From a virus (lineage: Duplodnaviria; Heunggongvirae; Uroviricota; Caudoviricetes), in IMG/VR virus record IMGVR_UViG_2639762987_000002: a stretch of DNA of 64,000 nucleotides; one strand, 5' to 3'. A program made the position numbers and the translations under genes. Below, in pieces: positions 1-64,000 of the stretch; positions within the stretch are counted from its first letter, which is position 1; each line of letters begins with the position of its first letter. The notes under the pieces were generated by a model. That model saw only the letters and a list, made by a program, of their open reading frames with translations. It was not told the origin of the DNA and did not search any database.

Positions 1-633
1 ACTTTTGTAATGCACGTTGACGACATTATGGCGGCAGAGGATGCGGGTGATGTTATCGCAATCTGGCATTCACATACTGATGAATCAGCAGAAGCATCTG
101 ATGCCGATCGTGCAGGCTGTGAAGCGACGGAAGTTCCGTGGATGATTCTGGCTATTCGCAAGAATGTTGAGGGAGATGCCCCTTTCCATTTTAGCGAGAT
201 GAATGTGATCACACCTGATGGTTTCGAAATGCCATACCTGGGTAGACCGTATGTATTTGGCGTATTCGATTGCTGGATGTTGTGTCGGGACTATTTGAAG
301 CGTGAGTTTAACGTCGAACTAAACCCGAACGCACACCTGCATATTCCATCGTGGTACACCGGCGATAACGACATTCTCGATCAGAACTACCGTAACGAGG
401 GATTGGTGCGTCTTGCGCCCGGAACAGAGCCTCAACGTGGGGACGTATTCTTTATCCAATACGGGAAAATGCCTGACCACTGCGCGGTTTATATCGGCGA
501 TGGAATGATTCTTCATCACCAGATCGACCGCCTAAGTTGTCGTGCTTATTACGGCGGAATGTATCAGAAACATACGACGCATCACTTGCGTCACAGAGAC
601 TTGCTCAAGGGAGATGAGACGTGTCTGAGTTAG
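1..633 (+). CDS. Tail tip assembly protein, lambda gpK-like (JAB/MPN + NlpC/P60), 5' end cut by window edge
   Basis: Frame open from nt 1; HSHTDESAEASD metal motif then NlpC/P60-like Cys (FDCWMLCRDY) and His; followed by I- and J-like genes as in lambda. Confidence 0.7.
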   Translation, partial: TFVMHVDDIMAAEDAGDVIAIWHSHTDESAEASDADRAGCEATEVPWMILAIRKNVEGDAPFHFSEMNVITPDGFEMPYLGRPYVFGVFDCWMLCRDYLKREFNVELNPNAHLHIPSWYTGDNDILDQNYRNEGLVRLAPGTEPQRGDVFFIQYGKMPDHCAVYIGDGMILHHQIDRLSCRAYYGGMYQKHTTHHLRHRDLLKGDETCLS

Positions 634-1211
634 TTCATGTGCAGCTTGGCGGCCCTATGGCCAAACATTTTGGCCGCCACTGGCATCTAAAGGTGCGTAA
701 TACAAAACAGGCTCTGGATTTAATTGAGGCCAACAAGCCTGGGTTTAAAGCATGGATGAAGCGCAATATCAAAACCTATGACAGATACCACATCCAGATC
801 ACCAATAAACAGGGCCACAAGTGGTCTGTGGACGAGAGTGAATATCAGATGATGGGGCAGTCTGACAATATTGCAAAAATCCGCATTACACCTGTTCCGC
901 GAGGAAGCGGTGGATCTGCTTTTGGATGGTTTCAGACGGTTGTTGGAGCAGTATTAATGGTTGCCTCGATATGGGTGCCCGCTCTTGCGCCTCTCGGTTT
1001 GTCACTGATGATGGGCGGTATAGCGCAAATCATATCTCCGCAAGCCACTAACGAAAGTGTGAGGCAGGCGGATAACTCGAACTCTTATTACTTTGATGGA
1101 CCTCAAAACACAACAAACCAGGGGAACCCTGTACAGCTTATCTATGGCGAGGAAATTTTAGTTGGCTCACAGGTCGTGAGTTCTTCTATCACCATCGACC
1201 AGCTTATGTAA
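621..1211 (+). CDS. Tail assembly protein, lambda gpI-like
   Basis: 196 aa; hydrophobic central segment and C-terminal LIYGEEILVGSQVVS motif resembling lambda I; 13-nt overlap with upstream gene. Confidence 0.65.
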   Translation: MSELVHVQLGGPMAKHFGRHWHLKVRNTKQALDLIEANKPGFKAWMKRNIKTYDRYHIQITNKQGHKWSVDESEYQMMGQSDNIAKIRITPVPRGSGGSAFGWFQTVVGAVLMVASIWVPALAPLGLSLMMGGIAQIISPQATNESVRQADNSNSYYFDGPQNTTNQGNPVQLIYGEEILVGSQVVSSSITIDQLM

Positions 1212-1228
1212 TCAAGGATTTTTTGGAC

Positions 1229-4200
1229 ATGGAACAGTTCAAGAAGAAAAAATTACCGCTTCTTATTGCCGGTGCTGGTGGCAAGAAAAGTAAAAGCTCC
1301 AGCCGTACCCCGGTTGAAGCTGATGATACTGTCAATTCTCGTGCTATGGCAGCCATCCTCGACCTTCTTGGCGAGGGGGTTATCGGTGGCCTGGTAAATG
1401 GCGCAAAGTCGATCTTCATCGACGATTTACCGATCTTGAATGAAGATGGCTCTTCCAACTTCAGCGGTATTACATGGGATTTTCGTGACGGCTCACAAGA
1501 CCAGACGCCAATGGCTGGTTTTGATTTTGTTGAAACGCCTAAGTCCGTAAATATTCAGCTTAAAAAAACACACGACGTTACGGTTTCAATCGATAACGAT
1601 GAAGCTGATCGCGTTCGTGTCATCATGAAATTCCCCTCTTTACGTAGCGTTGATAAAAGCTCTGGCGATACAAATGGCACTACGGTGAAGTACAAATTCC
1701 AGATCGCCAACGCAGACGCAACATTTTCTGATGTAGTGGCAGAAGGTGAGAAAAGCGTTGATATCACGCTAACGGCAAAGAAAACAGGCGTGTATTACCG
1801 TAGCTATGAGCTGAAACTACCTAAGCCTGGTCGTGCATACAAGGTTAGGGTGATTCGTCTTACGGATGATAACAGTAGCCAGTACCTCTACAACGATACC
1901 TGGGTTGATTCCATCGGTGAGATTGTAGATACCCCCATGAACTACCCTAACTCTGCACTTGTTGGCTTAAAGGTCAATTCAGAGCAGTTTGGTAGCACAA
2001 TGCCTTCCCGTTCGTATTTGGTGCGCGGTATCAAAATTCGAGTGCCGTCAAACTACAACGAATACACCAATACTTATGTCGGCGTATGGGACGGTACTTT
2101 TAAGCTGTTGTCTTCTTCAAACCCTGCGTGGATTCTCTACGATTTGCTTACCAATACTCGGTATGGTCTTGGGCAATTTGTGTCGGAGTCCATGATTGAC
2201 CTCGGCCAGCTCTACCAGATTGGTCGATATTGTGACGAAGAGGTCGATGATGGCTTTGGGGGTAAAGAGAAACGCTTTGCAATCAATACGCAGATCACCA
2301 GTCGACAGGACGCATACCGATTAATTCAGGATATTGCCGGTGCATTCCGCGGCATGGTGTTTTGGGCTGGTGGCATGGTTAACATCATGCAGGATAGCCC
2401 ATCAGATCCGGTAATGATGTTTACCAACTCCAACGTCAAAGATGGACTGTTTACCTATAAAGGTTCTGCGCGTAAAGATCGCCCATCCGTTGCGCTCGTG
2501 ACCTACAACAACAAGGAGGACGGTTATAAGCAAAACATCGAGTACGTTGAAGATCAGGACGCAATGCGCCGTTATGGTGAGCGTAAAACAGAAGTCGTAG
2601 CATTTGGATGTACAAGCCGAGGCCAGGCCCACCGAGTTGGTTTGTGGCTTTTGTATACCGCCAGAATGGAGTCGGATGTAATTACATTTACTGCCGGCTT
2701 AGACGCCTCATTTCTGATGCCCGGTGAAACCGTTCTGATTCAGAACAAATATCGTGCAGGTAAACGTAACTCCGGTCGAATTGTGGAGTTTACCAAAAAC
2801 AGCATCACTCTCGATGCGCCTGTGTCGTTAGCTAAAAGCGGCAGCTTTATTCGGATATTGAATCAGGAAGGCAAAATCGTTGAACGCGATGTTCTTGAAA
2901 CTGGCGAAAACATAACAAAGGTTACGTTTTCAAAAGCCCTGTCGTCAGCGGAAACGCCTGTTTTGAACGGTGTCTGGACAATTACAGAACCAGATCTTGA
3001 ACCTATGCGCGTTCGCATCGTTAACATCGCGCAGGGGGAAACGCCGGGTAGCTTTGACATCACCGCTGTTGAGAACAATCCGTCTAAATATGAGGCAATC
3101 GACAATGGTGCAACGCTTATCCCGCAGAATACGACGGTATTGGACCCGACTTACTCCAAGCCGTCTAATTTGCAAATCACTGAAGGGACTTACCTCTCAA
3201 GCCCGGGCAACCTGTCAGTAAAACTGACTGCAACATGGGAAGGGAAATCTCCAGAGTATTGGATCAGTTGGCGACGTTCTGATGAAAACAATGTATCGAA
3301 CTGGCAATCGGCGCGTGTAACCGAAGAACAATACGAAATCGTTAATGTCGCGGAGAATGGACGCTACGACTTCCAACTGTATGCGGTTTCATTCAACGGT
3401 AAAAAAACAGAAATTATCAGTACCGTTTATCAGGTGCTGGGAACAATGACACCGCCGGATGCACCAACGTCATTAACGGCCGTTGGAGACTATCGTAATG
3501 TGATACTGAATTGGGTTAATCCAGATTCGGTAGACCTTGATCACATTAATGTTTACGCATCCCAGACCAACAATCTGGATACGGCGAAACTGATCGCAGA
3601 GTCTGCAAGCACCACCTTTACACATGCTGGTCTTGGGGATAGCGAAACGTGGTATTACTGGGTTCGAGCATCGAACAAGCGAGGTATGTTAAGCCCTCCG
3701 AACTCAAACTTGGGTACAGAGGCGACAACTCGCGATGTACTGTCGTTCCTGGCTGGCAAAATTACATCTTCCGAGCTTGGTCAGGCTCTGCTTGAGGACA
3801 TCAACAGCAAAGCCTCTCAAGAAGCAGTTGACGAGTTAAATGAGCATATCAACCAGAGCGTCGAATCTTTGGAGGGGTCGGTAAACGACGTTAAGGAAGA
3901 TATAGCTGAATTAGATAAGCAGTTCAGCGATAACCTCGCGGGTTTTGAAATAAAATTCAACGAGCGTAGCGATGCTTTGGAGAACGCACAAACCGAGCTT
4001 AAAGGTGAGGTTTCGGCAACGATCGACAAGGTCAATGAAGCGTTTGAAAAAATTGATGCTACTGATGCTGCAATTGTTGAAATCGAAAACACCGTATCTG
4101 AACACGATAAAGCTCTCGCTAATACAGTCGAGGCAATAAAGGCTGCAAGAGACGAAGCGGCGGCTCTTATTGCTAAGGAAAGCGAGGCTCGTGTTGAAGG

Positions 4201-5953
4201 TGATGCCGCAAACGCTAAACAACTGGAAGTGTTGCAGTCGACGGTAGAGGAAAGTTCCGCAGCCGTTGAAGAAATGAAAAAGACGGTTGCAGAGGTCGAT
4301 CGTGCCAGTGCAGAACTGACTACGAACATTGAGGCGTTAGCTAAAACAAATATTGACCTGGCTCTTCGTCAAGATGAAGACCAGCACAAGCAGATGGTCA
4401 ATAACGCGAAGATCGCAACAACACAGAAAACCTTTGCTGATGATATGTCTGCAATGGCCACGAAGGTTGAGGAAATTCGCGTAGAAATTGGCGAAGACAT
4501 TAAGGCCAGTATTCTGGAAGAGTCCACCGCTCGTGCCGATGGCGATGAAGCGTTGGCAAAGCGTGTCACTCAGCTGCAATCTAAGTTTGAAGGAGATATC
4601 AGCGCGGCGATTAGTACAGAACAGGAGGCTCGTACATCTGCCGATGAAGCTTTGACGAAACAAATAACTCAGCTTGAGTCGAAAGTAAGCAACGATATTG
4701 TCGCAGCCATTAAGGAAGAGCAAGAAGCCCGAGCAACGGAAGATTCGGCTCTGGCAAGCCAGATCACCCAACTTCAGGCAAAAGTTGATGATGATATTTC
4801 TGCTGCAATACGCAGTGAGCAGGAGGCGCGTGCGAGCGGAGACTCTGCGTTAGCTAAACAAATAAACCAGCTTCAAGCAAAGGTTGACGGTGATATATCC
4901 GCTGCCATCACTCAGGAGCAGGAGGCCAGAGCAAGTGCTGACCAGGCGCTCTCACGAGAAATTAACAGCCTGCGAGCACAAACCGGAACTGATATTGCCG
5001 CAGCGGTTGCTGTAGAGACAAAGGCAAGGACTGATGCCGATAGTGCATTGTCCACTCAGATTTCGTCTCTTACAGCAAAAGCTAATGATCTCGAGGCATC
5101 TCTTGCCAGAGAAACAACGGCTCGTGCTGATGGTGATACCGCTTTAACAAAAGAGGTTTCAAGTTTAAAAGCACAGACAGCGAAAGATATTAGTGCGGCC
5201 GTTGCAGTTGAAACGCAGGCTCGAACTGATGCTGACTCGGCGTTGTCGTCTCAGATCACCAAGCTGACCTCTCAATACAAAGAGGATATTAAAGCGGCTG
5301 TAGCAACCGAAACGAAAACGCGTACAGAGCAAGATGCTGCATTGGCGACTCAAATCACAAACTTAGAGTCTCAAACGGCAGCCAACATTTCCGCGGCGGT
5401 AACAACTGAAACGACAGCGAGAACGCAGGCAGATAATGCTCTGAGTGGGCGAATCGATACTCTGAAAGCAGAGGTGGATGGAAATACCGCGACAATTCAA
5501 CAGCAGGCAACAGCTATTGCTAATACCAACAAAAAAGTGTCAACCGCGTGGACGTTGAAAATGGAAACTTCAACGAGCGGAGGGCAGAAGTATGTTGCTG
5601 GTATTGCGCTTGGTATCGACACCACTGGCCTTTCTCAGTTTTTGGTGCAGGCTGACAGGTTTGGTTTGGTCAACTCTGTTAACGGGAAGATCACCACGCC
5701 ATTTGTTATCGAAAACAGTATCGCCTATATGAATGGTGCGTATATCAAGGATGGCACAATCACCAATGCAAAAGTAGGCGATCTGCAATCTACCAATTTT
5801 GTTAGCGGTAGATCTGGATGGCGGTTCGGCAAAAATGGAACGCTTGAGATCAACGGTAATAGCGGGGGTAATGGGCGACTGGTCATAAATGGTCAGCGGA
5901 TTGACGTTTATGACGATAACAACGTCTTACGAGTAAGAATTGGCCTTCTGTGA
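1229..5953 (+). CDS. Tail tip host-specificity protein, lambda gpJ-like, with inserted coiled-coil repeat stalk
   Basis: About 1574 aa from ATG 1229 (ORF track starts at TTG 1223); blocks NSALVGLKVNSEQFG, GFGGKEKRF, AFGCTSRGQAHRVGLWL, KYVAGIALGI..LSQFLV match lambda J from memory. Confidence 0.8.
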   Translation: MEQFKKKKLPLLIAGAGGKKSKSSSRTPVEADDTVNSRAMAAILDLLGEGVIGGLVNGAKSIFIDDLPILNEDGSSNFSGITWDFRDGSQDQTPMAGFDFVETPKSVNIQLKKTHDVTVSIDNDEADRVRVIMKFPSLRSVDKSSGDTNGTTVKYKFQIANADATFSDVVAEGEKSVDITLTAKKTGVYYRSYELKLPKPGRAYKVRVIRLTDDNSSQYLYNDTWVDSIGEIVDTPMNYPNSALVGLKVNSEQFGSTMPSRSYLVRGIKIRVPSNYNEYTNTYVGVWDGTFKLLSSSNPAWILYDLLTNTRYGLGQFVSESMIDLGQLYQIGRYCDEEVDDGFGGKEKRFAINTQITSRQDAYRLIQDIAGAFRGMVFWAGGMVNIMQDSPSDPVMMFTNSNVKDGLFTYKGSARKDRPSVALVTYNNKEDGYKQNIEYVEDQDAMRRYGERKTEVVAFGCTSRGQAHRVGLWLLYTARMESDVITFTAGLDASFLMPGETVLIQNKYRAGKRNSGRIVEFTKNSITLDAPVSLAKSGSFIRILNQEGKIVERDVLETGENITKVTFSKALSSAETPVLNGVWTITEPDLEPMRVRIVNIAQGETPGSFDITAVENNPSKYEAIDNGATLIPQNTTVLDPTYSKPSNLQITEGTYLSSPGNLSVKLTATWEGKSPEYWISWRRSDENNVSNWQSARVTEEQYEIVNVAENGRYDFQLYAVSFNGKKTEIISTVYQVLGTMTPPDAPTSLTAVGDYRNVILNWVNPDSVDLDHINVYASQTNNLDTAKLIAESASTTFTHAGLGDSETWYYWVRASNKRGMLSPPNSNLGTEATTRDVLSFLAGKITSSELGQALLEDINSKASQEAVDELNEHINQSVESLEGSVNDVKEDIAELDKQFSDNLAGFEIKFNERSDALENAQTELKGEVSATIDKVNEAFEKIDATDAAIVEIENTVSEHDKALANTVEAIKAARDEAAALIAKESEARVEGDAANAKQLEVLQSTVEESSAAVEEMKKTVAEVDRASAELTTNIEALAKTNIDLALRQDEDQHKQMVNNAKIATTQKTFADDMSAMATKVEEIRVEIGEDIKASILEESTARADGDEALAKRVTQLQSKFEGDISAAISTEQEARTSADEALTKQITQLESKVSNDIVAAIKEEQEARATEDSALASQITQLQAKVDDDISAAIRSEQEARASGDSALAKQINQLQAKVDGDISAAITQEQEARASADQALSREINSLRAQTGTDIAAAVAVETKARTDADSALSTQISSLTAKANDLEASLARETTARADGDTALTKEVSSLKAQTAKDISAAVAVETQARTDADSALSSQITKLTSQYKEDIKAAVATETKTRTEQDAALATQITNLESQTAANISAAVTTETTARTQADNALSGRIDTLKAEVDGNTATIQQQATAIANTNKKVSTAWTLKMETSTSGGQKYVAGIALGIDTTGLSQFLVQADRFGLVNSVNGKITTPFVIENSIAYMNGAYIKDGTITNAKVGDLQSTNFVSGRSGWRFGKNGTLEINGNSGGNGRLVINGQRIDVYDDNNVLRVRIGLL
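4500..5480 (+). repeat. About ten in-frame tandem 99-bp (33-aa) repeats inside the gpJ-like gene
   Basis: Repeating unit DISAAIxxEQEARAxxDxALxxQIxQLxxKVxx read in the translation; predicted alpha-helical. Confidence 0.75.
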
Positions 5954-6046
5954 TGGTAGAAAAAAATATTTATATCGGTAAAAATAAGTAGGTACTTACT
6001 TAATGGTGGGCAAGGATAGCCCACCAAATCAAGGAGCATATTCAAC

Positions 6047-9000
6047 ATGTGGTACAGGGAAGGTACTATCACATTTACACAGGGCAGCAATACTCTGGTT
6101 GGGGCAGGTACAGCCTGGAACGTAACAGCTAATGGTGTGTTGCCGGGGATGATCGTCATTGGCCCCGACAATAAGCTGTATGAGATCAAGCGCGTAACCA
6201 GTGATACGAACATTGTTCTCTCAGAACCTTATACCGGCGAAACTCAGTCTGAAGTTCCGTGCCGAATCATTACGACCTATGAAGGCGACTTAACACAGTT
6301 TAGCGCGCGCTTTACAGCACTAATGTCGCGTATGTCGGCTGATTCCAAGTCCATGCGCAGTTGGTTGACTGCTCTGGATGAGGTGACAATCGAGCGTGAA
6401 GACGGTACAGAAGTGACCGTTAAGCCGCTAATGCAGATCGTCAACGAGCACAACGAAAACGTTGAGTGGTATAAAAATAACACTGACGCGATTGATGCTG
6501 CTGGCGACAAAGCTCGTGAGGCGGCGGCCAGTGCTGCCGCAGCAGCAAAAAGCGCCAATGCCGCTGGAGAAAAAGCCTCTCAAGCGTCTCAAAGTGCATC
6601 CGCTGCGGCATCCTCACAAAGTGCCGCAAGTGCGAGTGCAACTGCTGCGAAAAAATCTGAAACGAATGCTGCAGCGTCACAAAAATCTGCAGCCACTTCT
6701 GCATCCACCGCGACCACGAAGGCGTCAGAAGCTGCCACCTCAGCCCGGGATGCGGCGGCCTCAAAAGAGGCAGCAAAATCATCAGAAACGAGCGCAGCCT
6801 CGAGCGCCAGTAATGCCGCTTCCTCGGCAACGGCGGCTGGAAATTCCGCGAAGGCGGCAAAAACGTCCGAGACGAACGCCAGGTCTTCTGAAACGGCAGC
6901 GGGACAGAGCGCCTCGGCTGCGGCAGGCTCAAAAACAGCGGCTGCGTCGTCTGCCAGTGCCGCGTCAACAAGTGCCGGGCAGGCCTCAGCCAGTGCCACC
7001 GCCGCCGGAAAATCGGCAGAAAGTGCCGCATCGTCTGCTTCAACGGCCACAACGAAGGCTGGCGAAGCCACTGAACAGGCCAGCGCAGCAGCGAGGTCTG
7101 CTTCCGCAGCGAAGACATCCGAAACGAACGCGAAAGCGTCGGAAACCCGTGCAGAATCCTCAAAAACGGCAGCCGCATCGTCCGCCAGTTCGGCAGCGTC
7201 ATCGGCATCATCTGCGTCTGCTTCAAAAGATGAGGCGACCAGACAGGCGTCAGCAGCGAAGGGCAGCGCCACGACGGCATCCACGAAAGCAACAGAGGCG
7301 GCAGGCAGTGCGACGGCTGCATCTCAGAGCAAAACTGCTGCCGAATCTGCTGCGACTCGTGCAGAAGCTGCCGCTGATCGTGCTGAAGAGATTGCCGGTG
7401 CAGTTGCGATGGAAGACGCAAGCCTTACAACTAAAGGTGTTGTGAAACTTAGCAGTGCTGTCGATAGCACCAGTGAATCGCTGGCTGCAACGCCAAAGGC
7501 AGTTAAAACTGTTAAAGATAGTTCAGTTCAAAAAACTGGCGACACAATGGGAGGGCAGTTAAAAATCGGCACGATAAATGCTCTTCGAATATTCAACCAA
7601 GCCTTTGGCCTTATTTTTAGGCGTTCCGAAGATTATATTCATCTTATCCCGACTAATGAAGGGGAGGGAGAAAATGGAGACATCGGTTCATTAAGACCAT
7701 TCTCTATAAACTTAAGATCAGGGTTGGTGTCCATCGGTAATGGACTAAAAGTTGGTGGTAGTGTTACTGGTAATTTGACCGGAAACGCAGATACTGCGAC
7801 CAAGATCAAGACAGCACGTAAGATTGGGGGCGTGGCATTTGATGGATCGGCAGATATCAACTTGCCTGGAGTCAACGCTACCGGTAATCAAAACACTACA
7901 GGTAATGCTGCGACCGCCACGAAACTTCAGGCAGCCAGAACGATTAACGGTGTGTCATTTGATGGTAGTGCAAATATCACATTGACCCCTTCAAATATTG
8001 GGGCGTTGGCATTAACTGGAGGGACTCTTTCAGGTGGTTTAACTGCTGCTGGTGAGATTATTTCAAAGTCAGCAAATGGTCTGCGTATTGCCTATGGCAA
8101 CTATGGATTCTTTATCCGAAATGATGGCTCAAATACATATTTTATGTTGACAGATTCGGGTAACAGTCTTGGTACGTACAATAGCTTAAGGCCGTTTATA
8201 ATTAGTAACTCTACTGGCAATGTTACAATTGCAACTAAATTAAACGCGAGTAGTGGTATCACTGGATCTTTATCGGGTAATGCAAGCACAGCAACCAAAT
8301 TGCAGACAGCAAGAACCATCGGTGGTGTTAGCTTCGATGGCACTGCGAATATTAATTTGCCTGGTGTTAATGCTGCCGGTAATCAGAACACTACCGGTAA
8401 CGCGGCCACAGCGACCAAGTTGCAAACAGCTAGAACTATTAACGGGGTGTCGTTTAACGGCTCTGCGAATATTTCAATACCAACAATTACGTCCAGAGGG
8501 CGCGTTACTGCGCTCACCGGTACAACACAAGGTGCTGCGACTGGATTGCAGATGTACGAGGCATATAACAATGGCTACCCTTCGTCTTACGGGAATGTGC
8601 TTCATCTTAAGGGCGCAACGGCCGTTGGTGAAGGTGAGTTGTTCATAGGTTGGAGCGGTACAAGTGGTGCTCATGCACCTGTACATGTACGTTCGCGACG
8701 AGATACGGATACATCCAGTTGGTCTGAATGGGCGCAAGTTTATACGTCCAAAGACTCAATTCCAGGTGTCAATGCCACCGGTAATCAGAACACTACTGGC
8801 AACGCAGCCTCTGCAACGAAGTTGCAGACAGCCAGAACAATTGGAGGTGTGTCGTTTAATGGCACCGCCAATATTAACTTGCCGGGTGTTAATATAGCGG
8901 GTAATCAGAATACGACTGGTAACGCAGCTTCAGCCACGAAGTTACAAACGGCTCGTACTATCGGTGGTGTTAGTTTTAACGGCACAGCCAATATTAACTT

Positions 9001-9571
9001 ACCTGGTGTGAATACGACCGGTAATCAGAACACTACTGGTAATGCTGCAACCGCCACAAAATTGCAGACAGCAAGGAAAATTGCTGGTGTGGCGTTTGAT
9101 GGCTCTGCCGATATAACTTTGACTGCGGCTAACCTTAATGCTTATACGAAAACAGAGGTAACAAACCTTCTCAGTTCCTATGTGAAGAGTAGTTCTCTTC
9201 CAAGCATGACTGTGCGAACTTCCTCTGTTTCTGGTGGGGATATGGGCATGAGTTTGTCCACATTCATTAGCCACCTTAAATCAAATGGGGCATTTAGCAA
9301 AAGTTATTGGATTGGCTTTGGCGATGCTATGGGATTCAATGCTGGCAGTATCAACAATATAACGGGATTTGGTGCTGTAGAATTAGCAGAATCTATAATC
9401 GAAGTTTTTAATCTACCTAACGGTGATTATACAATTCGTTTAACAACGTCACATAAAGCTGACTACGGTGGAGTGACAAACGCAATCCTCGTTTATCACT
9501 ACCGTAGTAATAGAAGTCCGTCAGGTCAATGGCTGAAATTTGCCGGTACTGTTGGGGCAACAAGCAACTGA
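6047..9571 (+). CDS. Tail fibre protein (side-tail-fibre type)
   Basis: 1174 aa after RBS AAGGAG; long Ala/Ser-rich tract; repeated ~40-aa units with GNAATATKLQTARTIGGVSF typical of phage tail-fibre repeats; follows J-like gene. Confidence 0.75.
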   Translation: MWYREGTITFTQGSNTLVGAGTAWNVTANGVLPGMIVIGPDNKLYEIKRVTSDTNIVLSEPYTGETQSEVPCRIITTYEGDLTQFSARFTALMSRMSADSKSMRSWLTALDEVTIEREDGTEVTVKPLMQIVNEHNENVEWYKNNTDAIDAAGDKAREAAASAAAAAKSANAAGEKASQASQSASAAASSQSAASASATAAKKSETNAAASQKSAATSASTATTKASEAATSARDAAASKEAAKSSETSAASSASNAASSATAAGNSAKAAKTSETNARSSETAAGQSASAAAGSKTAAASSASAASTSAGQASASATAAGKSAESAASSASTATTKAGEATEQASAAARSASAAKTSETNAKASETRAESSKTAAASSASSAASSASSASASKDEATRQASAAKGSATTASTKATEAAGSATAASQSKTAAESAATRAEAAADRAEEIAGAVAMEDASLTTKGVVKLSSAVDSTSESLAATPKAVKTVKDSSVQKTGDTMGGQLKIGTINALRIFNQAFGLIFRRSEDYIHLIPTNEGEGENGDIGSLRPFSINLRSGLVSIGNGLKVGGSVTGNLTGNADTATKIKTARKIGGVAFDGSADINLPGVNATGNQNTTGNAATATKLQAARTINGVSFDGSANITLTPSNIGALALTGGTLSGGLTAAGEIISKSANGLRIAYGNYGFFIRNDGSNTYFMLTDSGNSLGTYNSLRPFIISNSTGNVTIATKLNASSGITGSLSGNASTATKLQTARTIGGVSFDGTANINLPGVNAAGNQNTTGNAATATKLQTARTINGVSFNGSANISIPTITSRGRVTALTGTTQGAATGLQMYEAYNNGYPSSYGNVLHLKGATAVGEGELFIGWSGTSGAHAPVHVRSRRDTDTSSWSEWAQVYTSKDSIPGVNATGNQNTTGNAASATKLQTARTIGGVSFNGTANINLPGVNIAGNQNTTGNAASATKLQTARTIGGVSFNGTANINLPGVNTTGNQNTTGNAATATKLQTARKIAGVAFDGSADITLTAANLNAYTKTEVTNLLSSYVKSSSLPSMTVRTSSVSGGDMGMSLSTFISHLKSNGAFSKSYWIGFGDAMGFNAGSINNITGFGAVELAESIIEVFNLPNGDYTIRLTTSHKADYGGVTNAILVYHYRSNRSPSGQWLKFAGTVGATSN
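6480..7390 (+). repeat. Low-complexity Ala/Ser/Thr-rich coding tract in tail fibre gene
   Basis: Protein region of ~300 aa dominated by A, S, T, K, E; generates spurious long ORFs in other frames and on the minus strand. Confidence 0.8.
7780..9125 (+). repeat. Tail-fibre 120-nt (40-aa) repeats
   Basis: Three in-phase consecutive copies at 8761-8880, 8881-9000, 9001-9120 plus diverged copies near 7861 and 8341 and partial copies. Confidence 0.8.
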
Positions 9572-9609
9572 TTTAGACATTATTTCTAATAAGGATAATT
9601 TATAAGATG

Positions 9610-9645
9610 GTTGTGAGGTCGATAAATATGGCCTCACAACCGCAG
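9610..9645 (+). terminator. Possible hairpin terminator after tail fibre gene
   Basis: 10-bp inverted repeat GGTTGTGAGG...CCTCACAACC; no clear T-run. Confidence 0.35.
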
Positions 9646-9661
9646 TTATAAGGATATATTT

Positions 9662-9916
9662 ATGAGCTATGGTGCACAGGTTTGGTCGCCATCAAGACAG
9701 GAGATGGTCGATGCGTTGGCCCCTGTTTATTACCTCGATTATTTTACTCCCTCTGGTTCAGGAAGTAGAACATATGAGGTTGAGGCGGGATTGGGAATCG
9801 ACTATTACATAATGGACGTAACCAATGGAAAATACACAAGTCTTACGGTTTCTGGAAATACCATTTCGTGGTCTGGAGCTAGTGGCAATTTAAACATATT
9901 GGTTTTTCAAAAATAA
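9662..9916 (+). CDS. Hypothetical protein (tail-fibre-associated by position)
   Basis: 84 aa ORF with RBS AAGGA; no recognisable motif. Confidence 0.4.
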   Translation: MSYGAQVWSPSRQEMVDALAPVYYLDYFTPSGSGSRTYEVEAGLGIDYYIMDVTNGKYTSLTVSGNTISWSGASGNLNILVFQK

Positions 9917-10524
9917 TGTACGGAAGCAAGATATATCGATCTGACGGGAAGGTCTGGATGTCTCCTTCTTTGTCTCCTATCGTTTTTCAGAGAAAGCAGG
10001 TTGTTTCTTTGTCTGGCGGGACAGAGTTTAACACCCAAATATCTCCAGATCGTTCACCGATGATTTTTGTTGCCTATTCGAAAGCTGTTTCATTAATAGC
10101 CAACAGAATAGTGCGTAATAACCAGGTGATTTACAGTTTCGGAGGTCAGGGTAGCGACTCTAGTGCCACGATATACGTATTTTCGAAAGGTATAGCCAAA
10201 AAAGAAACTTGGGGCATGAGTTTTTTCAATGCGCGAGGAGAGGAGATCTATAATACGGCAAATATCCCACTTTCATTTACCTTTCTTAATAATACGGAGT
10301 GGAACAGTTCTGGAGGGCATGTTTTTGATTACCCGCCAGCGATAATCCCAACATATGCAAATGTGTTCGCGGTTCCAGTACCGGGCGGGGCCATGACAAT
10401 GGTTTATGGATATGCGGCATATGGAAATACTGTTAGTTCCATATTCGTAAACCAACTTAATGGCGGCCATAGTTTTAGCGTAAATGGCAGAGTACCGGTA
10501 ATAAATAGAAATCTGTATAACTGA
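9916..10524 (+). CDS. Hypothetical protein (tail-fibre-associated by position)
   Basis: 202 aa ORF, start overlaps upstream stop (TAATG); Gly/Ser/Asn-rich; no recognisable motif. Confidence 0.45.
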   Translation: MYGSKIYRSDGKVWMSPSLSPIVFQRKQVVSLSGGTEFNTQISPDRSPMIFVAYSKAVSLIANRIVRNNQVIYSFGGQGSDSSATIYVFSKGIAKKETWGMSFFNARGEEIYNTANIPLSFTFLNNTEWNSSGGHVFDYPPAIIPTYANVFAVPVPGGAMTMVYGYAAYGNTVSSIFVNQLNGGHSFSVNGRVPVINRNLYN

Positions 10525-10534
10525 TGAGTAAACG

Positions 10535-10765
10535 ATGAAAAGATTATTTCTAACAATAGCTGTTGTTCTCTCTCTTACTGGCTGTCAGAAATTGCCGACA
10601 CCCATATGTTATGGTGAGGCTATCATTGGTGGACAGGAGACAGTCATACCTATATATGCTGTTAAAAAGGTTAACGGCTATACCTTATACAAAGCGGGTA
10701 GCATCTATAACTGGCGATGGGTTGGAGTAGGTGCTTTCTCATCAGTGCGTTGCAATGCTGAATGA
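10535..10765 (+). CDS. Small lipoprotein, candidate receptor-blocking / superinfection-exclusion protein
   Basis: 76 aa; signal peptide MKRLFLTIAVVLSLTGC with lipobox LTGC; lies directly downstream of tail fibre genes. Confidence 0.5.
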   Translation: MKRLFLTIAVVLSLTGCQKLPTPICYGEAIIGGQETVIPIYAVKKVNGYTLYKAGSIYNWRWVGVGAFSSVRCNAE

Positions 10766-10846
10766 TAAGTAAGTACACACCTACAACAAAAGGGTGAAAT
10801 GTGATATAAATCCGCCATCCCGATTTGACTTTTCATGGAGGAAAAC

Positions 10847-11170
10847 ATGTCGAACGAGATGGCGGGCGTTACAACAGAGCAAGTTGAGCGTATTGCCGCG
10901 ATCGTTGCTAGGGAGGTTGTTGGCAAATTAGGTAAAGAGCTACGTGAAGAAATTGGCCAGGAGGTCAATAATCAGCTGAAAACCTACTTTGGTGATATGA
11001 CCCCGGCGCAACATAGTATTCAACACTCCAATCTGGACAAACTCCTTAACCGGTTAGATTCCATCTCCAGTGGGTTCTTTGGCGGCATTGTTTCTAAAAT
11101 AACGTCGTTCATTATTACTGCACTGCTTTTGGGGTTAGCCGCGTATGGCGTAAAAAATGGACTGCAATAA
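10847..11170 (+). CDS. Membrane protein with C-terminal TM helix (possible holin)
   Basis: RBS GGAGGA before ATG 10847 (ORF track begins 10835); single C-terminal hydrophobic helix; first gene of putative lysis cassette. Confidence 0.35.
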   Translation: MSNEMAGVTTEQVERIAAIVAREVVGKLGKELREEIGQEVNNQLKTYFGDMTPAQHSIQHSNLDKLLNRLDSISSGFFGGIVSKITSFIITALLLGLAAYGVKNGLQ

Positions 11171-11183
11171 CAGGAGATCAAGG

Positions 11184-11876
11184 ATGAAGACTCCGAGAGG
11201 CATTCGTAATAATAACCCCGGTAATCTTGATAAAGGATCACCGTGGCAAGGTCTGGTTGCGAATCCAGGCGAACCGCGCTTTTGCACGTTTAAAGACCCT
11301 GTTTGGGGAATTCGTGCGCTGGCGGTGACTCTAATTACCTACCACGACAAACGTCGCGCAAAAGACGGCTCAAGTATCGATACCATTCGTGAAGTTATTG
11401 AACGTTGGGCACCGCCGAATGAAAACAATACTGACGCCTACATTAATGAGGTGTCTAAAGCCGTTGGTGTAACCGCAGACATGATCATCGATCTGCATGA
11501 TTACGACATCCTTCGACCTTTGGTTGAGGCAATCATTCGCCACGAGAATGGCCGAGGCCCGCTAAAAACGCTGAACACCTGGTATGCGGCAGAAGTAATT
11601 GAGGAAGGTCTGCGTCGAGCTGGCGTTGTTAAGCCGGTGAAAACCGTGAAGGCTGTTCCTGTAACTAAAGAAACCGCAGGCGCAACTGTTACAGCAGGTA
11701 TTGGTCTGGCGCAGCTGGCCGATGTTATGCCGCAGGTTTCCGCTGCTATGGATAAAGCACAAGGTCATATCTCTAGCGGGGATACAGTACGCATCATCTT
11801 CGGTATTGCCACTATTGTTGTGGCAGGATTCATTGCCTGGTCGCAGGTAAGAAAACACCAGAAAGGGATGGTCTAA
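11184..11876 (+). CDS. Lysis-cassette protein, putative cell-wall hydrolase with C-terminal membrane anchor
   Basis: RBS CAGGAG before ATG 11184; motif IRNNNPGNL; C-terminal hydrophobic helix; position before spanin pair. Function inferred from context only. Confidence 0.35.
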   Translation: MKTPRGIRNNNPGNLDKGSPWQGLVANPGEPRFCTFKDPVWGIRALAVTLITYHDKRRAKDGSSIDTIREVIERWAPPNENNTDAYINEVSKAVGVTADMIIDLHDYDILRPLVEAIIRHENGRGPLKTLNTWYAAEVIEEGLRRAGVVKPVKTVKAVPVTKETAGATVTAGIGLAQLADVMPQVSAAMDKAQGHISSGDTVRIIFGIATIVVAGFIAWSQVRKHQKGMV

Positions 11877-11877
11877 T

Positions 11878-12129
11878 ATGCTAGGCAGCCTGATGACAAA
11901 GCTAAAAGTTGCTTTGATTACGCTGGCTGCCGTTCTTTTCGTTCTTGTCGGCGCTTACACGATGGGCGGGAATGCGGCGCGACGAGCAATGGAAGAGAAG
12001 GCAAAACAGGAAGACAGAAAACGACTTCAAAGCACAGTGGATGTCAAAAATGAAACGGTTAATGAAGTGCGGCAAAAAGATGCCTCTGGTGTTCATCGCG
12101 AGCTGTTTGATAAATGGGTGCGTGATTAA
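11878..12129 (+). CDS. Putative i-spanin (Rz-like)
   Basis: 83 aa; N-terminal TM helix then charged helical region; an overlapping lipoprotein gene lies in another frame. Confidence 0.5.
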   Translation: MLGSLMTKLKVALITLAAVLFVLVGAYTMGGNAARRAMEEKAKQEDRKRLQSTVDVKNETVNEVRQKDASGVHRELFDKWVRD

Positions 12130-12286
12130 GACGCAGGCTCCAGGCGTGCTATTCTGCGATGCTGCAAATCCTATTTATGTGAGTAGAGAGGATTTTATGA
12201 CTGAGGAAACGGAGCGACAGTTGCTTATCCACAATACGATAGGTGAAAGGCTGTGTGAGTGGGGGGCACCTGAACTGAGTCGATGA
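12050..12286 (+). CDS. Putative o-spanin (Rz1-like lipoprotein), overlapping the i-spanin gene
   Basis: Alternate frame of ORF 11945-12286; signal peptide MKRLMKCGKKMPLVFIAS with lipobox IASC; start codon uncertain (12041 or 12050). Confidence 0.45.
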   Translation: MKRLMKCGKKMPLVFIASCLINGCVIKTQAPGVLFCDAANPIYVSREDFMTEETERQLLIHNTIGERLCEWGAPELSR

Positions 12287-12502
12287 TTGATGAGTGGTCT
12301 CAGTTTACCTTTTATCCTAAAGATGGCATCTTCACTCATATACACGCCTGTTCACTCAAGCTCATGTTGAATCATTTAGTAATTTGATGTAGATTTATTA
12401 GGCATCCACGTAAGTGGGCACATACAGGCTACGCATCCTCGTAGCCTTCAACCCCGAGAGGGGTGCCGCAATGACACTTGTGTTAACGGCTAAGGTGGAC
12501 AC

Positions 12503-12886
12503 ATGCTGAACGAGAAACGTTCTATACAAACTATTCGCGATTGCACGAGTATTATCGAGACTCATGTGCTGAATCAGCACAAGCTTGAAGTACGTAAGCT
12601 CAATAATGACGCTATTGAACCGGAAGACTCACGCTTCATCGTTACCTTCAAAGACGATGTTGAGCGCGCTGGTGCAAGCGTGAAGCCATTAGCTGAAGCA
12701 ATTTACCTGAATGGTCGTGTTCGTTTTGTAGTCAAGCCAGCTAAACAGTACCCTGAGCTGTCTCGTTTTATCGAGGCTTTTTCGGAGGTTATTGAACATT
12801 CTATTCGCCGCTTCTTACGCAATCATGGTAGCATTGTCAGCACGGTTAAGGCTGATGATTCTGCTACAAAATGGCTCCTACACTAG
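12503..12886 (+). CDS. Hypothetical protein
   Basis: 127 aa; overlaps next ORF by 16 nt, suggesting a two-gene operon. Confidence 0.45.
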   Translation: MLNEKRSIQTIRDCTSIIETHVLNQHKLEVRKLNNDAIEPEDSRFIVTFKDDVERAGASVKPLAEAIYLNGRVRFVVKPAKQYPELSRFIEAFSEVIEHSIRRFLRNHGSIVSTVKADDSATKWLLH

Positions 12887-13623
12887 ATAGCGCATATTCA
12901 AAAGATCTAAGCGAGTTTCCTCATAAAGGGGAGACTCGTGTTGTTCGTTTTGGCTTTCTTATCAATGAAGCCTCCCTCTATAAAATCTCAGAAATTGAAA
13001 TCATTGAACCAGAAGATGACATTTGCCTGTATGTCTCTATGGAACTTGTAGGTGCGCGCGACCAAGGCGACCTGAGCGAATTCATCTTAGATCGAGCGGA
13101 TGAAGATGCCCCTGAAGAAGAGATTATCAAAGAGGTGCTCCAGTCCGGGCTTCTGGACGAAAACAAAAATACGATCGCTGGTAGGATAGCTCTGCGTGAA
13201 TATAGTTTTGTTGAAGACGGTAATGAGATCGAATGTTACCAGGTAGCCGGTGTCGAAACTGTCAGAGAGCGTCGTCAGCGAGGATTGTGTCACCGTACCT
13301 ATCTCTTTCTTCTTCATTGGTATGAGCATTTAGTCTGCGACGATACACAAACCATTCCTGGTGCTAAGATCTGGGCAGGGCCTCTCATGCGAACCGGCGA
13401 TGTGCGTATATACAATGCCAAAACAGAAACGTTCGAGGATGTGTTAGGTGAGTACGGGATGGGGAAAGAAACCGGATTTTTGCCGTGGAACAGAGGATTG
13501 TTGCTTGATGCAGAGTTAAGCTCTTGGCTCCCAAACAAAGTGCAAGTTAACGTTCAGAAATTTATCGTACTTATCATCTCCCGCAAAACAAGAACTCCAG
13601 TAGGTTTATACCTAAAAGATTAA
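12871..13623 (+). CDS. Hypothetical protein
   Basis: 250 aa, acidic N-terminal half; followed by a terminator. Confidence 0.5.
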   Translation: MAPTLDSAYSKDLSEFPHKGETRVVRFGFLINEASLYKISEIEIIEPEDDICLYVSMELVGARDQGDLSEFILDRADEDAPEEEIIKEVLQSGLLDENKNTIAGRIALREYSFVEDGNEIECYQVAGVETVRERRQRGLCHRTYLFLLHWYEHLVCDDTQTIPGAKIWAGPLMRTGDVRIYNAKTETFEDVLGEYGMGKETGFLPWNRGLLLDAELSSWLPNKVQVNVQKFIVLIISRKTRTPVGLYLKD

Positions 13624-13628
13624 AAATC

Positions 13629-13651
13629 AGGCGACTTTGGTCGCCTTTTTT
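13629..13651 (+). terminator. Rho-independent terminator
   Basis: AGGCGAC-TTTG-GTCGCCT hairpin followed by TTTTT. Confidence 0.8.
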
Positions 13652-13751
13652 GTTAACAGCCATTGATTCTCGCCTAAAAATTCTAAGGCAGCACCTACCA
13701 TTTAACCTTTACACCACAGCCGTAGGCATTTAGGCTATATCACATATAAGA

Positions 13752-13764
13752 AAACAAGTTGTTT
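13752..13764. promoter_or_regulatory. Palindrome AAACAAgTTGTTT upstream of parA (operator-like)
   Basis: 13-bp palindrome AAACAA-N-TTGTTT; similar sites at 16682, 28267, 40681, 54203. Confidence 0.45.
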
Positions 13765-13799
13765 CAGACGATAATTATATACGCAAAGGGAACTCTCCA

Positions 13800-14468
13800 A
13801 TGACCAAGATCTTTGTGGTTGGCGGCACAAAGGGCGGGCCTGGCAAATCCACCGTTGCCCAGCAAATTGCCGTTTGCCTGAAAGTCAAAAAGAAGAAGAA
13901 GGTTTATATCACTGATATAGATATTCAGCGCACGACAACAAGCTGGTGTGAAGACCGTCGACAGAACGAAGACCTTGAGCTGATTCCTTTTGCATACGTT
14001 CAGGATGACATCATTAAGCACCTAAAATCGCTTCAGGGTAGAGCTGAGTTTGTAGTGGTAGATGCTGGTGGCTTCGACTCCGAAATTCAGCGACAAGCGA
14101 TGCTGATGGCTGACGTTATCATTATCCCGCTGCGTCCTAAGCGTCGTGATTTGAAATCTTTACGTGACATCGATCCTATTATCGACAATGTTCGCAATGT
14201 AAACGATAAAGTGAAGGTCCGCGCGGTCATGAACCAGTGCCCGGCTTTGCCATCACAAGTGTCTCGCATTCTGGCGGCTAAAGAGATTGTTGAGACGTTT
14301 GGCATCGAGTCTGCGCCAGTCAATCTATATAACCGCAACGTCTATGATGATGCGGAAGAGTCTGGTCGTTCTATCTTTGAAATGACCGGTAGCGAGCGCG
14401 ACAAAAAGGCGGAAGCCGAGTTTGAAGAATTTGTAGATTATCTGTTGAGTCTGGAGGAAGAAGAATAA
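13800..14468 (+). CDS. parA: ParA-family partition ATPase
   Basis: Deviant Walker A GGTKGGPGKST at N-terminus; 222 aa; followed by a small RHH-like gene. Confidence 0.75.
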   Translation: MTKIFVVGGTKGGPGKSTVAQQIAVCLKVKKKKKVYITDIDIQRTTTSWCEDRRQNEDLELIPFAYVQDDIIKHLKSLQGRAEFVVVDAGGFDSEIQRQAMLMADVIIIPLRPKRRDLKSLRDIDPIIDNVRNVNDKVKVRAVMNQCPALPSQVSRILAAKEIVETFGIESAPVNLYNRNVYDDAEESGRSIFEMTGSERDKKAEAEFEEFVDYLLSLEEEE

Positions 14469-14827
14469 TGTCCATGAAAATGGGTGACCTAGCAAAGCGC
14501 AAAGAGCCTGATGCACCGGCTAAGAACACAACTCCTTTGCGCCAACCAGTCAGACCACAGGGACGCCCGACTCGTGGCAAAGAGAAAATTAAAAGCCGCA
14601 CAATGTCACTGGAGGACGAATACTTCGAACTGCTGGAGATGATGAAGTTCATCCCTCGCTTCGAGAAGTTCACTCGTTCTGACGTGATTCGAGCAGCCAT
14701 TTTCCATCTGGCAGAGAAGTCACCGCAGGAAATCGAGGACATCGTGAAATTGAATGAGGCGATCACCGCTGCCGATGTCACGATGCGTACCGATGAAATT
14801 AAACGAGAGTTGATGAAGAAAGGTTAA
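14468..14827 (+). CDS. Putative centromere-binding protein (ParG/RHH-like)
   Basis: 119 aa; basic disordered N-terminus, C-terminal strand-helix-helix-like region; start overlaps parA stop. Confidence 0.4.
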   Translation: MSMKMGDLAKRKEPDAPAKNTTPLRQPVRPQGRPTRGKEKIKSRTMSLEDEYFELLEMMKFIPRFEKFTRSDVIRAAIFHLAEKSPQEIEDIVKLNEAITAADVTMRTDEIKRELMKKG

Positions 14828-14828
14828 A

Positions 14829-14865
14829 AGTTATGCATTGGCGCAATGTACGCGCCAATGCATAA
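14829..14865. other. Perfect 15-bp inverted repeat between convergent genes
   Basis: GTTATGCATTGGCGC-aatgtac-GCGCCAATGCATAAC; no T-run; terminator or protein-binding site. Confidence 0.5.
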
Positions 14866-14879
14866 CTACAGTGTCAGCT

Positions 14880-15647
14880 TTATGCCGCGCTAACACTATG
14901 TTCAGTCCTAACCACCCCAACCTTCACAAAAGGGCTACCGTAGCTTGGTGGCTTCTTGATTAATTTGCCTACATACAGTTTTCTAATATGCTCATCGGCT
15001 ATTCTGCCAACAAATTCATAACGTTTTGTGTCGGGGCCAAGAGCTATATCCCTTGTAAAGTACTGCTGAGAACCGGCTTTGACCCAGCATTCAATCTGAT
15101 AAACTTCCATTATCAGCCCACCATATGTAGCGTAGGCATATTTGAGATTCTCGTCTCTTGGAACCTTTGCCCATACGCCACGCGTAGCTTCATATAATGC
15201 CAGAGCGGACATTCCTGACTTGTAGGTGCTGTTTAGCAGGAAGGCAAGACCGGCGTGCTCAGGAGCAATTTCAGTTTCCTCTTGCAGCACTAAGTGATGG
15301 TAGGCGTCCAGTGATATTCTGCCCATCATGGAACCACTTCCTCGTACCTTATTCGTAAGCTCTCCGACCCCCATAAGGTCGATGCATGTCGCCTCAACAA
15401 GTTTGGCTGTGGTTTCATCCATACCATGACGAAGTATATCTATGCCTAATTTTTTATTAGCCAAAAGTTCTTTGATCCGCATGGATTTGGGAGAGTCATC
15501 GGGATACTTGATGTGATCGAGACAACGAGTCGATTTGCCTTTTCCTATGTAAAACGGTCTTTTCATCTTGTCTTCTGTATCATAGAGACAGTAAACATAG
15601 TATTTAGCCTTATCCAATGATCTCGCGTATACCGATAAATCGTCCAT
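14880..15647 (-). CDS. GIY-YIG family nuclease
   Basis: 255 aa on minus strand; N-terminal YYVYCLYD...PFYIGKGKSTR matches the GIY-YIG motif; C-terminal domain unassigned. Confidence 0.6.
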   Translation of the reverse strand: MDDLSVYARSLDKAKYYVYCLYDTEDKMKRPFYIGKGKSTRCLDHIKYPDDSPKSMRIKELLANKKLGIDILRHGMDETTAKLVEATCIDLMGVGELTNKVRGSGSMMGRISLDAYHHLVLQEETEIAPEHAGLAFLLNSTYKSGMSALALYEATRGVWAKVPRDENLKYAYATYGGLIMEVYQIECWVKAGSQQYFTRDIALGPDTKRYEFVGRIADEHIRKLYVGKLIKKPPSYGSPFVKVGVVRTEHSVSAA

Positions 15648-15765
15648 TATTGCATCTCTTTGCTACTGACTAATGCGTTCTATTTTACACATAAGTTTTT
15701 AATCAATTTAACAGGCTCAAAGTGTAGAGCTTCTGGGCGTCTAAGACGACAAGTTATGCCTGTTT

Positions 15766-15822
15766 CTGTATATATAAATAATAAGTAACTTATTAAATAT
15801 ATACGGAAGCAGGTCTTTTAAA
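15766..15822. promoter_or_regulatory. AT-rich element with TATAAATA core flanked by imperfect inverted repeats (copy A)
   Basis: CTGTATATATAAATAA...TATACGGAAG(C)AGG; second copy at 61957-62015; lies in divergent intergenic region. Confidence 0.4.
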
Positions 15823-15929
15823 AGACACCACCAGAACAACTCCCTTCCGTTTCCACTTCCAAAAACTGCCACCAGTCGCTATCATCCGCTCATTGTGATA
15901 AGTAAGTAACTACCTACCAGGTGAGCCAC

Positions 15930-16670
15930 ATGAGCCAAATCTTTTTCGATACCATCGACAACGACCAGTACGACTTCATGACAGAGTGGAATACCGCTGT
16001 TATGGACAAGTGGGTCGCTGAAAACATTGGTTTGTCGCGCTGTAAAGACGAGGCTGAACTCTTCGAGACGAAGTGGTTTGATTACCGCGACATGCATCCT
16101 CTCATGGCCACCTGTCTTTTTACGGAGGCATACAAACGTCAGTACTCAAATATCATGCTGACGCACGGTCGCGAACACTTTGAAACAGCTCCGTTCACCA
16201 CCGGGTTAAAACGCCTGCCTTATCAGGAGTTGTCGACTGCCAATAAAACGTCGCTATGGAAAGCACGCCAGTTTGCGGATCGCTATTGCTGCTCATACGA
16301 CTACTTTATCTCCACCGTTCTTTCCGCAGCTGCACGACGGCTGTGGGACAAGCTGCCGCGCCCACAGCATTTGTGGCAGCCAGAACTGATTGAGATATTT
16401 GAAGAGAAATTAGCCAGACGCGCAACAACCCGTCTGGATGACTCTCTGGTTAGCTTTAAGCATATGGGAGACATGCAGTTCAACCCGATTCAGGAAAGCT
16501 ATTTTGAGTGGATTCTGGAGCGTTTGCGCACCATCCCTCGCAGCAAGCGCATACGCGCAATTTTCTCCGCTATCTGGCTAATGGAAATCGTTCCAGAGCG
16601 CCTTATTTCCGCCCACTTTCCAGAAGAACTGGAAGAAGCACGGCGGTTTATTGATCCCCTATCTAATTAA
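15930..16670 (+). CDS. Hypothetical protein
   Basis: RBS AGGTGAG before ATG 15930 (ORF track begins GTG 15921); no motif recognised. Confidence 0.5.
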   Translation: MSQIFFDTIDNDQYDFMTEWNTAVMDKWVAENIGLSRCKDEAELFETKWFDYRDMHPLMATCLFTEAYKRQYSNIMLTHGREHFETAPFTTGLKRLPYQELSTANKTSLWKARQFADRYCCSYDYFISTVLSAAARRLWDKLPRPQHLWQPELIEIFEEKLARRATTRLDDSLVSFKHMGDMQFNPIQESYFEWILERLRTIPRSKRIRAIFSAIWLMEIVPERLISAHFPEELEEARRFIDPLSN

Positions 16671-16681
16671 CTAATACTAGA

Positions 16682-16694
16682 AAACAATTTGTTT
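16682..16694. promoter_or_regulatory. Palindrome AAACAAtTTGTTT upstream of helicase gene
   Basis: Perfect half-sites AAACAA/TTGTTT 20 nt upstream of the ATG. Confidence 0.45.
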
Positions 16695-16713
16695 AAAAAA
16701 CAAAGGAAAGCAC

Positions 16714-18054
16714 ATGACCGAACTTTGCCATACAGGACGCGGGCTGTCCGAAGAGTTTGATGAAGATTTCCAGAACAGACTGACGGCATATTTTTGTCGT
16801 GATCACGAGTTTCTTACTCGTGCGGGAGATCTGGTTGTGCCTAGCCAGTTTGCCAATGCGGCCAATGCCATATTGGTTAATATGGTTTCGGGCTATTACC
16901 GTATGTACAAGAGCGCGCCCTCTTCATCTGCAATTCTGGATATGCTTAAGCGTGCGAAACGCGATAAGACTATCCGTGAGGAACTATTCGCCGATGTTGT
17001 TGCTGCGTTTAAGCGCATTCTTGCAGAAAAATTGTCCGATACCTCGTACATGGTTGACCAGGTATCAACCTTCGCAAAAAGTGTAGCGTTTGATGATGCT
17101 CTGATTAAGGCTGCTGAACTGAAAGAGAAAGGCGACTTTCAGGGGGCGATGGCAATCATGGCCAAGGTTCAGCAGATTGGATCGAACGAAGCGACCGGAA
17201 TCTATGACTACTACACCTCCGCAAGTGAGCGATTGAAAGCGCGTGAATATGAGGCTTCAGAGGAGTATGTACCAAACAGTATTACAACTGGACTCCCTCT
17301 TCTCGATAGGTTGCTGTACCAAAAAGGCTGGGCAAAGCGCGAAATGGTGCTCTTCATGGGGTTCGCTAAATCCGGTAAATCGACCGCAATGGGTGAGTTT
17401 TCCATAAACGCAACGCTTGCTGGCTACAATGTTCTGTATCTCTCGCTGGAGGTTCACACCACCATTTTATCCGACCGTTTTGATGCAAGATTGTCGGAGA
17501 CAGAAATGTCCAAGCTGGTGGAACGGCGCGATGAGGTTCATCGTAAGTTGGCAGAGTTGGGAGCCACGAAGGGGATTGGTAGTTTGTGGGTGGTTGAGCG
17601 TCCGTCAGGAAGTATGTCACCGGCAGATCTGGACCGTATGCTTAACAGCATGAAAGCCAACGGCATGGTACCTGACATGGTTGTTGTCGACTACGCAGAT
17701 TTGATGCGTGCCAGTTATGACCTTCGTGATGATCGCGCCAACATTCGTAGTATCTACACCGATTTACGTGCTCTTTATGACAAGCATAACGTTGCTGGGA
17801 TCACGGCATCGCAGACAAACCGTGAAGGTGGCGCGTCAGAAGTTGCCACAATGATGCACGCTGCCGACAACATCGAAAAAGTACGTATTGCTGACCTGGT
17901 AATAACGATCAACAAAACCGAAGAAGAAGAAGCGAAAGGAGAGGCTCGTCTCTACTTTGCCGGTTCACGTAACCAGCAGGGAGGGATCAGCATTCGCGTT
18001 AAACAAAACCTCGAACAAATGCGCTTCATTGAGCGAATCTTAGACGTTACCTAA
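16714..18054 (+). CDS. Replicative DNA helicase (DnaB-like, RecA-fold)
   Basis: 446 aa; Walker A GFAKSGKST, Walker B-like VVVDYADLM; adjacent to primase. Confidence 0.6.
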   Translation: MTELCHTGRGLSEEFDEDFQNRLTAYFCRDHEFLTRAGDLVVPSQFANAANAILVNMVSGYYRMYKSAPSSSAILDMLKRAKRDKTIREELFADVVAAFKRILAEKLSDTSYMVDQVSTFAKSVAFDDALIKAAELKEKGDFQGAMAIMAKVQQIGSNEATGIYDYYTSASERLKAREYEASEEYVPNSITTGLPLLDRLLYQKGWAKREMVLFMGFAKSGKSTAMGEFSINATLAGYNVLYLSLEVHTTILSDRFDARLSETEMSKLVERRDEVHRKLAELGATKGIGSLWVVERPSGSMSPADLDRMLNSMKANGMVPDMVVVDYADLMRASYDLRDDRANIRSIYTDLRALYDKHNVAGITASQTNREGGASEVATMMHAADNIEKVRIADLVITINKTEEEEAKGEARLYFAGSRNQQGGISIRVKQNLEQMRFIERILDVT

Positions 18055-18135
18055 AAAATAAGCGTGGAGAACACCTCCACGCTTGATTCATTGGTGAAAC
18101 AACTTTTCTTTTGCCAAACCACAAAAGAAAAACAC

Positions 18136-19317
18136 ATGAGCCTTTATGTTATATCAACATTTAGGTTGGTCACAATATTGCCTGTTAAAAGTGGAATTAT
18201 CGTGAGCGAGCTGAAAGAGCTAATTACCGAATTAGATTTTGAACAATGGTTGGATACTGAAGGTATCGTTTATCGACGTGGAGGCGTGAGTACTCGCGGT
18301 CGTGAAGTGAATATCAAGGAGTGTCCGGTATGCGGCAGCTCCAACTGGAAGGTATATTTCAATCTGACCAGTGGCGTCGGTAAATGCTTCGCTGGTGATC
18401 ATCCCGAAGAGATTCAGTTCAATAAGCTGGTCTTCCTCAAGCACTACAGCGGCAAATCACGACGACAGTTCGAGGAATATGTGCAGAACGCCCTTCTTTC
18501 CCAGGGGTGGGCACCAAAGAAAGAAGAGCTAGTGCTTGCAAGCACAGTCGAGTTAGAGGAGCCAGTTGCACTCCCTCGTCATTACGAGCTTCCTATAGAT
18601 GGCCGTCTTCCAGACTATCTGGTTGAACGAAACATATCGCCTGAAATGGCAAAGTATTTTGACCTACGATACTGCGTCGAAGGCAAGCACGCCTATGTAG
18701 ATCCGTATACAGATCAGGTTAAAGGACAGATATTCGATATGCGAATACTGATACCGGTTTACGATCTGGATGGGGTAATGAAGACATTTCAGGGACGAGA
18801 CATTACCGGTACAGCAGAACGCCGCTACCTCTTTCCTATGCAACTTCCAGCTTCAGGTAAGTTTCTCTACAACGGCCATAATGCAGTCGGCAAACAGACT
18901 GTAGTTGTCTGTGAGGGGGCGTTCGATGTTATGGGGGTTAAACGAGCTATTTTTGACGAAGAAACATTACGTGATTACGTGGAACCAATAGGAACGTTCG
19001 GGATGCATCTATCTGGTAACACCACTCAGGATGCAGAAGATCAGTTAGGCGCGTTCCTGACGCTCAAGGCGCGTGGATTACGTAATGTGATCATGATGTG
19101 GGATAGTGAAAAGCAAGCTATACGCAACACGATGGCCGCAGCCAGGCGACTGACCAGTATCGGTCTTAATGTCAAAGTTGCGTGTTTGGGTGAGGAAGGA
19201 CTCGACCCGGGCGGTGCAACGCCAGAACAAATTATCAAAGCCTATTATCGGGCAAAACCGTATACCAAACAGTTGGAGTTGCAAAGCAAGGTTTTGGGCA
19301 TTAAGGCTCTATCATAA
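18136..19317 (+). CDS. DNA primase (DnaG-like zinc finger + TOPRIM)
   Basis: ATG 18136 preceded by AAAAGAAAAACACATG; CPVCGSS...GKCFAGDH zinc motif; VVVCEGAFDVMG and MMWDSEKQ TOPRIM-like motifs. Confidence 0.7.
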   Translation: MSLYVISTFRLVTILPVKSGIIVSELKELITELDFEQWLDTEGIVYRRGGVSTRGREVNIKECPVCGSSNWKVYFNLTSGVGKCFAGDHPEEIQFNKLVFLKHYSGKSRRQFEEYVQNALLSQGWAPKKEELVLASTVELEEPVALPRHYELPIDGRLPDYLVERNISPEMAKYFDLRYCVEGKHAYVDPYTDQVKGQIFDMRILIPVYDLDGVMKTFQGRDITGTAERRYLFPMQLPASGKFLYNGHNAVGKQTVVVCEGAFDVMGVKRAIFDEETLRDYVEPIGTFGMHLSGNTTQDAEDQLGAFLTLKARGLRNVIMMWDSEKQAIRNTMAAARRLTSIGLNVKVACLGEEGLDPGGATPEQIIKAYYRAKPYTKQLELQSKVLGIKALS

Positions 19318-19392
19318 CAATCACCTTTAAAATAAGTAGATGATTACTTATCTTTCTGTGAGAATACTTTCATCTGTTAGCTAGGAGTTGGT

Positions 19393-20169
19393 ATGAAAGA
19401 CGAAATTCAGAAATTAGCCTGCGACATCATTGATAAAACTGGTTTAGAAATCAGCGAGAGCAATCGACTAGACATCATTGAAAAAGCGGTAAAAACAGCA
19501 ATGGATCATATCGCCACTCGTTTGGTCGAGATCCCGCTACCGGGGCTACCTTATCTGAAGGTTAAGTTACACGTATGGGGTGAACCTTCTTGTGCACGAC
19601 GTTCTGCATTAGTTGTTTTTATTAGCAAAGAAAACCCGCTCAGTCTTAAAGTGCAGGTTGGAGCATGGCTTGATGGCAGAGTGATCTACACAAATACCGT
19701 TTTTTGTCTTTCAAACGATGAAACTATTGAAGCGGCCATTCAAGAAGCAGTTCTAGCAATGCGCAGCAGCGGTTTGATGAAGAATAACTACGAAGAGTAC
19801 TTGCGTTCGATAAGTGGTGAAAAGACATTATCTCTGAAAGCAGATTTCGTTACCCCGAAAAATCTGTTGGAAGTCTTGCTTAATAAAGGGGCTAATGATG
19901 CCGTAAATGTAATCAGAGAGAGTGAGTATGCGTCTCTTTGCGACATGTGCAAAAGCCAGTTGGATCTGGTGCATATCGTTATTGATGCTGGGAAGGCATG
20001 TGATGGCGTAATGGCGGAATTTGCTTGGAAGGTGGTCAGGATTGCTAACGAATTACCGATGATAGAGCAAGAGGCTAAATCATACGCCACCAATCATGTC
20101 ACAGAGCTTCTTGCCCCCTATCGCTTAGAAAGCAATCAGCGCAAGATGATTAGCTGGGGAAGTTGGTAA
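19393..20169 (+). CDS. Hypothetical protein
   Basis: 258 aa; RBS AGGAG. Confidence 0.5.
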   Translation: MKDEIQKLACDIIDKTGLEISESNRLDIIEKAVKTAMDHIATRLVEIPLPGLPYLKVKLHVWGEPSCARRSALVVFISKENPLSLKVQVGAWLDGRVIYTNTVFCLSNDETIEAAIQEAVLAMRSSGLMKNNYEEYLRSISGEKTLSLKADFVTPKNLLEVLLNKGANDAVNVIRESEYASLCDMCKSQLDLVHIVIDAGKACDGVMAEFAWKVVRIANELPMIEQEAKSYATNHVTELLAPYRLESNQRKMISWGSW

Positions 20170-20224
20170 TCTCTCCGCGCGTCGTTTTTTACGCAAATAA
20201 CGATAGGTAAGTACAAGATTATTT

Positions 20225-20707
20225 ATGGCGGTAGTTGTGAAAGCTGACTTGTCAAAAATCCCCTCTATTTCAGGAAATAATGGTTATTCACTTCGTTGTG
20301 AGGAAGTAAAGATAAACGGTGAGTCGGCATATTGCAGCTACTCCGTTTGCCAGCACACCATTCTTGCCTTCAAAGAAAACCGTCTTCCTCGAACTTCATT
20401 CCAGTCGTGCGCAACCGCTATCAAAGCAGGCAAATGCAAGGCGTTAAAAATGATGGTTGAAGAGATTCGTAAAGGAGAATCTCTGTATTTCGAAGATATG
20501 ACCGTGCTCATTAAGGAGGTTGAAGAACGGAATAAACAAGCCAGAACTTTAAAACGAAAACGTGACAGTGTAACGATTAATGGCATGGTTAAGAAGAGCA
20601 CCACATCACAAACAGCGATCACTGACGTGTATGCGGCGTTGCTTGAAGAAACAACAAAAGAAACACATGAGCAAATCGATCAACATATGGAGGTAAAACA
20701 ACAATGA
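20225..20707 (+). CDS. Hypothetical protein
   Basis: 160 aa; several Cys; overlaps ligase start. Confidence 0.45.
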   Translation: MAVVVKADLSKIPSISGNNGYSLRCEEVKINGESAYCSYSVCQHTILAFKENRLPRTSFQSCATAIKAGKCKALKMMVEEIRKGESLYFEDMTVLIKEVEERNKQARTLKRKRDSVTINGMVKKSTTSQTAITDVYAALLEETTKETHEQIDQHMEVKQQ

Positions 20708-22026
20708 AAAAGTTGATCGCACTTAAGCATAAGCTGGACGAAATGAAAGCTATGGGAACCAATGCAAAAAAAGAGGCATTGGCCAACATGGATGACTTCG
20801 AGCAAAGCATGGTTTCATTGATGCTCAACCCTTTCATCCGTTTTGGGGTAAAGAAATACAAAGTGGCAGAGCCGCTTAGTGAGTCCATCCCAAGTGACGA
20901 AAAAGCCATTGATGTACTGAATAAGCTGGCCTCTCGCGAGCTAACGGGGAACGCAGCAATAGCAGCTGTTGAGTCTATCGTGGCGTCAATGTGCGCCGAT
21001 GGGCAGGACGTGTTCCGTCGTTTCCTCTTAAAAGACCCGAAAGCAGGTGTTGGGATTAGCCTATGCAACAAGGTTTTTGAAAATCCCATTCCGAAATTCG
21101 AGGTGCAGCTGGCGTCACCGTATAAAGAAAAAGGCGACAAATACCCCTTCAAGCCAAATCCTAAAGCAAAATGGCCGATGATTGGCAGTCTTAAGCTCGA
21201 TGGTTTGCGAGTAATTTGCGAGGTTATTGTTGACGAGGAAGAGGTTAACTTCCTTTCTCGTACTGGTAATCCAATCACGTCTCTCGATCACCTAAAGCCA
21301 GCAATGCTCGAATTAGGCAAACTTTCAGGCCACAAACACATCTTCTTCGATGGTGAAGGAACTGCCGGTTCATTTAACCAGTCCGTATCTGCATTGCGCA
21401 AAAAGAACGTGCAGGCAATTGGCGCTATTTATCATGTTTTCGACTTCTTCCTACCGGAATGGCGAGCACAGGCTAAATCCAAAGAGTATGCAAAGACAGG
21501 TATGAAGCTGAAAGAGCGCCTGGCTATGCTGGTGGCGTTGTTCAAAAACGATCGCAGTGAAGGCTACACACAAGACATTCACCTGCATCCGTTCTATATC
21601 ATCCATAGCCACGAAGACTTCATCGAACGCTTCATGAAACGCCTGGACGATAACGAAGAAGGGGAGATGGGCAAAGATCCGAACTCTGTTTACGAGTTTA
21701 AACGTACCCGCAGCTGGTGGAAGTTAAAAGACGAAGATTCAGAAGATGGTGAAATTATCGACTTTGAGCCGGGCGACCCGGACTCTGGTTTTGCCAACAC
21801 ACTTGGAAAAATTGTTATTCGTCTTGAAAACGGCGTCATCGTTCGTGCGAGCGGCATTAAGCATAAATATCTGGATGAGTTCTGGAACAACAAAGAGAAG
21901 TACCGTGGTCGTATTGTCGAGGTTCATTGTCACGAGAAAACACCGGACGGCAGCTTACGCCACCCACGACTGAAATGGCCGCGTTGCTTACGCGATACAG
22001 AAGATCGAATCGGAGATAAAGAATGA
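20704..22026 (+). CDS. ATP-dependent DNA ligase
   Basis: 440 aa; adenylation motif I SLKLDGLR (KxDG). Confidence 0.7.
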   Translation: MKKLIALKHKLDEMKAMGTNAKKEALANMDDFEQSMVSLMLNPFIRFGVKKYKVAEPLSESIPSDEKAIDVLNKLASRELTGNAAIAAVESIVASMCADGQDVFRRFLLKDPKAGVGISLCNKVFENPIPKFEVQLASPYKEKGDKYPFKPNPKAKWPMIGSLKLDGLRVICEVIVDEEEVNFLSRTGNPITSLDHLKPAMLELGKLSGHKHIFFDGEGTAGSFNQSVSALRKKNVQAIGAIYHVFDFFLPEWRAQAKSKEYAKTGMKLKERLAMLVALFKNDRSEGYTQDIHLHPFYIIHSHEDFIERFMKRLDDNEEGEMGKDPNSVYEFKRTRSWWKLKDEDSEDGEIIDFEPGDPDSGFANTLGKIVIRLENGVIVRASGIKHKYLDEFWNNKEKYRGRIVEVHCHEKTPDGSLRHPRLKWPRCLRDTEDRIGDKE

Positions 22027-22202
22027 TGCTCGGCTGGATGATTGCATTTTTAGCAGTTGGTTTTTTCATAGGTATTGTGGTGATGTCCAGTTGCATCAAT
22101 GACTACATTAAAAGCGGTGTTATAGAAAGACGCGGTCGTATTTATCGCATTGTAGAAATAACCAACACCCTGAAGGAGATTAAGGATGATCGTATTAAGT
22201 AA
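22023..22202 (+). CDS. Small membrane protein, paralog family member A
   Basis: 59 aa, below ORF-track cutoff; ATGA overlap with ligase stop; TM helix then RGRIYRIVEIT motif. Confidence 0.4.
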   Translation: MMLGWMIAFLAVGFFIGIVVMSSCINDYIKSGVIERRGRIYRIVEITNTLKEIKDDRIK

Positions 22203-22401
22203 ACGGGAGAAGGAAACGCTTCATGAAATCAGTAAGTGGCCGGAGTTCCCTGAGTACTGGAAGCCTAAAACGCGAGCTAAGTTAGAGCGTTTAGGGTTGG
22301 TTGCAAACGTTTCTGAAACGTGGTGTTCGGCCAACTACCAGTTAACTGATAAAGGGAAAGTATTGCTACAGCAATTAGTAGAATCAGGAGTGTTAAAATG
22401 A
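22186..22401 (+). CDS. Hypothetical small protein
   Basis: 71 aa; RBS AAGGAG. Confidence 0.45.
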   Translation: MIVLSKREKETLHEISKWPEFPEYWKPKTRAKLERLGLVANVSETWCSANYQLTDKGKVLLQQLVESGVLK

Positions 22402-22550
22402 TTCCATACATCTCATTAGCTTTTATGGGTGGCTTCCTTATCGGCTTCGGCATCTGTCGTGATTTAATTAAGCAGGAACTTAAAACCAAAACACTGTGCA
22501 TCGGAAAGCGTGTGTATCGGGTAGTTCATGAAACAAAGGTGAAAAAATGA
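22398..22550 (+). CDS. Small membrane protein, paralog family member B
   Basis: 50 aa, below ORF-track cutoff; ATGA overlaps at both ends; TM helix then GKRVYRVVHET motif paralogous to 22023-22202. Confidence 0.4.
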   Translation: MIPYISLAFMGGFLIGFGICRDLIKQELKTKTLCIGKRVYRVVHETKVKK

Positions 22551-22837
22551 GCAATTTAACTTCTTGGGAATGGTGGTTGGCCACCTATTTCTTAGCGGCC
22601 GGAGTCGCATTCGCCTTTTACGTAGGTCAGTTAGTCGTAAAACTGTTGCTGATTAAATTTGCTAGTCATAAACGTATCGATGATGGTCTGTGGCGTCTTG
22701 GCACCCTAGTGGAAACTCGCTACGGGCAACTTAAGGAGAACGAAACCATTACTATCCAAGCGAAACGATTCACTGCCACCATTACAAGAACACCTAGTCG
22801 TAGAGTGGCCTTGATCAAAAAAGTCACAACCGAATAA
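22547..22837 (+). CDS. Small membrane protein
   Basis: 96 aa; N-terminal TM helix; start overlaps upstream stop. Confidence 0.45.
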   Translation: MSNLTSWEWWLATYFLAAGVAFAFYVGQLVVKLLLIKFASHKRIDDGLWRLGTLVETRYGQLKENETITIQAKRFTATITRTPSRRVALIKKVTTE

Positions 22838-23039
22838 AAACATATTGATAAGTATTTACTTACTTATCTTTTGTGTATAAGATGACTTTGTTTTCGTTGA
22901 GACGCGACTGTTTGAACTTAAATACAAGTGCAAACGAAGAAGTCTATCTGGCAGTAGCCTAATAAGCCAAACACCAGCGAGGTCAGTTTCCAGCCTCGTT
23001 ACCGAAATGGGACACACTGAGCGAGTGTGATTGCAGAAC

Positions 23040-23420
23040 GCAGGAGGGAACATTCATGTTCCCTCCGATGAAGTAACAGAATGGGCGGTTGGTATATTTT
23101 CAACTCCATATGACTCCCGGATTCTTAGCCACTGACCGCCCATCCTGTTACGTCATTTTGTTCAATTATGTCGTTTATACTGGGTTAAAAAGCGGCGACG
23201 TAGCCCGGCTGGTATGGTTAGCCAGCACACAACGTTGAGGCCATTACATTTTTATCAATTCTAAGGTTCTATTCACAGAGATACCGGCGAGCGTTGATAT
23301 GTAACATGTTGGGCAAACATTCAATCGGAGTAGTGGCCTCAACGTTGTGAAGACGGGATTGTTGTGTAGGTTTAACCACTGTTGCCATTGGTGCCTGTTT
23401 TCACAACAAATGATTCCATA
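23040..23420 (+). ncRNA. Candidate structured non-coding RNA region upstream of tRNA cluster
   Basis: No ORF over 60 codons; perfect hairpin 23043-23066; long-range complementarity 23076-23089 with 23135-23148 and 23228-23244 with 23343-23359. Confidence 0.3.
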
Positions 23421-23615
23421 CATCACATTGTATAAATTACAAAGTAGGTGCTGTCCTCAGAAACATCATCTACTTAAAGATTTTGCCTTCTACTATTGAG
23501 CGAAGTCGAAAGCGTCTGGCACTAACGAAAAGTGCAAGTAGCGGTGCGTTTCCTGGCAGAAACTAAACCGTCGCGATTGGCACTGTTGAGTAATAAATAC
23601 TGGCAGTGCTGAATT

Positions 23616-23690
23616 GATGGTGTAGCTCAGCGGTAGAGCAGTTGGCTGTTAACCAACTGGTCGGTGGTTCGAATCCACCCACCATCGCCA
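23616..23690 (+). tRNA. tRNA-Asn (anticodon GTT)
   Basis: Manual fold: acceptor GATGGTG/CACCATC, anticodon loop CTGTTAA, T-loop TTCGAAT, 3' CCA. Confidence 0.75.
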
Positions 23691-23695
23691 ATTTA

Positions 23696-23782
23696 GGGGA
23701 GTTAGTCCGTAGAGGTAGCGGTGTAGACTGTAAATCTACTGTCATGGCGACTCGGGTGGTTCGACTCCATCACTCCCCACCA
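23696..23782 (+). tRNA. tRNA-Tyr (anticodon GTA), long variable arm
   Basis: 87 nt; acceptor GGGGAGT/ACTCCCC, anticodon loop CTGTAAA, T-loop TTCGACT, 3' CCA. Confidence 0.65.
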
Positions 23783-23786
23783 AATT

Positions 23787-23862
23787 GCCGGTTTAGCTCA
23801 GTTGGTAGAGCGCCTGCCTTGTAAGCAGGATGTCAGCGGTTCGAGTCCGTTAACCGGCACCA
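23787..23862 (+). tRNA. tRNA-Thr (anticodon TGT)
   Basis: 76 nt; acceptor GCCGGTT/AACCGGC, D-loop AGTTGGTAGA, anticodon loop CTTGTAA, T-loop TTCGAGT, 3' CCA. Confidence 0.8.
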
Positions 23863-24079
23863 ACACAACAGGAAAGAGCATTGAAAACCGCCGAGACTGC
23901 CCTGTTTTAAGCGTAAGTCCGTGCAAACGTCATACAGTGCTCTTTTCGTTGTGGTTGATGCGCAGACTGATGCGCGGAAAGAAATGCCCCAGCGACACAC
24001 GAGGCGAGTTCACACACTGCAATGCAGTCAGTAGCCGGGGTCGCTAAGCCGGAGATCAGTACCGGTAACCACAACAATT

Positions 24080-24166
24080 GGAGAGTAGGGAGCATGGTGC
24101 TCAAGCGGTCTTGAAAACCGTCCCATTGTGCAAACGATGATGGTTCGATTCCATTACTCTCCGCCA
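24080..24166 (+). tRNA. tRNA-Ser (anticodon TGA), long variable arm
   Basis: 87 nt; acceptor GGAGAGT/ACTCTCC, anticodon loop CTTGAAA, T-loop TTCGATT, 3' CCA. Confidence 0.65.
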
Positions 24167-24320
24167 GACACAGCGTTGAGCGGTTTGGCCTTTTAATCAA
24201 CTCGATTAAGACTCCGCTAACATAAACCAGACCGCTCAACGCTGTGATAGATAATTACGGCAGACGTTCTTAACCATAGCTTGCTAACATCCTAGCAACA
24301 CTTTTTTCAGCGCAAAATTC

Positions 24321-24343
24321 AAAGGGGCTTCGGCCCCTTTTTT
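24321..24343. terminator. Bidirectional rho-independent terminator
   Basis: AAAGGGGC-TTCG-GCCCCTTT with A-run before and T-run after; sits between tRNA cluster and the end of a minus-strand gene. Confidence 0.8.
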
Positions 24344-24358
24344 GTTGAACAGTGCAAT

Positions 24359-25621
24359 TTACTTTGCATAGTCGCCCAATTTTAATATTTCGCGCTTATA
24401 TTCATTAACCATGCTACTGGATTCAGTATAAATTCGATTTAAAAGATTATCGTTATCTTTATTTTCATTTATCTTAATTAGTGCTAATTTATATTCATAG
24501 TCATCAAATGCCACAATTAAATGGTGGCCTGGGATTATATCTTCGTCACTCTTAAAGTATATATCTTCAAGTATGTAATCTAGTTGATTAGATTTTCTTT
24601 TCTCGATGTAATCTTCAGCCATAGCTATTACATCATTCCTGTCATTTAACCTGTTTTTTTCGGAAGGCACATCTTCGTAATGTTGCACGATTGAACAACC
24701 AATAAGGCGTGGGATGTAAACGTCAAAATGAGTAACTCTATCATTCGCGGTTTTAAGTAGTTCCTCAAAGTAGTTTCTTACATGTAAAGGCAACTTCTCA
24801 AAGTAATCATTAATTATAGGAGAACAAGGAGTTTTATAATTCATAAGAACCGACGGTACGAGCTTTGGGTGTCGAAACATCCAGTCCCTTTTAACGTCCG
24901 ATGGAACATAATAACTTTTAATGATATTATCAAAATAATTTATCATTCGAGATTTGAATATTTTGTTGAATCTAAGGTTTATGAATGTATCCAGATAAGG
25001 CATATTTGAATAAGCATCATCAAAAAATATTTCTTCATTGAAGAAATCATATTTATTTAATAAATAAAACAGTTTTTCCGAATTAATATGTTCACAATAA
25101 TCGATTTTTAATCCAAAGATAGCAATGATCAACTTCATCTGAGGTGGGATTTTAAAAATTAATTGTGACACATACGCTCTTTTTTCCTTGAGACATTCCC
25201 CATCAATATAAAATGAACCATCCACATACTCAAATATATTAATAATATGCTTCACATACTGTATTACCTCATGCTGTCTTACCAATGGATAATATAGTCT
25301 ATGTAACTCATCGCTGTTTAAATTAATTTTGTGTTTATCGATAATTTGTTTTGCAAGAAGACATAACTCATCATGTTGATTTAATAAGGAATCAAACCAT
25401 TGTTTAAATGCACTCTTTCGCATTTCGAACAATGATTCAGTTGTTAATTGAAGGGCTGAAAAAGCCGCTTTTGCACTTTTTCTCGCTTCGTAGGCATTCC
25501 ATGCTGTTGCTATAAAAGCAAATGCTGTAGCCAATGTTCCAACAGTTTGACCATTTAAAACAACCCAATCCCAAAAAATGACGGTGAGCAGTAGTATAAT
25601 AATGAAAATTAAAAAAGGCAT
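24359..25621 (-). CDS. AT-rich membrane-anchored protein of unknown function (candidate exclusion/defence gene)
   Basis: 420 aa on minus strand; two N-terminal TM helices; strongly AT-rich by eye relative to flanks; own terminator. Confidence 0.6.
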   Translation of the reverse strand: MPFLIFIIILLLTVIFWDWVVLNGQTVGTLATAFAFIATAWNAYEARKSAKAAFSALQLTTESLFEMRKSAFKQWFDSLLNQHDELCLLAKQIIDKHKINLNSDELHRLYYPLVRQHEVIQYVKHIINIFEYVDGSFYIDGECLKEKRAYVSQLIFKIPPQMKLIIAIFGLKIDYCEHINSEKLFYLLNKYDFFNEEIFFDDAYSNMPYLDTFINLRFNKIFKSRMINYFDNIIKSYYVPSDVKRDWMFRHPKLVPSVLMNYKTPCSPIINDYFEKLPLHVRNYFEELLKTANDRVTHFDVYIPRLIGCSIVQHYEDVPSEKNRLNDRNDVIAMAEDYIEKRKSNQLDYILEDIYFKSDEDIIPGHHLIVAFDDYEYKLALIKINENKDNDNLLNRIYTESSSMVNEYKREILKLGDYAK

Positions 25622-25713
25622 GTATGTATTTCACTCTACTAACTATAAAATATTAGGCTAATGTTAACCAAACAATGCCTTAATTAATAGATTGATCGAG
25701 GCTTTAATAGCTT

Positions 25714-25753
25714 TATAATGCAGACCGCAAAGATAGGTATGCACATACCTATC
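25714..25753 (+). promoter_or_regulatory. Promoter with TATAAT -10 followed by perfect palindrome GATAGGTATG-ca-CATACCTATC
   Basis: TATAAT at 25714-25719; palindrome 25732-25753 belongs to the dispersed GATA(A/G)GTA...TAC(C/T)TATC family. Confidence 0.5.
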
Positions 25754-25795
25754 TTCTTTGTAAGTAAAGTTACATATCAATTCTACGAGGTCACA

Positions 25796-26041
25796 ATGAC
25801 GATCACTATCTACGGACGAGATAACTGCTCATACTGCAAACGTGCGGTCGAGCTGGCGAAGCAACTAAAGGGACATGGCTACGGTGATTATGAGTACATC
25901 GACATCACCACTGCCGGTATCGACAAGGAAAAACTAAGTGAAATTGTTGGTAAACCGGTAGAGACTATCCCCCAAGTGCTGATCGATGGCCAACCGATTG
26001 GCGGATACACAGAACTGGCTGCATACGTCAGCACCCTCTGA
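25796..26041 (+). CDS. Glutaredoxin/NrdC-like thiol-disulfide protein
   Basis: 81 aa from ATG 25796 with RBS GAGGT (ORF track begins 25718); active-site CSYC; C-terminal GG motif. Confidence 0.65.
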   Translation: MTITIYGRDNCSYCKRAVELAKQLKGHGYGDYEYIDITTAGIDKEKLSEIVGKPVETIPQVLIDGQPIGGYTELAAYVSTL

Positions 26042-26046
26042 TTTTA

Positions 26047-26068
26047 ACGGCTCACAGGAGCCGTTTTT
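26047..26068 (+). terminator. Rho-independent terminator
   Basis: ACGGCTC-ACAG-GAGCCGT hairpin followed by TTTTT. Confidence 0.75.
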
Positions 26069-26251
26069 ATTCCCACCAAACTCACTCCCGTTTCCCTTAA
26101 AATTCAAAAAACAACGTCAAAATGATTCCATACCTACTATGTATGGAATCATTGCTGAAAATGAGTTACTTTTACTCTTGATCCTATAAGAATCTATGCC
26201 TAATATACTGTTTACTTATACAGTGCATCGGCGTAACTCGGTGATTGTCAT

Positions 26252-27355
26252 ATGAAAAATAGCTTTGACAGAGCACGCGCTGCGGAGAACACCTCAAAAG
26301 AGGCGATAGAGTATCTCGAAAGAGCATCTCAAATGCAGGCCGTTATGATCTCGCAGGTTAGCAATGACATGAGATTCTCGGACGCATTCATGTTATTCAC
26401 TCGCTTATCTCTGCTGATAACCAGACGTCGGCCAGAGATCGCTGTTCATTGTATTTTGATACATGTTTTGCCGCACATTGCCGATGTAAAAGTAAGTGAC
26501 ATTAATAGGTTCATGGTGAACCAACTGGTCAACCCACTAATACTGGATGGCAAAATTGTTATGGGCCGCCGCGTTTTCTCTCTGATGAAGCAGTTCCTTA
26601 GCTGGTGCGCCTTCCAGGGGATGATAGACGTGTCACCGTTAAACGATATGTCACTAAACAAAGTTGCCGGTGGCGCAAAGCCCACACCTCGCGAGCGGAA
26701 GCTGACCGACGCAGAGGTATGGGTGTTCTGGAATATATGGGACTACTTCAATGTGTGCGCTGGTACAAAATGGGCGGCCAGGCTGTGTCTTGTATCCGCA
26801 AGACGACCTGACGAAGTACTGCGGGCTAAAAAAAGTGAGTTCAATCTTAAGCGTGGGGTTTGGAATCAAGGCAAGAGGAACAAATCTGCCCGTGAGCATT
26901 CGCTGCCTTTAAGCACATTAATGCGCACATGTATTGAAGAGTTGTTCGAATACGGTAAAGGCAGCCAGTGGCTCGTGCCTTCGAATAAAAAAATCGGGAA
27001 AGACCTTCCTATGTCTAAAGTGGCAATAGCCCAGGCATTACGTCGTATCCTGGAACGACCAGAACTGATGGAGCTTGAGCCATTTACACCCCGAGACTTG
27101 CGCCGTACTGCGCGTAGTTACTTCCCAGCATTAGGCATAAGCCAGGAGGTATCACGTAAAATCATGAACCACAGTCTTGAGGGGATAGATCGAGTCTACG
27201 ACCGGCACGATTATATGGACGAGATGCGAGACGCCTTAGAAAGTTTCTCGACGTACATCGCATCAATCGTAGAGCAACCGGATTTAGACGAAATTGACCA
27301 CAAATTTAAGGGAGATCGTCTATCAACAGAGCTTATTCGTGTAAATTTTTCATAG
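26252..27355 (+). CDS. Tyrosine site-specific recombinase (integrase or resolution recombinase)
   Basis: 367 aa; C-terminal region with ARRPDEVLR, LRRTARSY, NHSLEG...YDRHDY resembling tyrosine recombinase boxes. Confidence 0.6.
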   Translation: MKNSFDRARAAENTSKEAIEYLERASQMQAVMISQVSNDMRFSDAFMLFTRLSLLITRRRPEIAVHCILIHVLPHIADVKVSDINRFMVNQLVNPLILDGKIVMGRRVFSLMKQFLSWCAFQGMIDVSPLNDMSLNKVAGGAKPTPRERKLTDAEVWVFWNIWDYFNVCAGTKWAARLCLVSARRPDEVLRAKKSEFNLKRGVWNQGKRNKSAREHSLPLSTLMRTCIEELFEYGKGSQWLVPSNKKIGKDLPMSKVAIAQALRRILERPELMELEPFTPRDLRRTARSYFPALGISQEVSRKIMNHSLEGIDRVYDRHDYMDEMRDALESFSTYIASIVEQPDLDEIDHKFKGDRLSTELIRVNFS

Positions 27356-27736
27356 AGACTTTATGGCCTCAACAACCTTTTGTGATGCGCCTTTCTCTTT
27401 ACCGAATCGCTCGTTATATGCAGCAAGAACCTGTTTTTCGTCCTCGTTAAGAGGAGCAGTGCCTTCTTTGTATAAAAATGCTGCGAGTTCGGGTTGGCGT
27501 TCTTCCAGCACCATCATCATAAGACGACTTGGCTCAATACCCAGTGCCAGCGCCAGCGGACGAACCTTATCGATAGGCAAAGGAATTTTGCCGCTTTTAA
27601 TTAAAGAAAGGTTGTTGGCGTTTTTATACCCAATTGTTTTGGCTATCTGGGCCTGGCTCATAGGTGAGGATTCAATCAACCCTGCGATAAAAGCAGCGTA
27701 GCGACTTTCTATAAATTCAATCTTGTTATCAGACAT
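27350..27736 (-). CDS. XRE-family helix-turn-helix transcriptional regulator
   Basis: 128 aa on minus strand; HTH segment SQAQIAKTIGYKNANNLSLIKSG; divergent from downstream operon. Confidence 0.6.
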   Translation of the reverse strand: MSDNKIEFIESRYAAFIAGLIESSPMSQAQIAKTIGYKNANNLSLIKSGKIPLPIDKVRPLALALGIEPSRLMMMVLEERQPELAAFLYKEGTAPLNEDEKQVLAAYNERFGKEKGASQKVVEAIKSL

Positions 27737-27767
27737 GGTTACAACCTTTGCGCGTTCAATTCTCTCT

Positions 27768-27781
27768 GGTAAGTGCTTACC
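27768..27781. promoter_or_regulatory. Operator-like palindrome GGTAAGTGCTTACC in divergent promoter region of the XRE regulator
   Basis: Perfect palindrome; same core as the site at 51759-51779. Confidence 0.45.
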
Positions 27782-27987
27782 GATATTACATCAAAGGTTA
27801 GGGTTGTAAAGCTATTATCATTTTTTTCGATAGGCACTTAAAAGACCGGTTAAAGGCCATTGCACGGAGAAAAATTAGCCCAAAATAGGTAAGAAAATTA
27901 ACTTGCATATGATATGAATGTATTCAGTATTGATACAAATTTTAGTAGTATTCCTTACCATAGTATAAGTTAGAATGGATTGATTGA

Positions 27988-28200
27988 ATGAACACCACTA
28001 TTTCCAGCCTAATCGCTCTTGAGATCGGACACGTACAGAAATTAGCTGATGAGTGTGTAGCTGACATCCTCACCGATCTACCGAATGAGCAGATTCAGGT
28101 TGGTGTGAATGACACAACTGGCTTTATATTCGAACTTAACAACAAACGCTTCACGCTTCTCAATACCGGCTCCGAGTCTTTAGCCGTCAGAATCTGTTAA
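27988..28200 (+). CDS. Hypothetical small protein
   Basis: 70 aa; first plus-strand ORF after divergent region; followed by hairpin 28214-28248. Confidence 0.4.
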   Translation: MNTTISSLIALEIGHVQKLADECVADILTDLPNEQIQVGVNDTTGFIFELNNKRFTLLNTGSESLAVRIC

Positions 28201-28298
28201 CCCCTCTTCTCCCTGCGCGAATGGCTTAGTTCCCTGTTCGCGCAGTGCTACATTAAACACACTAGTAAATAATTTGTTTTCATAACAAAGGATTAGCC

Positions 28299-30407
28299 AT
28301 GTCTAAAAAACGTTCCATCAAAGAGGTTCAGGACTTCCGTGACAGTGTAAAACGAGTAGTCGCTCTCCTTTCAGGTAAAAACATCCCTGTTGCAGAACGA
28401 GGAGACGACGCTTATGTACGCTATAACGATGATGGAGAGCCAATTCTCGTAAACATCCCATCAATCCCGGATAACGCAACACCGGCATTGATGAATGCTG
28501 TGCGCGGATTTCTCGATCATGAGGTTGCTCACATTTTGTTTACCGATATTCGTGTGTCCAACAAAATGAGAGAAAAAGAACGCGTTCCTTCTTGGTCGCT
28601 ATGGAATGCCTTAGAAGACGTGTTCATCGAGCGAAAAATGGGGCAGGTCTTTAACGGAACAAGACGTAATCTGATGGCAACTCAGCGCCTTATAATCGAA
28701 AAAGTCTTTAAACCAAAGGCTTCAGAGGCTATTGCTTATTGTGGCAAAGATCAGCGCGCGCTTTTTCTAAACTTCTTTCTCTGTCCGGTTGTAAGAGCCT
28801 GGGATGGCCAAGCACCGTTCGTAGATTTCATGGATGAATACTGGCCTGTCATTGAGAAACCAATTTCATTATTAAAAGAACATGGTATCGATGTGGCCGT
28901 GCGTAACATGTCTTGCACCGAGGATTGTGTAAAGGTGGCTGCGACCATAGCTAAGATCCTCAAAGACACTGAAAGTGAAAGCAAAGGTAAGGAGTCAGCT
29001 CCGGGAAAAACTTCCGATCCTTCAGACGCTGACCAGACGGATGCCTCTGGAGAAAACAGTGAAGACAACGAAGATCATGAGACACCCTCAGCGTTAGATA
29101 ATCACAAATCTATCAAATCAGAATCACATAGTAGGTACAAACATGATAATAACGACAGTGATGATTCAGATAATTCTGAATCATCAGAAACAATATTCGA
29201 TGATACAGAAAATGATAAAGAGGTATCAGATTCTGATGCTTCTGATAACGCGGCGTCAGAATCATTAACCGCTGACCACGAAAAAAGAAAAACGACAGAA
29301 GACGGCTCTTCAGATATCCCAACTCCGTCAAAAATGAGTCTGGAAGAGGCTTTAGAGGAGTTGGATAGCATGGAAGATGAAGTCGGAGGCATGACAGAAG
29401 ATGCGCTATCCGAAACGATTAAAAGCGAGTTAACAGAAAGCTCGAAAAGCGAATACAGGCCATACAATCGCTCATACGACTTCATCGGCTCGATTGATCA
29501 GGCAGAAGCCCATATCAAACGGCTTATTAAAACATTCTCCGATATTGATTTGGGAGGATATCCAATCAGCCGCTATCGCATCGTTCCTGAAGGCAACCAG
29601 CTCTTCGACAAATATATTGAAAAGCACCTTTCGTCAGGTGTTTCGTCGACGCTGGCAAAAGACCTGGAACGTGCAATAGCAAGCAGAAACAGAGTTCAGT
29701 TTATACCTGGCCAGCGTCGGGGGCGCATTCATGGTTCAAGTATCTACAGATTAACAATGAATGATGATCGCGTGTTTCGTAAAAAAGAAGAATCTAAAGC
29801 CGTTAACGCCTGTGTTCAACAAGTGATTGATTTATCGGGTTCAATGAGTGGCGAAACGATAAAACTAGCTCTTGCAAGTGCATATACCATCGCCGATGCA
29901 CTTGATCGAATAAATGTTCCCAACATTATCACCGGCTTCACTACATTTGGCAGTCATATGGCAGCAGGAGAACTTAAGGCTATCAAATATGAGTTCTCTC
30001 GCTTTGAATCTTTAATGCTACCTATCATCAAAAATTGGAATGAAAAAGCAAATTCTCGCGAAGTTCGCTCACGTATGGGGTGCGTAGGCTACACATTCCC
30101 ACTTCTTAATAACGTGGATGGTGAAAGCATAGCCAGCCTTGCATCGTTATTTTCCGGTCGCATGGAGGACAGGAAGATCATGCTTGTTCTGAGTGATGGC
30201 GCGCCGTGGGCTGTTGGGAGAGGTTTTGACGCTCATTTGCGTTCAGTTGCGAAGCAAATTGAAACGCAGACTGATATTGATTTGATGGCAATTGGCATCA
30301 TGACTGACGCACCGGAGAGATTTTACTCAAATCATGCCCTGGTAACGAGCGTTGATAGTCTTGGTTCATCTGTAGTTACTGAACTATCTCGTATCATTTT
30401 AAAGTGA
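28299..30407 (+). CDS. vWA-domain protein (CobT-like) with long acidic linker
   Basis: 702 aa; MIDAS-like VIDLSGSMSG; about 120-aa D/E/S-rich tract; C-terminal VLSDGAPW. Confidence 0.65.
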   Translation: MSKKRSIKEVQDFRDSVKRVVALLSGKNIPVAERGDDAYVRYNDDGEPILVNIPSIPDNATPALMNAVRGFLDHEVAHILFTDIRVSNKMREKERVPSWSLWNALEDVFIERKMGQVFNGTRRNLMATQRLIIEKVFKPKASEAIAYCGKDQRALFLNFFLCPVVRAWDGQAPFVDFMDEYWPVIEKPISLLKEHGIDVAVRNMSCTEDCVKVAATIAKILKDTESESKGKESAPGKTSDPSDADQTDASGENSEDNEDHETPSALDNHKSIKSESHSRYKHDNNDSDDSDNSESSETIFDDTENDKEVSDSDASDNAASESLTADHEKRKTTEDGSSDIPTPSKMSLEEALEELDSMEDEVGGMTEDALSETIKSELTESSKSEYRPYNRSYDFIGSIDQAEAHIKRLIKTFSDIDLGGYPISRYRIVPEGNQLFDKYIEKHLSSGVSSTLAKDLERAIASRNRVQFIPGQRRGRIHGSSIYRLTMNDDRVFRKKEESKAVNACVQQVIDLSGSMSGETIKLALASAYTIADALDRINVPNIITGFTTFGSHMAAGELKAIKYEFSRFESLMLPIIKNWNEKANSREVRSRMGCVGYTFPLLNNVDGESIASLASLFSGRMEDRKIMLVLSDGAPWAVGRGFDAHLRSVAKQIETQTDIDLMAIGIMTDAPERFYSNHALVTSVDSLGSSVVTELSRIILK

Positions 30408-30502
30408 ACAAAACAGCCTTAACGATAAGTAACCACTTACGATAGATAATGATATATTTATATAAGAAGTTGAACGCTCATTAGAAAACAAAGGAAAAAC
30501 GC

Positions 30503-31738
30503 ATGACTACTACTGCACTGCAAAATGAAAAAAATCCTTCTGATTACCTTGTTTGCAAGTGGTGCGGAAAATCATTTCACTATTTTAAGTCCCATGTAGC
30601 CAATGGTAATTGCGAGGGCATTCCTGAGTCAGTAAAAGATGCCGATCCTGACACCGTACTGAAAATGTACACAACACAGTTTCCAGATGAGCCAACGCTA
30701 TCGAAAAAGGCACTTGATGCAATTCAAGCTAAACGTGCCGAGCAAAAAAGCGAAATGGCCAAATCATCTGGCGTGACCAGTAGCCCAGGCTACACAGGCA
30801 CAGTTGAGTACAAGACAGATCTGGTCGCAGCTCACGAACTGCTAAATGTAACGGTGAAAGAACTCGGAACAAAACGTGGGACGCCGCTCATGGTTAGCGT
30901 CAACGTCAATACGCCGTTTCCAGAGTTCGTTCCAGAAGTGAAGAAGGGATACGTATATGGCGACTTCGAACTGATCAAAGACATTTTCATGATGCTTGAA
31001 CTTGGCATACCTGGCTATTTGTGGGGTCATGCAGGAACAGGCAAATCTTCATTGCCTACACAACTATGTGCTTTGCTCAATCGTCCGTTAATCCGTGCCC
31101 AACATACAGCATCAATGGAAGAGGCTCATGTTACGGGACAAATTCTGGCGCGTGATGGCTCTACGTATTTCGAGCCTGGCTTGCTTGCGCTCGCAATGAA
31201 GCATGGCTGGGTTTACCTCGCGGATGAATACGACTTTGCGTTTCCACAGATTCTTGGCGTGTATCAGCCAGTGCTGGAAGGTGAAGCGTTGGTCATCAAA
31301 GAGGCGACTCCAGAATGGCGTCGCATTACTCCGCATGAACGGTTTGCTTTCATTGGCACTGGCAACACGAACGGATCTGGTGATGAAACCGGCTTGTACC
31401 AGGGTACAAACATCCAGAACGCCGCGAACTTTTCGCGTTTTGGCATCGTTTCGAATGTGAAATACATGAGCAAAGAGGCAGAGATCAACATGTTGATAAA
31501 TGCCGGTATCGTGGATGAATACGCAGAAAAGATGGTTAAGTTTGCCGGTATCGTTCGCGATGGATACGAAGAACACCTTATCAGTCAGCCAATTGGCCCT
31601 CGTGAACTTTTGTTGTCGGCCAAGATTGGAATGATGCGAGGCGACTTTGTGACAGGTATTGAGCGTTCTTTCATTAACAAACTCCCTTCAGCTTCTGCAC
31701 AAGCGGCTCGTGAAGTTGTTCAAAAAATATTTGGTTAA
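30503..31738 (+). CDS. AAA+ ATPase (MoxR/CobS-like)
   Basis: 411 aa; Walker A GHAGTGKSS, Walker B VYLADEYD; N-terminal Cys cluster CKWCG...NGNCEG. Confidence 0.65.
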   Translation: MTTTALQNEKNPSDYLVCKWCGKSFHYFKSHVANGNCEGIPESVKDADPDTVLKMYTTQFPDEPTLSKKALDAIQAKRAEQKSEMAKSSGVTSSPGYTGTVEYKTDLVAAHELLNVTVKELGTKRGTPLMVSVNVNTPFPEFVPEVKKGYVYGDFELIKDIFMMLELGIPGYLWGHAGTGKSSLPTQLCALLNRPLIRAQHTASMEEAHVTGQILARDGSTYFEPGLLALAMKHGWVYLADEYDFAFPQILGVYQPVLEGEALVIKEATPEWRRITPHERFAFIGTGNTNGSGDETGLYQGTNIQNAANFSRFGIVSNVKYMSKEAEINMLINAGIVDEYAEKMVKFAGIVRDGYEEHLISQPIGPRELLLSAKIGMMRGDFVTGIERSFINKLPSASAQAAREVVQKIFG

Positions 31739-31740
31739 TC

Positions 31741-31944
31741 GTGCGTAAAGGATGTTTCGGCTCTCTTATCGCTGCTTCTGAAACTGGTAAGGCTTGTCTG
31801 GTGTGTCCAGACAAGCCCGATTGTCACCAATCAGCAAAAGAAGTTGCGATTTCGATGCATGGGAAGTTCGTAGGCTTCCCCAATGACAAAATCAAAAAAA
31901 CCAGAAAGGTAAAAACACATGAAGGCACTGATGGTTCGAACTGA
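31741..31944 (+). CDS. Hypothetical small Cys-containing protein
   Basis: 67 aa from GTG; overlaps dnaE start; weak. Confidence 0.25.
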   Translation: MRKGCFGSLIAASETGKACLVCPDKPDCHQSAKEVAISMHGKFVGFPNDKIKKTRKVKTHEGTDGSN

Positions 31945-34900
31945 CTTCTCACTTGGGGAGTCGGCTCTAAAAGCAGAAAACGCGGTGAAGATTGCCAGAG
32001 AAGCTGGCTACACCGCTGTAATTTCAGCAGATAGCATGAATATTGCGAGCGTTATTCCACTACAACGTGCCGCTGGTGACGACATGGCGGTTATTTGTGG
32101 TGTGAAACTAAACATTGTTGATGATCCCACATACGAGCACCGGGCTAAACTTGCTAAAGAATCTATGAGATGTATGGAATCATTAGAGCGGGGACGTAAC
32201 TACTCGTTTACCGCTCTAATTAAAAATGAGCAAGGATATCGCGACATCTGCGAACTAATGACGGTGGCCAACACACGAGAACAGTTCTACTTTGTACCGC
32301 GTCTCTCGCTCGAACAGTTGGTTTCTACATATGCCAAAGGCAACATCATCCTGCTCACTTCCGACATCGGTAGCGTGTTCCAACGCAACGATTTTGCAAA
32401 AATCATAAGCTCACTGATTACAGCGGGCGGGAAAGACAACTTCTATAGTGTGGTTTATCCGCACCCTACCCCATTCTACGACCAGATTAACGTCCGAGCG
32501 ATGAAAGTCGCCAGCGCACTGAAAATAGAGCCAGTAGCGTTCTATCCCGCTTATTACGAATCGATCGACGATGCAGACATTAAAGACATTGCGCACATGG
32601 TTACGAACAACATAAAAATCGACCAGCCGCATCGTCTGCGTATCCCCCACCAGCGAGATAACGCCATCAATGGTCGTCGCCATCTCCTTGAGGCGCTTAA
32701 AGCCTTCTCCGTTCGCATGGATGTGCCGGTAACAGCTGCAATGGCCTCAACAACGCAGGACTCCATTATCGATGCCTGCACATGGCGCTGGCATGAATTG
32801 CCACCAGCACTGCCCAAGATGGCAGACGACGAACCTGCAACGCTGATGAAACTGGCTGTTGCAGGGCTGCGTAAACGTCTTACCACAAAAGAGTTTGGAT
32901 ACACACCACCTGCTTCTGAGAACAGGGTTTATGTTGAGCGGCTAAAGTACGAAATGGACACGCTGACTCGCCTGGGATTCTGTGGTTACTTCCTGATGGT
33001 ACGCGATCTGATGAATCACAGCCGTGAAACTGGCATTCCTGTCGGGCCTGGTCGTGGTTCCTCTGCCGGTTCTCTGGTGGCGTGGTGCATAGGCATAACC
33101 AACGTCGACCCAATCCGTCACGGTCTTCTGTTTGAGCGTTTCATCAACCCTGAGCGTCTCGACTTGCCGGATGCGGACTTGGACTTCAGCCAGGCACGTC
33201 GCCATGAGGTGATCGAGTATCTGAATGAACGCTACGGCGAAGATTACGTTGCAGGCATTCCGAACTTCACCTACCTGGGCGCAGCCTCTGCACTACGTGA
33301 CACCGCTCGTATTTATGGTGTGGAGTCCGCAGATATGGCGGTATCAAAAGAACTGAAGAACGTCGAGGATGATAGCCTTCCATTGGAAGAGCTGCGCGAA
33401 CAACTGGCAAGTCTCGACAAATACGCAACAAAATATCCTGATGCATTCAATGCAGCCTGCAAGTTACAAAGCCTTATGCGTGGCTTTGGTAGACATGCGG
33501 CAGGGATGATCGTAGCAGGTGTTCCTCTGACAGAACGTACACCGGTTGAACGCCGTGGTGACGCGCGTTGTATCGCATTTGACAAGCGTTACTGCGAGGC
33601 TATGGGCCTAATTAAGCTGGACGTACTTGGTCTGGCAACTCTCGATTTGCTCGATAGTGCAAAACGCTACATAAAAGAGAACACAGGTGAAGATATCAAT
33701 CTTGATGCCATTTCTCTTGAAGATCGCAAGGTGCTGGATGGTTTTGCTGCTGGGTACACTCAAGGTGTTTTCCAGCTTGAATCAGGCCCAATGCGCAAGC
33801 TGCTTAAAGATTTAGGTGGTGGAATTGAGCCAATGAGCTTTAAAACGGTTGTTGCTACGACTGCGCTCTTCCGGCCGGGGCCAATTCAGTCAGGCATGTT
33901 GGATGACTATGTTTCTGTAGCCAAAGGCTTTATGACGCCGGAATCATTACACCCCGTTCTTGATGAACTTACCGCAGAAACAAATGGCGTGATTCTCTAT
34001 CAGGAACAGACGATGAACGCGACTCGATTGCTTGCTGGCTTCACAATGGCTGAAGCTGACGGCGTTCGTAAAGCGATCGGCAAAAAAGACATGGAAAAAA
34101 TGAAGAGCATGGGCGAGAAGTTCATCGTTCAGGCTCAAGCTGGCTGGATAGACGTTGAGCTGGAAGATGGCACTACACAGCGCATTCACCGTGCGGAACA
34201 TTTTAAATGCGAAGACGGAACTCTGAAAACTGTCGAAGAGGCACTTGAGTACGGCGCAAAACTACCTATAAACGCAGTACGCGTTACAGCGTCACATCCA
34301 GGGCTATCAGAGATGAAAGCGAAGGAGATCTGGACCGCATTCGAAAAGAATGGTGCCTACCAGTTCAACAAATCACACTCTGTTGCTTACTCCTTAATCA
34401 GTTATCAATCTATGTGGTTGAAAACTCATTATCCCGCGGAGTTCTTCGCTGCTGCTCTCACTATTCTTGGCGAAGATAAACACCAGGGGCTGGTTAAAGA
34501 TGCGCTGACCTATGGTATTCGCGTATTGCCACCAGACGTTAACGTGTCATCTAACCGAATCGAGATCCGCACGCTTGAAGATGGCAGCCAGGTGCTGTAT
34601 GCGCCCTTCTCTGCTGTGAAAGGGTGTTCTGAGAATGGCTGCCAAGCCATCATGAGAGCGCGAGAAAAAGTTGGCGGCAAATTCGAGTCACTGGCGCAAT
34701 TCGAAGAAGCTGTCGAGAAACGTGCCTGTAATAGTCGAGTGCGCGAATCACTGCAAAAAGTAGGTGCGTTTGCATCCATCGAGCCAGGTAGTCTGCCAGC
34801 AACTGATCCAGAGCGTCTCCGCGACCAGGCTGAATTGATGGGAAACCTTGTCATAGACGCAGTTAAAGCCTCACGTCCGTTTGAGATGAACCCCAAACGT

Positions 34901-35437
34901 TCGGCTGAGATTAACGTGCTCATGACACGGATGGCGGCTGAAATGGGATTAGGTGATGAACTAATCCGCCCTAGCATTGGCATTAAGCCGAAAATCATGA
35001 TCATTCTGGACAATGCGAACGGCAATGATGCTCGAACCGGTTACTTTATGGAGAACGGATACGACGACTTTAAGGCCAAGCTATTGACGGCTGGAGATTT
35101 ACGCATGGGCGATCTCTATGTCACAGGCGTTTGCAAGAAGGTTAAAGACAAAGAAAAAGACTACACCAAAGACGAGATCGGCCAGTTCACCGACTTTATA
35201 CGAGAAGAGATCAATCTGGTGCGTCCGACCTATGTGCTGACGTGTGGCAGCCGGGCAACGGCATTGTTTAACAACAAAAACAAGCCATCCGATTTGGTCG
35301 GCAGGAAGGAGTACCTTCCAGACCTTGACGTTACTGTCTTTTACGGGTTTAACCCCAACATTCTTTACTTCAGACCTGAAGAGGGAGAACGACTAGAAGC
35401 GATATTAGCCGACGTAGCAGAAACCATTAAGACGTGA
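31919..35437 (+). CDS. dnaE: DNA polymerase III alpha-type replicase (DnaE family)
   Basis: 1172 aa; N-terminal PHP-like region; core motif GIPVGPGRGSSAGSLVAWCIGITNVDPI; start preceded by AAAGGTAAAAACACATG. Confidence 0.85.
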   Translation: MKALMVRTDFSLGESALKAENAVKIAREAGYTAVISADSMNIASVIPLQRAAGDDMAVICGVKLNIVDDPTYEHRAKLAKESMRCMESLERGRNYSFTALIKNEQGYRDICELMTVANTREQFYFVPRLSLEQLVSTYAKGNIILLTSDIGSVFQRNDFAKIISSLITAGGKDNFYSVVYPHPTPFYDQINVRAMKVASALKIEPVAFYPAYYESIDDADIKDIAHMVTNNIKIDQPHRLRIPHQRDNAINGRRHLLEALKAFSVRMDVPVTAAMASTTQDSIIDACTWRWHELPPALPKMADDEPATLMKLAVAGLRKRLTTKEFGYTPPASENRVYVERLKYEMDTLTRLGFCGYFLMVRDLMNHSRETGIPVGPGRGSSAGSLVAWCIGITNVDPIRHGLLFERFINPERLDLPDADLDFSQARRHEVIEYLNERYGEDYVAGIPNFTYLGAASALRDTARIYGVESADMAVSKELKNVEDDSLPLEELREQLASLDKYATKYPDAFNAACKLQSLMRGFGRHAAGMIVAGVPLTERTPVERRGDARCIAFDKRYCEAMGLIKLDVLGLATLDLLDSAKRYIKENTGEDINLDAISLEDRKVLDGFAAGYTQGVFQLESGPMRKLLKDLGGGIEPMSFKTVVATTALFRPGPIQSGMLDDYVSVAKGFMTPESLHPVLDELTAETNGVILYQEQTMNATRLLAGFTMAEADGVRKAIGKKDMEKMKSMGEKFIVQAQAGWIDVELEDGTTQRIHRAEHFKCEDGTLKTVEEALEYGAKLPINAVRVTASHPGLSEMKAKEIWTAFEKNGAYQFNKSHSVAYSLISYQSMWLKTHYPAEFFAAALTILGEDKHQGLVKDALTYGIRVLPPDVNVSSNRIEIRTLEDGSQVLYAPFSAVKGCSENGCQAIMRAREKVGGKFESLAQFEEAVEKRACNSRVRESLQKVGAFASIEPGSLPATDPERLRDQAELMGNLVIDAVKASRPFEMNPKRSAEINVLMTRMAAEMGLGDELIRPSIGIKPKIMIILDNANGNDARTGYFMENGYDDFKAKLLTAGDLRMGDLYVTGVCKKVKDKEKDYTKDEIGQFTDFIREEINLVRPTYVLTCGSRATALFNNKNKPSDLVGRKEYLPDLDVTVFYGFNPNILYFRPEEGERLEAILADVAETIKT

Positions 35438-35444
35438 TCCCATA

Positions 35445-35469
35445 AACATGGCCTCTATGGCCATGTTTT
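35445..35469 (+). terminator. Rho-independent terminator
   Basis: AACATGGCC-tctat-GGCCATGTT hairpin followed by T-run. Confidence 0.7.
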
Positions 35470-35562
35470 CCCTTATCCCCTCATATCCCCTATCCTCGAA
35501 CTCCTTGCCTTATCATCACAATGATATAATCAATATAAAATGATAAGTAAAAAGGAAAGCAC

Positions 35563-35994
35563 ATGATCACCGATATTTACGAGAAAATAATGTCTGATCT
35601 CGAGTTTGACCGAGACAATCTGGAGGAAGTCTGGCGTAGACAACCCCGCCTTTTAATGGAGTATGGCTCAAAACTCGCTCATGCAGAAAGAAGTGTCGCA
35701 GAGGCAAAACTTAACCTTGAAGCTGTTGAAGCAAAGCTATACGACACAGAGCGTAAGAACTTGAGTATGAACGGCATTAAGTTCAACGAGTCTGTACTGG
35801 ACGCTAAGGTTAAAACAAACCCACAGTATCTGTCTAAACGGCAGAAGTTGGATGAAGCACGGCACATCGCAGACATATACAAACATGCTGTCGCCGCCTT
35901 TTCGCATCGCCGAGACATGATCGTTCAGGCGTCAAAGATGGCCATCGTTGAATTAGAGCGATTAGGCTCTGAACGCTTTATTACTCCCCGTTGA
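35563..35994 (+). CDS. Hypothetical protein (coiled-coil)
   Basis: 143 aa; start context AAAAGGAAAGCACATG. Confidence 0.5.
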   Translation: MITDIYEKIMSDLEFDRDNLEEVWRRQPRLLMEYGSKLAHAERSVAEAKLNLEAVEAKLYDTERKNLSMNGIKFNESVLDAKVKTNPQYLSKRQKLDEARHIADIYKHAVAAFSHRRDMIVQASKMAIVELERLGSERFITPR

Positions 35995-36111
35995 TTTTTG
36001 ATAGATAATAAGTAAGTACTGATCTATCATTTAACAGCTCGAAAGAGCCACGAATGAACGAAAGCCCAACGCGCATAGCGCCATCGGCCAAATCACAACA
36101 AGGAGAAACAC

Positions 36112-37140
36112 ATGTCTAAGACATTACTTGATTTGCTTAACAAAACTCGTGAAGACATTGCCGCCAAACGTGGTAACAACGTTGATCTGACTCGCTTAAA
36201 AGACGGCGTCAACTATATCCGCATCTTCCCGAATAAAGACGACCCAAACGGTAAGTTCTTCCAGACTTTCGGTATGCACTACGTTAAGTATCAGAACGAG
36301 GAAGGTAAAGAAGCAACCAACGCTTATATTTGTGAGCAACATACTCACGGTCGCGCTTGTCAGCTATGCGAAATGGTGATGGAAGGTCGCGCTCGTCACA
36401 AGGGTAACAAAGCAATGGAAGAACGCATCGGTCAAATGCGTGCCACTCCTCGCTACCTGGTCAACGGCATTCTTTCTGCTCGTGAGGATTTCGCAGATGC
36501 TGAGAAATGCCAGTTAATCGAGCTGCCGTCTACTGTATTCGATGATATCTGCAAAGCAATCACCGAAGACATCGCTGATGATATCGGCAATCCACTGAGC
36601 AAAGAGGAAGGCTACGCATTCCTGATTAAACGTACTGGCTCTGGTCGCGATACCAAATATGACGTCTCGCCTAAGCGTAAAGTCTACAAAGGCGATATCG
36701 AAGATAAATTCTGGAATACCCAGCATGATCTGATCGCATACGCAAATCAGGCTGATGAAACTCGTCTTCTGTCGACAGTTCGCACTATGGGTCGTCTGAT
36801 TGGCATCGCTGCACCAACTGCCGCAGCATCTGCACCAGCAATTTCCTCAACCGCGAAAACATCGGCTGCGGCACTACCTGGATTTGGCTCTGTCACTGGT
36901 CATACAGAAGGAGCGACGGCTGTAGCAACCGCGCACACACCGGCTTCTGAACCAACCAGTCTGGTTGATGAAGAAATCCTCCGTGCCGTTGAAACTGAAT
37001 TTAAACCAGAGGCAAGTTCCGCTGCCGTTGCTGTATCAGTCAAAGAGTCTGAAGCAGTCGCAGCGACATCTGTAGCAACCGCATCTGCGACGGAAGATGA
37101 AGGTCTGGATGACCTACTGAGAGAGCTGGACTCTCTGTAA
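36112..37140 (+). CDS. Single-stranded DNA-binding protein (gp32-like)
   Basis: 342 aa; Cys/His cluster CEQHTHGRACQLCEM; Ala/Ser-rich linker; acidic C-terminal tail EDEGLDDLLRELDSL. Confidence 0.5.
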   Translation: MSKTLLDLLNKTREDIAAKRGNNVDLTRLKDGVNYIRIFPNKDDPNGKFFQTFGMHYVKYQNEEGKEATNAYICEQHTHGRACQLCEMVMEGRARHKGNKAMEERIGQMRATPRYLVNGILSAREDFADAEKCQLIELPSTVFDDICKAITEDIADDIGNPLSKEEGYAFLIKRTGSGRDTKYDVSPKRKVYKGDIEDKFWNTQHDLIAYANQADETRLLSTVRTMGRLIGIAAPTAAASAPAISSTAKTSAAALPGFGSVTGHTEGATAVATAHTPASEPTSLVDEEILRAVETEFKPEASSAAVAVSVKESEAVAATSVATASATEDEGLDDLLRELDSL

Positions 37141-37156
37141 TCCCATTACGTGACCA

Positions 37157-37185
37157 GTAAGGCGTCTACGGACGCCTTACTTTTT
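37157..37185 (+). terminator. Rho-independent terminator
   Basis: GTAAGGCGTC-TACG-GACGCCTTAC followed by TTTTT; lies inside the ORF-track 5' extension of the next gene. Confidence 0.8.
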
Positions 37186-37200
37186 GGAAGGAATGTACCG

Positions 37201-38145
37201 GTGAATTATCTCTTCGTAGATGGCAATAGCCTGGGTTATTACCACCAACAATCTGACAAATTGCACAACGGCGAAATGGAAGTACAGGCTGCTTTCGGCT
37301 TTGTTAAGAACGTCCGTCGTTATGCCTCCATCCTCCATGCCCGACCTATGATTCTTTGGGATGGATTTAGTGACAAGCGTCGCGACTTTTACCCGGACTA
37401 CAAAGCAAATCGCGACGACGATCCTGATATGAAAAAGATGAAGGAAGGCTTTGCTATCCAGAAGCCATACATCCTCAAAATGATGACCGCGCTTGGTGTT
37501 AACCAAATCATTGCAAAAGATGCAGAAGCGGATGATCTGGCCGGGCTGCTGGTATCCCGCATGGCACCGCAGCCAACCGTTGAACACATCTATCTGTTAA
37601 CAGGCGATAGCGACTGGCTTCAGTTAGTTCGCGAAAACGTAAGCTGGGTAAGCCTGCGTGAAGACGCCAAAAACAAGCAGGTTAATTTTGAGCAATTTGC
37701 GGAGCTGACAGGATTCGCCACGCCTCGCGCATTTTTGGAAGCAAAAGCATTACAAGGCGATAACTCGGACAACATTAGCGGTGTTGGTGGCATTGGTGCT
37801 GGCGGTGCGAAAGAGCTGCTGCATGAATGGGGAAGTGTCGCAACGATGGTACGCGGCATCAACGACGGCTCAATCGTGGTTAATAAAGGGCGTCATAAGA
37901 CCGCCTTCAACAAACTAGCGAAGAATGCCTTCAACGAGAAAACAGGCTGTCGAATGCTCGAAGCGTTCAAGAGAAACATCACGCTAATGAACCTGATTGA
38001 GACGAAGTTTCCGCCTACCGAAATCGAAACAATCAAAGGCAATCGTGACGTGAAAGCATTCGAGCAACTGTGCTACGAGCTGAATTTCCGTTCGTTCCTT
38101 GAAGACCTTGAAGTGTTTGTTCTTCCATTCGAAAGGTATTGCTAA
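37201..38145 (+). CDS. 5'-3' exonuclease / flap endonuclease (PIN-like)
   Basis: N-terminal YLFVDGNSLGYY as in Pol I-type 5' nucleases; GDSDWLQLV; start set at GTG 37201 after RBS GGAAGG because the ORF-track start 37150 overlaps the terminator. Confidence 0.7.
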   Translation: MNYLFVDGNSLGYYHQQSDKLHNGEMEVQAAFGFVKNVRRYASILHARPMILWDGFSDKRRDFYPDYKANRDDDPDMKKMKEGFAIQKPYILKMMTALGVNQIIAKDAEADDLAGLLVSRMAPQPTVEHIYLLTGDSDWLQLVRENVSWVSLREDAKNKQVNFEQFAELTGFATPRAFLEAKALQGDNSDNISGVGGIGAGGAKELLHEWGSVATMVRGINDGSIVVNKGRHKTAFNKLAKNAFNEKTGCRMLEAFKRNITLMNLIETKFPPTEIETIKGNRDVKAFEQLCYELNFRSFLEDLEVFVLPFERYC

Positions 38146-38411
38146 TGCTTAAATCGATTATCAATGGCGCTACAACCACCCCTGCCCAACTGGCAAAAGA
38201 GATTGTCTTTTATCACGGTGAGTACGCTGTCATCGCACTGCCGTCAATTCTAGGCGCTGCCGGAATGAAAGCGACAGATCGCGAGTTTGGATTAGTCAGC
38301 GAGCAGGTCGTAAAAATCCTCGCTCGTGTATCCAGACTCCTTAACCACGATGCGATTGTATTCGACGAATCCGCCGCTTTAAAACGAATCAACGAAACAA
38401 AAGGAGCCTGA
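38145..38411 (+). CDS. Hypothetical small protein
   Basis: ATG 38145 overlaps upstream stop (TAATG); ORF track begins TTG 38139. Confidence 0.4.
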   Translation: MLKSIINGATTTPAQLAKEIVFYHGEYAVIALPSILGAAGMKATDREFGLVSEQVVKILARVSRLLNHDAIVFDESAALKRINETKGA

Positions 38412-38413
38412 TC

Positions 38414-39487
38414 ATGGCAAAAGGAAAATCCGCACTGGCACTTGCTCTGAAAAAGAAAATCGGTAGCAACGACGAAATTCAGAAAGTAACTCATTGGATT
38501 GATACAGGCTTTCCACCGTTAAACAAAGCTATTTCTGGTCGTTACGATGGCGGCTTCCCATGTGGTCGTATCGTCGAAGTATTCGGTCCTCCAAGTGCAG
38601 GGAAAACGTTCCTTGCAACAGCAGCGATGATCTCCGCTCAAAAACAAGATGGTCTGGCGGTATTCCTCGATCATGAAAACAGTTTTGACGTTGGTCTGGC
38701 TGTAGCCAATGGCCTGAACGCAGATGAGGATGACGGTCAGTGGGTATACAAGCAGCCTGATACCTTCGAAGACTCTGTAGAGTTGATCGGCACAATTCTT
38801 AAATTGGTACGTGATGAAGAGCTTATTCCTGAATCAGCACCTATCTGTATCGTGGCTGACTCACTTGCGTCTATGGTTCCGAACTCCAAAGCCGAGAAGT
38901 TCGAAAAGATGGCTGAAGGCACTGCCAAAGACAAAGATCAGCTAAACATGAACGACAATACGGCACTGGCTCGTGCGACAAGTGCGAACTTCCCTACTCT
39001 GGCTTTGTGGGCACGCAAATACAACGCCTGCATCATCTTCTTGAATCAGGTTCGCACAAAAATCGGTGTAATGTTTGGCGACCCTACTACGTCGCCAGGT
39101 GGAGATTCACCGAAGTTCTACGCTTCTGTACGTATCCGTCTTGGTGCATCGGTGATGAAGGATGGTAAAGAGAAGATCGGCCAGGACGTAGGCGCAGAAT
39201 GCATCAAAAATAAAGTTGCACCACCGTATGGCAAATGCACCTGGAAATTCTACTTCGATCCTACTCGTGGCCTCGACGTTATCGAATCGCTCGTCGAGTA
39301 CATGCTGGAAGAAGGATACCTGCCAAAGAACGCCAGCGGGCGAGTTGAAATTGGTGACAAGAAATACACCAAATCGCAGATCGTCGAGATGTATCGGGAG
39401 AAGCCACTGGCTGAAATCATTGCGGCTTTGCAGGCAATCGACGACCGAAGAGCAAAAGACAACCCCACCGAGTCAGTAGAAGAGTAA
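38414..39487 (+). CDS. RecA-family recombinase
   Basis: 357 aa; Walker A VFGPPSAGKTFLA; RBS AAAGGAG. Confidence 0.65.
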   Translation: MAKGKSALALALKKKIGSNDEIQKVTHWIDTGFPPLNKAISGRYDGGFPCGRIVEVFGPPSAGKTFLATAAMISAQKQDGLAVFLDHENSFDVGLAVANGLNADEDDGQWVYKQPDTFEDSVELIGTILKLVRDEELIPESAPICIVADSLASMVPNSKAEKFEKMAEGTAKDKDQLNMNDNTALARATSANFPTLALWARKYNACIIFLNQVRTKIGVMFGDPTTSPGGDSPKFYASVRIRLGASVMKDGKEKIGQDVGAECIKNKVAPPYGKCTWKFYFDPTRGLDVIESLVEYMLEEGYLPKNASGRVEIGDKKYTKSQIVEMYREKPLAEIIAALQAIDDRRAKDNPTESVEE

Positions 39488-39493
39488 ACACAA

Positions 39494-39516
39494 GGCGTCC
39501 ACAGGACGCCTTTTTT
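39494..39516 (+). terminator. Rho-independent terminator
   Basis: GGCGTCC-ACA-GGACGCC followed by TTTTTT. Confidence 0.8.
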
Positions 39517-39521
39517 ATCTC

Positions 39522-39550
39522 TTGAAAATATATAAGTACTTACTTATTAT
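39522..39550 (+). promoter_or_regulatory. Sigma70-like promoter with palindrome ATAAGTACTTACTTAT in the spacer
   Basis: TTGAAA (39522-39527), 17-nt spacer, TATTAT (39545-39550); spacer carries the dispersed palindrome family. Confidence 0.5.
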
Positions 39551-39579
39551 TTTCGCATAACAACCACATAGGAAAACAC

Positions 39580-39780
39580 ATGATCAAAATCTATCTATTG
39601 GCAGTAGCCACAGGCCTTTCAGTGGCTCTCATCTACGGTTTACTGGTTCCGTCGCTGATTTCTACCAAGAGTGATTTAGCCGTCATGTTTGGAGTTATCG
39701 TTGGTTTTGGTGCTCCTGTAATCGGTCTTATTGCTGGTCGTAAGTTTATCAACTCATTAATCAAAGCAAAGGGGAAATAA
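39580..39780 (+). CDS. Small membrane protein
   Basis: 66 aa; two hydrophobic helices; immediately upstream of SPFH lipoprotein gene. Confidence 0.5.
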   Translation: MIKIYLLAVATGLSVALIYGLLVPSLISTKSDLAVMFGVIVGFGAPVIGLIAGRKFINSLIKAKGK

Positions 39781-39783
39781 GTA

Positions 39784-40614
39784 ATGAAGAAAGGTTTACT
39801 TGCAGTTGCTCTGGCGGCTATTTGCACAATGGGTCTTACTGGCTGTGATCGCGTGGAGCCTGGATACGTTGGCATCAAAGTAAACAAATTAGGTGAAGAC
39901 AAAGGGATCGGTGAAGTGGTTGGCGTTGGTCGCCAATGGACAGGTCTTAACACCGAACTTTACGTATTCCCGACCTTCAAACAAATGAAGACCTACGACG
40001 AACCGTTCACATTCCAGATGAGTGACGGTACTGCTATTGGTCACAAAATTGGCGTTGCGTATCTGGTTAATCGTGACAAGGTAACGACGGTGTTCCAGAC
40101 CTATCGCAAAGGCGTAGACGATATCACCGAATCAGATCTGCGTCAGAAAATTGCCGACTCTCTAAACCGTTTGGCCAGCCGTATGACCACTGACTCATTT
40201 ATCGACGGTGGTAAGGCGCAATTGCTGGACAACGCACTGAAAGACATTCAGAAAGAGATGTCTCCGGTTGGTATTGAGGTACTGAGCCTGTCATGGGTTG
40301 GAAAGCCTGATTACCCAAAAACCGTCATTGAATCTATCAACGCCAAAGTAACGGCTAACCAGCGTACTCTGCAACGTCAGCAGGAAGTTGAACAGCGTAA
40401 AGCTGAGGCGAATATGCTACGTGAACAGGCTAATGGTGAAGCTGATGCTATCCGTGCTCGTGCGCAAGCAGAAGCCGACGCCATTCGTCTGCGCGGTGAA
40501 GCTCTGCGTCAAAACCCGAACGTTATGGAGCTGGAAGCCATCAATAAATGGAATGGCCAGTTACCGCAGTACATGACTCAAGGGGCTAACACTCCTTTCA
40601 TTACAGTGAAATAA
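39784..40614 (+). CDS. SPFH/band-7 domain lipoprotein
   Basis: 276 aa; lipoprotein signal MKKGLLAVALAAICTMGLTGC; C-terminal EAEANMLREQANGEADAIRARAQAEAD coiled coil typical of HflK/C-like proteins. Confidence 0.55.
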   Translation: MKKGLLAVALAAICTMGLTGCDRVEPGYVGIKVNKLGEDKGIGEVVGVGRQWTGLNTELYVFPTFKQMKTYDEPFTFQMSDGTAIGHKIGVAYLVNRDKVTTVFQTYRKGVDDITESDLRQKIADSLNRLASRMTTDSFIDGGKAQLLDNALKDIQKEMSPVGIEVLSLSWVGKPDYPKTVIESINAKVTANQRTLQRQQEVEQRKAEANMLREQANGEADAIRARAQAEADAIRLRGEALRQNPNVMELEAINKWNGQLPQYMTQGANTPFITVK

Positions 40615-40632
40615 CTCTCATTAAGAAGATCA

Positions 40633-40656
40633 GGCGTCCAGTTGGACGCCGTTTTA
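40633..40656 (+). terminator. Rho-independent terminator
   Basis: GGCGTCC-agtt-GGACGCC followed by GTTTTATT. Confidence 0.7.
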
Positions 40657-40680
40657 TTCTCGTTATTATCACACACAAGA

Positions 40681-40693
40681 AAACAATTTGTTA
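40681..40693. promoter_or_regulatory. Palindrome AAACAAtTTGTTa upstream of gene 40710
   Basis: Member of the AAACAA-N-TTGTTT family. Confidence 0.4.
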
Positions 40694-40709
40694 AAAGGTT
40701 AAGTTAATT

Positions 40710-41534
40710 ATGCCCAACCACATTACAAACGAAATCCGAGTCATAGGTGGTACAAATAAACAACGCTTAGATTTCATACGTGCCATAACTAACAAAAAAG
40801 GTCTAATTGACTTTAATACCATTTGCAGACGTCCGAAAAGTATAGAAATGGAAGAAAACAATCATATCAGGCGCATGGCCTCTGCAATGGCGGGCGAAAC
40901 AGTTTACGACCACATGTTCGGTGAATTAAAGACTCCAGAACAGGTCGAATTAGCTATGCGTGAATCAGGAATGACACGCAAGGAAATTCGCAAAATCAAA
41001 GAGCAGGCTCTTATGCGGCTTGAGAATTATCGTCGCTATGGCTATTACTCATGGTTTGACTGGTCGCGAGCTAATTGGGGAACAAAATGGAATGCCTACA
41101 ACATCGAAATGCCCGTAAAACGTATCCCTACACGTATTAAGTACGGCCATAATTTCCGCCATACACACGTTCGAGCATATGCAAAAAGAATCTATAAAAA
41201 ACGTCTTGCAAGACATGCCGCAACTGGTGGTGAGTTGGTGATTCGCTTTGAAACAGCCTGGTCTATGCCAAAACCAATTTATCAAGCGATGGCTAGAAAG
41301 TTCCCGCACCTTGAGTTTGTAATACGTTATGCAGACGAAGACTTCGGCAATAACTGCGGATTCATTTTACTTCGCAACGGCAAATGGGAATATGACTACA
41401 TTGCACCGGCGAATAACAAACAATCGTCAGAAGAAAAAATCAAATGGCGCAAGTTCGCCTTTGAGTTATGTTGTCCTGGTATCACTCCACAAGAATACGG
41501 TCTAAATGAAGAATACGAATACGCCGGATATTAA
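40710..41534 (+). CDS. Hypothetical protein
   Basis: 274 aa; Trp-rich motif YSWFDWSRANWGTKWNAYNIE; basic. Confidence 0.5.
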   Translation: MPNHITNEIRVIGGTNKQRLDFIRAITNKKGLIDFNTICRRPKSIEMEENNHIRRMASAMAGETVYDHMFGELKTPEQVELAMRESGMTRKEIRKIKEQALMRLENYRRYGYYSWFDWSRANWGTKWNAYNIEMPVKRIPTRIKYGHNFRHTHVRAYAKRIYKKRLARHAATGGELVIRFETAWSMPKPIYQAMARKFPHLEFVIRYADEDFGNNCGFILLRNGKWEYDYIAPANNKQSSEEKIKWRKFAFELCCPGITPQEYGLNEEYEYAGY

Positions 41535-41581
41535 AAAAAATTGTCATTTAGCTTTACGCATGAAGCATAGAGGTTAATAAG

Positions 41582-42322
41582 ATGAAAAGAAAAATTGAAG
41601 AACCAAAAACGACCCTTAATAAACATGGGGAAAAAATTCAAACACATCCAGCGTTCGGTCTTGTGAAAACAAGCCGTGTTAGCACAACTGGCATTCGCCT
41701 ATTTGATTCAGAACTGGAACATAGAGACTATATTGAAATAGGCGTTTACGAGGCGGAACTGTCCTTAGACAATGAACGAACCCGCCCACAAAGAAGTTGC
41801 AATAGACGGCCTTTAGTTGAAATTAGACTTAGCCAGGCACAATGGGCTGCTATGGTTAGCAGTTTTGGAGTGGGCGAAGGTGTGCCATGCACTATTTCAT
41901 ATAAAACCATTGGAGACTCAATTAGAGTTCATGATATTGCCGAGCAAAAAAGTATTCGGCAAAAATTCAACGATCAAATAAAGGCCGCTACGAATAGTGA
42001 GATTGATCGACTTAATCAGCAAGTTTCAGAGCTAGGTGAACTTGTGAAAAAAGGAAGAGCTGGAAAACGTGACCTTGAAGAACTATATAGAAAACTAGCA
42101 TCTGCTGTAGCTAACCTTCCTGAAAATCTGTGCTTTGCTACCGAATTAATGCAGGAACAAATGGATGAAATTGTCTCATCTGGAAAGGCGGAGATTGAGG
42201 CGTATGTTGCGGGCACGGTTATGCGTAAAGGGTTAGCAGCATTAGGCACAGAATCATGCATTAACGATGATCCTACTGTCTCTATCACCAAAATGGAAAG
42301 CGGTAAAGAATTACTGCCATAA
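41582..42322 (+). CDS. Hypothetical protein (coiled-coil)
   Basis: 246 aa; RBS GAGG. Confidence 0.5.
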   Translation: MKRKIEEPKTTLNKHGEKIQTHPAFGLVKTSRVSTTGIRLFDSELEHRDYIEIGVYEAELSLDNERTRPQRSCNRRPLVEIRLSQAQWAAMVSSFGVGEGVPCTISYKTIGDSIRVHDIAEQKSIRQKFNDQIKAATNSEIDRLNQQVSELGELVKKGRAGKRDLEELYRKLASAVANLPENLCFATELMQEQMDEIVSSGKAEIEAYVAGTVMRKGLAALGTESCINDDPTVSITKMESGKELLP

Positions 42323-42342
42323 ATGCATCTGAGGTACTGACA

Positions 42343-42732
42343 ATGCTTTTAATTCAACCTGGGTTCGGTTTAAAGATAAAAAAAGGGCATATGTTTGGTG
42401 AGCGAGATTCCAAACGAAAAATTCTGTCTATTCGATTACCATTTATCACCATTCATTGGTTAAACAGAGAGTCAACCGATTATTGGTATAAATGCGCAAG
42501 AGCAGCATTTAACGACCCTGACTGGTTTGTAGAAAATCACCACGCGGTTCGTCAGGCAAAAAGAAAGGCTAATACGACATATATGAAGGCATATCAGGAT
42601 GCCTGGGAAGAACATCGTGGCCGATACCAAAAAAACATTGAAAAACTTGAATCAGAAAATATGGACCTAAGAAGAAAACTCGGTGAAGCACGTCGAGACA
42701 TCGAAGCATATAAACGTCTTGTATCGGAGTGA
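42343..42732 (+). CDS. Hypothetical protein
   Basis: 129 aa; basic, C-terminal coiled coil. Confidence 0.45.
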   Translation: MLLIQPGFGLKIKKGHMFGERDSKRKILSIRLPFITIHWLNRESTDYWYKCARAAFNDPDWFVENHHAVRQAKRKANTTYMKAYQDAWEEHRGRYQKNIEKLESENMDLRRKLGEARRDIEAYKRLVSE

Positions 42733-42793
42733 ATATATCTTTGCTTTATTTTTTCAAAGGTGATTATTTTCCTATTTATAAGGAGAAGTAAAC

Positions 42794-43219
42794 ATGGCAG
42801 CAATTAAGAAACTCTACGATGCCGCAAACGCGGCTCTGGATGTTATTGATGATGAAGTATCAAAAGGCTTTCCTGAACCTGATTGGGCGCATCAGCTACG
42901 AAACGCTATCGCCGAAATGAATCCACCAGATCCGACCACCGACGAGACAGACTGGCAGCGATTTATCCGTATGTACGCTCAGGAAATAGGTCCAACGCCA
43001 ACGGCAGAGCAAGCAATGCTGCTGAAATACTTCAAAGAGGCGGGAGAGGATTTACCAATTGATGACTCAGCATATTGGTTCCACTGCGCATGGCGTAAGT
43101 ATGACGTGATATTCACACAAGGCATGGGGAGCAAAGATATGGTTGTGTGGCATCTACTCCATATAGACACAGCCGTTGACAGAGTTATTGAACAGTTTTT
43201 CCCTAAACAAGAAGATTGA
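42794..43219 (+). CDS. Hypothetical protein
   Basis: 141 aa; RBS AAGGAG. Confidence 0.5.
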   Translation: MAAIKKLYDAANAALDVIDDEVSKGFPEPDWAHQLRNAIAEMNPPDPTTDETDWQRFIRMYAQEIGPTPTAEQAMLLKYFKEAGEDLPIDDSAYWFHCAWRKYDVIFTQGMGSKDMVVWHLLHIDTAVDRVIEQFFPKQED

Positions 43220-43274
43220 TCGCCTATTCATAACTAACAAAATAAGTAAACACTAACCACAAAAGGAAAAACAC

Positions 43275-43550
43275 ATGAGAGTTTTAGTTCGAATCGTTAC
43301 CAGCACTGTCTATGACGTGTTTCCGCTTTTTATGGTCAAAGCCGATGGCCTTAACGACGAAGAAACTGACGCACTGATCCAGCGTATTCTCGTTGAATAT
43401 ACAGGTCATGACGCTGATTCAGTGATGGTTGATGATGATGGTGTTTGTTGGCATAACGGCAACTGTTGGTACGTAGAAGAGACTCAACAAATCAGTGATG
43501 AAGATGCCGCACATCTTGAGCGTATTTTAAGCATCAGCACTTTTGAGTGA
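43275..43550 (+). CDS. Hypothetical acidic small protein
   Basis: 91 aa; start context AAAAGGAAAAACACATG. Confidence 0.5.
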   Translation: MRVLVRIVTSTVYDVFPLFMVKADGLNDEETDALIQRILVEYTGHDADSVMVDDDGVCWHNGNCWYVEETQQISDEDAAHLERILSISTFE

Positions 43551-43765
43551 GTTTACAGTAAAGTTTATATAAGTTAGTATCTACCTATCATGAAGATTTT
43601 TATTGAATACTTGTTACTCATCGTTTCAATAGCTTTTGTCATCGACTGCATTTTCACTGGTGTCATTCGTAAAGTCTTTTCCCCGGTGCACGACGTAGTC
43701 ATAAACGCTTTGGCTATCGTGCTCGTATTTAATTCAGCATTTGATGTAATCAAAGAGGTGGCAGC

Positions 43766-44101
43766 ATGAAGACCATCCCATTCGCGCTGTTGTTTCTTTC
43801 TTCGATCGTTGTGGCTGACACCACTGTTTATCAGTGTGAAATGTCTGTAGCCGACGTTAAGAATGGCGCTCTTACCGACGTCATAAAAGCACCATATGGA
43901 GCGATGGTCGTAGACAGCGGCGACCAGTTCTATGTTGTGCGTGACGATCGAGTGTTGTCATCCCCATATCTCACAAATCGTAATGGCAAATTAACCGGCG
44001 TCGGAGAAGACCACTTCGTATACAACAAATACAAGGGCTTCTATGGCGTTCACGCTTCTCAGCAAAGCTACCTTTTCGATGACTGCAAGGAGGTTGGGTA
44101 A
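43766..44101 (+). CDS. Secreted small protein (signal peptide)
   Basis: 111 aa; N-terminal MKTIPFALLFLSSIVVA signal; RBS AGAGGTGG. Confidence 0.5.
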   Translation: MKTIPFALLFLSSIVVADTTVYQCEMSVADVKNGALTDVIKAPYGAMVVDSGDQFYVVRDDRVLSSPYLTNRNGKLTGVGEDHFVYNKYKGFYGVHASQQSYLFDDCKEVG

Positions 44102-44313
44102 TGGCATTAACACTGGCAGGTCTGGAAATCGAGAAAACAAGCGGCTACTGGCGTGCTAAGGGTTTCAAGCAGCCTGGCATTCTTGAGCGTCTGGAACGTG
44201 AAGATGGGTATATCGTCCACCAGCGGCGTGAATGGCGTATGTACGATCCAGAAACAGGAAAACTGACTACAAAAGCCGGAACACTTTGGGGTCTGTTGAA
44301 GAAAATACACTAA
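44101..44313 (+). CDS. Hypothetical small protein
   Basis: 70 aa; start overlaps upstream stop (TAATG). Confidence 0.45.
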   Translation: MALTLAGLEIEKTSGYWRAKGFKQPGILERLEREDGYIVHQRREWRMYDPETGKLTTKAGTLWGLLKKIH

Positions 44314-44360
44314 ATGCAAACTGACTGCGGCTCGTTCCGCAGTCATATTTCATAGTCGTC

Positions 44361-44893
44361 ACCGCTGACAGCATACACAATCAACTACCGCTGATAGCAT
44401 ATCGAGAGTCTATCTCACCGCTCACAGCATACTTTACTCGATTTTTTACCGCTGACAGCATACTTAAGAAATTGCATGAATAATGTGTCCCGGTATGGGT
44501 ATAACCAGAACAAAATTACCGCTGGCAGCATACGAATGTCTGACATATACCATTAATTACCGCTGATAGCATATCCAAACAAAAATTCCTCAATAAAACA
44601 CCGCTGACAGCATACGTTCTATCAGGGAGTAGCAGGCAATAAATGCCTTTCACTACAAGCAATCAGCGCAATAGCAATAGAATGTTAGTGAGCGCAAACC
44701 TATATGGAATGCACTCTTCGAGGTTAGTAACCACTGGGGAGGTATGACAGAGCATTGAGTGGTGATAGATGATTTACCGCTCACAGCATACGTTCATCTC
44801 ACTATACCGCTGGTAGCATATCTTTAACCGTTCACAGCATACTTTTCAGAAAAATAGCCGCTGATAGCATACATTTCACCGCTGACAGCATAT
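44361..44893 (+). repeat. Iteron array downstream of rep gene (12 direct repeats, consensus ACCGCTGACAGCATAC)
   Basis: Copies begin at 44361, 44387, 44417, 44448, 44518, 44559, 44600, 44776, 44806, 44827, 44857, 44878; all same orientation, irregular spacing 21-70 bp. Confidence 0.85.
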
Positions 44894-45987
44894 CAAAGCA
44901 GTTTGAGACTATTGGAAAGGATCTCAATCATCTTGATATTTTCAGGCGTCAAATTCTGCGAAAGTTCGGTTATCTTGTTGATAATGTTCTGTTTGGCATC
45001 AATTTCCCCAGCTTTCTCATCTGGTTTTTTGGGTTCGATGTCTTCAGGTTTTGGCGGTGCGACTTTGAGTTTTGGATTGCGGCTGTGAATCTGGATATAG
45101 ATCGACCGCCCACGCTTAATCTCGCTGTATTCGAGATAGCCCAAATCTTGGAGAGCTTTTAAGCCGTTACGTATAGTCTGATTCTGCGAGCTGACATTCC
45201 TGCTACTCAAATTGAGTCGCGCACGCAATCGAGCAAGCGATACCGGCGCAGGCTTGGTTGGAAGACTTTCGATGAAGGTGTACAGAGCCTGTGCTGTTTC
45301 TTTGCGTGGTAGCTTATTGATAACCTTTAACTGCAAAAGAACCTTATGGTCAAAGCGATATAGCTCGGCCAGCTTCGGTTCTGCATAGAACACCACCGTA
45401 TCTTTCTGCTCGTTGTAGTCCACGCTATTGATGAGGTGCACCATCAGAAGCGAGATCTTGTTAGAGCCGTCGACGTTCTTTTCTTCATACGTTCTCTGGA
45501 AAGACAGAGTTGTACGCATGATCTTCAAAAGACTGTTTGTAAGCCGGTCGCGGAGTGTTTTGCGGATCTGTGACGATGGATAGCCACAAAACTTAGCAAA
45601 TTTCGTGATGCTTAACTCGACACGACCGTTAGGTTCGCCGTATTCTGCCAGCGAACGCACAACGCCCACCCACGTTTTGAAATCATGATCCATGTCGAGA
45701 CGAGGACCGGTTATCTTGATATCGGAATAGCCTTCAGAACGGGCTACTTCGAGCTGGACAAGCTCCTTTGAAGCATCGATCTCATTTGGCTTGTTACGTT
45801 TACTGTATTTTGTTCCCTTAAGCGTGGGGACGAACAACCCCAGTCGCATCAACGCAATTGGTTGGACTGTATTGTTGCTATTAGGGACAAGTTCCCCTGT
45901 GTACAATTCAAGGGAACCTTCTTCAAAGTTGTCGATGTTATCTTCTACTTCTTTGTTATTTTTACCTTTTTTATTTTTTGTGGACAT
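44893..45987 (-). CDS. repA: Iteron-binding plasmid-type replication initiator (RepA-like)
   Basis: Minus strand, 364 aa from ATG at 45987 with RBS AAAGG (ORF track extends to 46107 across iterons); flanked on both sides by iterons. Confidence 0.6.
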   Translation of the reverse strand: MSTKNKKGKNNKEVEDNIDNFEEGSLELYTGELVPNSNNTVQPIALMRLGLFVPTLKGTKYSKRNKPNEIDASKELVQLEVARSEGYSDIKITGPRLDMDHDFKTWVGVVRSLAEYGEPNGRVELSITKFAKFCGYPSSQIRKTLRDRLTNSLLKIMRTTLSFQRTYEEKNVDGSNKISLLMVHLINSVDYNEQKDTVVFYAEPKLAELYRFDHKVLLQLKVINKLPRKETAQALYTFIESLPTKPAPVSLARLRARLNLSSRNVSSQNQTIRNGLKALQDLGYLEYSEIKRGRSIYIQIHSRNPKLKVAPPKPEDIEPKKPDEKAGEIDAKQNIINKITELSQNLTPENIKMIEILSNSLKLL

Positions 45988-46007
45988 GTGGACACCTTTG
46001 TCATTCA

Positions 46008-46109
46008 ACCGCTGACAGCATACTTGATTTGCCGCTGACAGAATACCAAAAACAGTTGGCAGCATACGGTGAACCGCTGACAGACTATCAATTACCGCTG
46101 ACAGCATAC
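46008..46109 (+). repeat. Origin-proximal iterons upstream of rep gene (5 copies, about 21-bp periodicity)
   Basis: Copies at 46008, 46031, 46052 (degenerate), 46073, 46094. Confidence 0.8.
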
Positions 46110-46149
46110 ATGAACATGACTTCAGACCAGGCGTGGCGCGGCTTACAGC

Positions 46150-46222
46150 GATCGGGGATCTTATTTGATCTATATAAGGATCTGTCTATGGATCTCTTTA
46201 TTAGGATCTATCCTGTGGATAT
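46150..46222. promoter_or_regulatory. Origin-like region: six clustered GATC sites and a DnaA-box-like TGTGGATAT
   Basis: GATC at 46150, 46157, 46168, 46180, 46191, 46205, four inside (A/T)GGATCT heptamers; TGTGGATAT at 46214-46222 is 8/9 to the DnaA box. Confidence 0.6.
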
Positions 46223-46308
46223 GTGAATAATTAAAACAGGCATTTACTACCTTCGGCGCACCTGGTGGGTTATCGTTGCCTCGGCTAACAATCACAGAAA
46301 AATGACAT

Positions 46309-46953
46309 ATGGATCTAAAACGCACGCGCTGGGTTCGTCGTCTTGAAGACGGCTCCTACACTATCGAATCAAATTCCAACCTGAATAAGCAGAAGTTGCT
46401 TTGTGACATCTGCGGTATAGCGGCGAAGTGCCCGATCTACGAAACCAGAATTAAACTTGATAAGGCTGGTGTGAATTTTCATTTAAACAGTTGCATCAGG
46501 TACGTTCCATTACTCGCATTTCGTAAACCGATCATCGGATTGGATGCTCCCTACTTCAACACACTCCGTTCAGGTGTGACGTGGCGAGATCGTTTATCAC
46601 CAGACAAGCTGATTTGCCTCGTATCCGCAGACACAGGGAAAATCATCCGTTTTGGGAAAGTAGACAAGGTTTACTCAGGCCCAGTAGACGAAATGTTGCG
46701 GAAACACAGCCGGTTTAATCATCTCTGTATGGGTGGTGAGAAAATCGAGAAGGTAGAAGAAGTGATCCGCAAATCCTACGGACACTTTCTGACCAAAGAT
46801 AGCCTGCTCACCGCAATCTACATCAAACATGTAAAACGTGAGTTCGACCTCGAATACCACAGCGAAGAAGAGCTTAACCTTGTTGACCCACGTCCAAAAG
46901 CTGGCGTCATAAGCATAAACGCAGCGCGTAAAAAGCCCACTGACGCGCTGTAA
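46309..46953 (+). CDS. Hypothetical protein
   Basis: 214 aa; several Cys; no motif recognised. Confidence 0.5.
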   Translation: MDLKRTRWVRRLEDGSYTIESNSNLNKQKLLCDICGIAAKCPIYETRIKLDKAGVNFHLNSCIRYVPLLAFRKPIIGLDAPYFNTLRSGVTWRDRLSPDKLICLVSADTGKIIRFGKVDKVYSGPVDEMLRKHSRFNHLCMGGEKIEKVEEVIRKSYGHFLTKDSLLTAIYIKHVKREFDLEYHSEEELNLVDPRPKAGVISINAARKKPTDAL

Positions 46954-47207
46954 CCCTCCAGATCGTATATTGGCGTAGATAGAATCTACGCCTCCTCAAA
47001 ATAGCTCTCATAGCGTTCTACAGTGATTCTGTCTTATTTTTAGTCATATAGACAAGCAAACTTGCGCCACAATAAATAGGTATATACTTACTTATAAATT
47101 TTGTATATTAAGGCGCTCGTTTCATTCCTAACATACCGTTATGCATAGTTGTTTACCTCATCATTGCTCTTAGAATTTGTATCAAAATAACCACAAAGGA
47201 AAAATAC

Positions 47208-48293
47208 ATGACTTTGCCATACGGCGTCATTTCTGACTGCCACTACCACAAATGGGATGCGTTCTCCACGACGAACGCTGAGGGGCTTAACTCCAGACTT
47301 GAAATACAGTTGGAAGCAACGAAAGAAGCAGCCATCGCCATGAAGAAGGCCGGTTGTAAGTACATGTTGGTTGCCGGTGATACATTTCACGTCCGAGGAA
47401 CTGTGTCCCCTTCTGTTTTGCATTACGTAACTGAAACGTACAAGTGGATTATCAACGAGCTTGATCTGATAGTAGTAATGCTGGCCGGTAATCACGATCT
47501 TGAAACCAACGATTCAGTATATAGCGCCAACGCAGCAGCATCGCTGAGTTCTATCGGCGTGGTAATCGTATGTGGCAAGCGCCCACACTCAATAAAAATT
47601 GGTGATGTGACTGTCCACCTGATTAGCTGGCGTAACAATCATGCGGAGCTTATCAGCGATCTGAAAGCATTACGTAAGAGCGTAGAAGGTGATAATCATG
47701 ACGTTGTTATCCATACATCCATTAACAAAGCCATTCCAACAATGCCTGACGTCGGTATCGATGCGCAGGAGTTAAAGGATATCGGCTTTCGTCTCGTGCT
47801 TAGTGGGCATTACCACAACCACAAAGAGGTCATTCCTGGAGTTATCAGTGTCGGTGCGCTGACCCATCAAAATTGGGGAGATGTTGGATCTCTGGCTGGT
47901 TACATGATCGTAAACCCGGACGGCAGTTTCAGTCACTACGAAACCAGTGCGCCTAAATTCATTAACCTGGAAGATTATGTTGCCGATGACCAAATTCGCG
48001 GCAACTACGTGCGTTTCCGCGCCGTAATCGAGAACGATGAAGAAGGCATTAAGTACCAGAACATCCTTAAAACAATGGGTGCAAAAGGTGTTGTGTGCAA
48101 CTTCATCCGTAAGTCATCAATGATGGAAGGGACTGCAAGCACAACGGAAACCAGCAAAATCGATAGCCTGGGAGAGTCGGTATCTGCTTATTGCAAGATT
48201 GTCCACGATACTGACGGCGGATTTGATCTGAGCAAGTTGGATATTTTGTGTCAGGAAATCCTCACCGAAGCGGAGAGTTCGGAGGCTGTGTGA
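47208..48293 (+). CDS. sbcD: SbcD/Mre11-family nuclease
   Basis: 361 aa; phosphoesterase motifs LVAGDTFH, LAGNHD, SGHYHNH; start context AAAGGAAAAATACATG. Confidence 0.75.
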   Translation: MTLPYGVISDCHYHKWDAFSTTNAEGLNSRLEIQLEATKEAAIAMKKAGCKYMLVAGDTFHVRGTVSPSVLHYVTETYKWIINELDLIVVMLAGNHDLETNDSVYSANAAASLSSIGVVIVCGKRPHSIKIGDVTVHLISWRNNHAELISDLKALRKSVEGDNHDVVIHTSINKAIPTMPDVGIDAQELKDIGFRLVLSGHYHNHKEVIPGVISVGALTHQNWGDVGSLAGYMIVNPDGSFSHYETSAPKFINLEDYVADDQIRGNYVRFRAVIENDEEGIKYQNILKTMGAKGVVCNFIRKSSMMEGTASTTETSKIDSLGESVSAYCKIVHDTDGGFDLSKLDILCQEILTEAESSEAV

Positions 48294-48526
48294 GGCAAAG
48301 TCGTTATGGGAGCTTTCGAGACTTTGCCATCACGATGAAAAGACTTGAACGAGGCCAGACGGTGATGTTTCACAAGCCCTACCCGCCACAAGGAAATCCC
48401 GTAGCGTTTTATCTTGGAAGGTTAACCAGAAAAGGCGTATTGAGGCGCAGATCCTTCCCGGCGCATACGGAGTTCAGATTGAAAGAAGGTCAAAAGCTAA
48501 CACACGGTATCAAAGGTGTTATATGA
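48290..48526 (+). CDS. Hypothetical small basic protein between sbcD and sbcC
   Basis: GTG 48290 after RBS GGAGG, GTGA overlap with sbcD stop; ORF track begins GTG 48248. Confidence 0.3.
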   Translation: MRQSRYGSFRDFAITMKRLERGQTVMFHKPYPPQGNPVAFYLGRLTRKGVLRRRSFPAHTEFRLKEGQKLTHGIKGVI

Positions 48527-50439
48527 AGTTTTTAAAGCTCCAGGTTGAGAATTTTATGGCTATCGCCAGCGCGGAGGTCGAGTTAGATCAGCGTGGTTTA
48601 GTGCTCATTCAGGGTGTTAATAGTGATGATAGTTCCGCATCAAGTAATGGCTCTGGAAAGTCAACGCTAATGAATAGCCTGATGTGGTGTCTTTATGGCG
48701 AAACAGCTCATGGTGTGAAGGGTGACGATGTGTTGTCTACCGACCATGAAAAGAACTGTCGTGTTGCAGTAACCATCGAGGATGAAGGCAAGAGATATGC
48801 GATCATTCGTCACCGTAAACACAAAGAGTTCAAAAATCGTCTTATCGTTCGTGGTGAAGATGGCGATATGACGAAAGGCAAAGATGCGCTGACGCAAGAG
48901 TTCGTCGAGCGTCTGATCGGTGCATCTAAAGAGGTTTTCATGGCTTCCATCTATGCGAGCCAAGAAGCTATGCCAGATTTACCTGGAATGTCCGACAAAA
49001 ACCTCAAAACCATCGTAGAAGAAGCCGCTGGCGTTGACAGACTGACACGCGCCTACGCTATTGCTCGTGAGCGAGCTAATGCAGCTGCCGCACGTATGGA
49101 TGTGGTTAAAACCAAATTGGAGTCGACAATCTCGACCATTGAGGCAACACAGTCAGAAATTGAGTCAGCGAAAGCCTCCTCTGAATCATGGGAGCAAGAG
49201 CGTTCTAAACGTTATGACGATGCCCTGGCTGGGCTGGCCAGTGCCGAAGTTGAGTTAACGGAAGTTGAACTTGAGATCCGCACTCTTCCCGAACAGATCC
49301 GTGATACCGAGAAGGCAATCGAAAGTGAGCGCAAAAAGTTAGCCTCAAAAGAAGAACATGACGCCAAGTTGCTCAAAGTTCGTGGTGCGATAACTGATAT
49401 TCGGGCAAGCATCAAAGCTACAGAAAATAGTCAGGCTGATGCAATGAGCCGCGCGCGTAATTTTAAGACCAAAGCAGAAGAGGTTGGTACTAAAGTGGGA
49501 TCACCATGTCCTACTTGTGGCAAAGCCTACTGCGAAGAAGATCTATCAACGGTGAAGGAGAATTTCATTGAACAAGCACGTCAGGAAATTGGTCAGGCGA
49601 AGACACTTGCAGAGGCAATGGCTAAACACAAAACGAATCTTGAGAAAGCGTTAAGCATTGAGTCTGCCCTTGTTAAAACGACACCTGATGTAACGGCTAT
49701 CATTGCCCGGATTGAAGAGCTTACGAAACAACTCTCATCTTTGCGTCATCGTGAGAAGGAGGTTGTTGCTATTGAGTCTCTTGTGACTCGTGCTCGTACT
49801 GAGGTCGATCGTATATCAAAAGAGATTAATCCGTTTATTGCTCTTATCGCCAGACACGAAGATAACTTGGTATCCAGTAAGTCTACCTTCAAGTCCTTAA
49901 AAGATGAGTTGAAGGCTATTCAGGAACAAACGTTGCTATTGGAAAAAGCTCGTCAGGTCTACTCTCCTGCCGGGGTGCGTTCTCATATTTTGACGTCTGT
50001 TACGCCTTTCCTGAATACACGCACTGCCGAGTATCTCAATACGTTGTCTGACGGGAATATTACTGCTGAGTGGTCGACGATGGATGTCACTAAAAAAGGT
50101 GAGTATCGCGACAAATTCAACATTAGTGTGCAGAAGAAAGGTTCAAGTAAGTCGTTCCAGACCCTCTCTGGTGGTGAGAAGCGGAAGGTTCGCATTGCGT
50201 GTTCTTTGGCATTGCAGGATCTGGTTAGTAACCGGGCGAGTAAAAACATCGATTTGTTTATCGGCGACGAAATTGACGATGCACTCGATACAGCCGGTCT
50301 TGAACGCCTCATGGGTATTCTGGAGTCCAAAGCTCGCGAGCGAGGTACTGTGCTGATTATCTCCCATAAAGAGATGAAGTCATGGTTCCGGGAAACTATT
50401 ACGCTGGAAGTTAAAGAGGGGCGCAGCTATGTCGTTTAA
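48523..50439 (+). CDS. sbcC: SbcC/Rad50-family ATPase
   Basis: 638 aa; Walker A NGSGKST, coiled coil with zinc-hook CPTCG, signature LSGGEKRK, Walker B DEIDDALD. Confidence 0.75.
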   Translation: MKFLKLQVENFMAIASAEVELDQRGLVLIQGVNSDDSSASSNGSGKSTLMNSLMWCLYGETAHGVKGDDVLSTDHEKNCRVAVTIEDEGKRYAIIRHRKHKEFKNRLIVRGEDGDMTKGKDALTQEFVERLIGASKEVFMASIYASQEAMPDLPGMSDKNLKTIVEEAAGVDRLTRAYAIARERANAAAARMDVVKTKLESTISTIEATQSEIESAKASSESWEQERSKRYDDALAGLASAEVELTEVELEIRTLPEQIRDTEKAIESERKKLASKEEHDAKLLKVRGAITDIRASIKATENSQADAMSRARNFKTKAEEVGTKVGSPCPTCGKAYCEEDLSTVKENFIEQARQEIGQAKTLAEAMAKHKTNLEKALSIESALVKTTPDVTAIIARIEELTKQLSSLRHREKEVVAIESLVTRARTEVDRISKEINPFIALIARHEDNLVSSKSTFKSLKDELKAIQEQTLLLEKARQVYSPAGVRSHILTSVTPFLNTRTAEYLNTLSDGNITAEWSTMDVTKKGEYRDKFNISVQKKGSSKSFQTLSGGEKRKVRIACSLALQDLVSNRASKNIDLFIGDEIDDALDTAGLERLMGILESKARERGTVLIISHKEMKSWFRETITLEVKEGRSYVV

Positions 50440-51172
50440 ATTAAGCCGCTCGCAGTTTTTGCAGGTATTTGCAGTGATGCAGTCGATAAAACTGATCAAT
50501 GGGCATACTTCCAATGGTGCGGCTCCACGTATTCTGTGGGGCAGCAACAATATTGACGGAGTACAATTTGCCGCGTTGCTTGGTCTAATATCCGAGACGC
50601 CATTGATGCAAAGTTTGAAATCACTACCACCTGGATGTATTGCGCCGATCCTGATTAATCCTTTTGTTGAGGGGGGATATCTTCCCAACGTCGGGCCTGG
50701 GTTTATTGCATCCCATGAAACTGAAGATCTTAACATTAATAGCGAAGGGTTCTTTGGGGGAATGGGTGCGCATCACTGTATGGCTTTCACGAACCTTATT
50801 CGACTTGCCAATAAGCGGGTGGATAGTTTGGCATCGCCAGGTGATGCTTTTACTGGTTTCCTTATCCAAAGGAGGGATAAAAAGTACAGTGCGGACAAAC
50901 TACAGTTTGTTGGTAAGTATGGAGAAATGGTAGAAATCGAACTTCAGCTCCCTCATGTTTTAGCAAACGATAGTGCAGACAGTCGGAGGCTGTTGGGCAT
51001 CATGCGTCATTTCATAGCAAGTGGTGTTAAACATACCGCAGATAAACGTGTCACGCAGGAAAATGAGTATTCAGACTTTGCAAACTATCCCCAACCAACG
51101 TTGCAAACGGCAATAGTAGCCAATTCGTTGGAGGCGAGATTATTGGAAAACCCTATATGGGGAACATGGTAA
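50429..51172 (+). CDS. Hypothetical protein
   Basis: 247 aa; overlaps sbcC stop by 11 nt. Confidence 0.5.
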   Translation: MSFKLSRSQFLQVFAVMQSIKLINGHTSNGAAPRILWGSNNIDGVQFAALLGLISETPLMQSLKSLPPGCIAPILINPFVEGGYLPNVGPGFIASHETEDLNINSEGFFGGMGAHHCMAFTNLIRLANKRVDSLASPGDAFTGFLIQRRDKKYSADKLQFVGKYGEMVEIELQLPHVLANDSADSRRLLGIMRHFIASGVKHTADKRVTQENEYSDFANYPQPTLQTAIVANSLEARLLENPIWGTW

Positions 51173-51181
51173 GGAGACTAT

Positions 51182-51751
51182 ATGAGTAAAAAAATCAGCG
51201 TAGTTGGTGTTGATCCCTCAATGAGCAACTTTGGGCTTGCTGTGGGCACTTTAGACCTTGAGACGGACGAACTTGAGATTCACGGCCTTACTCTTATTGA
51301 GACTAAAGCGGGGAGTAACAAAAAGACCGTTCGTGTGAACAGTGACGATCTGCGCCGAGCCAGTGAAATATGGCGTGTTGCGAAGCCAATCATTGATAAG
51401 GCAAATATGGTTTTTTGTGAGCTACCGGTTGGGAGCCAAAACTCTCGTTCGCAGACGTCTTACGGTATTTGTATCGGTGTACTTGCGTGTGTGGATAAGC
51501 CATTGATCCAGGTTACTCCAAACGAAATCAAGCATTTTGTCGGCAATAAACTTACTACATCGAAAGAAGAGATTATCCAGTGGGCTACGAAAAAACACCC
51601 TAAAGCACCGTGGCTGCGTCGTAAGCAATCTGGACAGGATGTTCTCGTGAACAAAAACGAACATTTGGCTGATGCGGTGGCTGCCATCCATACCGGTATG
51701 CAAACAGATCAGTTCCGCCAGGTGCGCGATGTTCTTAAGTCTCTCATTTGA
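51182..51751 (+). CDS. RuvC-like Holliday junction resolvase
   Basis: 189 aa; N-terminal VVGVDPSMSNFGLAVG, internal FCELPVG, C-terminal DAVAAIHTG resembling RuvC catalytic segments. Confidence 0.6.
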   Translation: MSKKISVVGVDPSMSNFGLAVGTLDLETDELEIHGLTLIETKAGSNKKTVRVNSDDLRRASEIWRVAKPIIDKANMVFCELPVGSQNSRSQTSYGICIGVLACVDKPLIQVTPNEIKHFVGNKLTTSKEEIIQWATKKHPKAPWLRRKQSGQDVLVNKNEHLADAVAAIHTGMQTDQFRQVRDVLKSLI

Positions 51752-51785
51752 TTTCATTGATAGGTAAGTGCTTATCTATTAACAT

Positions 51786-51815
51786 GGGCCACTATATTTA
51801 GTGGCCCTCTTTATT
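51786..51815 (+). terminator. Hairpin terminator
   Basis: GGGCCACT-atattt-AGTGGCCC followed by TCTTTATTT. Confidence 0.6.
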
Positions 51816-51824
51816 TGGTGATAC

Positions 51825-54140
51825 ATGATAAGCATCGTAAAACGTAACGGCCAAACAGAGCCGTTATCCGAAGAAAAATACAACCGCGTCGTAATGTATG
51901 GCGTAGAAGGCATTCGTGGTGTAAGCGCATCCGCTGTAGCAATGGGAGCTGCGGCCAGCATTTTTGATGGGATGACCACCAGCCAGTTGCATGAGGCTTT
52001 GGTTAAATCTGCCGCTGATTTGATCTCACCAGAAGCACCAAATTACTCACAGGTGGCTGCCCGCCTGAACATTTTTAAAATCCGCAAAGATGCCTTCGGT
52101 CGTTACGACTATCCGAACTTCTACCAACACATTGTCAAGAACGTTAACAAGGGCGTTTATGACAAGGATTTGCTGACACATTATTCGTTTGAAGAGATCG
52201 AAGAACTCGGCAATTACATTAAGCCGAAACGTGACGATCTTTTTGGCTATGCAGCTACGGTGCAGTTGCAAAGCAAATACCTCGTTCAAAACCGTGTTAC
52301 TGGTGAGATTCATGAGGGGCCGCAACATATCTATATGCTGGTAGGCATGTGTCTGTTCCAGAATTGGGAAGACGACTGCGCTGGCAAAACACGTATGGAG
52401 ATGGTCAAAGGTTTCTATGACGTTACAAGTACGTTCAAACTGTCTCTGCCCACACCTATCATGGCCGGCGTCCGTACTCCAACCCGTCAGTTCTCCAGTT
52501 GTGTGCTGATTGAGTCTGGCGATAGTCTGAAAGGGATTAGTGCAGCTTCAGCCGCAATTATCGACTACGTTTCACGTCGTGCTGGAATTGGTATTGGTAT
52601 TGGCCGTATCCGTGCGCTGGGCAGCGAGATCCGCAATGGTGAAGCCACCCATACCGGAGTTATTCCATTCCTGAAGCATTTCCAGACGGCTGTTAAATCT
52701 TGTTCGCAAGGTGGTGTTCGTGGTGGCGCAGCAACAGCGTTTTACCCGATCTGGCATCTTGAAGTTGAAAGTCTGCTGGTGGTGAAAAATAACCGTGGTA
52801 TTGATGAAAACCGCGTTCGCCATCTTGATTACGGCGTCATGAGTAACCGTCTAATGTACCGTCGACTCGTCAGAAGCGAGAACATCACTCTGTTCAGCCC
52901 GCATGATGTGCCTGATATGTACGAAGCCTTCTTCACAGACCAGGAGCTGTTTGAAAAGCTGTACCATAAATACGAAGCCGATGATTCAATTCGCAAGAAG
53001 TCAGTACCTGCCATTGAGCTGTTCTCATCTCTGATGCAGGAACGAGCGTCCACGGGCCGAATTTATATTGCGAACGTCGATCATATTAATGAGCATGGCG
53101 CTTTCATTCCTGCTCTTGCACCTGTCCGCCAGTCAAACCTGTGTATGGAGATCACCCTACCCACCCGTCCACTGGCATTTACCGACGACCCGAACGGTGA
53201 GATCGCGCTATGCACTTTATCCGCTTTTAACCTCGGAGCCATCCGTTCACTGGAGTCTCTTAAAGAGGTGGCGTTCTATGCCGTTGCTGCACTGGATTCG
53301 TTACTGGATTATCAAGACTATCCGATGGAGGCAGCCGAAGTGCCTGCCAAAGCTCGTCGTAGCTTGGGAATTGGTGTAACCAACTTTGCTTATTACCTGG
53401 CAAAGAATGGCGTTCGTTATTCTGATACCGCTGGCAATAAACTGGTGCATGAAACGTTCGAAGCTATCCAGTATTACCTTCTTGATGCCAGCTGCCGACT
53501 TGCTGAAGCAAAAGGTGAGTGTGACTGGTTTGAGCAGACCAAATACGCAATTGGTCAGTTGCCGATCGACCATTACCGTTCTTCATTAGACGAAAGTGGC
53601 GAAACCAACTTTGAGTTAAAGATGCCGTGGGAAGAACTGCGTGAACGTATTGCAAAATACGGCCTTCGCAACTCCACACTGACGGCACAAATGCCATGCG
53701 AGACTTCCAGCCAGATCACTAATTCCACCAACGGCATCGAACCGCCTCGTGGCCCGGTGTCGGTGAAATCTTCTAAGGACGGCATCGTTAAGATGGTCGT
53801 GCCTGAGTTTGAAAAACTGAAGGAACAGTATGAATACCTGTGGGATATGCCGGACAACCGCGGCTATCTGACAAAGGTGGCGATCATCCAGAAGTTCTTT
53901 GACCAGGCTATTTCAGCCAATACCAACTATGACCCTTCTCGCTTTGAAGGCGATAAAGTCCCAATGATGACGCTACTGTCAGATTTGCTTCTCGCCTACA
54001 AGATGGGAGTTAAAACGCTTTACTACCACAACACCAGAGATGGTGCAGGAAAGCGTGATGACGACGAACCGCAGAATCCACTGGCGCAAGCTGTAGCCGT
54101 CGAGCCAGAAGATGAGTGCGACGGAGCCTGCAAAATCTGA
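51825..54140 (+). CDS. nrdA: Ribonucleotide reductase class Ia large subunit
   Basis: 771 aa; N-terminal ATP-cone-like VKRNGQTEPL; active-site SNLCMEITLPT and PCETSSQI. Confidence 0.9.
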   Translation: MISIVKRNGQTEPLSEEKYNRVVMYGVEGIRGVSASAVAMGAAASIFDGMTTSQLHEALVKSAADLISPEAPNYSQVAARLNIFKIRKDAFGRYDYPNFYQHIVKNVNKGVYDKDLLTHYSFEEIEELGNYIKPKRDDLFGYAATVQLQSKYLVQNRVTGEIHEGPQHIYMLVGMCLFQNWEDDCAGKTRMEMVKGFYDVTSTFKLSLPTPIMAGVRTPTRQFSSCVLIESGDSLKGISAASAAIIDYVSRRAGIGIGIGRIRALGSEIRNGEATHTGVIPFLKHFQTAVKSCSQGGVRGGAATAFYPIWHLEVESLLVVKNNRGIDENRVRHLDYGVMSNRLMYRRLVRSENITLFSPHDVPDMYEAFFTDQELFEKLYHKYEADDSIRKKSVPAIELFSSLMQERASTGRIYIANVDHINEHGAFIPALAPVRQSNLCMEITLPTRPLAFTDDPNGEIALCTLSAFNLGAIRSLESLKEVAFYAVAALDSLLDYQDYPMEAAEVPAKARRSLGIGVTNFAYYLAKNGVRYSDTAGNKLVHETFEAIQYYLLDASCRLAEAKGECDWFEQTKYAIGQLPIDHYRSSLDESGETNFELKMPWEELRERIAKYGLRNSTLTAQMPCETSSQITNSTNGIEPPRGPVSVKSSKDGIVKMVVPEFEKLKEQYEYLWDMPDNRGYLTKVAIIQKFFDQAISANTNYDPSRFEGDKVPMMTLLSDLLLAYKMGVKTLYYHNTRDGAGKRDDDEPQNPLAQAVAVEPEDECDGACKI

Positions 54141-54202
54141 CATATGGTGGGGGATATCCCCACCTTCTCTTTGATTTGTAAGCCTTGTTTAAACACATAA
54201 GA

Positions 54203-54215
54203 TAACAACTTGTTT
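54203..54215. promoter_or_regulatory. Palindrome tAACAAcTTGTTT upstream of nrdB
   Basis: Member of the AAACAA-N-TTGTTT family. Confidence 0.4.
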
Positions 54216-54246
54216 AAACGCACCAAAAAAGAAAAAGGAAAAACAC

Positions 54247-55389
54247 ATGTCATATTCAACGTTCCGTTTGGGTGCTAATGATGCAACCAAAGAGCCTATG
54301 TTCCTCGGACAATCTGTCAACGTGGCACGTTACGATCAGCAAAAATACCGTGATTTTGAAAAGTTGATTGAACGTCAATTGTCTTTCTTCTGGCGGCCGG
54401 AAGAAGTTGATATTTCGAGCGATCGTATCGACTTCAACACGAAGCTGCGGGACCACGAACGTCACATTTTTCTGAGCAATCTCCGTTATCAAACGTTACT
54501 CGATTCAGTTCAGGGACGTAGTCCAAATGCAACGCTGCTGCCGCTTATCTCTATTCCTGAACTGGAAACGTGGGTTGAAACGTGGTCTTTCTCTGAGACT
54601 ATCCATAGCCGCAGCTACACCCACATTATTCGTGGCATGGTGGACGATCCGAGCATTGTTTTTGACGGTATTGTTACGGATGAAGAAATCATCAACCGAG
54701 CGATCAGTATCTCTGCTGAATATGACAGGCTTTATGGGATGACCTGCGAGCGCCAGTCGTTAGGTGAGAAGGAATTTGAGCGTCTGTACGTAAATGAATA
54801 TGGCTGGGAGCCATACCCTTTGCATCGTCAGCTTTTCCGCACGTTGGTGTCCATTAATGCTCTTGAGGCGATCCGTTTCTACGTAAGTTTTGCATGTACG
54901 TTTGCCTTTGGTGAACGGAAGTTGCTTGAGGGTAACACCAAAATTATGCGCTTTATTGCCCGTGATGAAGCTCTGCATTGCGAAGGAACTGAACGCATGA
55001 TCCGCTTCATGCGTACCGGTCGCGAAGGTTTATTGTGGAAAGAGATTGCTGCTGATGAAGAAAACGTCATTTACGACACCATGAAATCAGTCGCCGAACA
55101 AGAAATGAACTGGGCAGACTATCTCTTCAAAGACGGTTCGATGATTGGTTTAAACGCGGATATTCTCAAAACCTATGTAAAATACCGCACCAATCTGGCT
55201 ATGAATCGTCTTGGCCTGAAGTCTTTATTTCCAGAAGTTACCACTGATCCGCTGGTCTGGATGAACAAGTGGTTGTTAACCGACACACTGCAAATTGCAC
55301 CACAAGAGGCAGAGCAAAGCACATATCTGGTAGGTCAGATCGATTCTACCGTGGATAAGGCTTCTCTAAGCCAGTTTGCAGACCTGTAA
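54247..55389 (+). CDS. nrdB: Ribonucleotide reductase class Ia small subunit
   Basis: 380 aa; di-iron/tyrosyl-radical protein features; directly downstream of nrdA; start context AAAAAGGAAAAACACATG. Confidence 0.9.
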
Positions 55390-55466
55390 ACCGATACAAA
55401 GCATTATGTGGCCTAGCAACGCTGGGCCACAATGGATCACAAGAATTAAGAAGGAACAAAACTAGC

Positions 55467-56336
55467 ATGAACTTTACCAAACTGACTGACCACCTGAAAC
55501 TTGCCACCGATCGACTCATTGGATTTAAGCCAGAACCATATGAATTGCATGAAGGCCATGGTGTAGCCACTGAAAGTATTTACAAGATGGTCGATCAGTT
55601 TCATGAACTCTTCCAGCATCCGAGACGCGTTATGCCGACACCAGAGCTGCTTCGTCTCCGTGCAAGCCTGATTCATGAAGAAGCTGTAGTGGAAGGTATT
55701 CCAGCTGCAATGAATGGGGATATTGAGCAACTGCTGGATGCAATGGCCGACTTTTTATACGTTGGTGTTGGTACGATGGTCGCCATCAAAGGTGGTATTT
55801 CTACCGGCATGACCTATTACACGCAGGAACAGAGCATTGATCGCTTTATGCAGACAATTTTTGTGCCTGGTAACACTGTTTTCGATGATATGGCAATGCC
55901 ATTTCAGGAAGCTCGTGAGGCGTCATGTATGCTCGAAGAGCTGGCAGATAAACTTGAGAAGAAGACTGTTAAGGATTCTGAGCTGATTCAGGAACTGCGC
56001 CGTGTAATGAACAAAATCTATGTGGCGTGCATGATGACTTATCGACTGGCTGATTTTCTCGGTATCAATGTCGTCGAGCTGGTTGGCGAAATTCATCGGT
56101 CCAACATGACAAAATTATGGCCTGCAGATGCCGAAGAGCGTCGCCATGCTGTGGCCAACTGCAAATACGACTCTTCTGACCTGGGATTTCGCCATGCTGA
56201 TGGCACCGATAAGATGATCGGTTTTCGAATTTCCGATGGAAAGATTCTGAAGTCTCCAACCTATAGTGATGTCGATTTATCCTCCTTTGTTGAGCAAGCT
56301 AAAGCCTCAGCAATGTACGGAATGATCAAAAAATAA
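55467..56336 (+). CDS. Possible MazG-like nucleoside triphosphate pyrophosphohydrolase
   Basis: 289 aa; helical EExxE/D-rich segment LIHEEAVVEGIPAAMNGDIEQLLDAMADFLYV; assignment tentative. Confidence 0.4.
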   Translation: MNFTKLTDHLKLATDRLIGFKPEPYELHEGHGVATESIYKMVDQFHELFQHPRRVMPTPELLRLRASLIHEEAVVEGIPAAMNGDIEQLLDAMADFLYVGVGTMVAIKGGISTGMTYYTQEQSIDRFMQTIFVPGNTVFDDMAMPFQEAREASCMLEELADKLEKKTVKDSELIQELRRVMNKIYVACMMTYRLADFLGINVVELVGEIHRSNMTKLWPADAEERRHAVANCKYDSSDLGFRHADGTDKMIGFRISDGKILKSPTYSDVDLSSFVEQAKASAMYGMIKK

Positions 56337-56405
56337 TTGTAGGTAGTTATCTATCTGTGTATATTGCGCTGGCGCGTTAAATTTCTGAAACAACTATTCG
56401 TTTTT

Positions 56406-56431
56406 GGTGGCCTATGGCCACCATTTTTTTA
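56406..56431 (+). terminator. Rho-independent terminator
   Basis: TGGTGGCC-tat-GGCCACCA followed by TTTTTTT. Confidence 0.8.
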
Positions 56432-56507
56432 TCTGTCTGGTCTTGTTCTCTCAATAAATGTAAACTCACGCAATGAATAAGTGGTTACTTATCTTTGTGA
56501 GGTTTTT

Positions 56508-57611
56508 GTGTCACTCCTTTTGAATCGTGAGCATACGAACGGTCAGGTAACAAACGCATCGTATGCAAAAGTTATTGAGACGGTGCTTAAAAGCGGCGTG
56601 CAGGCTGATGATCGCACAGGCACTGGTACTTTAAGCACCTGCTACGTTCCCTCTTACTACATGCTTACTGGTGGGACTGTGCCGCTTATTTCTGGAAAGG
56701 CGGTAAATCTTAAGCCACTGCTTGTCGAACTTGAGTGGTATCTGAAAGGCACGGGCAACATCCAATTTCTCAAGGATAACGGCGTTAAGATTTGGGATGC
56801 ATGGGCCGATGAGAATGGCGATTTGGGGCCGGTTTACGGTAAGCAGTGGCGTCGATGGGAAGATACCCGCATCGTGAGCCATAGTGAATATCTGAGCAAG
56901 ATCGCTACTTTCCGTGAACGCGGGTACAAAGTCGAGGGATACCTGGGTATCAGTGAAGATCGCGTAGTGCTGTCCCGTGAAATCGATCAGCTACAGCGTA
57001 TTGTCGATACACTGCGCACGAACCCTACCGATCGTCGCATCATGCTTAACGCATGGAACGTAGGCGAGCTTGAGGATATGAAACTGCCACCTTGCCACTT
57101 TGTCTTCTCTTTGTGGAGTCGTGAACTGGATTTTGAAACCCGTTTAACGATGGCAACTGACATTGGTCTACAACACAGTCGCCTCGGTTATGAGTCTATC
57201 TACACCAAGATGCTATACGATCTGGAGATGGACGGCAGTGTTACTGAAACTGAACTGGATGAACTTGGAATCCCCAAACGCATCCTCAACTCCTGCCTCG
57301 TACAGCGTAGCGTAGACACTTTTGTTGGTATGCCATTCAATATTGCTGGCTATGGCATTCTCACTCATTTTCTCGCGAAGATTACGGGTCACATGGCCGG
57401 TGCATTTGTGCATTTTGGCTTTGACGTGCATTTGTACAACAACCACATGGAAGGTGTGTGTGAGCTAATGCAACGACAGGCTCCAGAGCATTCAGATCCG
57501 GTCGTTATATTCCCTAATGAATGGTCTGAGCTGGATGATTTCAAATGGGACGAGATTCTTATTCTTGGCTATGCCCCTCTACCGTGGATCAAGGTTCCAG
57601 TGGCGGTGTGA
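56508..57611 (+). CDS. thyA: Thymidylate synthase (ThyA)
   Basis: DRTGTGTLS near N-terminus and catalytic MLNAWNVGELEDMKLPPCHFVFSLW; start uncertain (GTG 56508 after GAGG; ORF track begins GTG 56481). Confidence 0.85.
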   Translation: MSLLLNREHTNGQVTNASYAKVIETVLKSGVQADDRTGTGTLSTCYVPSYYMLTGGTVPLISGKAVNLKPLLVELEWYLKGTGNIQFLKDNGVKIWDAWADENGDLGPVYGKQWRRWEDTRIVSHSEYLSKIATFRERGYKVEGYLGISEDRVVLSREIDQLQRIVDTLRTNPTDRRIMLNAWNVGELEDMKLPPCHFVFSLWSRELDFETRLTMATDIGLQHSRLGYESIYTKMLYDLEMDGSVTETELDELGIPKRILNSCLVQRSVDTFVGMPFNIAGYGILTHFLAKITGHMAGAFVHFGFDVHLYNNHMEGVCELMQRQAPEHSDPVVIFPNEWSELDDFKWDEILILGYAPLPWIKVPVAV

Positions 57612-57612
57612 T

Positions 57613-58026
57613 ATGGCAAGAGGTATGTATGTCTTATGCGAAATTGAAGGTGTGCTGGCAAATACCAGCCATCGTAAATCTGTATCTGACTCGGATGCAG
57701 GCCAATTCATTGCCGGTGATGAACTCATTTTCCCCACCAGCCGTATGTTGCGTGGTTTTGCTCGCTCAGGGGCTGAAGTGGTGCTTATCAGTAGCCGCTC
57801 TGAAACTCTTGAAGCGCCCACTAAACGATGGCTGAAAGATTTTGGTGTTGATTACGACTGGCTTCACCTCGTACCGAATAGCACTAGTTATGAGAAGCAT
57901 ATTAAGCGCACATTAGCGGAGCATAAAGGCGATCTGCTTATCGCTGCGCTGGTGCACGATCCTCGACTCCGTGCCGCTTTAGCTGACTCACATCATAGAC
58001 CGGTCATCTATGAGGTGAGCAAATGA
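57613..58026 (+). CDS. Hypothetical protein
   Basis: ATG 57613 two nt after thyA stop; ORF track begins 57517 inside thyA; no motif recognised. Confidence 0.4.
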   Translation: MARGMYVLCEIEGVLANTSHRKSVSDSDAGQFIAGDELIFPTSRMLRGFARSGAEVVLISSRSETLEAPTKRWLKDFGVDYDWLHLVPNSTSYEKHIKRTLAEHKGDLLIAALVHDPRLRAALADSHHRPVIYEVSK

Positions 58027-58499
58027 AGATGATAGCTGCTGTTGGCCGTAACTATGAGATCGGCATAGCGAACGAACTGCCCTGGCGTTGTTCTACCGAT
58101 CTGAAGCTATTTAAGAGACTCACCAAAAACGCCACTGTCGTTATGGGGCGTAAAACGATGGAAAGTCTCAAACGCCCTCTTCCAGAGCGTCATAACCTCG
58201 TTTTGACGCGCTCTCATGGCTTTGTACCAAATGGATTCTACCCTGCTGGTGTGGATGATGTGTTGCGATTACCAGAGCCTGTGTGGGTGATTGGCGGGGA
58301 ACAAATTTACTCGCTATTCATGCCGCATGTTGAAGAGATTTGGCTCTCCCACATCGGCGTTGATGTGCCAAACGCCGATGCATTCTTCCCGGCAAGCATG
58401 ATGCGTAATTTAGGCTTTGTGCCTGTTGAAACAGCTTATACCCAACGAGCCAGCGAGGAAGAGCCTGGCTTTTCGCAGATCGTATACAGAAGGTCGTAA
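58023..58499 (+). CDS. folA: Dihydrofolate reductase
   Basis: 158 aa; MIAAVGRNYEIGIANELPWR and VVMGRKTMESL match DHFR N-terminal motifs; ATGA overlap with upstream gene. Confidence 0.85.
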   Translation: MKMIAAVGRNYEIGIANELPWRCSTDLKLFKRLTKNATVVMGRKTMESLKRPLPERHNLVLTRSHGFVPNGFYPAGVDDVLRLPEPVWVIGGEQIYSLFMPHVEEIWLSHIGVDVPNADAFFPASMMRNLGFVPVETAYTQRASEEEPGFSQIVYRRS

Positions 58500-59143
58500 T
58501 GGATTACCGGATTGGGATCACTGGTGCTCAGGGCAGTGGGAAAACAACCCTGGCTAAATATATCGACAAACATTACGGAATCCCTTACGTGGATGCTGGT
58601 GTCGGAAGTTTGATGAGCCGCCTCGGTGTTCGAGTAGGTGATTCTATGCCTCTATATGAGCGGCTTCAGATTCAAATGGAAATAGCAAAGCATATAGAGC
58701 TACTTACGCGTGGTGCTGAAGGCTTTGTTATCGATCGCACACCTGCTGATGTTATGGCCTACACGTTGGATTTGGTCGGCCATACAAATGAAGATCGGTG
58801 TATTGAGTTAGCCCTCGATATCGAAAAGTTTTGCCACAAAACTGCTATTTCAAACTTTAACGCCATTGCTGGCCTACGCCCGGGGGTCGCTCTCTCAGAG
58901 CGAGATTACTTGCGGTCACAACGAGCATCATTAGACCGTCTGTATGTCGCTCGTATTGATGCGTTGATGTGCGGGGAACTGACAAAAATTCACCTGCATC
59001 CGCAAAGGGGAGATCTGCAAACCTTCGTCGTTTCCAACCGGTATCGCACAGTTGAAGCAAGAGCCAGATCAGTGATGAGAATGCTAGATAACGCGGTAGA
59101 AAAGATAGAAAACCGGTTCTGTGGCCGAGTGACCGTTCATTAG
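58499..59143 (+). CDS. P-loop nucleotide kinase (possible dNMP kinase)
   Basis: 214 aa; Walker A GITGAQGSGKTT at N-terminus; sits in nucleotide-metabolism cluster. Confidence 0.45.
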   Translation: MDYRIGITGAQGSGKTTLAKYIDKHYGIPYVDAGVGSLMSRLGVRVGDSMPLYERLQIQMEIAKHIELLTRGAEGFVIDRTPADVMAYTLDLVGHTNEDRCIELALDIEKFCHKTAISNFNAIAGLRPGVALSERDYLRSQRASLDRLYVARIDALMCGELTKIHLHPQRGDLQTFVVSNRYRTVEARARSVMRMLDNAVEKIENRFCGRVTVH

Positions 59144-59204
59144 AAATTGTTCGCCTCTTCGACATTGCGACAATAAAACTCTCAAAATGGGTTAAGGATA
59201 AAAA

Positions 59205-59624
59205 ATGTTTAGTGAAATGTTGCTTGAAGATGAACTGGATCGGAAAACAACAGAGGCTTTGATTCGTGTAGCGGACGAACATTCCCGGTCGCTTATGAGC
59301 GATCGAGAGGCTCGTCTGGCTATTCGTGCCATATTCGAAACTGCGCAGGGGCTTGTTGGTACACAAGTGGGTGAAGCCATTAACATCGCCATGTCTCAGT
59401 TCAGTGAAGGCAGTAAAAAGTCTCTGTTTCCTATGCATTTGATGCTGGCTGGTGGCACGGTGCTTTATATCTCTGTTTGTCTGGATAGCAACCAAATCAA
59501 TATTCTCAACACTGTGTCAGGTAAGTGGAAAGATCCGATTGTCTGTGAAACCAGTGAAGAAACTTTGAAAAAAGCGGCTCAATTTGTACGTAGCGCACTA
59601 CTTAAGGGCGCTAAGAAGTTGTAA
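59205..59624 (+). CDS. Hypothetical protein
   Basis: 139 aa; helical. Confidence 0.5.
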   Translation: MFSEMLLEDELDRKTTEALIRVADEHSRSLMSDREARLAIRAIFETAQGLVGTQVGEAINIAMSQFSEGSKKSLFPMHLMLAGGTVLYISVCLDSNQINILNTVSGKWKDPIVCETSEETLKKAAQFVRSALLKGAKKL

Positions 59625-59633
59625 GGAGTTCTG

Positions 59634-60191
59634 ATGACAACGATTGTTGCAGGCATCGATATCGAGTCTACGGGACTGGATTTCCTTGCTGGTCATAAAA
59701 TTATTGAAATCGCAATTACCCGCTATGAACTGGAGACACAGAGACATATTGATAGTCTGGAGATGCGTTTTAACCCTCGCAGAAACATAGATCCGAAAGC
59801 TCAAGCCGTTCATGGCATTTCATTGGAACAGCTCGCAGCTGAACCTTTGTTGTCAAATCATGCCAGCGAAATTGGCGCTTATATGGGGGCATGTAGTGTG
59901 TGGGTTGCTCATAACGGCGAAGCATTTGATATACCATTTATTCGACACGAGTTTTCAGGGTATGGAGTAAGACTGCCAGAAGTTCCTGTTATAGATACTA
60001 TGTTATCGGGATTGTGGGCCACAGAAGACGGCAAACGTCCCCGCCTTGAAGAGTTGGCCTTCTCTCTTGGCTATATATACGATCATGCCAAAGCACATAG
60101 TGCCTTATATGACACAAACTTAATGATGCAATGCTTCTTTAAGGCACGTAATAAGTACGGATTTTTTAAATTACCCTCTGAAATTGTGTAA
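59634..60191 (+). CDS. DnaQ-like 3'-5' exonuclease (DEDDh)
   Basis: 185 aa; Exo I GIDIESTGL, Exo II HNGEAFD, Exo III HSALYDT. Confidence 0.75.
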   Translation: MTTIVAGIDIESTGLDFLAGHKIIEIAITRYELETQRHIDSLEMRFNPRRNIDPKAQAVHGISLEQLAAEPLLSNHASEIGAYMGACSVWVAHNGEAFDIPFIRHEFSGYGVRLPEVPVIDTMLSGLWATEDGKRPRLEELAFSLGYIYDHAKAHSALYDTNLMMQCFFKARNKYGFFKLPSEIV

Positions 60192-60195
60192 AACA

Positions 60196-60233
60196 AAAGC
60201 CTACTTTAAAAAGTTTAAAGTAGGCTTTCTTTT
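60196..60233 (+). terminator. Rho-independent terminator
   Basis: AAAGCCTACTTT-loop-AAAGTAGGCTTT followed by CTTTT. Confidence 0.8.
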
Positions 60234-60349
60234 AAAGAACAGTAGCCTTTCAATCATTTCCTGCCTGTATTTAATACTTTTCCGCCTGATAGGTTTAGTC
60301 AAAATGCAGCCATCGAAACGCAAATGTAACCAAACAGAAGGAGACTTAC

Positions 60350-61159
60350 ATGAGTTCGGTTGAAAATGTAATGACAAATGATGATCTGGACGAGCTGACA
60401 GCCATGTTGCAATCACTTGATGAACCAGTAAAAAAAGCTGCACAGGTTGAAAATACTGATGATATTGACGATCTGCTGCTCGGCCTAGATGCTGGCGTAG
60501 CCATGAGTTCTGATGATGTTGCCGAAGAACTGTTCAATGAAGAAAAAGCAGGTGATTTCAGCTCTGCTTTAAATGAGTTGGAGTTAGCGCATGAGCCTAT
60601 AAACGTAATTAACGCTGAAAGTGTTGAAGCTGCCGAAAACGAGCCAGAACAATTGGGATTTATTGAGGTTGAAGAGTGTGTTGAGGTTAATGATGAATTA
60701 AAAGTTCAACAGTCAAATGATAGCAATACAAATAAAAAAGCTCGTACTGCAAGAGGTCCTCGTTTTACTTTAAGTGATAAAGATGATTCGTTTTTCAATA
60801 AAGCGGGCTTAGAAAAAGATATTTTCTTAGACGCTTACGATAACGCGCCTGTCAAAGCAAAGGATAAGATATTAAACCTTCTTAATTGGTTTAGCGGAGG
60901 TCCAGATATTAGTGTTTACACGGTAATTTCCATGAGACACCTTCTCACAGAAAAGAAGGCTACAAGTAATAGTATTAAGATTGCTTTAATGAGCAATCCA
61001 GAAAAACCGTATCCGCTTAATACTGCGTCAACTCAGGCTGGGCAAATGATGGCTGTATTTCCAGCGACAGGAATTGCCGTTAGAGACGGTGGAAATCTAA
61101 CATTGAACGAAGAATCACCGATCGTTAAGAAGTTTGTCGCGGAGTACACTATTGGATGA
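60350..61159 (+). CDS. Hypothetical acidic protein
   Basis: 269 aa; D/E-rich N-terminal half; RBS AAGGAG. Confidence 0.5.
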   Translation: MSSVENVMTNDDLDELTAMLQSLDEPVKKAAQVENTDDIDDLLLGLDAGVAMSSDDVAEELFNEEKAGDFSSALNELELAHEPINVINAESVEAAENEPEQLGFIEVEECVEVNDELKVQQSNDSNTNKKARTARGPRFTLSDKDDSFFNKAGLEKDIFLDAYDNAPVKAKDKILNLLNWFSGGPDISVYTVISMRHLLTEKKATSNSIKIALMSNPEKPYPLNTASTQAGQMMAVFPATGIAVRDGGNLTLNEESPIVKKFVAEYTIG

Positions 61160-61342
61160 CGTTCCCCTACTTAAAATAAAGCCCATAGAGAGCTTTATAG
61201 TACTGGGTAAGCCAATCACATACCCAGCACCACAAAAACGCGCCAGAGAGCTTCTCGTTTGCATTTCTGGCGCGTTTTATTTGATTGCCAGACATAAAAT
61301 CAAATGCAAAAATAGGTATATACTTACCTATCGAGAAAGAAG

Positions 61343-61936
61343 ATGATTGCAGCCGAAAAAATCAAACAGCGAAAGCGCGACAACTCTCTTCGTGACCTCT
61401 GGAGAACACCTGACTGGCTGTTTTCTGCCATTCAACGTTATCTTGGAGTGACATTTGATGTTGACGTTGCCTGCAACAAGGACAATGCAAAGCTGCCTAA
61501 TTTCATAGGCGTTGAGCGTGATGCTTTGAAATCTGAATGGGGACAGCCAGGTACAATTGCCTTCCTCAATCCACCCTACTCCAAAATCTCCCCCTGGATT
61601 GATGCGGCTATACGTGAGCAGGCTCGCGGAGTTACAACAGTGATGCTAATTCCTCAATCCCTAGATACAAAGTGGTATGAGCGTGCAACAGAGTGTGCGA
61701 ATGAGACGATTATTCTGTCTGGTGGCCGCGTAGCGTTTGTCGAGCCTGACGTAAATCTGGGTCAGGTAGAAGTAAACATCAACCCAGGTGGCAGTATGCT
61801 CGTTGTTTTTCGAGGATTCTGTCAGGACGCTGGGCACTCTATAAGCAAGATCCCTTTGGACGTCATGAAAAGTCTGGGAGGGTATGATCCTGCGAATGTG
61901 ATCAGGAAAAAAAGACCATCAAAGAAGGCTGCTTAG
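61343..61936 (+). CDS. DNA N6-adenine methyltransferase (phage Dam-like)
   Basis: 197 aa; catalytic FLNPPYSKISPW (NPPY) motif. Confidence 0.7.
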   Translation: MIAAEKIKQRKRDNSLRDLWRTPDWLFSAIQRYLGVTFDVDVACNKDNAKLPNFIGVERDALKSEWGQPGTIAFLNPPYSKISPWIDAAIREQARGVTTVMLIPQSLDTKWYERATECANETIILSGGRVAFVEPDVNLGQVEVNINPGGSMLVVFRGFCQDAGHSISKIPLDVMKSLGGYDPANVIRKKRPSKKAA

Positions 61937-61956
61937 TTTGTTCTGGTGTCTGTAAT

Positions 61957-62015
61957 TAGCCTGCTTCTGTATATATAAATAACTACATATTAATTATTAA
62001 TATACGGAAGAAGGC
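61957..62015. promoter_or_regulatory. AT-rich element with TATAAATA core flanked by imperfect inverted repeats (copy B)
   Basis: CTGTATATATAAATAA...TATACGGAAGAAGG; paralogous to 15766-15822. Confidence 0.4.
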
Positions 62016-62121
62016 TGTTTTGTATCAGAGACTCCAGACCTGAACATCACTACAGAATCCACTAGAACCCCTTCCCAGACGCTTTAAAATCGATTTTATG
62101 AACCACTTTAAGGAAACCAAC

Positions 62122-62349
62122 ATGTCATACCCGACTAATGTCGTTGCGCTCGTAGAGAGCGATTTTCTGGCCCAGGCTCGTGAAATGATGAAAGATCGTG
62201 AGCAGGCTTTCAACTTGTACGAATGGGCAATTAAGTGCTTGCATCTTGGCGAGCATCGCGAACTTGTTGAACAGCTTTTAGGTGAGTTGATCAATGAGGT
62301 GTTTGCCTTGAATGTTCAACTACATGGTAGAGAAAATAATCAATCATAA
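62122..62349 (+). CDS. Hypothetical small protein
   Basis: 75 aa from ATG 62122 with RBS AAGGAAA (ORF track begins 62098). Confidence 0.45.
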   Translation: MSYPTNVVALVESDFLAQAREMMKDREQAFNLYEWAIKCLHLGEHRELVEQLLGELINEVFALNVQLHGRENNQS

Positions 62350-62399
62350 TGATAGATAAGTACAAACTATTCATAAAGTGAATTGTAAGTGCTAAGATC

Positions 62400-62850
62400 T
62401 GATAGTTTCCAGTCGTAGACTGGAGACTCGACCTGATGGGTGGGGGTAAGCGTCACTGGCGTCAGGTTTAAAAAAGCTCACTACCAGCGTAGAACTGGTG
62501 CCGTTTAGGTGTCGGGGAAGGGGGAACCAAAGTGAGCAGAGACAAGGGTCACTTTATGATTGTCGAGTCTGGGGTGTTTCGAGAGGTTGAATCCAGTACT
62601 CCCCTTCATAAAGTGTGGGAAGATCTCGGTTCTGGGGTGCTGTCATCCATAACTTCCCAAGTCTAAGCTGGCAGTAGACTTAGACCATAACTTTTCAGGT
62701 TATGAAACGACCAGGTTGGTGAGAGATTTTTATACTCACCTCCCTGGGAGAGTATTACCTGAAAAGACAACCTCTCACTTCGTTCGAGGTGAACTTCACT
62801 CACTTCGTTCGTTCAGTTCAGGTTTATAAAAACCTGTTCTGGGAAGTAAT
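62400..62850 (+). ncRNA. Candidate structured RNA or regulatory leader in an ORF-free region
   Basis: No ORF; complementary AGACTCGAC (62424-62432) and GTCGAGTCT (62562-62570); repeated TCTGGGGTG and CACTTCGTTCG motifs. Confidence 0.25.
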
Positions 62851-62872
62851 TTGTTTATTTTAATAATTATTA

Positions 62873-62897
62873 ACACGCACGCGTGTGCGCACGCGCG
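62873..62897. other. 25-nt strictly alternating purine-pyrimidine tract (Z-DNA-prone)
   Basis: ACACGCACGCGTGTGCGCACGCGCG containing palindromes CACGCGTG and GTGCGCAC; upstream of RNase H start. Confidence 0.6.
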
Positions 62898-62934
62898 AGG
62901 AAAAATCGGCGCGGCGCTTGATTCAGGAGTTTAT

Positions 62935-63525
62935 ATGACGACGAAGACACCAGCCCGATCGCAAGCAAAAACTCGCAAAAAAGCCAAAAACAAAAATTCC
63001 CCCCGCACCAATCCCACAACGCCTGTCGTAGAGTTCAATCCCCAGCTTAAAACCGTGAAAATCTTTAGTGATGGCTCTTGCCTTAAAAATCCGGGTGGCC
63101 CGGGCGGTTACGGTATCGTTCTCCAGTATCGTGGTGAGGAACGCGAGTTCTCAGATGGTTTTCATAGCACCACCAATAACCGCATGGAGATGATGGGGGC
63201 ACTTATCGGGCTGGAGCGTTTGAAATATCCATGCAACGTTATTTTGCACTCTGATAGCCAGTATCTGAAAAACGGCATGACACAGTGGATGAAATGGTGG
63301 AAACGCAATGGATGGATGACTTCTGACAAAAAACCGGTAAAGAATGTTGATCTGTGGAAGCGTCTGGATGAGGCCGCAAGTCGACATAATGTTCGCTGGA
63401 AGTGGGTTAAAGGCCACGCCGGGCATCGTGAGAATGAAATATGCGATCGACTCGCGAAGATCGCAGCTTTTTCAGCAGCAGATATGCCTCACAAGAAAGA
63501 TATTGGTTTTGTTTATAATAAGTAG
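62935..63525 (+). CDS. rnhA: Ribonuclease HI with basic N-terminal extension
   Basis: ATG 62935 after RBS CAGGAG (ORF track begins 62851); [48 protein letters not shown] closely match bacterial RNase HI from memory. Confidence 0.9.
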
Positions 63526-63673
63526 TAAGTAAGTGTTTACCTATCATTTTAAATCATGTATCTTATCGGCGTCAGGATGACAATGTGTCGGTAAGACACA
63601 GTTCCAGGATGGAACGAGAAAGGCGGCTGGCAATCGCCAGCCGCAACTCTTTCTGACACTGGATGGGGTCCAC

Positions 63674-63982
63674 ATGGCACGTCAAACCTATTTCACTTCT
63701 GCAACTAAACGTCCTCGTTCTTTACGTCAAATTTTGGCCGAATTATTTAGCGGTCGTGTTATGTCACGTCTTGATGAACTAGAGACTACCGTTCGGTTGC
63801 TGAATGAACGTTTAGATAATCAAGCGTCAGTTGTTGCGAACGTGGGGGCGATTGTTGCCTCTGGTTCTTCACGCGAAGCGAAAAGTACACGGCCTTTAGT
63901 GAAGGAGAAAAACAACAAGGACAGTTCGAATGGAAAATTTTCAAAGAAAGAGGCTGAAACCAATGGCCTACGTTCTCATTAG
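63674..63982 (+). CDS. Hypothetical protein
   Basis: 102 aa; preceded by GC-rich hairpin GCGGCTGGC-aatc-GCCAGCCGC at about 63623-63645. Confidence 0.45.
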   Translation: MARQTYFTSATKRPRSLRQILAELFSGRVMSRLDELETTVRLLNERLDNQASVVANVGAIVASGSSREAKSTRPLVKEKNNKDSSNGKFSKKEAETNGLRSH

Positions 63983-64000
63983 AGTTTCACTGGCGACGGT

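Follow-up and report, generated by a model that had tools for sequence, protein, structure and literature searches.

The region 10847-12286 of the window, by which we mean the whole 64,000-nucleotide stretch of viral DNA that was analysed, is very likely the late-gene lysis cassette of an SSU5-like phage-plasmid, with four genes on the + strand (Table 1). An earlier note had proposed a lysis cassette here from the letters alone, and this was borne out by sequence comparison. All of its ORFs were recovered on the + strand by ORF calling, public records of Cyrano and SSU5 label the genes holin, endolysin, Rz and Rz1, and PHROG profiles matched phrog_873, phrog_1026 and phrog_1275. At the nucleotide level the region shares 95% identity with Escherichia phage Cyrano and 83% with Salmonella phage SSU5, and an E. 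coli plasmid matches it at 99.8%; the cassette was found in 784 plasmid records. The cassette is already known, and its annotation adds nothing new; what this analysis adds is the genomic context of phrog_5093, the family of the first gene product, and the wider family around it. Pfam and NCBIfam searches with the holin-like protein, the endolysin and the spanins returned only sub-threshold noise. When 10400-12900 was scanned, neither a sigma-70-like promoter nor a convincing terminator turned up around the cassette, which is consistent with read-through from the late genes upstream but uninformative.

Table 1. Features of the predicted lysis cassette, in positions of the 64,000-nucleotide window
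Feature	Position	Strand	Remarks
Small membrane protein, 107 aa	10847..11170	+	"holin" in relatives; GGAGG Shine-Dalgarno 5 nt upstream
Predicted endolysin gene	11184-11876	+	230 aa; AGGAG Shine-Dalgarno
Predicted endolysin catalytic domain, residues 1-151	11184..11636	+	Enc34-type / PHA02564
Predicted catalytic Glu121 codon	11544-11546	+	from alignment to Enc34 Glu131
Endolysin C-terminal membrane domain, residues 152-230	11637..11876	+	Lys-rich linker, helix 1, SSG loop, TMD2, basic tail, stop codon
TMD2, residues ~201-221	11784-11846	+	strongly hydrophobic (KD profile)
Predicted i-spanin, 83 aa	11878..12129	+	N-terminal TMD at residues ~8-27; phrog_1026
Predicted o-spanin precursor, 78 aa	12050..12286	+	+1 frame; phrog_1275
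i-/o-spanin overlap, 80 nt	12050-12129	+	o-spanin in +1 frame
Probable lipobox Cys24 codon	12119-12121	+	conserved Cys
Alternative Cys19 codon	12104-12106	+	IASC

The product of the second gene is, as predicted by homology, a peptidoglycan glycosidase of the Enc34/M4Lys type (PHA02564). The Enc34 endolysin structure (PDB 7Q47) matched residues 3-151 in a phmmer search (E=2.4e-54), and Foldseek aligned the AF2 model of the protein to 7q47_B with E=4.4e-15, a TM score of 0.80 and 59% identity. The PHROG profile annotated as endolysin, phrog_873, matched at 1.5e-87. In an alignment of 39 sequences W75, Y86 and E121 are invariant, and they align to Enc34 Trp79, Tyr95 and Glu131, whose roles have been described (PMC8943055). 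The earlier note, which gave the protein 231 residues instead of the actual 230, had recognised no endolysin motif in it; the unusual C-terminal anchor that it pointed out is real. Its description of an atypical membrane-anchored lysis protein holds for a class that is already characterised, that of Enc34 ORF39, M4Lys and the Siskin endolysin, in which a PHA02564 domain is joined to a C-terminal TMD.

Published homologues of this type are approximately 55-59% identical to the present endolysin, with 55% over the full length, and their muralytic activity, crystal structure and TMD-dependent lysis have been reported (PMC8943055, PMC7143992). The catalytic domain of Enc34 ORF39 has muralytic activity, and at full length the protein is toxic. 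M4Lys lyses E. coli on its own in a concentration-dependent and azide-insensitive manner, whereas M4Lys lacking the TMD does not lyse cells even when the upstream gene is co-expressed; the TMD by itself is bacteriostatic. The Enc34 authors caution that over-expression could be what lets M4Lys lyse cells without a holin. All of these functional data for the enzyme class were obtained with Chi-like homologues, in which the gene upstream is not related to phrog_5093.

It could be argued that the 230-aa protein is not the endolysin but an ejection-type peptidoglycan hydrolase associated with the virion. PHA02564 carries the name "virion protein", the domain is found under "structural protein" annotations, at the N-terminus of T7-like internal virion protein D and in the 1295-aa Gp29 (PDB 9vvp), and the sequence also matches phrog_7182, a "tail injection transglycosylase", and a tape-measure PHROG. 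However, all SSU5-like and Chi-like genomes examined have the gene between a holin-like gene and spanin genes, its homologues cause lysis from inside the cell, and a C-terminal TMD hairpin is not a feature of virion incorporation. We therefore regard a virion role as very improbable.

The C-terminal region of the endolysin was analysed for topology. As the earlier note had stated, the membrane helix is C-terminal and not N-terminal: the only strong TM segment is TMD2, which is followed by a +3 tail. When an N-terminal SAR domain was sought, the N-terminus (MKTPRGIRNNNPGNLDKGSPWQG) proved hydrophilic, with no KD window above 1.2 before residue 195. The Lys-rich linker contains a PVTKET motif and leads into helix 1 (residues ~164-190), which is weakly hydrophobic (mean KD ~0.8, ~50% Gly/Ala/Ser/Thr) and ends at the SSG loop. 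The AF2 model places helices at residues 175-194 and 200-226 with low pLDDT, the confidence being below 50 for residues 156-201. Across the 39 sequences the domain conserves P159, T161, K162, E163, A167, G174, Q177, A188, S198 and Q221, so that its polar and small residues appear to be kept far beyond the needs of a passive anchor. Helix 1 contains a Pro as well as a conserved acidic residue and may not span the bilayer. The net charge across the 39 homologues is +2.1 in the linker, -1.1 in the loop and +2.3 in the tail; together with the lack of an N-terminal hydrophobic segment, these positive flanks and acidic loop support an N-in/C-in topology. A gene-fusion origin of the domain was also considered, from the small 2-TMD protein encoded after the endolysin in other phrog_5093 cassettes, and was rejected (hhalign probability 0.08%); no homology was detectable between the domain and the 2-TMD proteins of related cassettes.

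On the basis of these features and of the published behaviour of M4Lys, we tentatively propose a lysis mechanism, to which as a whole we assign slightly less than an even chance. The flexible Lys-rich linker joins the catalytic domain to a conserved two-helix membrane domain, and the endolysin would insert post-translationally as an N-in/C-in hairpin, because there is no N-terminal signal and the TMD leaves the ribosome only at termination. The active domain would then be held tethered at the cytoplasmic face until the C-terminal hairpins reach a critical concentration and oligomerise into a holin-like lesion through which the tethered enzyme gains access to the murein. The 107-aa protein would set or modulate the timing as a co-holin or antiholin and not as a stand-alone canonical holin, and once the wall is cut the spanins would fuse or disrupt the outer membrane.

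The opposite topology, N-out and with only one TMD, is what the authors of the M4Lys study predict, and a SAR-like mechanism would follow this prediction. TMD2 would then be a reverse signal-anchor (N-out/C-in), the catalytic domain would be exported and lie inactive at the periplasmic face, and the 107-aa protein would be a pinholin whose depolarisation of the membrane releases or activates the enzyme. Phobius and Phyre2 predict N-out for M4Lys, its lysis is insensitive to azide, the composition of helix 1 resembles that of a SAR domain, and the Enc34 authors speculate in this direction. Sec-independent translocation also has a precedent in the N-tail of ProW, of ~100 residues. On the other hand, the export of ~195 hydrophilic and foldable residues would have to take place post-translationally, with the TMD, which is made last, driving it, and the conserved Lys-rich linker would become periplasmic against the positive-inside rule. 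M4Lys also lyses without a partner, and members of the 107-aa family accompany soluble, signal-less endolysins, which a pinholin could not release. We consider this mechanism quite unlikely.

The first gene was examined for features of a holin. As expected of a holin, it encodes a small membrane protein, of 107 aa, and adjoins the gene of an endolysin. The sole hydrophobic segment of the protein lies near the C-terminus (KD peak at residues 81-99), and its AF2 model (pLDDT 90) consists of helices 10-48 and 53-103, the second of which runs into the C-terminal TMD (~81-101). The highly charged, hydrophilic C-terminal tail that is a holin trait is absent, the TMD being followed by 5-6 residues only; in the wider family this tail has a mean of 7 residues (range 1-14) and a net charge of about +1. 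The protein matches phrog_5093 at 1.4e-68, a family without an assigned function, and it matched no Pfam entry and no experimentally characterised holin family in the Pfam and PHROG searches. G49, H56 and H60 are invariant in the phrog_5093 family alignment and form a G-x6-H-x3-H signature. A dual start of the lambda S105/S107 kind was rejected for this gene, as the Met codons at 10835, 10847 and 10859 are not conserved in the Xenorhabdus, Providencia and Klebsiella (LR890700) relatives; among them only 10847 has a strong Shine-Dalgarno. Distant homology between the SSU5-type and Chi-type first genes was likewise rejected (hhalign probability 0.8%).

In order to place phrog_5093 in other genomes, about 10 loci were surveyed. 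A search for related loci with the closer subset of the family returned only near-identical SSU5-like loci; the search with the distant subset gave 8 loci, of which 5 were analysed (L103, L105, L106, L107 and L109). In every distant locus examined the phrog_5093 homologue opens a lysis-type gene cluster, and the gene that follows varies. It is a Peptidase_M15_3 endolysin in three loci (L019, L020 and L105) and an Amidase_2 endolysin in another (L021); in L103 a 3-TMD phrog_8226 holin and then a phrog_669 endolysin follow, a layout that ORF calling also shows for L106 and L107. Judged from TM segments, the homologue is accompanied by a separate multi-TMD protein in L019, L021, L103 and L105, and, judged from ORF layout, in L106 and L107 too. 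Only that of L103 matches a PHROG annotated as holin, the others matching no holin family, whereas the SSU5 cassette has no separate multi-TMD gene. This distribution suggests that phrog_5093 is a dedicated component of lysis cassettes.

One role for such a component would be that of a canonical holin, in which case the 107-aa protein would form large holes as a new single-TMD class and the endolysin C-terminal domain would merely concentrate the enzyme at the membrane. The gene is first in the cassette and directly precedes the endolysin, the Cyrano and SSU5 records call it holin, soluble endolysins of three unrelated types lie downstream of its homologues, and the SSU5 cassette has no other gene for a small membrane protein. 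Nevertheless, we judge this role unlikely, considering the lack of a characterised holin family match or of an assigned phrog_5093 function, the missing charged tail and the multi-TMD proteins of the other phrog_5093 cassettes, one of them matching the phrog_8226 "holin". It would also leave unexplained the TMD-dependent, holin-independent lysis by M4Lys and the strong conservation of the C-terminal domain. The 107-aa protein may instead be a regulator rather than the sole holin, as in the hairpin mechanism that we prefer. A broader generalisation, which we think somewhat unlikely to hold, is that phrog_5093 represents a widespread class of lysis timing proteins of ~100-140 aa, with a C-terminal anchor and the G-x6-H-x3-H signature, that in SSU5-type cassettes is paired with an endolysin whose own conserved C-terminal hairpin forms the hole. 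If true, this would be a lysis switch without a separate canonical holin, and the conserved histidines could be part of the trigger.

Genes 3 and 4 are predicted, from their sequences and PHROG assignments, to encode an overlapped two-component spanin made of an inner-membrane i-spanin plus an o-spanin that is a lipoprotein of the outer membrane. The 83-aa ORF with a TM segment described in the earlier note is the i-spanin gene, with an N-terminal TMD (KD peak across residues 1-30) and a phrog_1026 match of 5.7e-25. Its product has a short helical periplasmic domain, no Cys and a conserved C-terminal HRELxDKW(V/L/M)R motif, and is conserved in 10 relatives and in Chi-like phages. The lipoprotein ORF that the note had seen overlapping it in another frame was also found, and matches phrog_1275 at 6.4e-26. 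The +1 frame is open over 11945-12286 and holds two candidate lipobox cysteines, Cys19 of "FIASC", counted from the ATG at 12050, and Cys24 of "LINGC" five residues on. The IASC lipobox that had been assigned earlier is probably off, since the Klebsiella and Salmonella relatives (L007 and L008) have Phe in place of Cys19, and Cys24 does not vary in the 10 relatives and lines up with the lipobox Cys in Chi-like o-spanins; the lipidated residue is thus probably Cys24. The corresponding signal peptide reads MKRLMKCGKKMPLVFIASCLING up to this Cys, and the cleavage context continues as CVI, with Val and not Asp at +2. The mature protein has two further conserved Cys. The Asn at position -2 of the LINGC lipobox is atypical.

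The possibility that the +1-frame lipoprotein ORF is an untranslated chance reading frame was weighed against its conservation. Several RefSeq/PGAP plasmid records leave the o-spanin ORF unannotated, the Shine-Dalgarno before 12050 is weak and the Asn at -2 is unusual. However, the frame is open in all 10 relatives, at 68-99.8% nucleotide identity, stops abound in the third frame, and a Met precedes the invariant Cys by 23 residues in nine of them. Third-codon-position diversity among the 10 relatives falls to 0.23 in the 80-nt overlap, about half of the 0.40-0.48 in the single-coding flanks, and this dual-coding signature together with the conserved frame is more than chance. The Cys24, FCD and RLCxW motifs are conserved and common to Chi-like o-spanins, and the SSU5 pair is listed in the spanin database with its o-spanin in the "Chi" family (PMC6139136). 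With the phrog_1275 match added, a chance frame is hardly credible.

SSU5-like phage-plasmids commonly carry resistance genes in Klebsiella, E. coli and Salmonella, and their induction and lysis are therefore of some practical interest. Hundreds of sequenced phage-plasmids of Enterobacterales contain the cassette, and a crystal structure already exists for the enzyme class; the residual value of the locus lies in the question of how a signal-less, C-terminally anchored endolysin reaches the wall. As SSU5-like and Chi-like cassettes combine the same enzyme class with unrelated first genes, they offer a natural comparison for dissecting the role of the partner.

The closest known systems are the lysis cassettes of SSU5 (SSU5_026-030) and Cyrano (CYRAN_22-25), which have an identical gene set and order and from which the present one differs only in its alleles. 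The 107-aa protein is 95-99% identical to its SSU5/Cyrano-type relatives, and the endolysin shares 99.6% identity with its counterpart in phage PhiR41_1. Most relatives have xISGC as the lipobox, where the present sequence has LINGC, an indel at the C-terminus separates the o-spanin even from that of the 99.8%-identical plasmid NZ_CP070135, and Rz1 of Cyrano is annotated with a shorter start that does not overlap.

Enc34 ORF39 (7Q47), M4Lys of phage BSPM4 and the Siskin endolysin share with the present enzyme a PHA02564 domain with the same Trp, Tyr and Glu and a C-terminal two-helix membrane domain with the same conserved motifs. Their genes are also flanked by a small membrane-protein gene and by overlapped spanins with a homologous o-spanin. 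The host elements differ, being Chi-like phages of ~60 kb for that class and a phage-plasmid of ~108 kb here, and so do the first genes: in the Chi-like "lysis protein B" the TMD is N-terminal and a coiled coil lies at the C-terminal end, in contrast to the N-terminal helical domain and C-terminal TMD of the SSU5-type protein.

The spanins resemble P2 LysB/LysC, where the o-spanin gene likewise begins within the i-spanin gene, in the +1 frame, and runs on past its end. The earlier note had called the arrangement classic Rz/Rz1; the overlapped pair stands, but lambda Rz/Rz1, although also composed of an inner-membrane protein with an N-terminal TMD and an outer-membrane lipoprotein in the +1 frame, is embedded. 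Lambda Rz is 153 aa long, compared to 83 aa for the i-spanin here, which is thus very short. The likeness to the lambda and P2 spanins rests on architecture and PHROG assignments and not on sequence similarity. With no Cys in the i-spanin and two in the o-spanin, the pair has the commonest combination, like T4 PseT.3/PseT.2.

For SAR endolysins and the S21 pinholin, the comparison draws on general knowledge. SAR endolysins such as P1 Lyz and R21 are membrane-tethered muralytic enzymes, as predicted here, but their membrane domain is N-terminal and the present one is C-terminal. A further SAR-like trait is the weakly hydrophobic, Gly/Ala-rich helix beside a strong TMD, although no sequence homology of the membrane domain to SAR endolysins or to S21 was detected. 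In its predicted N-in/C-in form, the hairpin is similar to a class II holin such as the S21 pinholin. The present endolysin differs from these systems in having no Sec-type signal and in belonging with a homologue whose lysis is azide-insensitive and holin-independent.

The region from 10847 to 12286 holds four genes on the + strand with short or negative spacers, and the cassette is already known. Over the region, nucleotide identity is 95% with Escherichia phage Cyrano, 83% with Salmonella phage SSU5 and 99.8% with a 108-kb E. coli plasmid, and matches occur in 784 PLSDB plasmids, mostly non-mobilisable replicons of ~105-115 kb from Klebsiella, Escherichia, Enterobacter and Salmonella. The genes are annotated as Holin, Endolysin, Rz spanin and Rz1 spanin in Cyrano and as putative holin, endolysin and Rz-like spanins in SSU5. 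The earlier note correctly read this known cassette, and its ORF description agrees with the ORF coordinates and hydropathy, save that ORF 11184-11876 encodes 230 rather than 231 residues. An in-frame ATG for gene 1 at 10835 lacks a Shine-Dalgarno sequence. A longer, 239-aa reading of gene 2 from 11157 is missing in several relatives.

Coordinates of the lysis genes and their neighbours
Feature	Position	Strand	Details
Tail-fibre protein	6047-9571		1174 aa
phrog_557 'outer membrane protein'	9662-9916		between tail fibre and lysis cassette
phrog_425 'membrane associated protein'	9916-10524		between tail fibre and lysis cassette
Cor exclusion lipoprotein	10535-10765		NF047972 at 1.3e-22
Gene 1	10847-11170	+	107 aa; GGAGG Shine-Dalgarno 5 nt upstream
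Gene 2	11184-11876	+	230 aa; AGGAG Shine-Dalgarno
Gene 3	11878-12129	+	83 aa
Gene 4	open from 11945, end 12286	+	+1-frame ORF
Variable cargo slot	12287-13799		o-spanin stop to parA
parA	13800-14468

The cassette is flanked by a tail-fibre/cor block on one side and by the cargo slot, then parA, on the other. The tail-fibre protein contains a ~300-residue Ala/Ser/Thr-rich low-complexity region and a ~35-aa unit, GNQNTTGNAATATKLQTARTIxGVSFxGxANIxL, that occurs at least six times. The cargo slot carries two unknowns here, phrog_2594 and phrog_3307, a GNAT/KacT toxin with a DUF1778 antitoxin in Cyrano and the related loci L004, L005 and L010, a HEPN protein in L006 and a helix-hairpin-helix protein in L007. 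In SSU5-like elements of Xenorhabdus and Providencia (L014, L015), three small ORFs between endolysin and i-spanin split the cassette; they are of similar size to the small genes ahead of the cassette here and, by eye, seem related to the phrog_557 and phrog_425 products.

The 230-aa gene 2 product matched no model in Pfam or NCBIfam. It matches the 'endolysin' family phrog_873 (1.5e-87) and 7Q47, the crystal structure of the Hafnia phage Enc34 endolysin catalytic domain (E=2.4e-54), on which its AF2 model, built on 39 homologues and confident at residues ~25-150, superposes with a TM of 0.80. Glu131, Trp79 and Tyr95, named as catalytically important in Enc34 (PMC8943055), correspond to Glu121, Trp75 and Tyr86, all three invariant in the 39-sequence alignment. 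The experimentally studied homologues are ~55% identical over the full length, and by its homology to the Enc34, M4Lys and Siskin endolysins what was described earlier as an atypical membrane-anchored lysis protein belongs to a known endolysin class. That description holds, given the phrog_873 and 7Q47 matches and a sole TM segment at the C-terminus (~201-221 by hydropathy). Each testable defining feature of an Enc34-type endolysin was found.

Attention was first drawn to this class in phage Siskin. The Enc34 domain is muralytic against sacculi of several Gram-negatives (PMC8943055). By LC-MS, M4Lys acts like an N-acetylglucosaminidase. Expressed by itself, M4Lys lyses E. coli in a concentration-dependent, azide-insensitive manner; truncation of its C-terminal TMD abolishes lysis even with the upstream gene co-expressed, and the TMD on its own is bacteriostatic.

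Among the 39 homologues (identity down to 56%), conserved features of the linker and membrane domain include the PVTKET motif, A167, G174, Q177, A188, the SSG loop, Q221 and small-residue positions in TMD2, a conservation that, judged from the alignment, far exceeds the apparent needs of a passive anchor. Helix 1 (~164-190) is weakly hydrophobic (mean KD ~0.8), about 50% Gly/Ala/Ser/Thr and always net negative, and TMD2 is strongly hydrophobic. The net charges (linker +2.1, loop -1.1, tail +2.3) would fit an N-in/C-in hairpin, as predicted for the Siskin endolysin, and appear to fit less well the topology predicted for M4Lys, N-out with a single span. As the TMD is made last, membrane insertion would have to be post-translational, and it is therefore hard to envisage how the roughly 195 hydrophilic residues of the N-terminal part could be exported. 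A SAR-like mode of action is improbable. In the gene 2 product, the N-terminal SAR domain that defines SAR endolysins was not found.

Other carriers of the same full-length endolysin have different upstream genes. In an Alcaligenaceae prophage (L017, 2205-2504) the upstream product is 99 aa long, has its TMD at the C-terminus and an H-x3-H pair, and matches no PHROG; in a Pasteurella locus (L016, 2231-2488) it is an 85-aa member of phrog_3342 that lacks a clear TMD. This endolysin class can thus exchange its partner gene. Without the C-terminal TMD, the PHA02564 catalytic domain also forms the N-terminus of internal virion protein D in Kayfunavirus and other T7-like phages and is present in 'structural' proteins of Mu-like Pseudomonas phages and in phi6 P5-like proteins, and thus one fold serves as entry and exit lysin.

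Of the four genes, gene 1 is the one least understood. Its product falls into no Pfam family, and its PHROG is phrog_5093, to which no function is assigned. A word-indexed search returned SSU5-like copies only; an exhaustive profile search returned 56 cluster representatives at E<=1e-3, and phrog_5093 was matched by all 42 tested. The 42 representatives aligned are all built alike: the N-terminal helix is acidic, the chain turns at an invariant Gly, and another long helix, in which His56 and His60 are invariant and Arg62 and Asp71 nearly so, continues into a C-terminal TMD and a tail of 1-14 residues. In the 107-aa protein, AF2 places helices at 10-48 and 53-103 (pLDDT 90), and the only TM segment by hydropathy is ~81-101. 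The Chi-like 'lysis protein B' is unrelated and has the opposite layout. That gene 1 encodes a canonical holin is unlikely. As expected of a holin gene it adjoins the endolysin gene, but neither membership of a characterised holin family nor a charged C-terminal tail was found.

Gene 1 homologues lie directly upstream of Peptidase_M15_3 endolysins in three distant loci (L019, L020, L105) and of an Amidase_2 endolysin in L021. In L103, the homologue is followed by a 3-TMD phrog_8226 holin, a phrog_669 endolysin and embedded Rz/Rz1, a layout shared by L106 and L107 (by ORF calling). The endolysins in these distant loci lack signals or TMDs, and a 2-TMD protein follows the endolysin in L019, L021 and L105; in L103 the 3-TMD holin precedes it. 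The SSU5 cassette has no such separate multi-TMD gene; spanins aside, the endolysin hairpin is its only membrane domain besides gene 1. This context supports a probable lysis role for the gene 1 family. Because of these contexts and the M4Lys data, we tentatively favour a candidate model, based on a small sample of contexts, in which the lesion in the membrane would come from the C-terminal hairpin and be tuned by the 107-aa protein. What remains of value is the question of how endolysins of this class are exported, and phrog_5093 itself, an uncharacterised family with a conserved His pair that recurrently heads diverse lysis cassettes, a combination for which no description was found in the literature searched.

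By hydropathy, the 83-aa protein carries a TM segment at its N-terminus. It matches phrog_1026, a family of Rz-like spanins, and the product of the +1 frame matches phrog_1275. The +1 frame is open in 10/10 relatives, with a Met 23 residues ahead of an invariant Cys in nine; because this spacing and open frame are conserved, the o-spanin start was placed at 12050, giving an 80-nt overlap with the i-spanin gene. Nucleotide diversity is 0.169 in the overlap versus 0.234 and 0.255 in the flanks, and i-frame third-position diversity is 0.228 versus 0.404 (i-frame) and 0.484 (o-frame) in single-coding flanks, which reads as the expected dual-coding signature. The overlapping spanin genes proposed earlier are thereby supported, and each testable defining feature of an overlapped two-component spanin was found. 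The lipobox needs revision: Cys19 of the proposed IASC is Phe in Klebsiella and Salmonella variants, whereas Cys24 never varies and lines up with the lipobox Cys of Chi-like o-spanins; the sequence around it reads LINGC here and xISGC in most relatives. The o-spanin ends …CEWGAPELSR (12260-12286) here and …CEWGHLN (2970-2998) in the E. coli plasmid L003, an indel or frameshift despite 99.8% identity, and its length after the conserved RLCxW motif differs among relatives; the extreme C-terminus therefore appears unconstrained. Kongari et al. (PMC6139136) class the SSU5 spanins as overlapped and assign the o-spanin to the 'Chi' family. Cysteines are absent from the i-spanin, whereas two, both conserved, are present in the mature o-spanin, the same combination as in T4 PseT.3/PseT.2 (i-spanin 0, o-spanin 2) and the commonest in the spanin database.

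Follow-up and report, generated by a model that had tools for sequence, protein, structure and literature searches.

A mobile two-gene cassette of an SSU5-like phage-plasmid, with a structured leader RNA and a predicted GNAT-fold protein, as a possible conflict module

Two overlapping genes of an SSU5-like E. coli phage-plasmid, here called A and B, form with a conserved leader RNA a horizontally mobile cassette, and we tentatively read this cassette as a conflict module resembling toxin-antitoxin systems, its effector having a GNAT fold, a reading to which we give somewhat less than an even chance. The window analysed is a 64,000-nt stretch of the phage-plasmid. The cassette runs in the order promoter, structured leader of about 100 nt, A, B (overlapping A by 16 nt) and terminator, and is self-contained, moron-like accessory cargo set between the lysis genes and parA. 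A is the obligatory small basic partner of B, whose activity, in the conflict-module reading, would be potentially harmful and would be held low and matched to A.

Gene A (12503-12886, + strand, ATG, 127 aa) and gene B (12871-13623, + strand, ATG, 250 aa) share the 16 nt from 12871 to 12886, with B in the -1 frame relative to A, and both are in the program-made list of open reading frames, as the sequence-only reading had described them. That reading also placed the pair between lysis and partition modules, which agrees with the holin, endolysin and Rz-like spanin genes on one side and the ParA-type ATPase gene on the other, and ahead of a strong terminator, which our terminator scan finds at 13629-13652 (+ strand) as the hairpin AGGCGACtttgGTCGCCT (13629-13646; 7 bp, 5 of them G-C, loop of 4) followed by TTTTTT. 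The hairpin is terminator-like on the minus strand too, that is, bidirectional. The leader that had been called ORF-free does lack any same-strand ORF in the 216 nt between the end of the o-spanin frame (12286) and A, but it is not empty, holding a conserved sigma-70-type promoter and a structured 5' UTR. Minus-strand ORFs of 56 and 60 aa overlap this gap and are apparently spurious. A and B are genuine genes, since dozens of homologs exist for each, selection on both is purifying (dN/dS 0.04-0.25) and their structure models are confident across most of their length. Neither protein is matched by any Pfam, NCBIfam or PADLOC family, in keeping with the unknown function first assigned to them; no structural or housekeeping phage protein emerged from the searches as a homolog of either, and the literature makes no mention of A or B.

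A homolog of A lies directly upstream of B in every homolog examined, the settings being phage-plasmids, Rep3 plasmids of 4-6 kb, prophage tail or baseplate operons, and chromosomes. All SSU5-like loci that carry B also have A, as do all 28 metagenome loci with upstream sequence, where the two frames overlap by 16-20 nt or are separated by a gap of at most 19 nt; in all, more than 60 natural A-B pairs were collected. On the Rep3 plasmids, the protein upstream of B is 108 aa long and matches the A profile with an hhalign probability of 97% (E 6.5e-11). The cassette occurs in 78 of 5,426 complete E. coli genomes, each time on a plasmid, and in 129 plasmids of PLSDB. Its insertion sites are unrelated (a lambda-like tail operon, a P2-like baseplate operon, a position next to endolysin and Q, and chromosomes), and in a Dickeya chromosome it stands alone.

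We used sliding identity against related phage-plasmids to locate recombination breakpoints, which delimit an exchangeable cassette at 12220-13690 (+ strand). In the comparison with SSU5, flank identity is mostly 72-98%, and it falls to 13-70%, mostly below 60%, across about 12220-13690. Against the related locus L017, the flanks reach 97-100% and the stretch from about 12015 to 13540 drops to 37-80%. Among exchanged backbones, flank identity is 91-100% and that of A and B 33-80%. Correspondingly, dS is 0.04-0.06 in the flanking holin, endolysin and parA genes, whereas in A and B it ranges from about 1 to saturation. With the low dN/dS given above, this contrast in dS leads us to reject fast local diversification as the source of the low A/B identity, and argues for an exchange of old alleles. 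By these comparisons, the cassette is swapped as a unit between backbones and is horizontally mobile. The sequence-only reading had proposed an autonomous two-gene unit, a proposal strengthened by the conserved promoter and terminator of the pair, by this block exchange between near-identical backbones and by its stand-alone occurrences elsewhere.

Another way to view the cassette is through what else occupies its position. We took a census of the slot in 79 related loci having both Rz and ParA. A pair made up of TacA and a GNAT toxin is found in 42 of the 79 and A-B in 30, and the two never occur together (0/79). Cargo other than A-B fills the slot in 47 loci, and two relatives have it empty (about 310 nt). 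Further occupants include a 183-aa, very acidic protein and a protein of about 400 aa of unknown family; the latter carries an R-x4-H motif, but its assignment as HEPN was dropped as neither Pfam nor PADLOC supports it. The slot pair of one locus, L042, consists of TacA1 (PF08681, E 2e-26) and an Acetyltransf_1 protein. In the phage-plasmid Cyrano, a KacT-type pair at the slot position is expressed in the lysogen at 35-60 times the prophage background (PMC9928086). Comparison of B with the canonical GNAT toxin of the slot, and of the A profile with the TacA of L042, gave no sequence relation (hhalign probability 0.1% in both cases).

B is acidic (pI 4.75) and belongs to PHROG 3307, a family of unknown function. 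Its structure model, confident over most of its length and poor in the C-terminal third, predicts a mixed alpha/beta GNAT core fold at about residues 20-181, followed by a conserved C-terminal extension of about 70 aa. On this model, B is predicted to be a divergent GNAT-fold acyltransferase, and it is most likely an active enzyme. At motif A (Q/R-x-x-G-x-G/A, in the beta4-alpha3 loop) the window has R-Q-R-G138-L-C; in the family of B, the glycine is nearly invariant and the final position is G, A, S, C or M. When the B profile is aligned to AAC(2'), this stretch is in register with YRRQGIG, at an E of only about 1. No Pfam or NCBIfam family matched B and no Pfam GNAT model reached threshold, while Acetyltransf_1 matched one of 31 family members (E 0.007). 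The sole link to a curated GNAT sequence model is indirect, running from the B profile to residues 171-258 of P0098 (E 2e-8), in which Pfam places Acetyltransf_1 at 162-257. Mom comes 41st among the fold matches of B, weaker than Hat1, NatD and AAC(2'). A search of PADLOC-DB v2 with B returned zero matches.

A is basic (pI 8.8), with the conserved motifs RSIQTIRD.T, VKPL.E and KQYPE. Its structure model is confident along most of its length and resembles B in fold only; A lacks the pyrophosphate loop with its glycine, and the C-terminal half of the fold is missing as well. A was also considered as a sequence paralog of B, and nothing was found (hhalign probability 0.3%). Neither an RHH or HTH DNA-binding domain nor a Pfam match was detected in A, and its one match in PADLOC-DB v2 was at chance level (E 0.013 over 22 residues). 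Conservation of the KW..H tail of A is accounted for by B, whose conserved N-terminus, MAP.L, is encoded there in another frame.

Sequence reading and conservation point to a sigma-70-type promoter for the cassette at 12367-12395 (+ strand), with a -35 element TTGAAT (12367-12372), a 17-nt spacer and a -10 element TAGATT (12390-12395). The TTG of the -35 element and GTA.ATT at the -10 element are invariant in 11 divergent loci, among them those of SSU5, Pantoea and the Dickeya chromosome. The promoter is missing from the scanner list because its consensus score is 8/12 and the threshold 9. With the transcription start that we infer for the cassette, near 12402, a palindrome, P0 (CCAC-GTAA-GTGG, 12406-12417, + strand), would lie at the 5' end of the transcript. 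The letters of P0 differ by lineage and are palindromic in every case. One locus, L040, joins the window's leader, P0 included, to A and B of SSU5 type (28-32% identity), and another, L041, has SSU5-type A and B behind a leader of L017 type. Since leaders and A/B alleles are mixed in this way, P0 is unsupported as an allele-specific operator for A or B, and its uncoupling from the A/B allele argues for a 5' RNA hairpin instead.

Beyond P0, pairing patterns across lineages indicate that the leader is a conserved three-hairpin structured RNA, all on the + strand. P1 (12426-12447) is an inverted repeat, AGGCTACG / CGTAGCCT, with the loop CATCCT. Its loop and 3' arm (GCATnCTCGTAGCC) are invariant, and the 21 unique leaders carry five different 5' arms, which pair with the invariant 3' arm in 19 of the 21. 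The invariant segment is also complementary to the Shine-Dalgarno and AUG region of A, with a duplex energy of -14 kcal/mol. P2 (ACCCC-GAGA-GGGGT, 12451-12464) shows compensatory changes between lineages, with the variants CCCC/GGGG, CCCT/AGGG, TCTCCC/GGGAGA, CTCC/GGAG and TCCCCA/TGGGGG. P3 (12465-12490), the 3' end of which adjoins the Shine-Dalgarno sequence of A, combines an invariant GCCG/CGGC outer stem with an inner stem of variable sequence: each of its 12 distinct segments is predicted to form a stem-loop closed by this outer stem, and in the duplicated copy of Dickeya and of locus L023 the outer stem is CTGG/CAGC. The translation initiation region of A, TAAGGTGGAcACATG (12491-12505, + strand; Shine-Dalgarno sequence and start codon), consists of columns invariant across the aligned loci. 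The predicted fold of the leader as a whole (12403-12510) has an energy of -39.2 kcal/mol (z = -2.69).

A search of 11800-14000 against Rfam at E <= 1 found no known RNA family for the leader and no C4-type antisense RNA (P1/N15, RF01695) at the locus; a PhrS match at 13471-13655 is a chance one, with 17 bits against a gathering score of 37. Scanning IMG/VR for the leader motif gave 17 matches, 14 of them upstream of A-B, which speaks against a general element of other genes; of the remainder, one locus stops right past the motif and two are without the rest of the leader. The motif was not found in the Rep3-plasmid versions, where A is kept. The leader, which is compact and apparently unrecorded, is a putative cis-regulatory RNA whose covariation is clear and whose switch logic would be simple.

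At the junction, B lacks its own Shine-Dalgarno sequence, and the B start codon falls within the 3' end of A. Within the 5' end of B, beginning 25 nt past the stop codon of A, the terminator scan and covariation reveal a terminator-like element (12911-12955, + strand), made up of a hairpin of 12 pairs (12911-12939) and a U-rich tract (12940-12955). The hairpin is kept in 11 distinct alleles, with 90% of cells paired compared to 41-54% in slid controls, and has compensatory changes at 4 of its 12 pairs. Its covariation score is 0.268, against 0.136 in shuffles, none of 500 reaching 0.268. Two of three SSU5-type alleles have another, GC-rich hairpin near the B start. We consider the internal hairpin a candidate attenuator, which would yield more A than B; lying within coding sequence, it implies that protein and RNA constraints act on the same codons. 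We rejected a programmed -1 frameshift at A-AAA-T (12866-12872) that would join A and B into one protein, there being no fusion of about 375 aa among more than 100 family members; it is also contradicted by the Rep3-plasmid versions and some of the metagenome loci, in which A and B stand 0-19 nt apart.

In the conflict module that we propose, B would be restricted in layers. The leader RNA could hide the ribosome-binding site of A together with its start codon, B would be translated solely through coupling to A, and the hairpin past the A stop codon would truncate some transcripts ahead of B. The outcome would be that the plasmid-prophage is stabilised or competing infections are aborted, as is thought for TacA/TacT in the same slot. 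Such a module is consistent with the presence of A beside B everywhere examined, with the cassette's autonomy, block exchange and unrelated insertion sites, with a slot shared, but never jointly, with a canonical TacA/GNAT pair, and with the limits on B relative to A (the conserved 16-nt overlap, the missing B Shine-Dalgarno sequence, the covarying hairpin and the anti-start pairing of the leader). Against it, neither protein is related in sequence to the canonical slot pair, A is without RHH or HTH, B exceeds GNAT toxins in length by about 75 aa, the charge pattern is reversed, the C-terminal third of B is poorly modelled, and PADLOC shows no known defence family. Slot sharing could also merely reflect a site that tolerates any cargo, given the other occupants. 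A fuller claim, which we regard as doubtful, is that A-B and its leader represent an undescribed two-component conflict family (toxin-antitoxin or abortive-defence), in which the effector, an acidic GNAT-fold acyltransferase with a basic, non-tRNA target, is checked by a novel basic partner, expression is gated by a dedicated riboregulatory leader, the start site being masked by its invariant segment, and which spreads in a moron-like way via phage-plasmids, tailed prophages, small plasmids and chromosomes in Enterobacterales and beyond.

A rather unlikely alternative is a harmless two-subunit acyltransferase in the style of tandem GNATs, with B catalytic and A a non-catalytic GNAT-like subunit, carried as a lysogenic-conversion or counter-defence moron with no toxin-antidote relation. 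The carrier would benefit from acylation of a basic target, which might be a protein of the host or of an invading phage, a polyamine or an aminoglycoside-like compound. The lack of sequence relation between A and B (hhalign 0.3%) and the pyrophosphate loop and C-terminal fold half missing from A count against this, and it fits less well with the layered restriction of B and with slot exclusivity towards a real toxin-antitoxin pair. Roles could also be reversed, as in type VII toxin-antitoxin systems, with A harmful and neutralised by B through acylation. Charges opposite to those of canonical GNAT pairs would suit this, as would less B than A, since an enzyme antidote works sub-stoichiometrically. 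However, a toxin made first and in excess on one transcript would be risky, the scan shows no separate antidote promoter, and we know of no GNAT antitoxin that neutralises a small basic toxin by acylation; we consider such a polarity decidedly improbable.

In an arrangement like com/mom of phage Mu, A would be a small basic RNA-binding protein that activates B translation, or gates it, through the conserved RNA hairpins, and B would be a GNAT-fold enzyme acting on nucleic acid, for example in restriction evasion. This we think improbable: Mom is merely the 41st fold match, A has a single cysteine and therefore no Com-type zinc finger, B is very acidic, which is odd for a DNA-binding enzyme, and the Rep3-plasmid versions keep A without the leader motif. 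The P1 immI region is an antirepressor operon with a leader RNA, a small ORF and an overlapping larger ORF. A similar operon in lysis-lysogeny control, or a helper of the adjacent partition system, would account for the location between lysis genes and parA, for the structured leader RNA followed by a small ORF overlapping a larger one, and for several allelic types in circulation, as in heteroimmune regions. It is nevertheless very improbable for a cassette that stands alone in the Dickeya chromosome and occurs on 4-6 kb Rep3 plasmids and in unrelated prophage tail operons, that some SSU5-like elements do without (some with an empty slot), and at which Rfam shows no C4-type RNA.

SSU5-like phage-plasmids are often found in clinical E. 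coli, Klebsiella, Salmonella and Enterobacter, and the factors that retain them in their hosts are, to our knowledge, poorly known. Should A-B serve addiction or defence, then the catalogue of toxin-antitoxin and defence systems would gain a GNAT-based one whose partner protein is new and whose target is not tRNA, the mutual exclusivity of TacAT and A-B beside the partition genes would be explained, and there would be a handle on element stability and on the exclusion of competitors.

Among known systems, the N-acetyltransferases of Hat1, NatD and Rim type and AAC(2') share just 6-13% sequence identity with B and lack an A-like obligate small partner encoded by a separate gene. From Mu com-mom, the cassette differs in that A lacks the four-cysteine zinc finger of Com, Mom is not the closest fold match and B is highly acidic. 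The likeness to TacAT, KacAT, AtaRT and ItaRT lies in a two-gene operon with the small gene first, a GNAT-fold protein second and overlapping or abutting frames, in carriage on plasmids, prophages and chromosomes, and in the use of the identical slot. GNAT/RHH toxins are proteins of about 160-180 aa that are matched by GNAT models, are basic and bind aminoacyl-tRNA. In contrast, A is not a DUF1778/RHH protein, B has 250 aa compared to about 175 aa, with a conserved region added at its C-terminus, the charges are reversed (pI 4.75 for B and 8.8 for A, against 8.98 for TacT and 5.17 for TacA), the orientation in the slot is opposite, and A-B has a dedicated structured leader RNA. With no sequence relation, a different partner and reversed charges, A-B lies outside the TacAT family, and the reversed charge pattern makes a tRNA-acetylating mechanism or a tRNA target unlikely. 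Morons, in the sense of Hendrix and colleagues, are reportedly autonomous promoter-gene-terminator insertions in phage genomes, a label for genomic behaviour and not for function. A-B behaves in this way, having its own predicted promoter and terminator, being inserted between genes that are adjacent in relatives and between late genes of several unrelated phage types, and being present, absent or replaced among collinear genomes; it differs in being a fixed two-gene unit that is also carried on small plasmids and chromosomes.

Many non-mobilizable plasmids of E. coli and Shigella, most of them about 105-120 kb in size (pERB3f3, for example), match the region at 100% identity. It is also collinear with Salmonella phage SSU5, and on these grounds we assign the window to an SSU5-like phage-plasmid. 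The two ORFs, A (12503-12886, plus strand, ATG, 127 aa) and B (12871-13623, plus strand, ATG, 250 aa), were read in the window as the sequence-only reading had described them, with a 16-nt overlap that places B in the -1 frame relative to A. The position claimed for them, between lysis and partition modules, was borne out by a holin-like gene, an endolysin and an Rz-like spanin on the 5' side and a ParA-type ATPase (13800-14468) downstream of B. The long ORF-free leader could likewise be recovered, as 216 nt without a same-strand ORF between the end of the embedded o-spanin frame at 12286 and position 12503, and the terminator said to close the unit is a G+C-rich 7-bp hairpin followed by a T-run 3' of B (13629-13646), terminator-like on the opposite strand also. 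An Rfam match to PhrS RNA across the end of B and this terminator (13471-13655) was weak (17.1 bits against a gathering score of 37, E 0.2), and we took it as a chance match.

Each B homolog examined had an A homolog directly 5' of it. This was so in all 24 IMG/VR loci and the two genome loci, in phage SSU5, in the Dickeya fangzhongdai chromosome and in 28 of 28 metagenome loci with upstream sequence, where B identities were 29-40%, A was matched at E 1e-19 to 1e-42, and the genes overlapped by 16-20 nt or were separated by 0-19 nt. On metagenomic Rep3 plasmids of 4-6 kb, a 108-aa protein encoded 5' of B matches the A profile with an hhalign probability of 97%. Small plasmids with distant A-B also carry a second overlapping gene pair, seen in one Rep3 plasmid (L029, 4779-5853, minus strand) as 250 aa then 122 aa with a 47-nt overlap and without a Pfam match. 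The start annotated for the SSU5 B homolog, SSU5_032 (locus position 6049), probably lies too far 3'; a start at the conserved MAPSL (NC_018843, 6001-6750) gives the same 16-nt overlap, here with the A homolog SSU5_031, as in all other alleles.

Between the window and SSU5, flanking proteins are 91-94% identical, A 37% and B 33%; in the comparison with L017, an E. coli lineage, identity is 98-100% in the flanks, 77% in A and 80% in B. By sliding identity the exchanged block covers roughly 12220-13690, with breakpoints where the spanin genes end and just past the terminator. Since dS in the latter comparison was about 1 or saturated in the cassette versus 0.04-0.06 in the flanks (holin, endolysin, parA), and dN/dS was low (0.04-0.25 for A, 0.05-0.07 for B), we conclude that old A-B alleles are swapped by recombination and that both genes are under purifying selection. 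The cassette occurs in 78 of 5,426 complete E. coli genomes, plasmid-borne in every case, and on 129 PLSDB plasmids (71 Escherichia, 54 Klebsiella, few others). Elsewhere it stands by itself in Dickeya, as an island flanked by housekeeping genes, or lies within a P2-like baseplate operon, within a lambda-like tail operon (with the tape-measure gene on one side and gpM/gpL-type genes on the other), or beside an ABC transporter in a 254-kb contig. Its neighbours in further settings are an endolysin with a Q-like antiterminator, UmuC with an O-antigen acetylase, and a colicin-type DNase. A-B thus behaves as a phage 'moron', and its earlier description as an autonomous unit agrees with its conserved predicted promoter, the constant company of A and B, the block exchange and the occurrence in unrelated settings.

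That neither gene has a known function also held: neither protein matched Pfam, NCBIfam or PADLOC models, and their PHROGs (2594 for A, 3307 for B) are of unknown function. A had no match in PDB sequences either, and no sequence relation between A and B was detected. Word-index searches with both returned solely 'hypothetical proteins', mostly from Enterobacterales; no mention of the accessions was found in the literature, and the A-B family is unannotated in every library searched, with no literature found on it. Among 1.84 billion representatives, searched exhaustively by profile, only 46 relatives of B were found at E <= 1e-3, most of them 230-260 aa long.

In the AlphaFold2 model of B, residues 20-155 are confident (pLDDT ~90) and residues 159-169 and 189-231 poor. 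The sequences point weakly but consistently to a GNAT identity: in an alignment of the family profile with AAC(2'), GNAT motif A is in register (E ~1), one family member touches Acetyltransf_1 (E 0.007), and in a large metagenomic protein the profile matches a segment (E 2e-8) that is independently assigned to Acetyltransf_1 by Pfam. Among 31 diverse members, P3, Q124, Y144, D157, Q160, W168 and W206 are invariant and K11, L13, R105, G164 and Y181 nearly so. The beta4-alpha3-beta5-alpha4-beta6 segment of GNATs holds acyl-CoA and the catalytic residues, and on this established knowledge of the fold most of these residues of B would fall in that segment. Taken together, model, profiles and conserved residues lead us to read B as a very divergent GNAT-fold enzyme that is probably active. 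It is strongly acidic (pI 4.75; family median ~5), with a conserved N-terminal motif (MAP.L...Y.KDL) and a conserved C-terminal extension of ~70 residues. A is basic (pI 8.8; family median 9) and lacks a glycine-containing pyrophosphate loop, the place of which is occupied by an invariant K-Q-Y-P-E. Its nearly invariant C-terminus, KW(L/H)LH, merely results from the overlap with B, whose N-terminus is conserved; B retains MAP.L even in versions in which the genes do not overlap.

Conservation of the predicted promoter (TTGAAT-17-TAGATT, 12367-12395) extends to every enterobacterial version, those of SSU5, Pantoea and the Dickeya chromosome among them. The ~100-nt 5' UTR is predicted to fold into a variable 5' hairpin or palindrome, P0 (12406-12417), and three more hairpins, P1 (12426-12447), P2 (12451-12464) and P3 (12465-12490), directly 3' of which lie the invariant Shine-Dalgarno (SD) and start codon of A (12491-12505); of 200 shuffles, all but 2 fold less well than the window leader (z = -2.69). 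Across 21 unique leaders, P2 occurs with no fewer than six different complementary stems, P3 segments are still predicted to fold although their inner stem varies in sequence, and the P1 loop and 3' arm, GCATnCTCGTAGCC, are invariant, with five different 5' arms pairing in 19. This segment of P1 is complementary to GGCUAAGGUGGAnACAUGC, likewise invariant and containing the SD and AUG of A (duplex -14 kcal/mol), which suggests a switch; RNAalifold likewise proposes part of the pairing. The start site of A would be free when P1 is formed and masked when the P1 5' arm is unavailable. A direct repeat, TAGGCATCCACGTA at 12399-12412 and TACGCATCCTCGTA at 12430-12443, gives the window-type leader two GCATCC copies complementary to the A start region, the first of which pairs with the SD and AUG in the minimum-energy fold (unpaired probability 0.02-0.23).

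More distant versions have other leaders, again with a CCAC/GUGG hairpin in which an anti-SD is paired with an SD mimic. In the Dickeya fangzhongdai chromosome (L037-L039, ~7480-7620) and in L023, the P3-hairpin/SD part is tandemly duplicated, with a degenerate SD (CGGCTTAGTTGA) in the first copy and an extra hairpin between the copies. No Rfam family matched the leader. Its motif had 17 matches in IMG/VR, of which 14 lie upstream of A-B, one is at a locus that ends just past the motif, and two are without the rest of the leader. Leader types and A/B alleles are reshuffled in nature, which argues against the variable P0 palindrome as an allele-specific operator.

B starts inside A and has no SD of its own. 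A 12-pair hairpin (12911-12939), beginning 25 nt past the A stop codon and followed by a U-rich tract, was flagged as terminator-like. It is kept in 11 distinct alleles (90% of cells paired versus 41-54% in slid controls), four pairs have compensatory changes, and the B changes F16W and E21D/A co-vary so as to preserve the pairing; the covariation score of 0.268, against 0.136 in shuffles, was reached by 0 of 500, a control that overstates significance as the sequences are related. Two of three SSU5-type alleles have a different GC-rich hairpin near the B start. From coupling, leader and hairpin we infer that B synthesis would be tightly limited, with A at least equal to B.

The SSU5-like phage-plasmid Cyrano of E. 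coli LF82 carries a 'KacT acetyltransferase-type toxin' and antitoxin between Rz1 spanin and ParA, expressed in lysogens at 35-60x the prophage background (PMC9928086). This is the position of A-B, and an Enterobacter phage-plasmid has TacA1 (PF08681, E 2e-26) and a 174-aa GNAT protein there on the opposite strand. Among 79 IMG/VR loci having both Rz and ParA, the slot held TacA and a GNAT toxin in 42, A-B in 30, a ~400-aa protein of no known family in three, a very acidic 183-aa protein in two and nothing (~310 nt) in two. TacA/GNAT and A-B were together in none of the 79, nor is there a TacAT copy elsewhere in the 64-kb window; the two cassettes are therefore cargoes that replace one another at a single hotspot next to the partition genes. 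The 183-aa protein, as in pHCM2 of Salmonella Typhi (L043, 1719-2270, minus strand; pI 4.3, net charge ~ -20), had no family match, its charge being reminiscent of DNA-mimic anti-restriction proteins. The ~400-aa protein (L090, 2100-3311; L092, 2120-3313; L095, 884-2095, minus strand) has a C-terminal R-x4-H motif (RSKLVHG) and no significant Pfam or PADLOC match.

Directly after parA lies a 119-aa gene (14468-14827, plus strand; PHROG 5111, function unknown) whose product has no Pfam family and only a weak, sub-threshold NCBIfam match to the ribbon-helix-helix-type family aCcr1 (E 2e-4); its Cyrano counterpart is annotated 'RelE/ParE putative toxin', and a ParG-like centromere-binding protein seems at least as likely. 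Next comes a 255-aa GIY-YIG protein (14880-15647, minus strand; Pfam LEM-3_GIY-YIG, E 5.5e-7) with a match (E 1.3e-23) to PD-T4-3, a candidate defence model of PADLOC. Its gene is present in some close relatives (L005, L007, L009-L011, L020), but other genes take its place in pERB3f3, pG749_2 and others; cargo therefore varies at a second site too, immediately 3' of the partition genes.

The reading with the best support, which we adopt tentatively, is that A-B is a toxin-antitoxin-like conflict or addiction cassette, in which the putative GNAT-fold enzyme B would be the effector and its partner A the controller. The main argument that it may do a job comparable to that of the TacA/GNAT pair is the shared slot, which is guilt by position only. 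That A-B is a harmless two-subunit acyltransferase moron with a basic target is somewhat less likely. It is improbable that the pair resembles Mu com/mom, with A an RNA-binding translational gate and B a nucleic-acid modifier, and the reverse polarity, of a harmful A and an enzymatic antidote B, is similarly improbable. A phage-plasmid-specific role in immunity or partition is very unlikely, as A-B also occurs outside phage-plasmids.

If the toxin-antitoxin-like reading is true, A-B would be a GNAT-based toxin-antitoxin or defence system whose partner protein is new, whose targets belong to a different class and which has a riboregulatory leader of its own. It resembles GNAT toxin-antitoxin pairs in layout, mobility, genomic niche and a presumably restrained expression of the enzyme. 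Membership of the TacAT/KacAT/AtaRT family was, however, rejected on partner, sequence, length and charge: A is not a DUF1778/RHH protein, B was unrecognised by GNAT models and unrelated to the TacT of the slot, and B is 75 aa longer. The charges, too, are reversed, with an acidic B and a basic A against a basic TacT and an acidic TacA; aminoacyl-tRNA is therefore unlikely as the target of B. More plausible would be a target that is basic, or A itself, mimicking a substrate.

What the first reader, a model, noticed from the sequence alone, without database searches (positions are those of the whole stretch)
13752..14865. ParA plus RHH-like partition cassette about 30 kb from the iteron replicon
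A Walker-type ParA (GGTKGGPGKST) is followed by an overlapping 119-aa gene with a basic tail and RHH-like C-terminus, the layout of type Ib partition systems. No obvious centromere repeat array was found; the only nearby repeats are the AAACAAgTTGTTT palindrome upstream and a perfect 15-bp inverted repeat downstream (14829-14865).
Basis: partly seen in the sequence, partly recalled or inferred. Interest (0 to 1): 0.55.

Follow-up and report, generated by a model that had tools for sequence, protein, structure and literature searches.

The report
Phage-plasmid partition operon, centromere unidentified
This is the plasmid-segregation operon of an SSU5-like phage-plasmid, a small ParA ATPase plus an unnamed DNA-binding adaptor protein; it is a fairly ordinary member of a known class, and neither of the two palindromes beside it is its centromere.

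Summary
The window is an SSU5-like phage-plasmid. A 222-aa ParF-like Walker ATPase (13800-14468) overlaps by one base a 119-aa gene (14468-14827). The pair is syntenic in every relative examined, from Escherichia to Xenorhabdus.

The small protein belongs to a tiny, unannotated family (PHROG 5111). Its layout is:
- a conserved N-terminal M-G-D-L-A-K motif;
- a disordered basic linker;
- a probable ribbon-helix-helix core (about residues 42-85, central rather than C-terminal);
- two further helices.

RHH support is weak and indirect: one relative's core segment just passes the Pfam RHH_1 threshold, but the window protein does not.

Neither flanking repeat is a centromere:
- The upstream palindrome is one copy of a promoter-proximal box, yAyAAGAAAACAAnTTGTTT. 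There are 5 copies in the window (0.11 expected) and about 20 genome-wide. The box persists in Yersinia pMT1, where neither protein was detected.
- The downstream inverted repeat is a hairpin in a hypervariable flank. Among 90 loci there are 19 different downstream neighbours, many shown with their own hairpin.

No repeat array exists. The best centromere/operator candidate is the near-invariant block 13719-13766.

Verdict: a type Ib-like partition cassette, a new member of a known kind, with its centromere unresolved.

The parts
13707..13766 (+). Highly conserved non-coding promoter/operator block of the par operon. It is the best candidate for the autoregulatory operator and possibly the centromere.
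   Evidence: Among 73 unique sequences at 80% identity or more, CTTTACAC (13707-13714) and nearly all of 13719-13766 are invariant. For comparison, third codon positions vary in 88% of columns (mean pairwise difference per site, pi, 0.27) and the 5'UTR in 66%. All sequence similarity to relatives with different upstream genes starts at about 13692.
13708..13736 (+). Inferred sigma-70-type promoter: TTTACA (13708-13713), 17-bp spacer, TAGGCT (13731-13736).
   Evidence: Both hexamers are invariant in 75 unique sequences down to 66% identity. Distant relatives have TTGACC at the aligned -35 position. The simple consensus scan did not report it, because the -10 matches only 3 of 6. This is an inference.
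13723..13735 (+). TAGGC-N3-TAGGC direct repeat (8-bp period) overlapping the inferred -10. Candidate par-specific binding boxes.
   Evidence: The exact pattern occurs once in the window. TAGGC/GCCTA is under-represented in the window, and its densest cluster in the genome is here. L107/L012 relatives also carry a TAGGC pair at 8-bp spacing, shifted by 8 bp. The evidence is weak: by pattern count it is not above chance.
13745..13764 (+). Copy of the genome-wide box yAyAAGAAAACAAnTTGTTT.
   Evidence: There are 5 copies in the window against 0.11 expected, all on the + strand and 14-40 nt upstream of start codons. pi = 0.0014 across relatives. The sequence has no significant RNA fold (z = +0.34).
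13800..14468 (+). parA: 222-aa ParF-like deviant Walker A ATPase.
14468..14827 (+). 119-aa adaptor gene (probable centromere-binding protein). Parts: N-terminal MGDLAK motif, basic disordered linker, RHH-like core at about residues 42-85, two C-terminal helices.
   Evidence: It lies directly downstream of parA in all lineages.
14829..14867 (.). Perfect 16-bp-arm hairpin. Probably a terminator of the convergent GIY-YIG gene, and possibly of the par operon. It is not part of the conserved cassette.
   Evidence: Similarity to Cyrano, SSU5 and Klebsiella relatives ends at 14825. On the - strand the stem is followed by CUUUUAACCUUUCUUC.
14880..15647 (-). Variable neighbour: 255-aa protein with a LEM-3-like GIY-YIG nuclease domain.
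   Evidence: Pfam PF22945, E 5.5e-7; PHROG 5356. It is absent at this position in SSU5, Cyrano and pJN2-26.
16675..16694 (+). Second copy of the box, upstream of the DnaB-like helicase gene.
   Evidence: It is conserved at the orthologous promoter in distant relatives while the flanks diverge.
28260..28279 (+). Third copy of the box, upstream of the 702-aa CobT-like gene.
   Evidence: The orthologous site in pMT1 is an exact 16/16 match.
40674..40693 (+). Fourth copy of the box, upstream of a 274-aa ORF.
54196..54215 (+). Fifth copy of the box, upstream of nrdB.

Best explanation
This is the plasmid-partition operon of an SSU5-like phage-plasmid, and it works like a type Ib ParA system.

Shown:
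- A small ParF-like Walker ATPase (13800-14468).
- A translationally coupled 119-aa gene (14468-14827).
- The pair is inherited as one module, about 13692-14825, between two hypervariable gene islands.

Inferred:
- The small protein is the centromere-binding adaptor.
- Its conserved N-terminal G-D-L-A-K peptide contacts and stimulates ParA.
- Its basic linker and RHH core bind DNA as a dimer.
- Its C-terminal helices add oligomerisation.
- It autoregulates the operon by binding within the near-invariant 60-bp promoter block (13707-13766). That block is also the most likely centromere.

The upstream palindrome is one copy of a genome-wide promoter-proximal operator box, probably bound by a separate phage regulator, so par expression appears wired into the phage's global transcription programme. 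The downstream inverted repeat is a terminator-type hairpin that belongs to a variable neighbouring gene.
For: ParA identity.

Operon coupling and strict synteny in Escherichia, Salmonella, Klebsiella, Kluyvera, Buttiauxella, Morganella, Photorhabdus and Xenorhabdus elements.

Adaptor architecture:
- L8 is invariant and K10 nearly invariant in the N-terminal motif, down to 26% identity.
- The N-terminal part has low model confidence (pLDDT below 50 for residues 1-25, about 50-60 to residue 45); helices lie at 48-61, 70-82, 86-97 and 101-118.
- The core of relative P0027 hits Pfam RHH_1 at 20.9 bits (cut-off 20.5, E 3.4e-4), and the P0035 core at E 0.005.
- The window protein hits the RHH-type aCcr1 NCBIfam at E 2e-4.
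- hhalign places CopG helix-loop-helix opposite residues 54-80.

Conservation: the promoter block is far more conserved than synonymous sites. At the helicase promoter only the -35 and the box are conserved, so the extra constraint at 13719-13744 is par-specific.

Need for partition: the relative Cyrano has about 5.5 copies per cell (PMC9928086, S1 Fig legend), low enough to need active partition. pMT1 returned no tblastn hit to either protein and carries a P1-type ParA/ParB pair.

Box is not par-specific.

Inverted repeat lies in a variable flank.
Against: - No centromere repeat array of the kind that defines known type Ib systems was found. The TAGGC pair is not statistically compelling.
- The window protein itself does not reach any RHH model threshold.
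- No solved-structure match was found by sequence or by fold.
- The AlphaFold2 models are monomers of modest confidence (pLDDT 63-67) with no beta-strand.
- hhalign finds no relation to ParG or omega.
- No functional data on this cassette were found in the searchable literature.
- pMT1 lacks the whole lysis-to-helicase region, so its loss of the cassette is not a clean one-for-one replacement.
Confidence: 0.7

Rival explanations
1. Dispersed centromere and global regulator. The RHH adaptor binds the AAACAAnTTGTTT boxes themselves. The roughly 20 boxes would then act together as a scattered centromere (as the dispersed sop sites do in N15). They would also act as operators through which the partition protein silences phage early genes (as KorB does in RK2, or omega in pSM19035).
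For: - The par promoter carries the same box as about 20 other promoters. For a protein that autoregulates its own operon this is the simplest explanation.
- A 13-bp palindrome with half-site centres 7 bp apart suits paired RHH dimers (my knowledge of omega and CopG).
- No other repeated site is found near the operon.
- AAAACAA half-sites recur upstream of parA even in lineages without the full palindrome.
- N15 precedent: Ravin et al. 2008, as listed in the reference list of PMC11652158; what that paper shows is from my knowledge.
Against: - pMT1 gives no tblastn hit to ParA or the small protein, yet keeps exact or near-exact boxes at promoters whose flanks have diverged. One is an exact match upstream of its CobT-like gene (72-74% aa identity to the window's).
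- Morganella, Photorhabdus and Xenorhabdus relatives, and L018, lack the palindrome upstream of parA. Their RHH strand (I-K/R-S-R-T-x-S) is nevertheless unchanged.
- Once the palindrome itself is excluded, half-sites upstream of parA do not appear enriched over what AT-rich intergenic DNA would give (my estimate from the counts; no formal test).
Confidence: 0.1
2. Not a partition system. The ParA-like ATPase and its RHH partner would serve another purpose in the phage life cycle, such as transcriptional control, DNA positioning during lytic growth, or exclusion/defence. Plasmid segregation would then rely on copy number, on multimer resolution, or on the ParB/Srx-domain genes near the terminase.
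For: - No centromere array was found.
- The cassette sits among phage lysis and replication genes, 30 kb from the replicon.
- It shares an operator box with early or replication genes.
- It is flanked by islands that hold defence-like genes in relatives.
- Two ParB N-terminal-domain genes exist elsewhere in the near-identical plasmid.
Against: - The ParA is closest to bona fide plasmid partition ATPases.
- The partner carries a conserved N-terminal motif of the kind that activates ParA-type ATPases (the comparison is from my knowledge).
- It is the only ParA-type gene I noticed in the annotation of pAVS0968-B. The elements are low-copy plasmids of 100-115 kb.
- ParB/Srx genes beside terminase genes are common in phages that are not plasmids (my knowledge).
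Confidence: 0.12
3. The small gene is a RelE/ParE-type toxin, as annotated in phage Cyrano, so the pair would be an addiction module rather than a partition system.
For: The annotation 'RelE/ParE putative toxin' on CYRAN_29.
Against: - No Pfam, NCBIfam or PHROG hit to any toxin family.
- The sequence has an RHH-type strand-helix-helix pattern and a disordered basic N-terminus.
- Its partner is a ParA ATPase, not an antitoxin.
Confidence: 0.02

Closest known systems
ParF-ParG-parH of Salmonella plasmid TP228 (type Ib)
   Same: The ParA is a small Walker ATPase whose best solved relative is ParF (E 1.2e-10, aligned nearly end to end). The partner gene is small and immediately downstream. It has a flexible N-terminal tail and a probable RHH domain. 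The promoter-proximal region is the likely site of autoregulation.
   Different: The partner shows no detectable sequence relation to ParG (hhalign probability 0.1%). At 119 aa it is longer than ParG (76 aa), with two extra C-terminal helices. No parH-like array of tetramer boxes is present.
Delta-omega of pSM19035, and par2 (ParA-ParB-parC1/parC2) of pB171 (type Ib)
   Same: A small ParA plus a small dimeric adaptor that also represses transcription. Omega binds 7-bp units in direct or inverted orientation, and the palindrome here could be read the same way.
   Different: No relation to omega by hhalign. There are no arrays of 7-10 heptads or of 17-18 hexamers. Only one palindrome and one TAGGC pair are found.
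Pfam RHH_1 (CopG/Arc/MetJ-type ribbon-helix-helix)
   Same: The I-K-S-R-T-M-S-L strand, helix, loop, then T-R-S-D-V-I-R-A-A-I helix pattern. One family member passes the RHH_1 gathering score on its core segment.
   Different: The window protein is below threshold. The loop between the helices is longer than usual (about 9 residues). The fold is not confirmed by structure search.
Dispersed operator networks of phage-plasmids: P1 C1 operators and the N15 scattered sop centromeres (comparison for the box, not the cassette)
   Same: A short conserved site is repeated about 20 times at promoters across the genome, including in front of the replicative helicase gene. In P1 the equivalent gene, ban, is under C1 control (my knowledge).
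   Different: The binding protein here is unknown. The site is a 13-bp palindrome joined to a -10-like yAyAAG, whereas the P1 operator is an asymmetric 17-mer. A partition operon sitting inside such a network is not a feature of P1 (my knowledge).
P1/P7-type ParA-ParB-parS of Yersinia pMT1 (type Ia), a degenerate relative of SSU5
   Same: It would serve the same role in a related backbone.
   Different: That system has a 401-aa ParA and a 323-aa ParB-family protein. pMT1 has no homologue of the cassette studied here.

Membership tests
Type Ib plasmid partition system | Small (about 190-310 aa) deviant Walker A ParA with no N-terminal DNA-binding domain | tested here: met
   222 aa with KGGPGKST at residues 11-18. 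It aligns to ParF (206 aa) over 9-199 and to NF041546 over 9-213 of a 203-position profile.
Type Ib plasmid partition system | Adaptor gene immediately downstream in the same operon | tested here: met
   1-nt overlap (TAATG) with an SD 10 nt upstream. The genes are adjacent or overlapping in all lineages fetched.
Type Ib plasmid partition system | Adaptor is a small dimeric RHH DNA-binding protein | tested here: inconclusive
Type Ib plasmid partition system | Flexible N-terminal tail of the adaptor stimulates ParA ATPase | not testable with these tools
   The sequence is consistent: a conserved M-G-[DG]-L-[AG]-K motif with L8 invariant and K10 at 90% or more, and low model confidence over the N-terminal part (pLDDT below 50 for residues 1-25).
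Type Ib plasmid partition system | Centromere made of an array of short direct or inverted repeats next to the operon | tested here: not met
   No array by the repeat finder, TRF or k-mer analysis in this or related lineages. Only one TAGGC-N3-TAGGC pair and one shared palindrome are present.
Type Ib plasmid partition system | Stabilises a low-copy replicon | not testable with these tools
   Needs a plasmid-loss assay.
ParF/ParG/parH (TP228) family | Adaptor homologous to ParG | tested here: not met
   hhalign probability 0.1%.
Type Ia ParABS (P1, F, pMT1) | Large ParA with an N-terminal HTH, and ParB with a ParB/Srx N-terminal domain and an HTH | tested here: not met
   The ParA is 222 aa with no extra domain, and the small protein has no ParB-domain hit.
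RelE/ParE toxin (annotation in phage Cyrano) | Match to the RelE/ParE fold or family | tested here: not met
   No hit in Pfam, NCBIfam or PHROGs.
Centromere role for the upstream palindrome | Site specific to, and co-inherited with, the par cassette | tested here: not met
   5 copies in the window and about 20 in the genome, at unrelated promoters. It is retained in pMT1 without the cassette and absent upstream of parA in L018 and L109-L112.
Centromere role for the downstream inverted repeat | Conserved together with the cassette | tested here: not met
   It is found only in the 31 of 90 loci that share the same downstream neighbour as the window (the GIY-YIG gene here and in PhiR41_1). Only the window's copy is perfect. 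Eighteen other downstream variants exist.

The most novel reading that the evidence does not exclude
The partition adaptor has no private centromere. It would bind the roughly 20 AAACAAnTTGTTT boxes scattered across the phage-plasmid, so that the same protein-DNA complexes both segregate the plasmid and hold phage early and replication promoters in check. This would be an RHH-type counterpart of the N15 dispersed centromeres and of KorB-style global regulation.
Probability: 0.1. Interest if true: 0.7.

Novelty: new member of a known kind. Interest (0 to 1): 0.35.

Why it matters
SSU5-like phage-plasmids are widespread in clinical Enterobacteriaceae: this cassette matched 731 plasmid records. 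They also carry resistance genes. I found no functional study of their maintenance functions in the searchable literature, and they are annotated only as 'ParA' plus 'hypothetical protein'.

Assigning the 119-aa protein (PHROG 5111, function unknown) as the probable centromere-binding adaptor gives a concrete target. So does defining a 60-bp candidate site. Both can be used in stability, incompatibility and curing experiments.

Two side findings may be more useful than the cassette itself. One is the genome-wide operator box. The other is the two hypervariable islands flanking the operon. Both bear on how these elements control lysogeny and where they acquire accessory or defence genes.

Tried and rejected
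- Sequence searches of the small protein and of two family profiles against PDB chains gave only chance-level hits.
- hhalign against ParG and omega showed no relation, and CopG scored only E 0.02 in the expected register.
- An 'ACC every 8 bp' repeat idea for 13693-13715 was dropped, because those columns are variable among close relatives.
- I looked for a motif shared by all parA upstream regions across 12 lineages. Only AT-rich words and the AAACAA half-site emerged.
- A search for further copies of the conserved block GCCGTAGGCATTTAGGCTATATCAC found none.
- The palindrome as an RNA hairpin was rejected (z = +0.34).
- I looked for SSU5-like phages that lack the cassette, to test whether the box depends on it. 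The phage collection holds none. pMT1 from the plasmid collection served instead.
- Gilcrease & Casjens 2018 (PMC5800970) could not be read.
- The IMG/VR scan returned only close relatives, at 91% identity or more.

Full report
**What the window is**

The region 13600-14900 is 100% identical to E. coli plasmid pAVS0968-B. It matches 731 plasmid records and 11 phage records, including Salmonella phage SSU5 (86%), Escherichia phages Cyrano and PhiR41_1 (97-98%), and Klebsiella phage-plasmids (about 80%). The gene order is tail fibre, lysis genes, a variable stretch, parA plus a small gene, another variable stretch, a 249-aa gene, DnaB-like helicase, primase. The window is therefore an SSU5-like phage-plasmid.

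**Checking the observation**

- ParA is 13800-14468 (222 aa) and begins MTKIFVVGGTKGGPGKST.
- It hits Pfam MipZ/AAA_31/CbiA/ParA, NCBIfam 'ParA family partition ATPase' (E 1.9e-33, full length, below the equivalog cut-off) and PHROG 164.
- Its closest solved relative is TP228 ParF (E 1.2e-10).
- The second ORF, 14468-14827 (119 aa), overlaps the parA stop by one base (TAATG) and has GGAGG 10 nt upstream.
- The palindrome AAACAA-G-TTGTTT is at 13752-13764.
- The downstream inverted repeat has perfect 16-bp arms (14829-14844 / 14852-14867) and folds at about -28.7 kcal/mol, z about -6.
- No repeat array was found.

**The small protein**

It has no Pfam hit, and its PHROG (5111) has no assigned function. 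The family is very small: 25 clusters in 5.8 billion proteins, and 18 representatives in 1.84 billion.

Wherever DNA context was recovered, the gene lies directly after a parA in the same synteny. This holds for relatives only 26-40% identical, found in Morganella, Photorhabdus, Xenorhabdus and metagenomes.

The alignment shows four parts:
- An N-terminal motif, M-G-[DG]-L-[AG]-K, with L8 invariant and K10 nearly so. From my knowledge it resembles the LG(K/R)GL-type peptides with which ParB proteins activate ParA ATPases.
- A variable low-complexity linker followed by a conserved basic stretch, P-V-R-P-Q-G-R-P-T-R-G-K.
- The segment I-K-S-R-T-M-S-L-E-D-E-Y...F-T-R-S-D-V-I-R-A-A-I, which has the strand-helix-loop-helix pattern of ribbon-helix-helix proteins.
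- A helical C-terminal extension.

AlphaFold2 monomer models (pLDDT 63 and 67) give low confidence for the N-terminal part (pLDDT below 50 for residues 1-25, about 50-60 to residue 45). They place helices at 48-61, 70-82, 86-97 and 101-118.

Direct support for an RHH fold is weak but consistent:
- The core of relative P0027 passes the Pfam RHH_1 gathering score (20.9 vs 20.5 bits, E 3.4e-4), and P0035 scores E 0.005.
- The window protein hits the RHH-type aCcr1 family at E 2e-4.
- hhalign puts CopG's helix-loop-helix opposite residues 54-80.

Structure and PDB-sequence searches were uninformative. There is no detectable relation to ParG or omega. The RHH-like part is central, not C-terminal.

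**The upstream palindrome is not par-specific**

The extended motif CAnAAGAAAACAAnTTGTTT occurs five times in the window against 0.11 expected. All copies are on the + strand, 14-40 nt upstream of start codons. The genes they precede are parA (13745), the DnaB-like helicase (16675), a CobT-like gene (28260), a 274-aa ORF (40674) and nrdB (54196). Three of the copies follow hairpins, which suggests they mark the starts of transcription units.

The rest of pAVS0968-B holds about 14 more copies, again pointing into downstream genes. At the helicase promoter the box and a -35 (TTGATC) are conserved across distant relatives while the sequence between them diverges. The palindrome has no significant RNA fold.

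I read the box as a -10-like yAyAAG joined to an operator that overlaps the transcription start. This is an inference.

Two results separate the box from the par adaptor:
- Yersinia pMT1 is a degenerate relative with a P1-type ParA/ParB pair and gives no tblastn hit to this ParA or to the small protein. It still keeps five to six exact or near-exact boxes at promoters whose flanks have diverged, including one upstream of its CobT-like gene.
- Relatives from Morganellaceae, and L018, lack the palindrome upstream of parA, yet the RHH strand is unchanged.

The XRE-type regulator at 27350-27736 has different palindromes in its own upstream region, such as GGTAAGTGCTTACC. The box-binding protein remains unknown.

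**The downstream inverted repeat is not part of the module**

Similarity to Cyrano, SSU5 and the Klebsiella elements stops at 14825, the end of the small gene. Among 90 loci carrying the cassette, the 400 bp downstream fall into 19 unrelated groups and the 400 bp upstream into 15. In many of the downstream groups a different GC-rich hairpin directly follows the stop codon.

The window's hairpin is found only in the 31 loci that share the same downstream neighbour as the window, the GIY-YIG gene (14880-15647, -) here and in PhiR41_1. Only the window's copy is perfect. On the - strand it is followed by a U-rich tail, so it is most simply that gene's terminator, and perhaps a bidirectional one.

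**Where the centromere might be**

Among 73 unique sequences at 80% identity or more, the fraction of variable columns (with mean pairwise difference per site, pi) is:

| Region | Variable columns | pi |
|---|---|---|
| Third codon positions (parA) | 88% | 0.27 |
| 5'UTR, 13765-13799 | 66% | 0.13 |
| 13692-13744 | 40% | 0.084 |
| Box, 13745-13764 | 5% | 0.0014 |

The motif CTTTACAC (13707-13714) and nearly all of 13719-13766 are invariant. This fits a promoter, TTTACA-17-TAGGCT (13708-13736), whose spacer and -10 are additionally constrained. The constrained part includes TAGGC-N3-TAGGC (13723-13735). That pattern is unique in the window, and it lies in the only local cluster of an otherwise under-represented pentamer.

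The helicase promoter shows no comparable spacer constraint, so the constraint is par-specific. I take this block as the best candidate for the adaptor's operator and possibly the centromere. It is not an array, the statistics for the TAGGC pair alone are weak, and no motif common to all lineages emerged.

**Verdict**

The cassette works like a type Ib partition system, and I file it there as a new member with an uncharacterised adaptor family. One defining feature, a repeat-array centromere, was tested and not met. The RHH fold is only weakly supported.

The more novel alternative is that the adaptor uses the dispersed boxes as the N15 sop system or KorB would. It is not excluded, but pMT1 and the Morganellaceae relatives make it unlikely (about 0.1).

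No functional study of this cassette was found in the searchable literature. Reviews and surveys only list a ParA for SSU5-type elements.

Noticed in passing
window 13745-13764, 16675-16694, 28260-28279, 40674-40693, 54196-54215; about 14 more in L017 (pAVS0968-B); 5-6 in pMT1 (L113/L114): A genome-wide promoter-proximal box, yAyAAGAAAACAAnTTGTTT, always pointing into the downstream gene. It precedes the helicase, CobT-like, nrdB and terminase-operon genes and many small ORFs. It looks like a dispersed operator network in the manner of P1 C1, but the binding protein is unknown. No mention was found in the papers searched.
   Followed up: partly
window about 12400-13690 and 14828-15900; loci L001-L112: The par cassette is bracketed by two hypervariable islands. 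Among 90 loci there are at least 15 different upstream and at least 19 different downstream neighbours. Contents in relatives include a KacT toxin-antitoxin pair (Cyrano), ApeA/HEPN with an S24 peptidase and Abi_2 (L018), DUF2971 (SSU5), and here a GIY-YIG protein. They look like accessory or defence-gene hotspots.
   Followed up: partly
window 15760-15812: A 53-nt nested AT-rich palindrome (CCTGTTTCTGTATATAT...ATATACGGAAGCAGG; -26.9 kcal/mol, z -6.2) followed by TCTTTT, upstream of the 249-aa gene. It is conserved in the Escherichia, Salmonella and L012 lineages. In loci with no inserted gene it lies about 40 bp after the small par gene. It is probably the ancestral par terminator, but an origin or other cis site is not excluded.
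   Followed up: partly
window 27350-27736 (-) and 27737-27987: A 128-aa XRE-type regulator lies next to the integrase, with a divergent 70-aa ORF. The intergenic region carries GGTAAGTGCTTACC (27768-27781) and further GGTAAG/CTTACC copies. These are likely its own operators, and they differ from the genome-wide box.
   Followed up: no
window 44355-44892 and 46002-46108: Fifteen iterons (ACCGCTGACAGCATA core) lie on both sides of the 404-aa rep gene. This confirms the replicon mentioned in the finding's title.
   Followed up: yes
window 23616-23859: Three adjacent tRNA genes (Rfam RF00005) lie in a stretch with no listed genes in the plasmid record.
   Followed up: no
L017 41068-42416 (pAVS0968-B record 86067-87415, outside the window); pMT1 30707-32073: Two adjacent ParB/Srx N-terminal-domain genes sit next to the terminase operon and are conserved in pMT1. 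They are probably what a surveillance preprint uses as the SSU5 'parB' marker. They are unlikely partners of this ParA.
   Followed up: no
window 8765-9119: Three copies of a 120-bp tandem repeat (73% matches), in the stretch between the IS66 element and the tail-fibre gene by the pAVS0968-B annotation.
   Followed up: no
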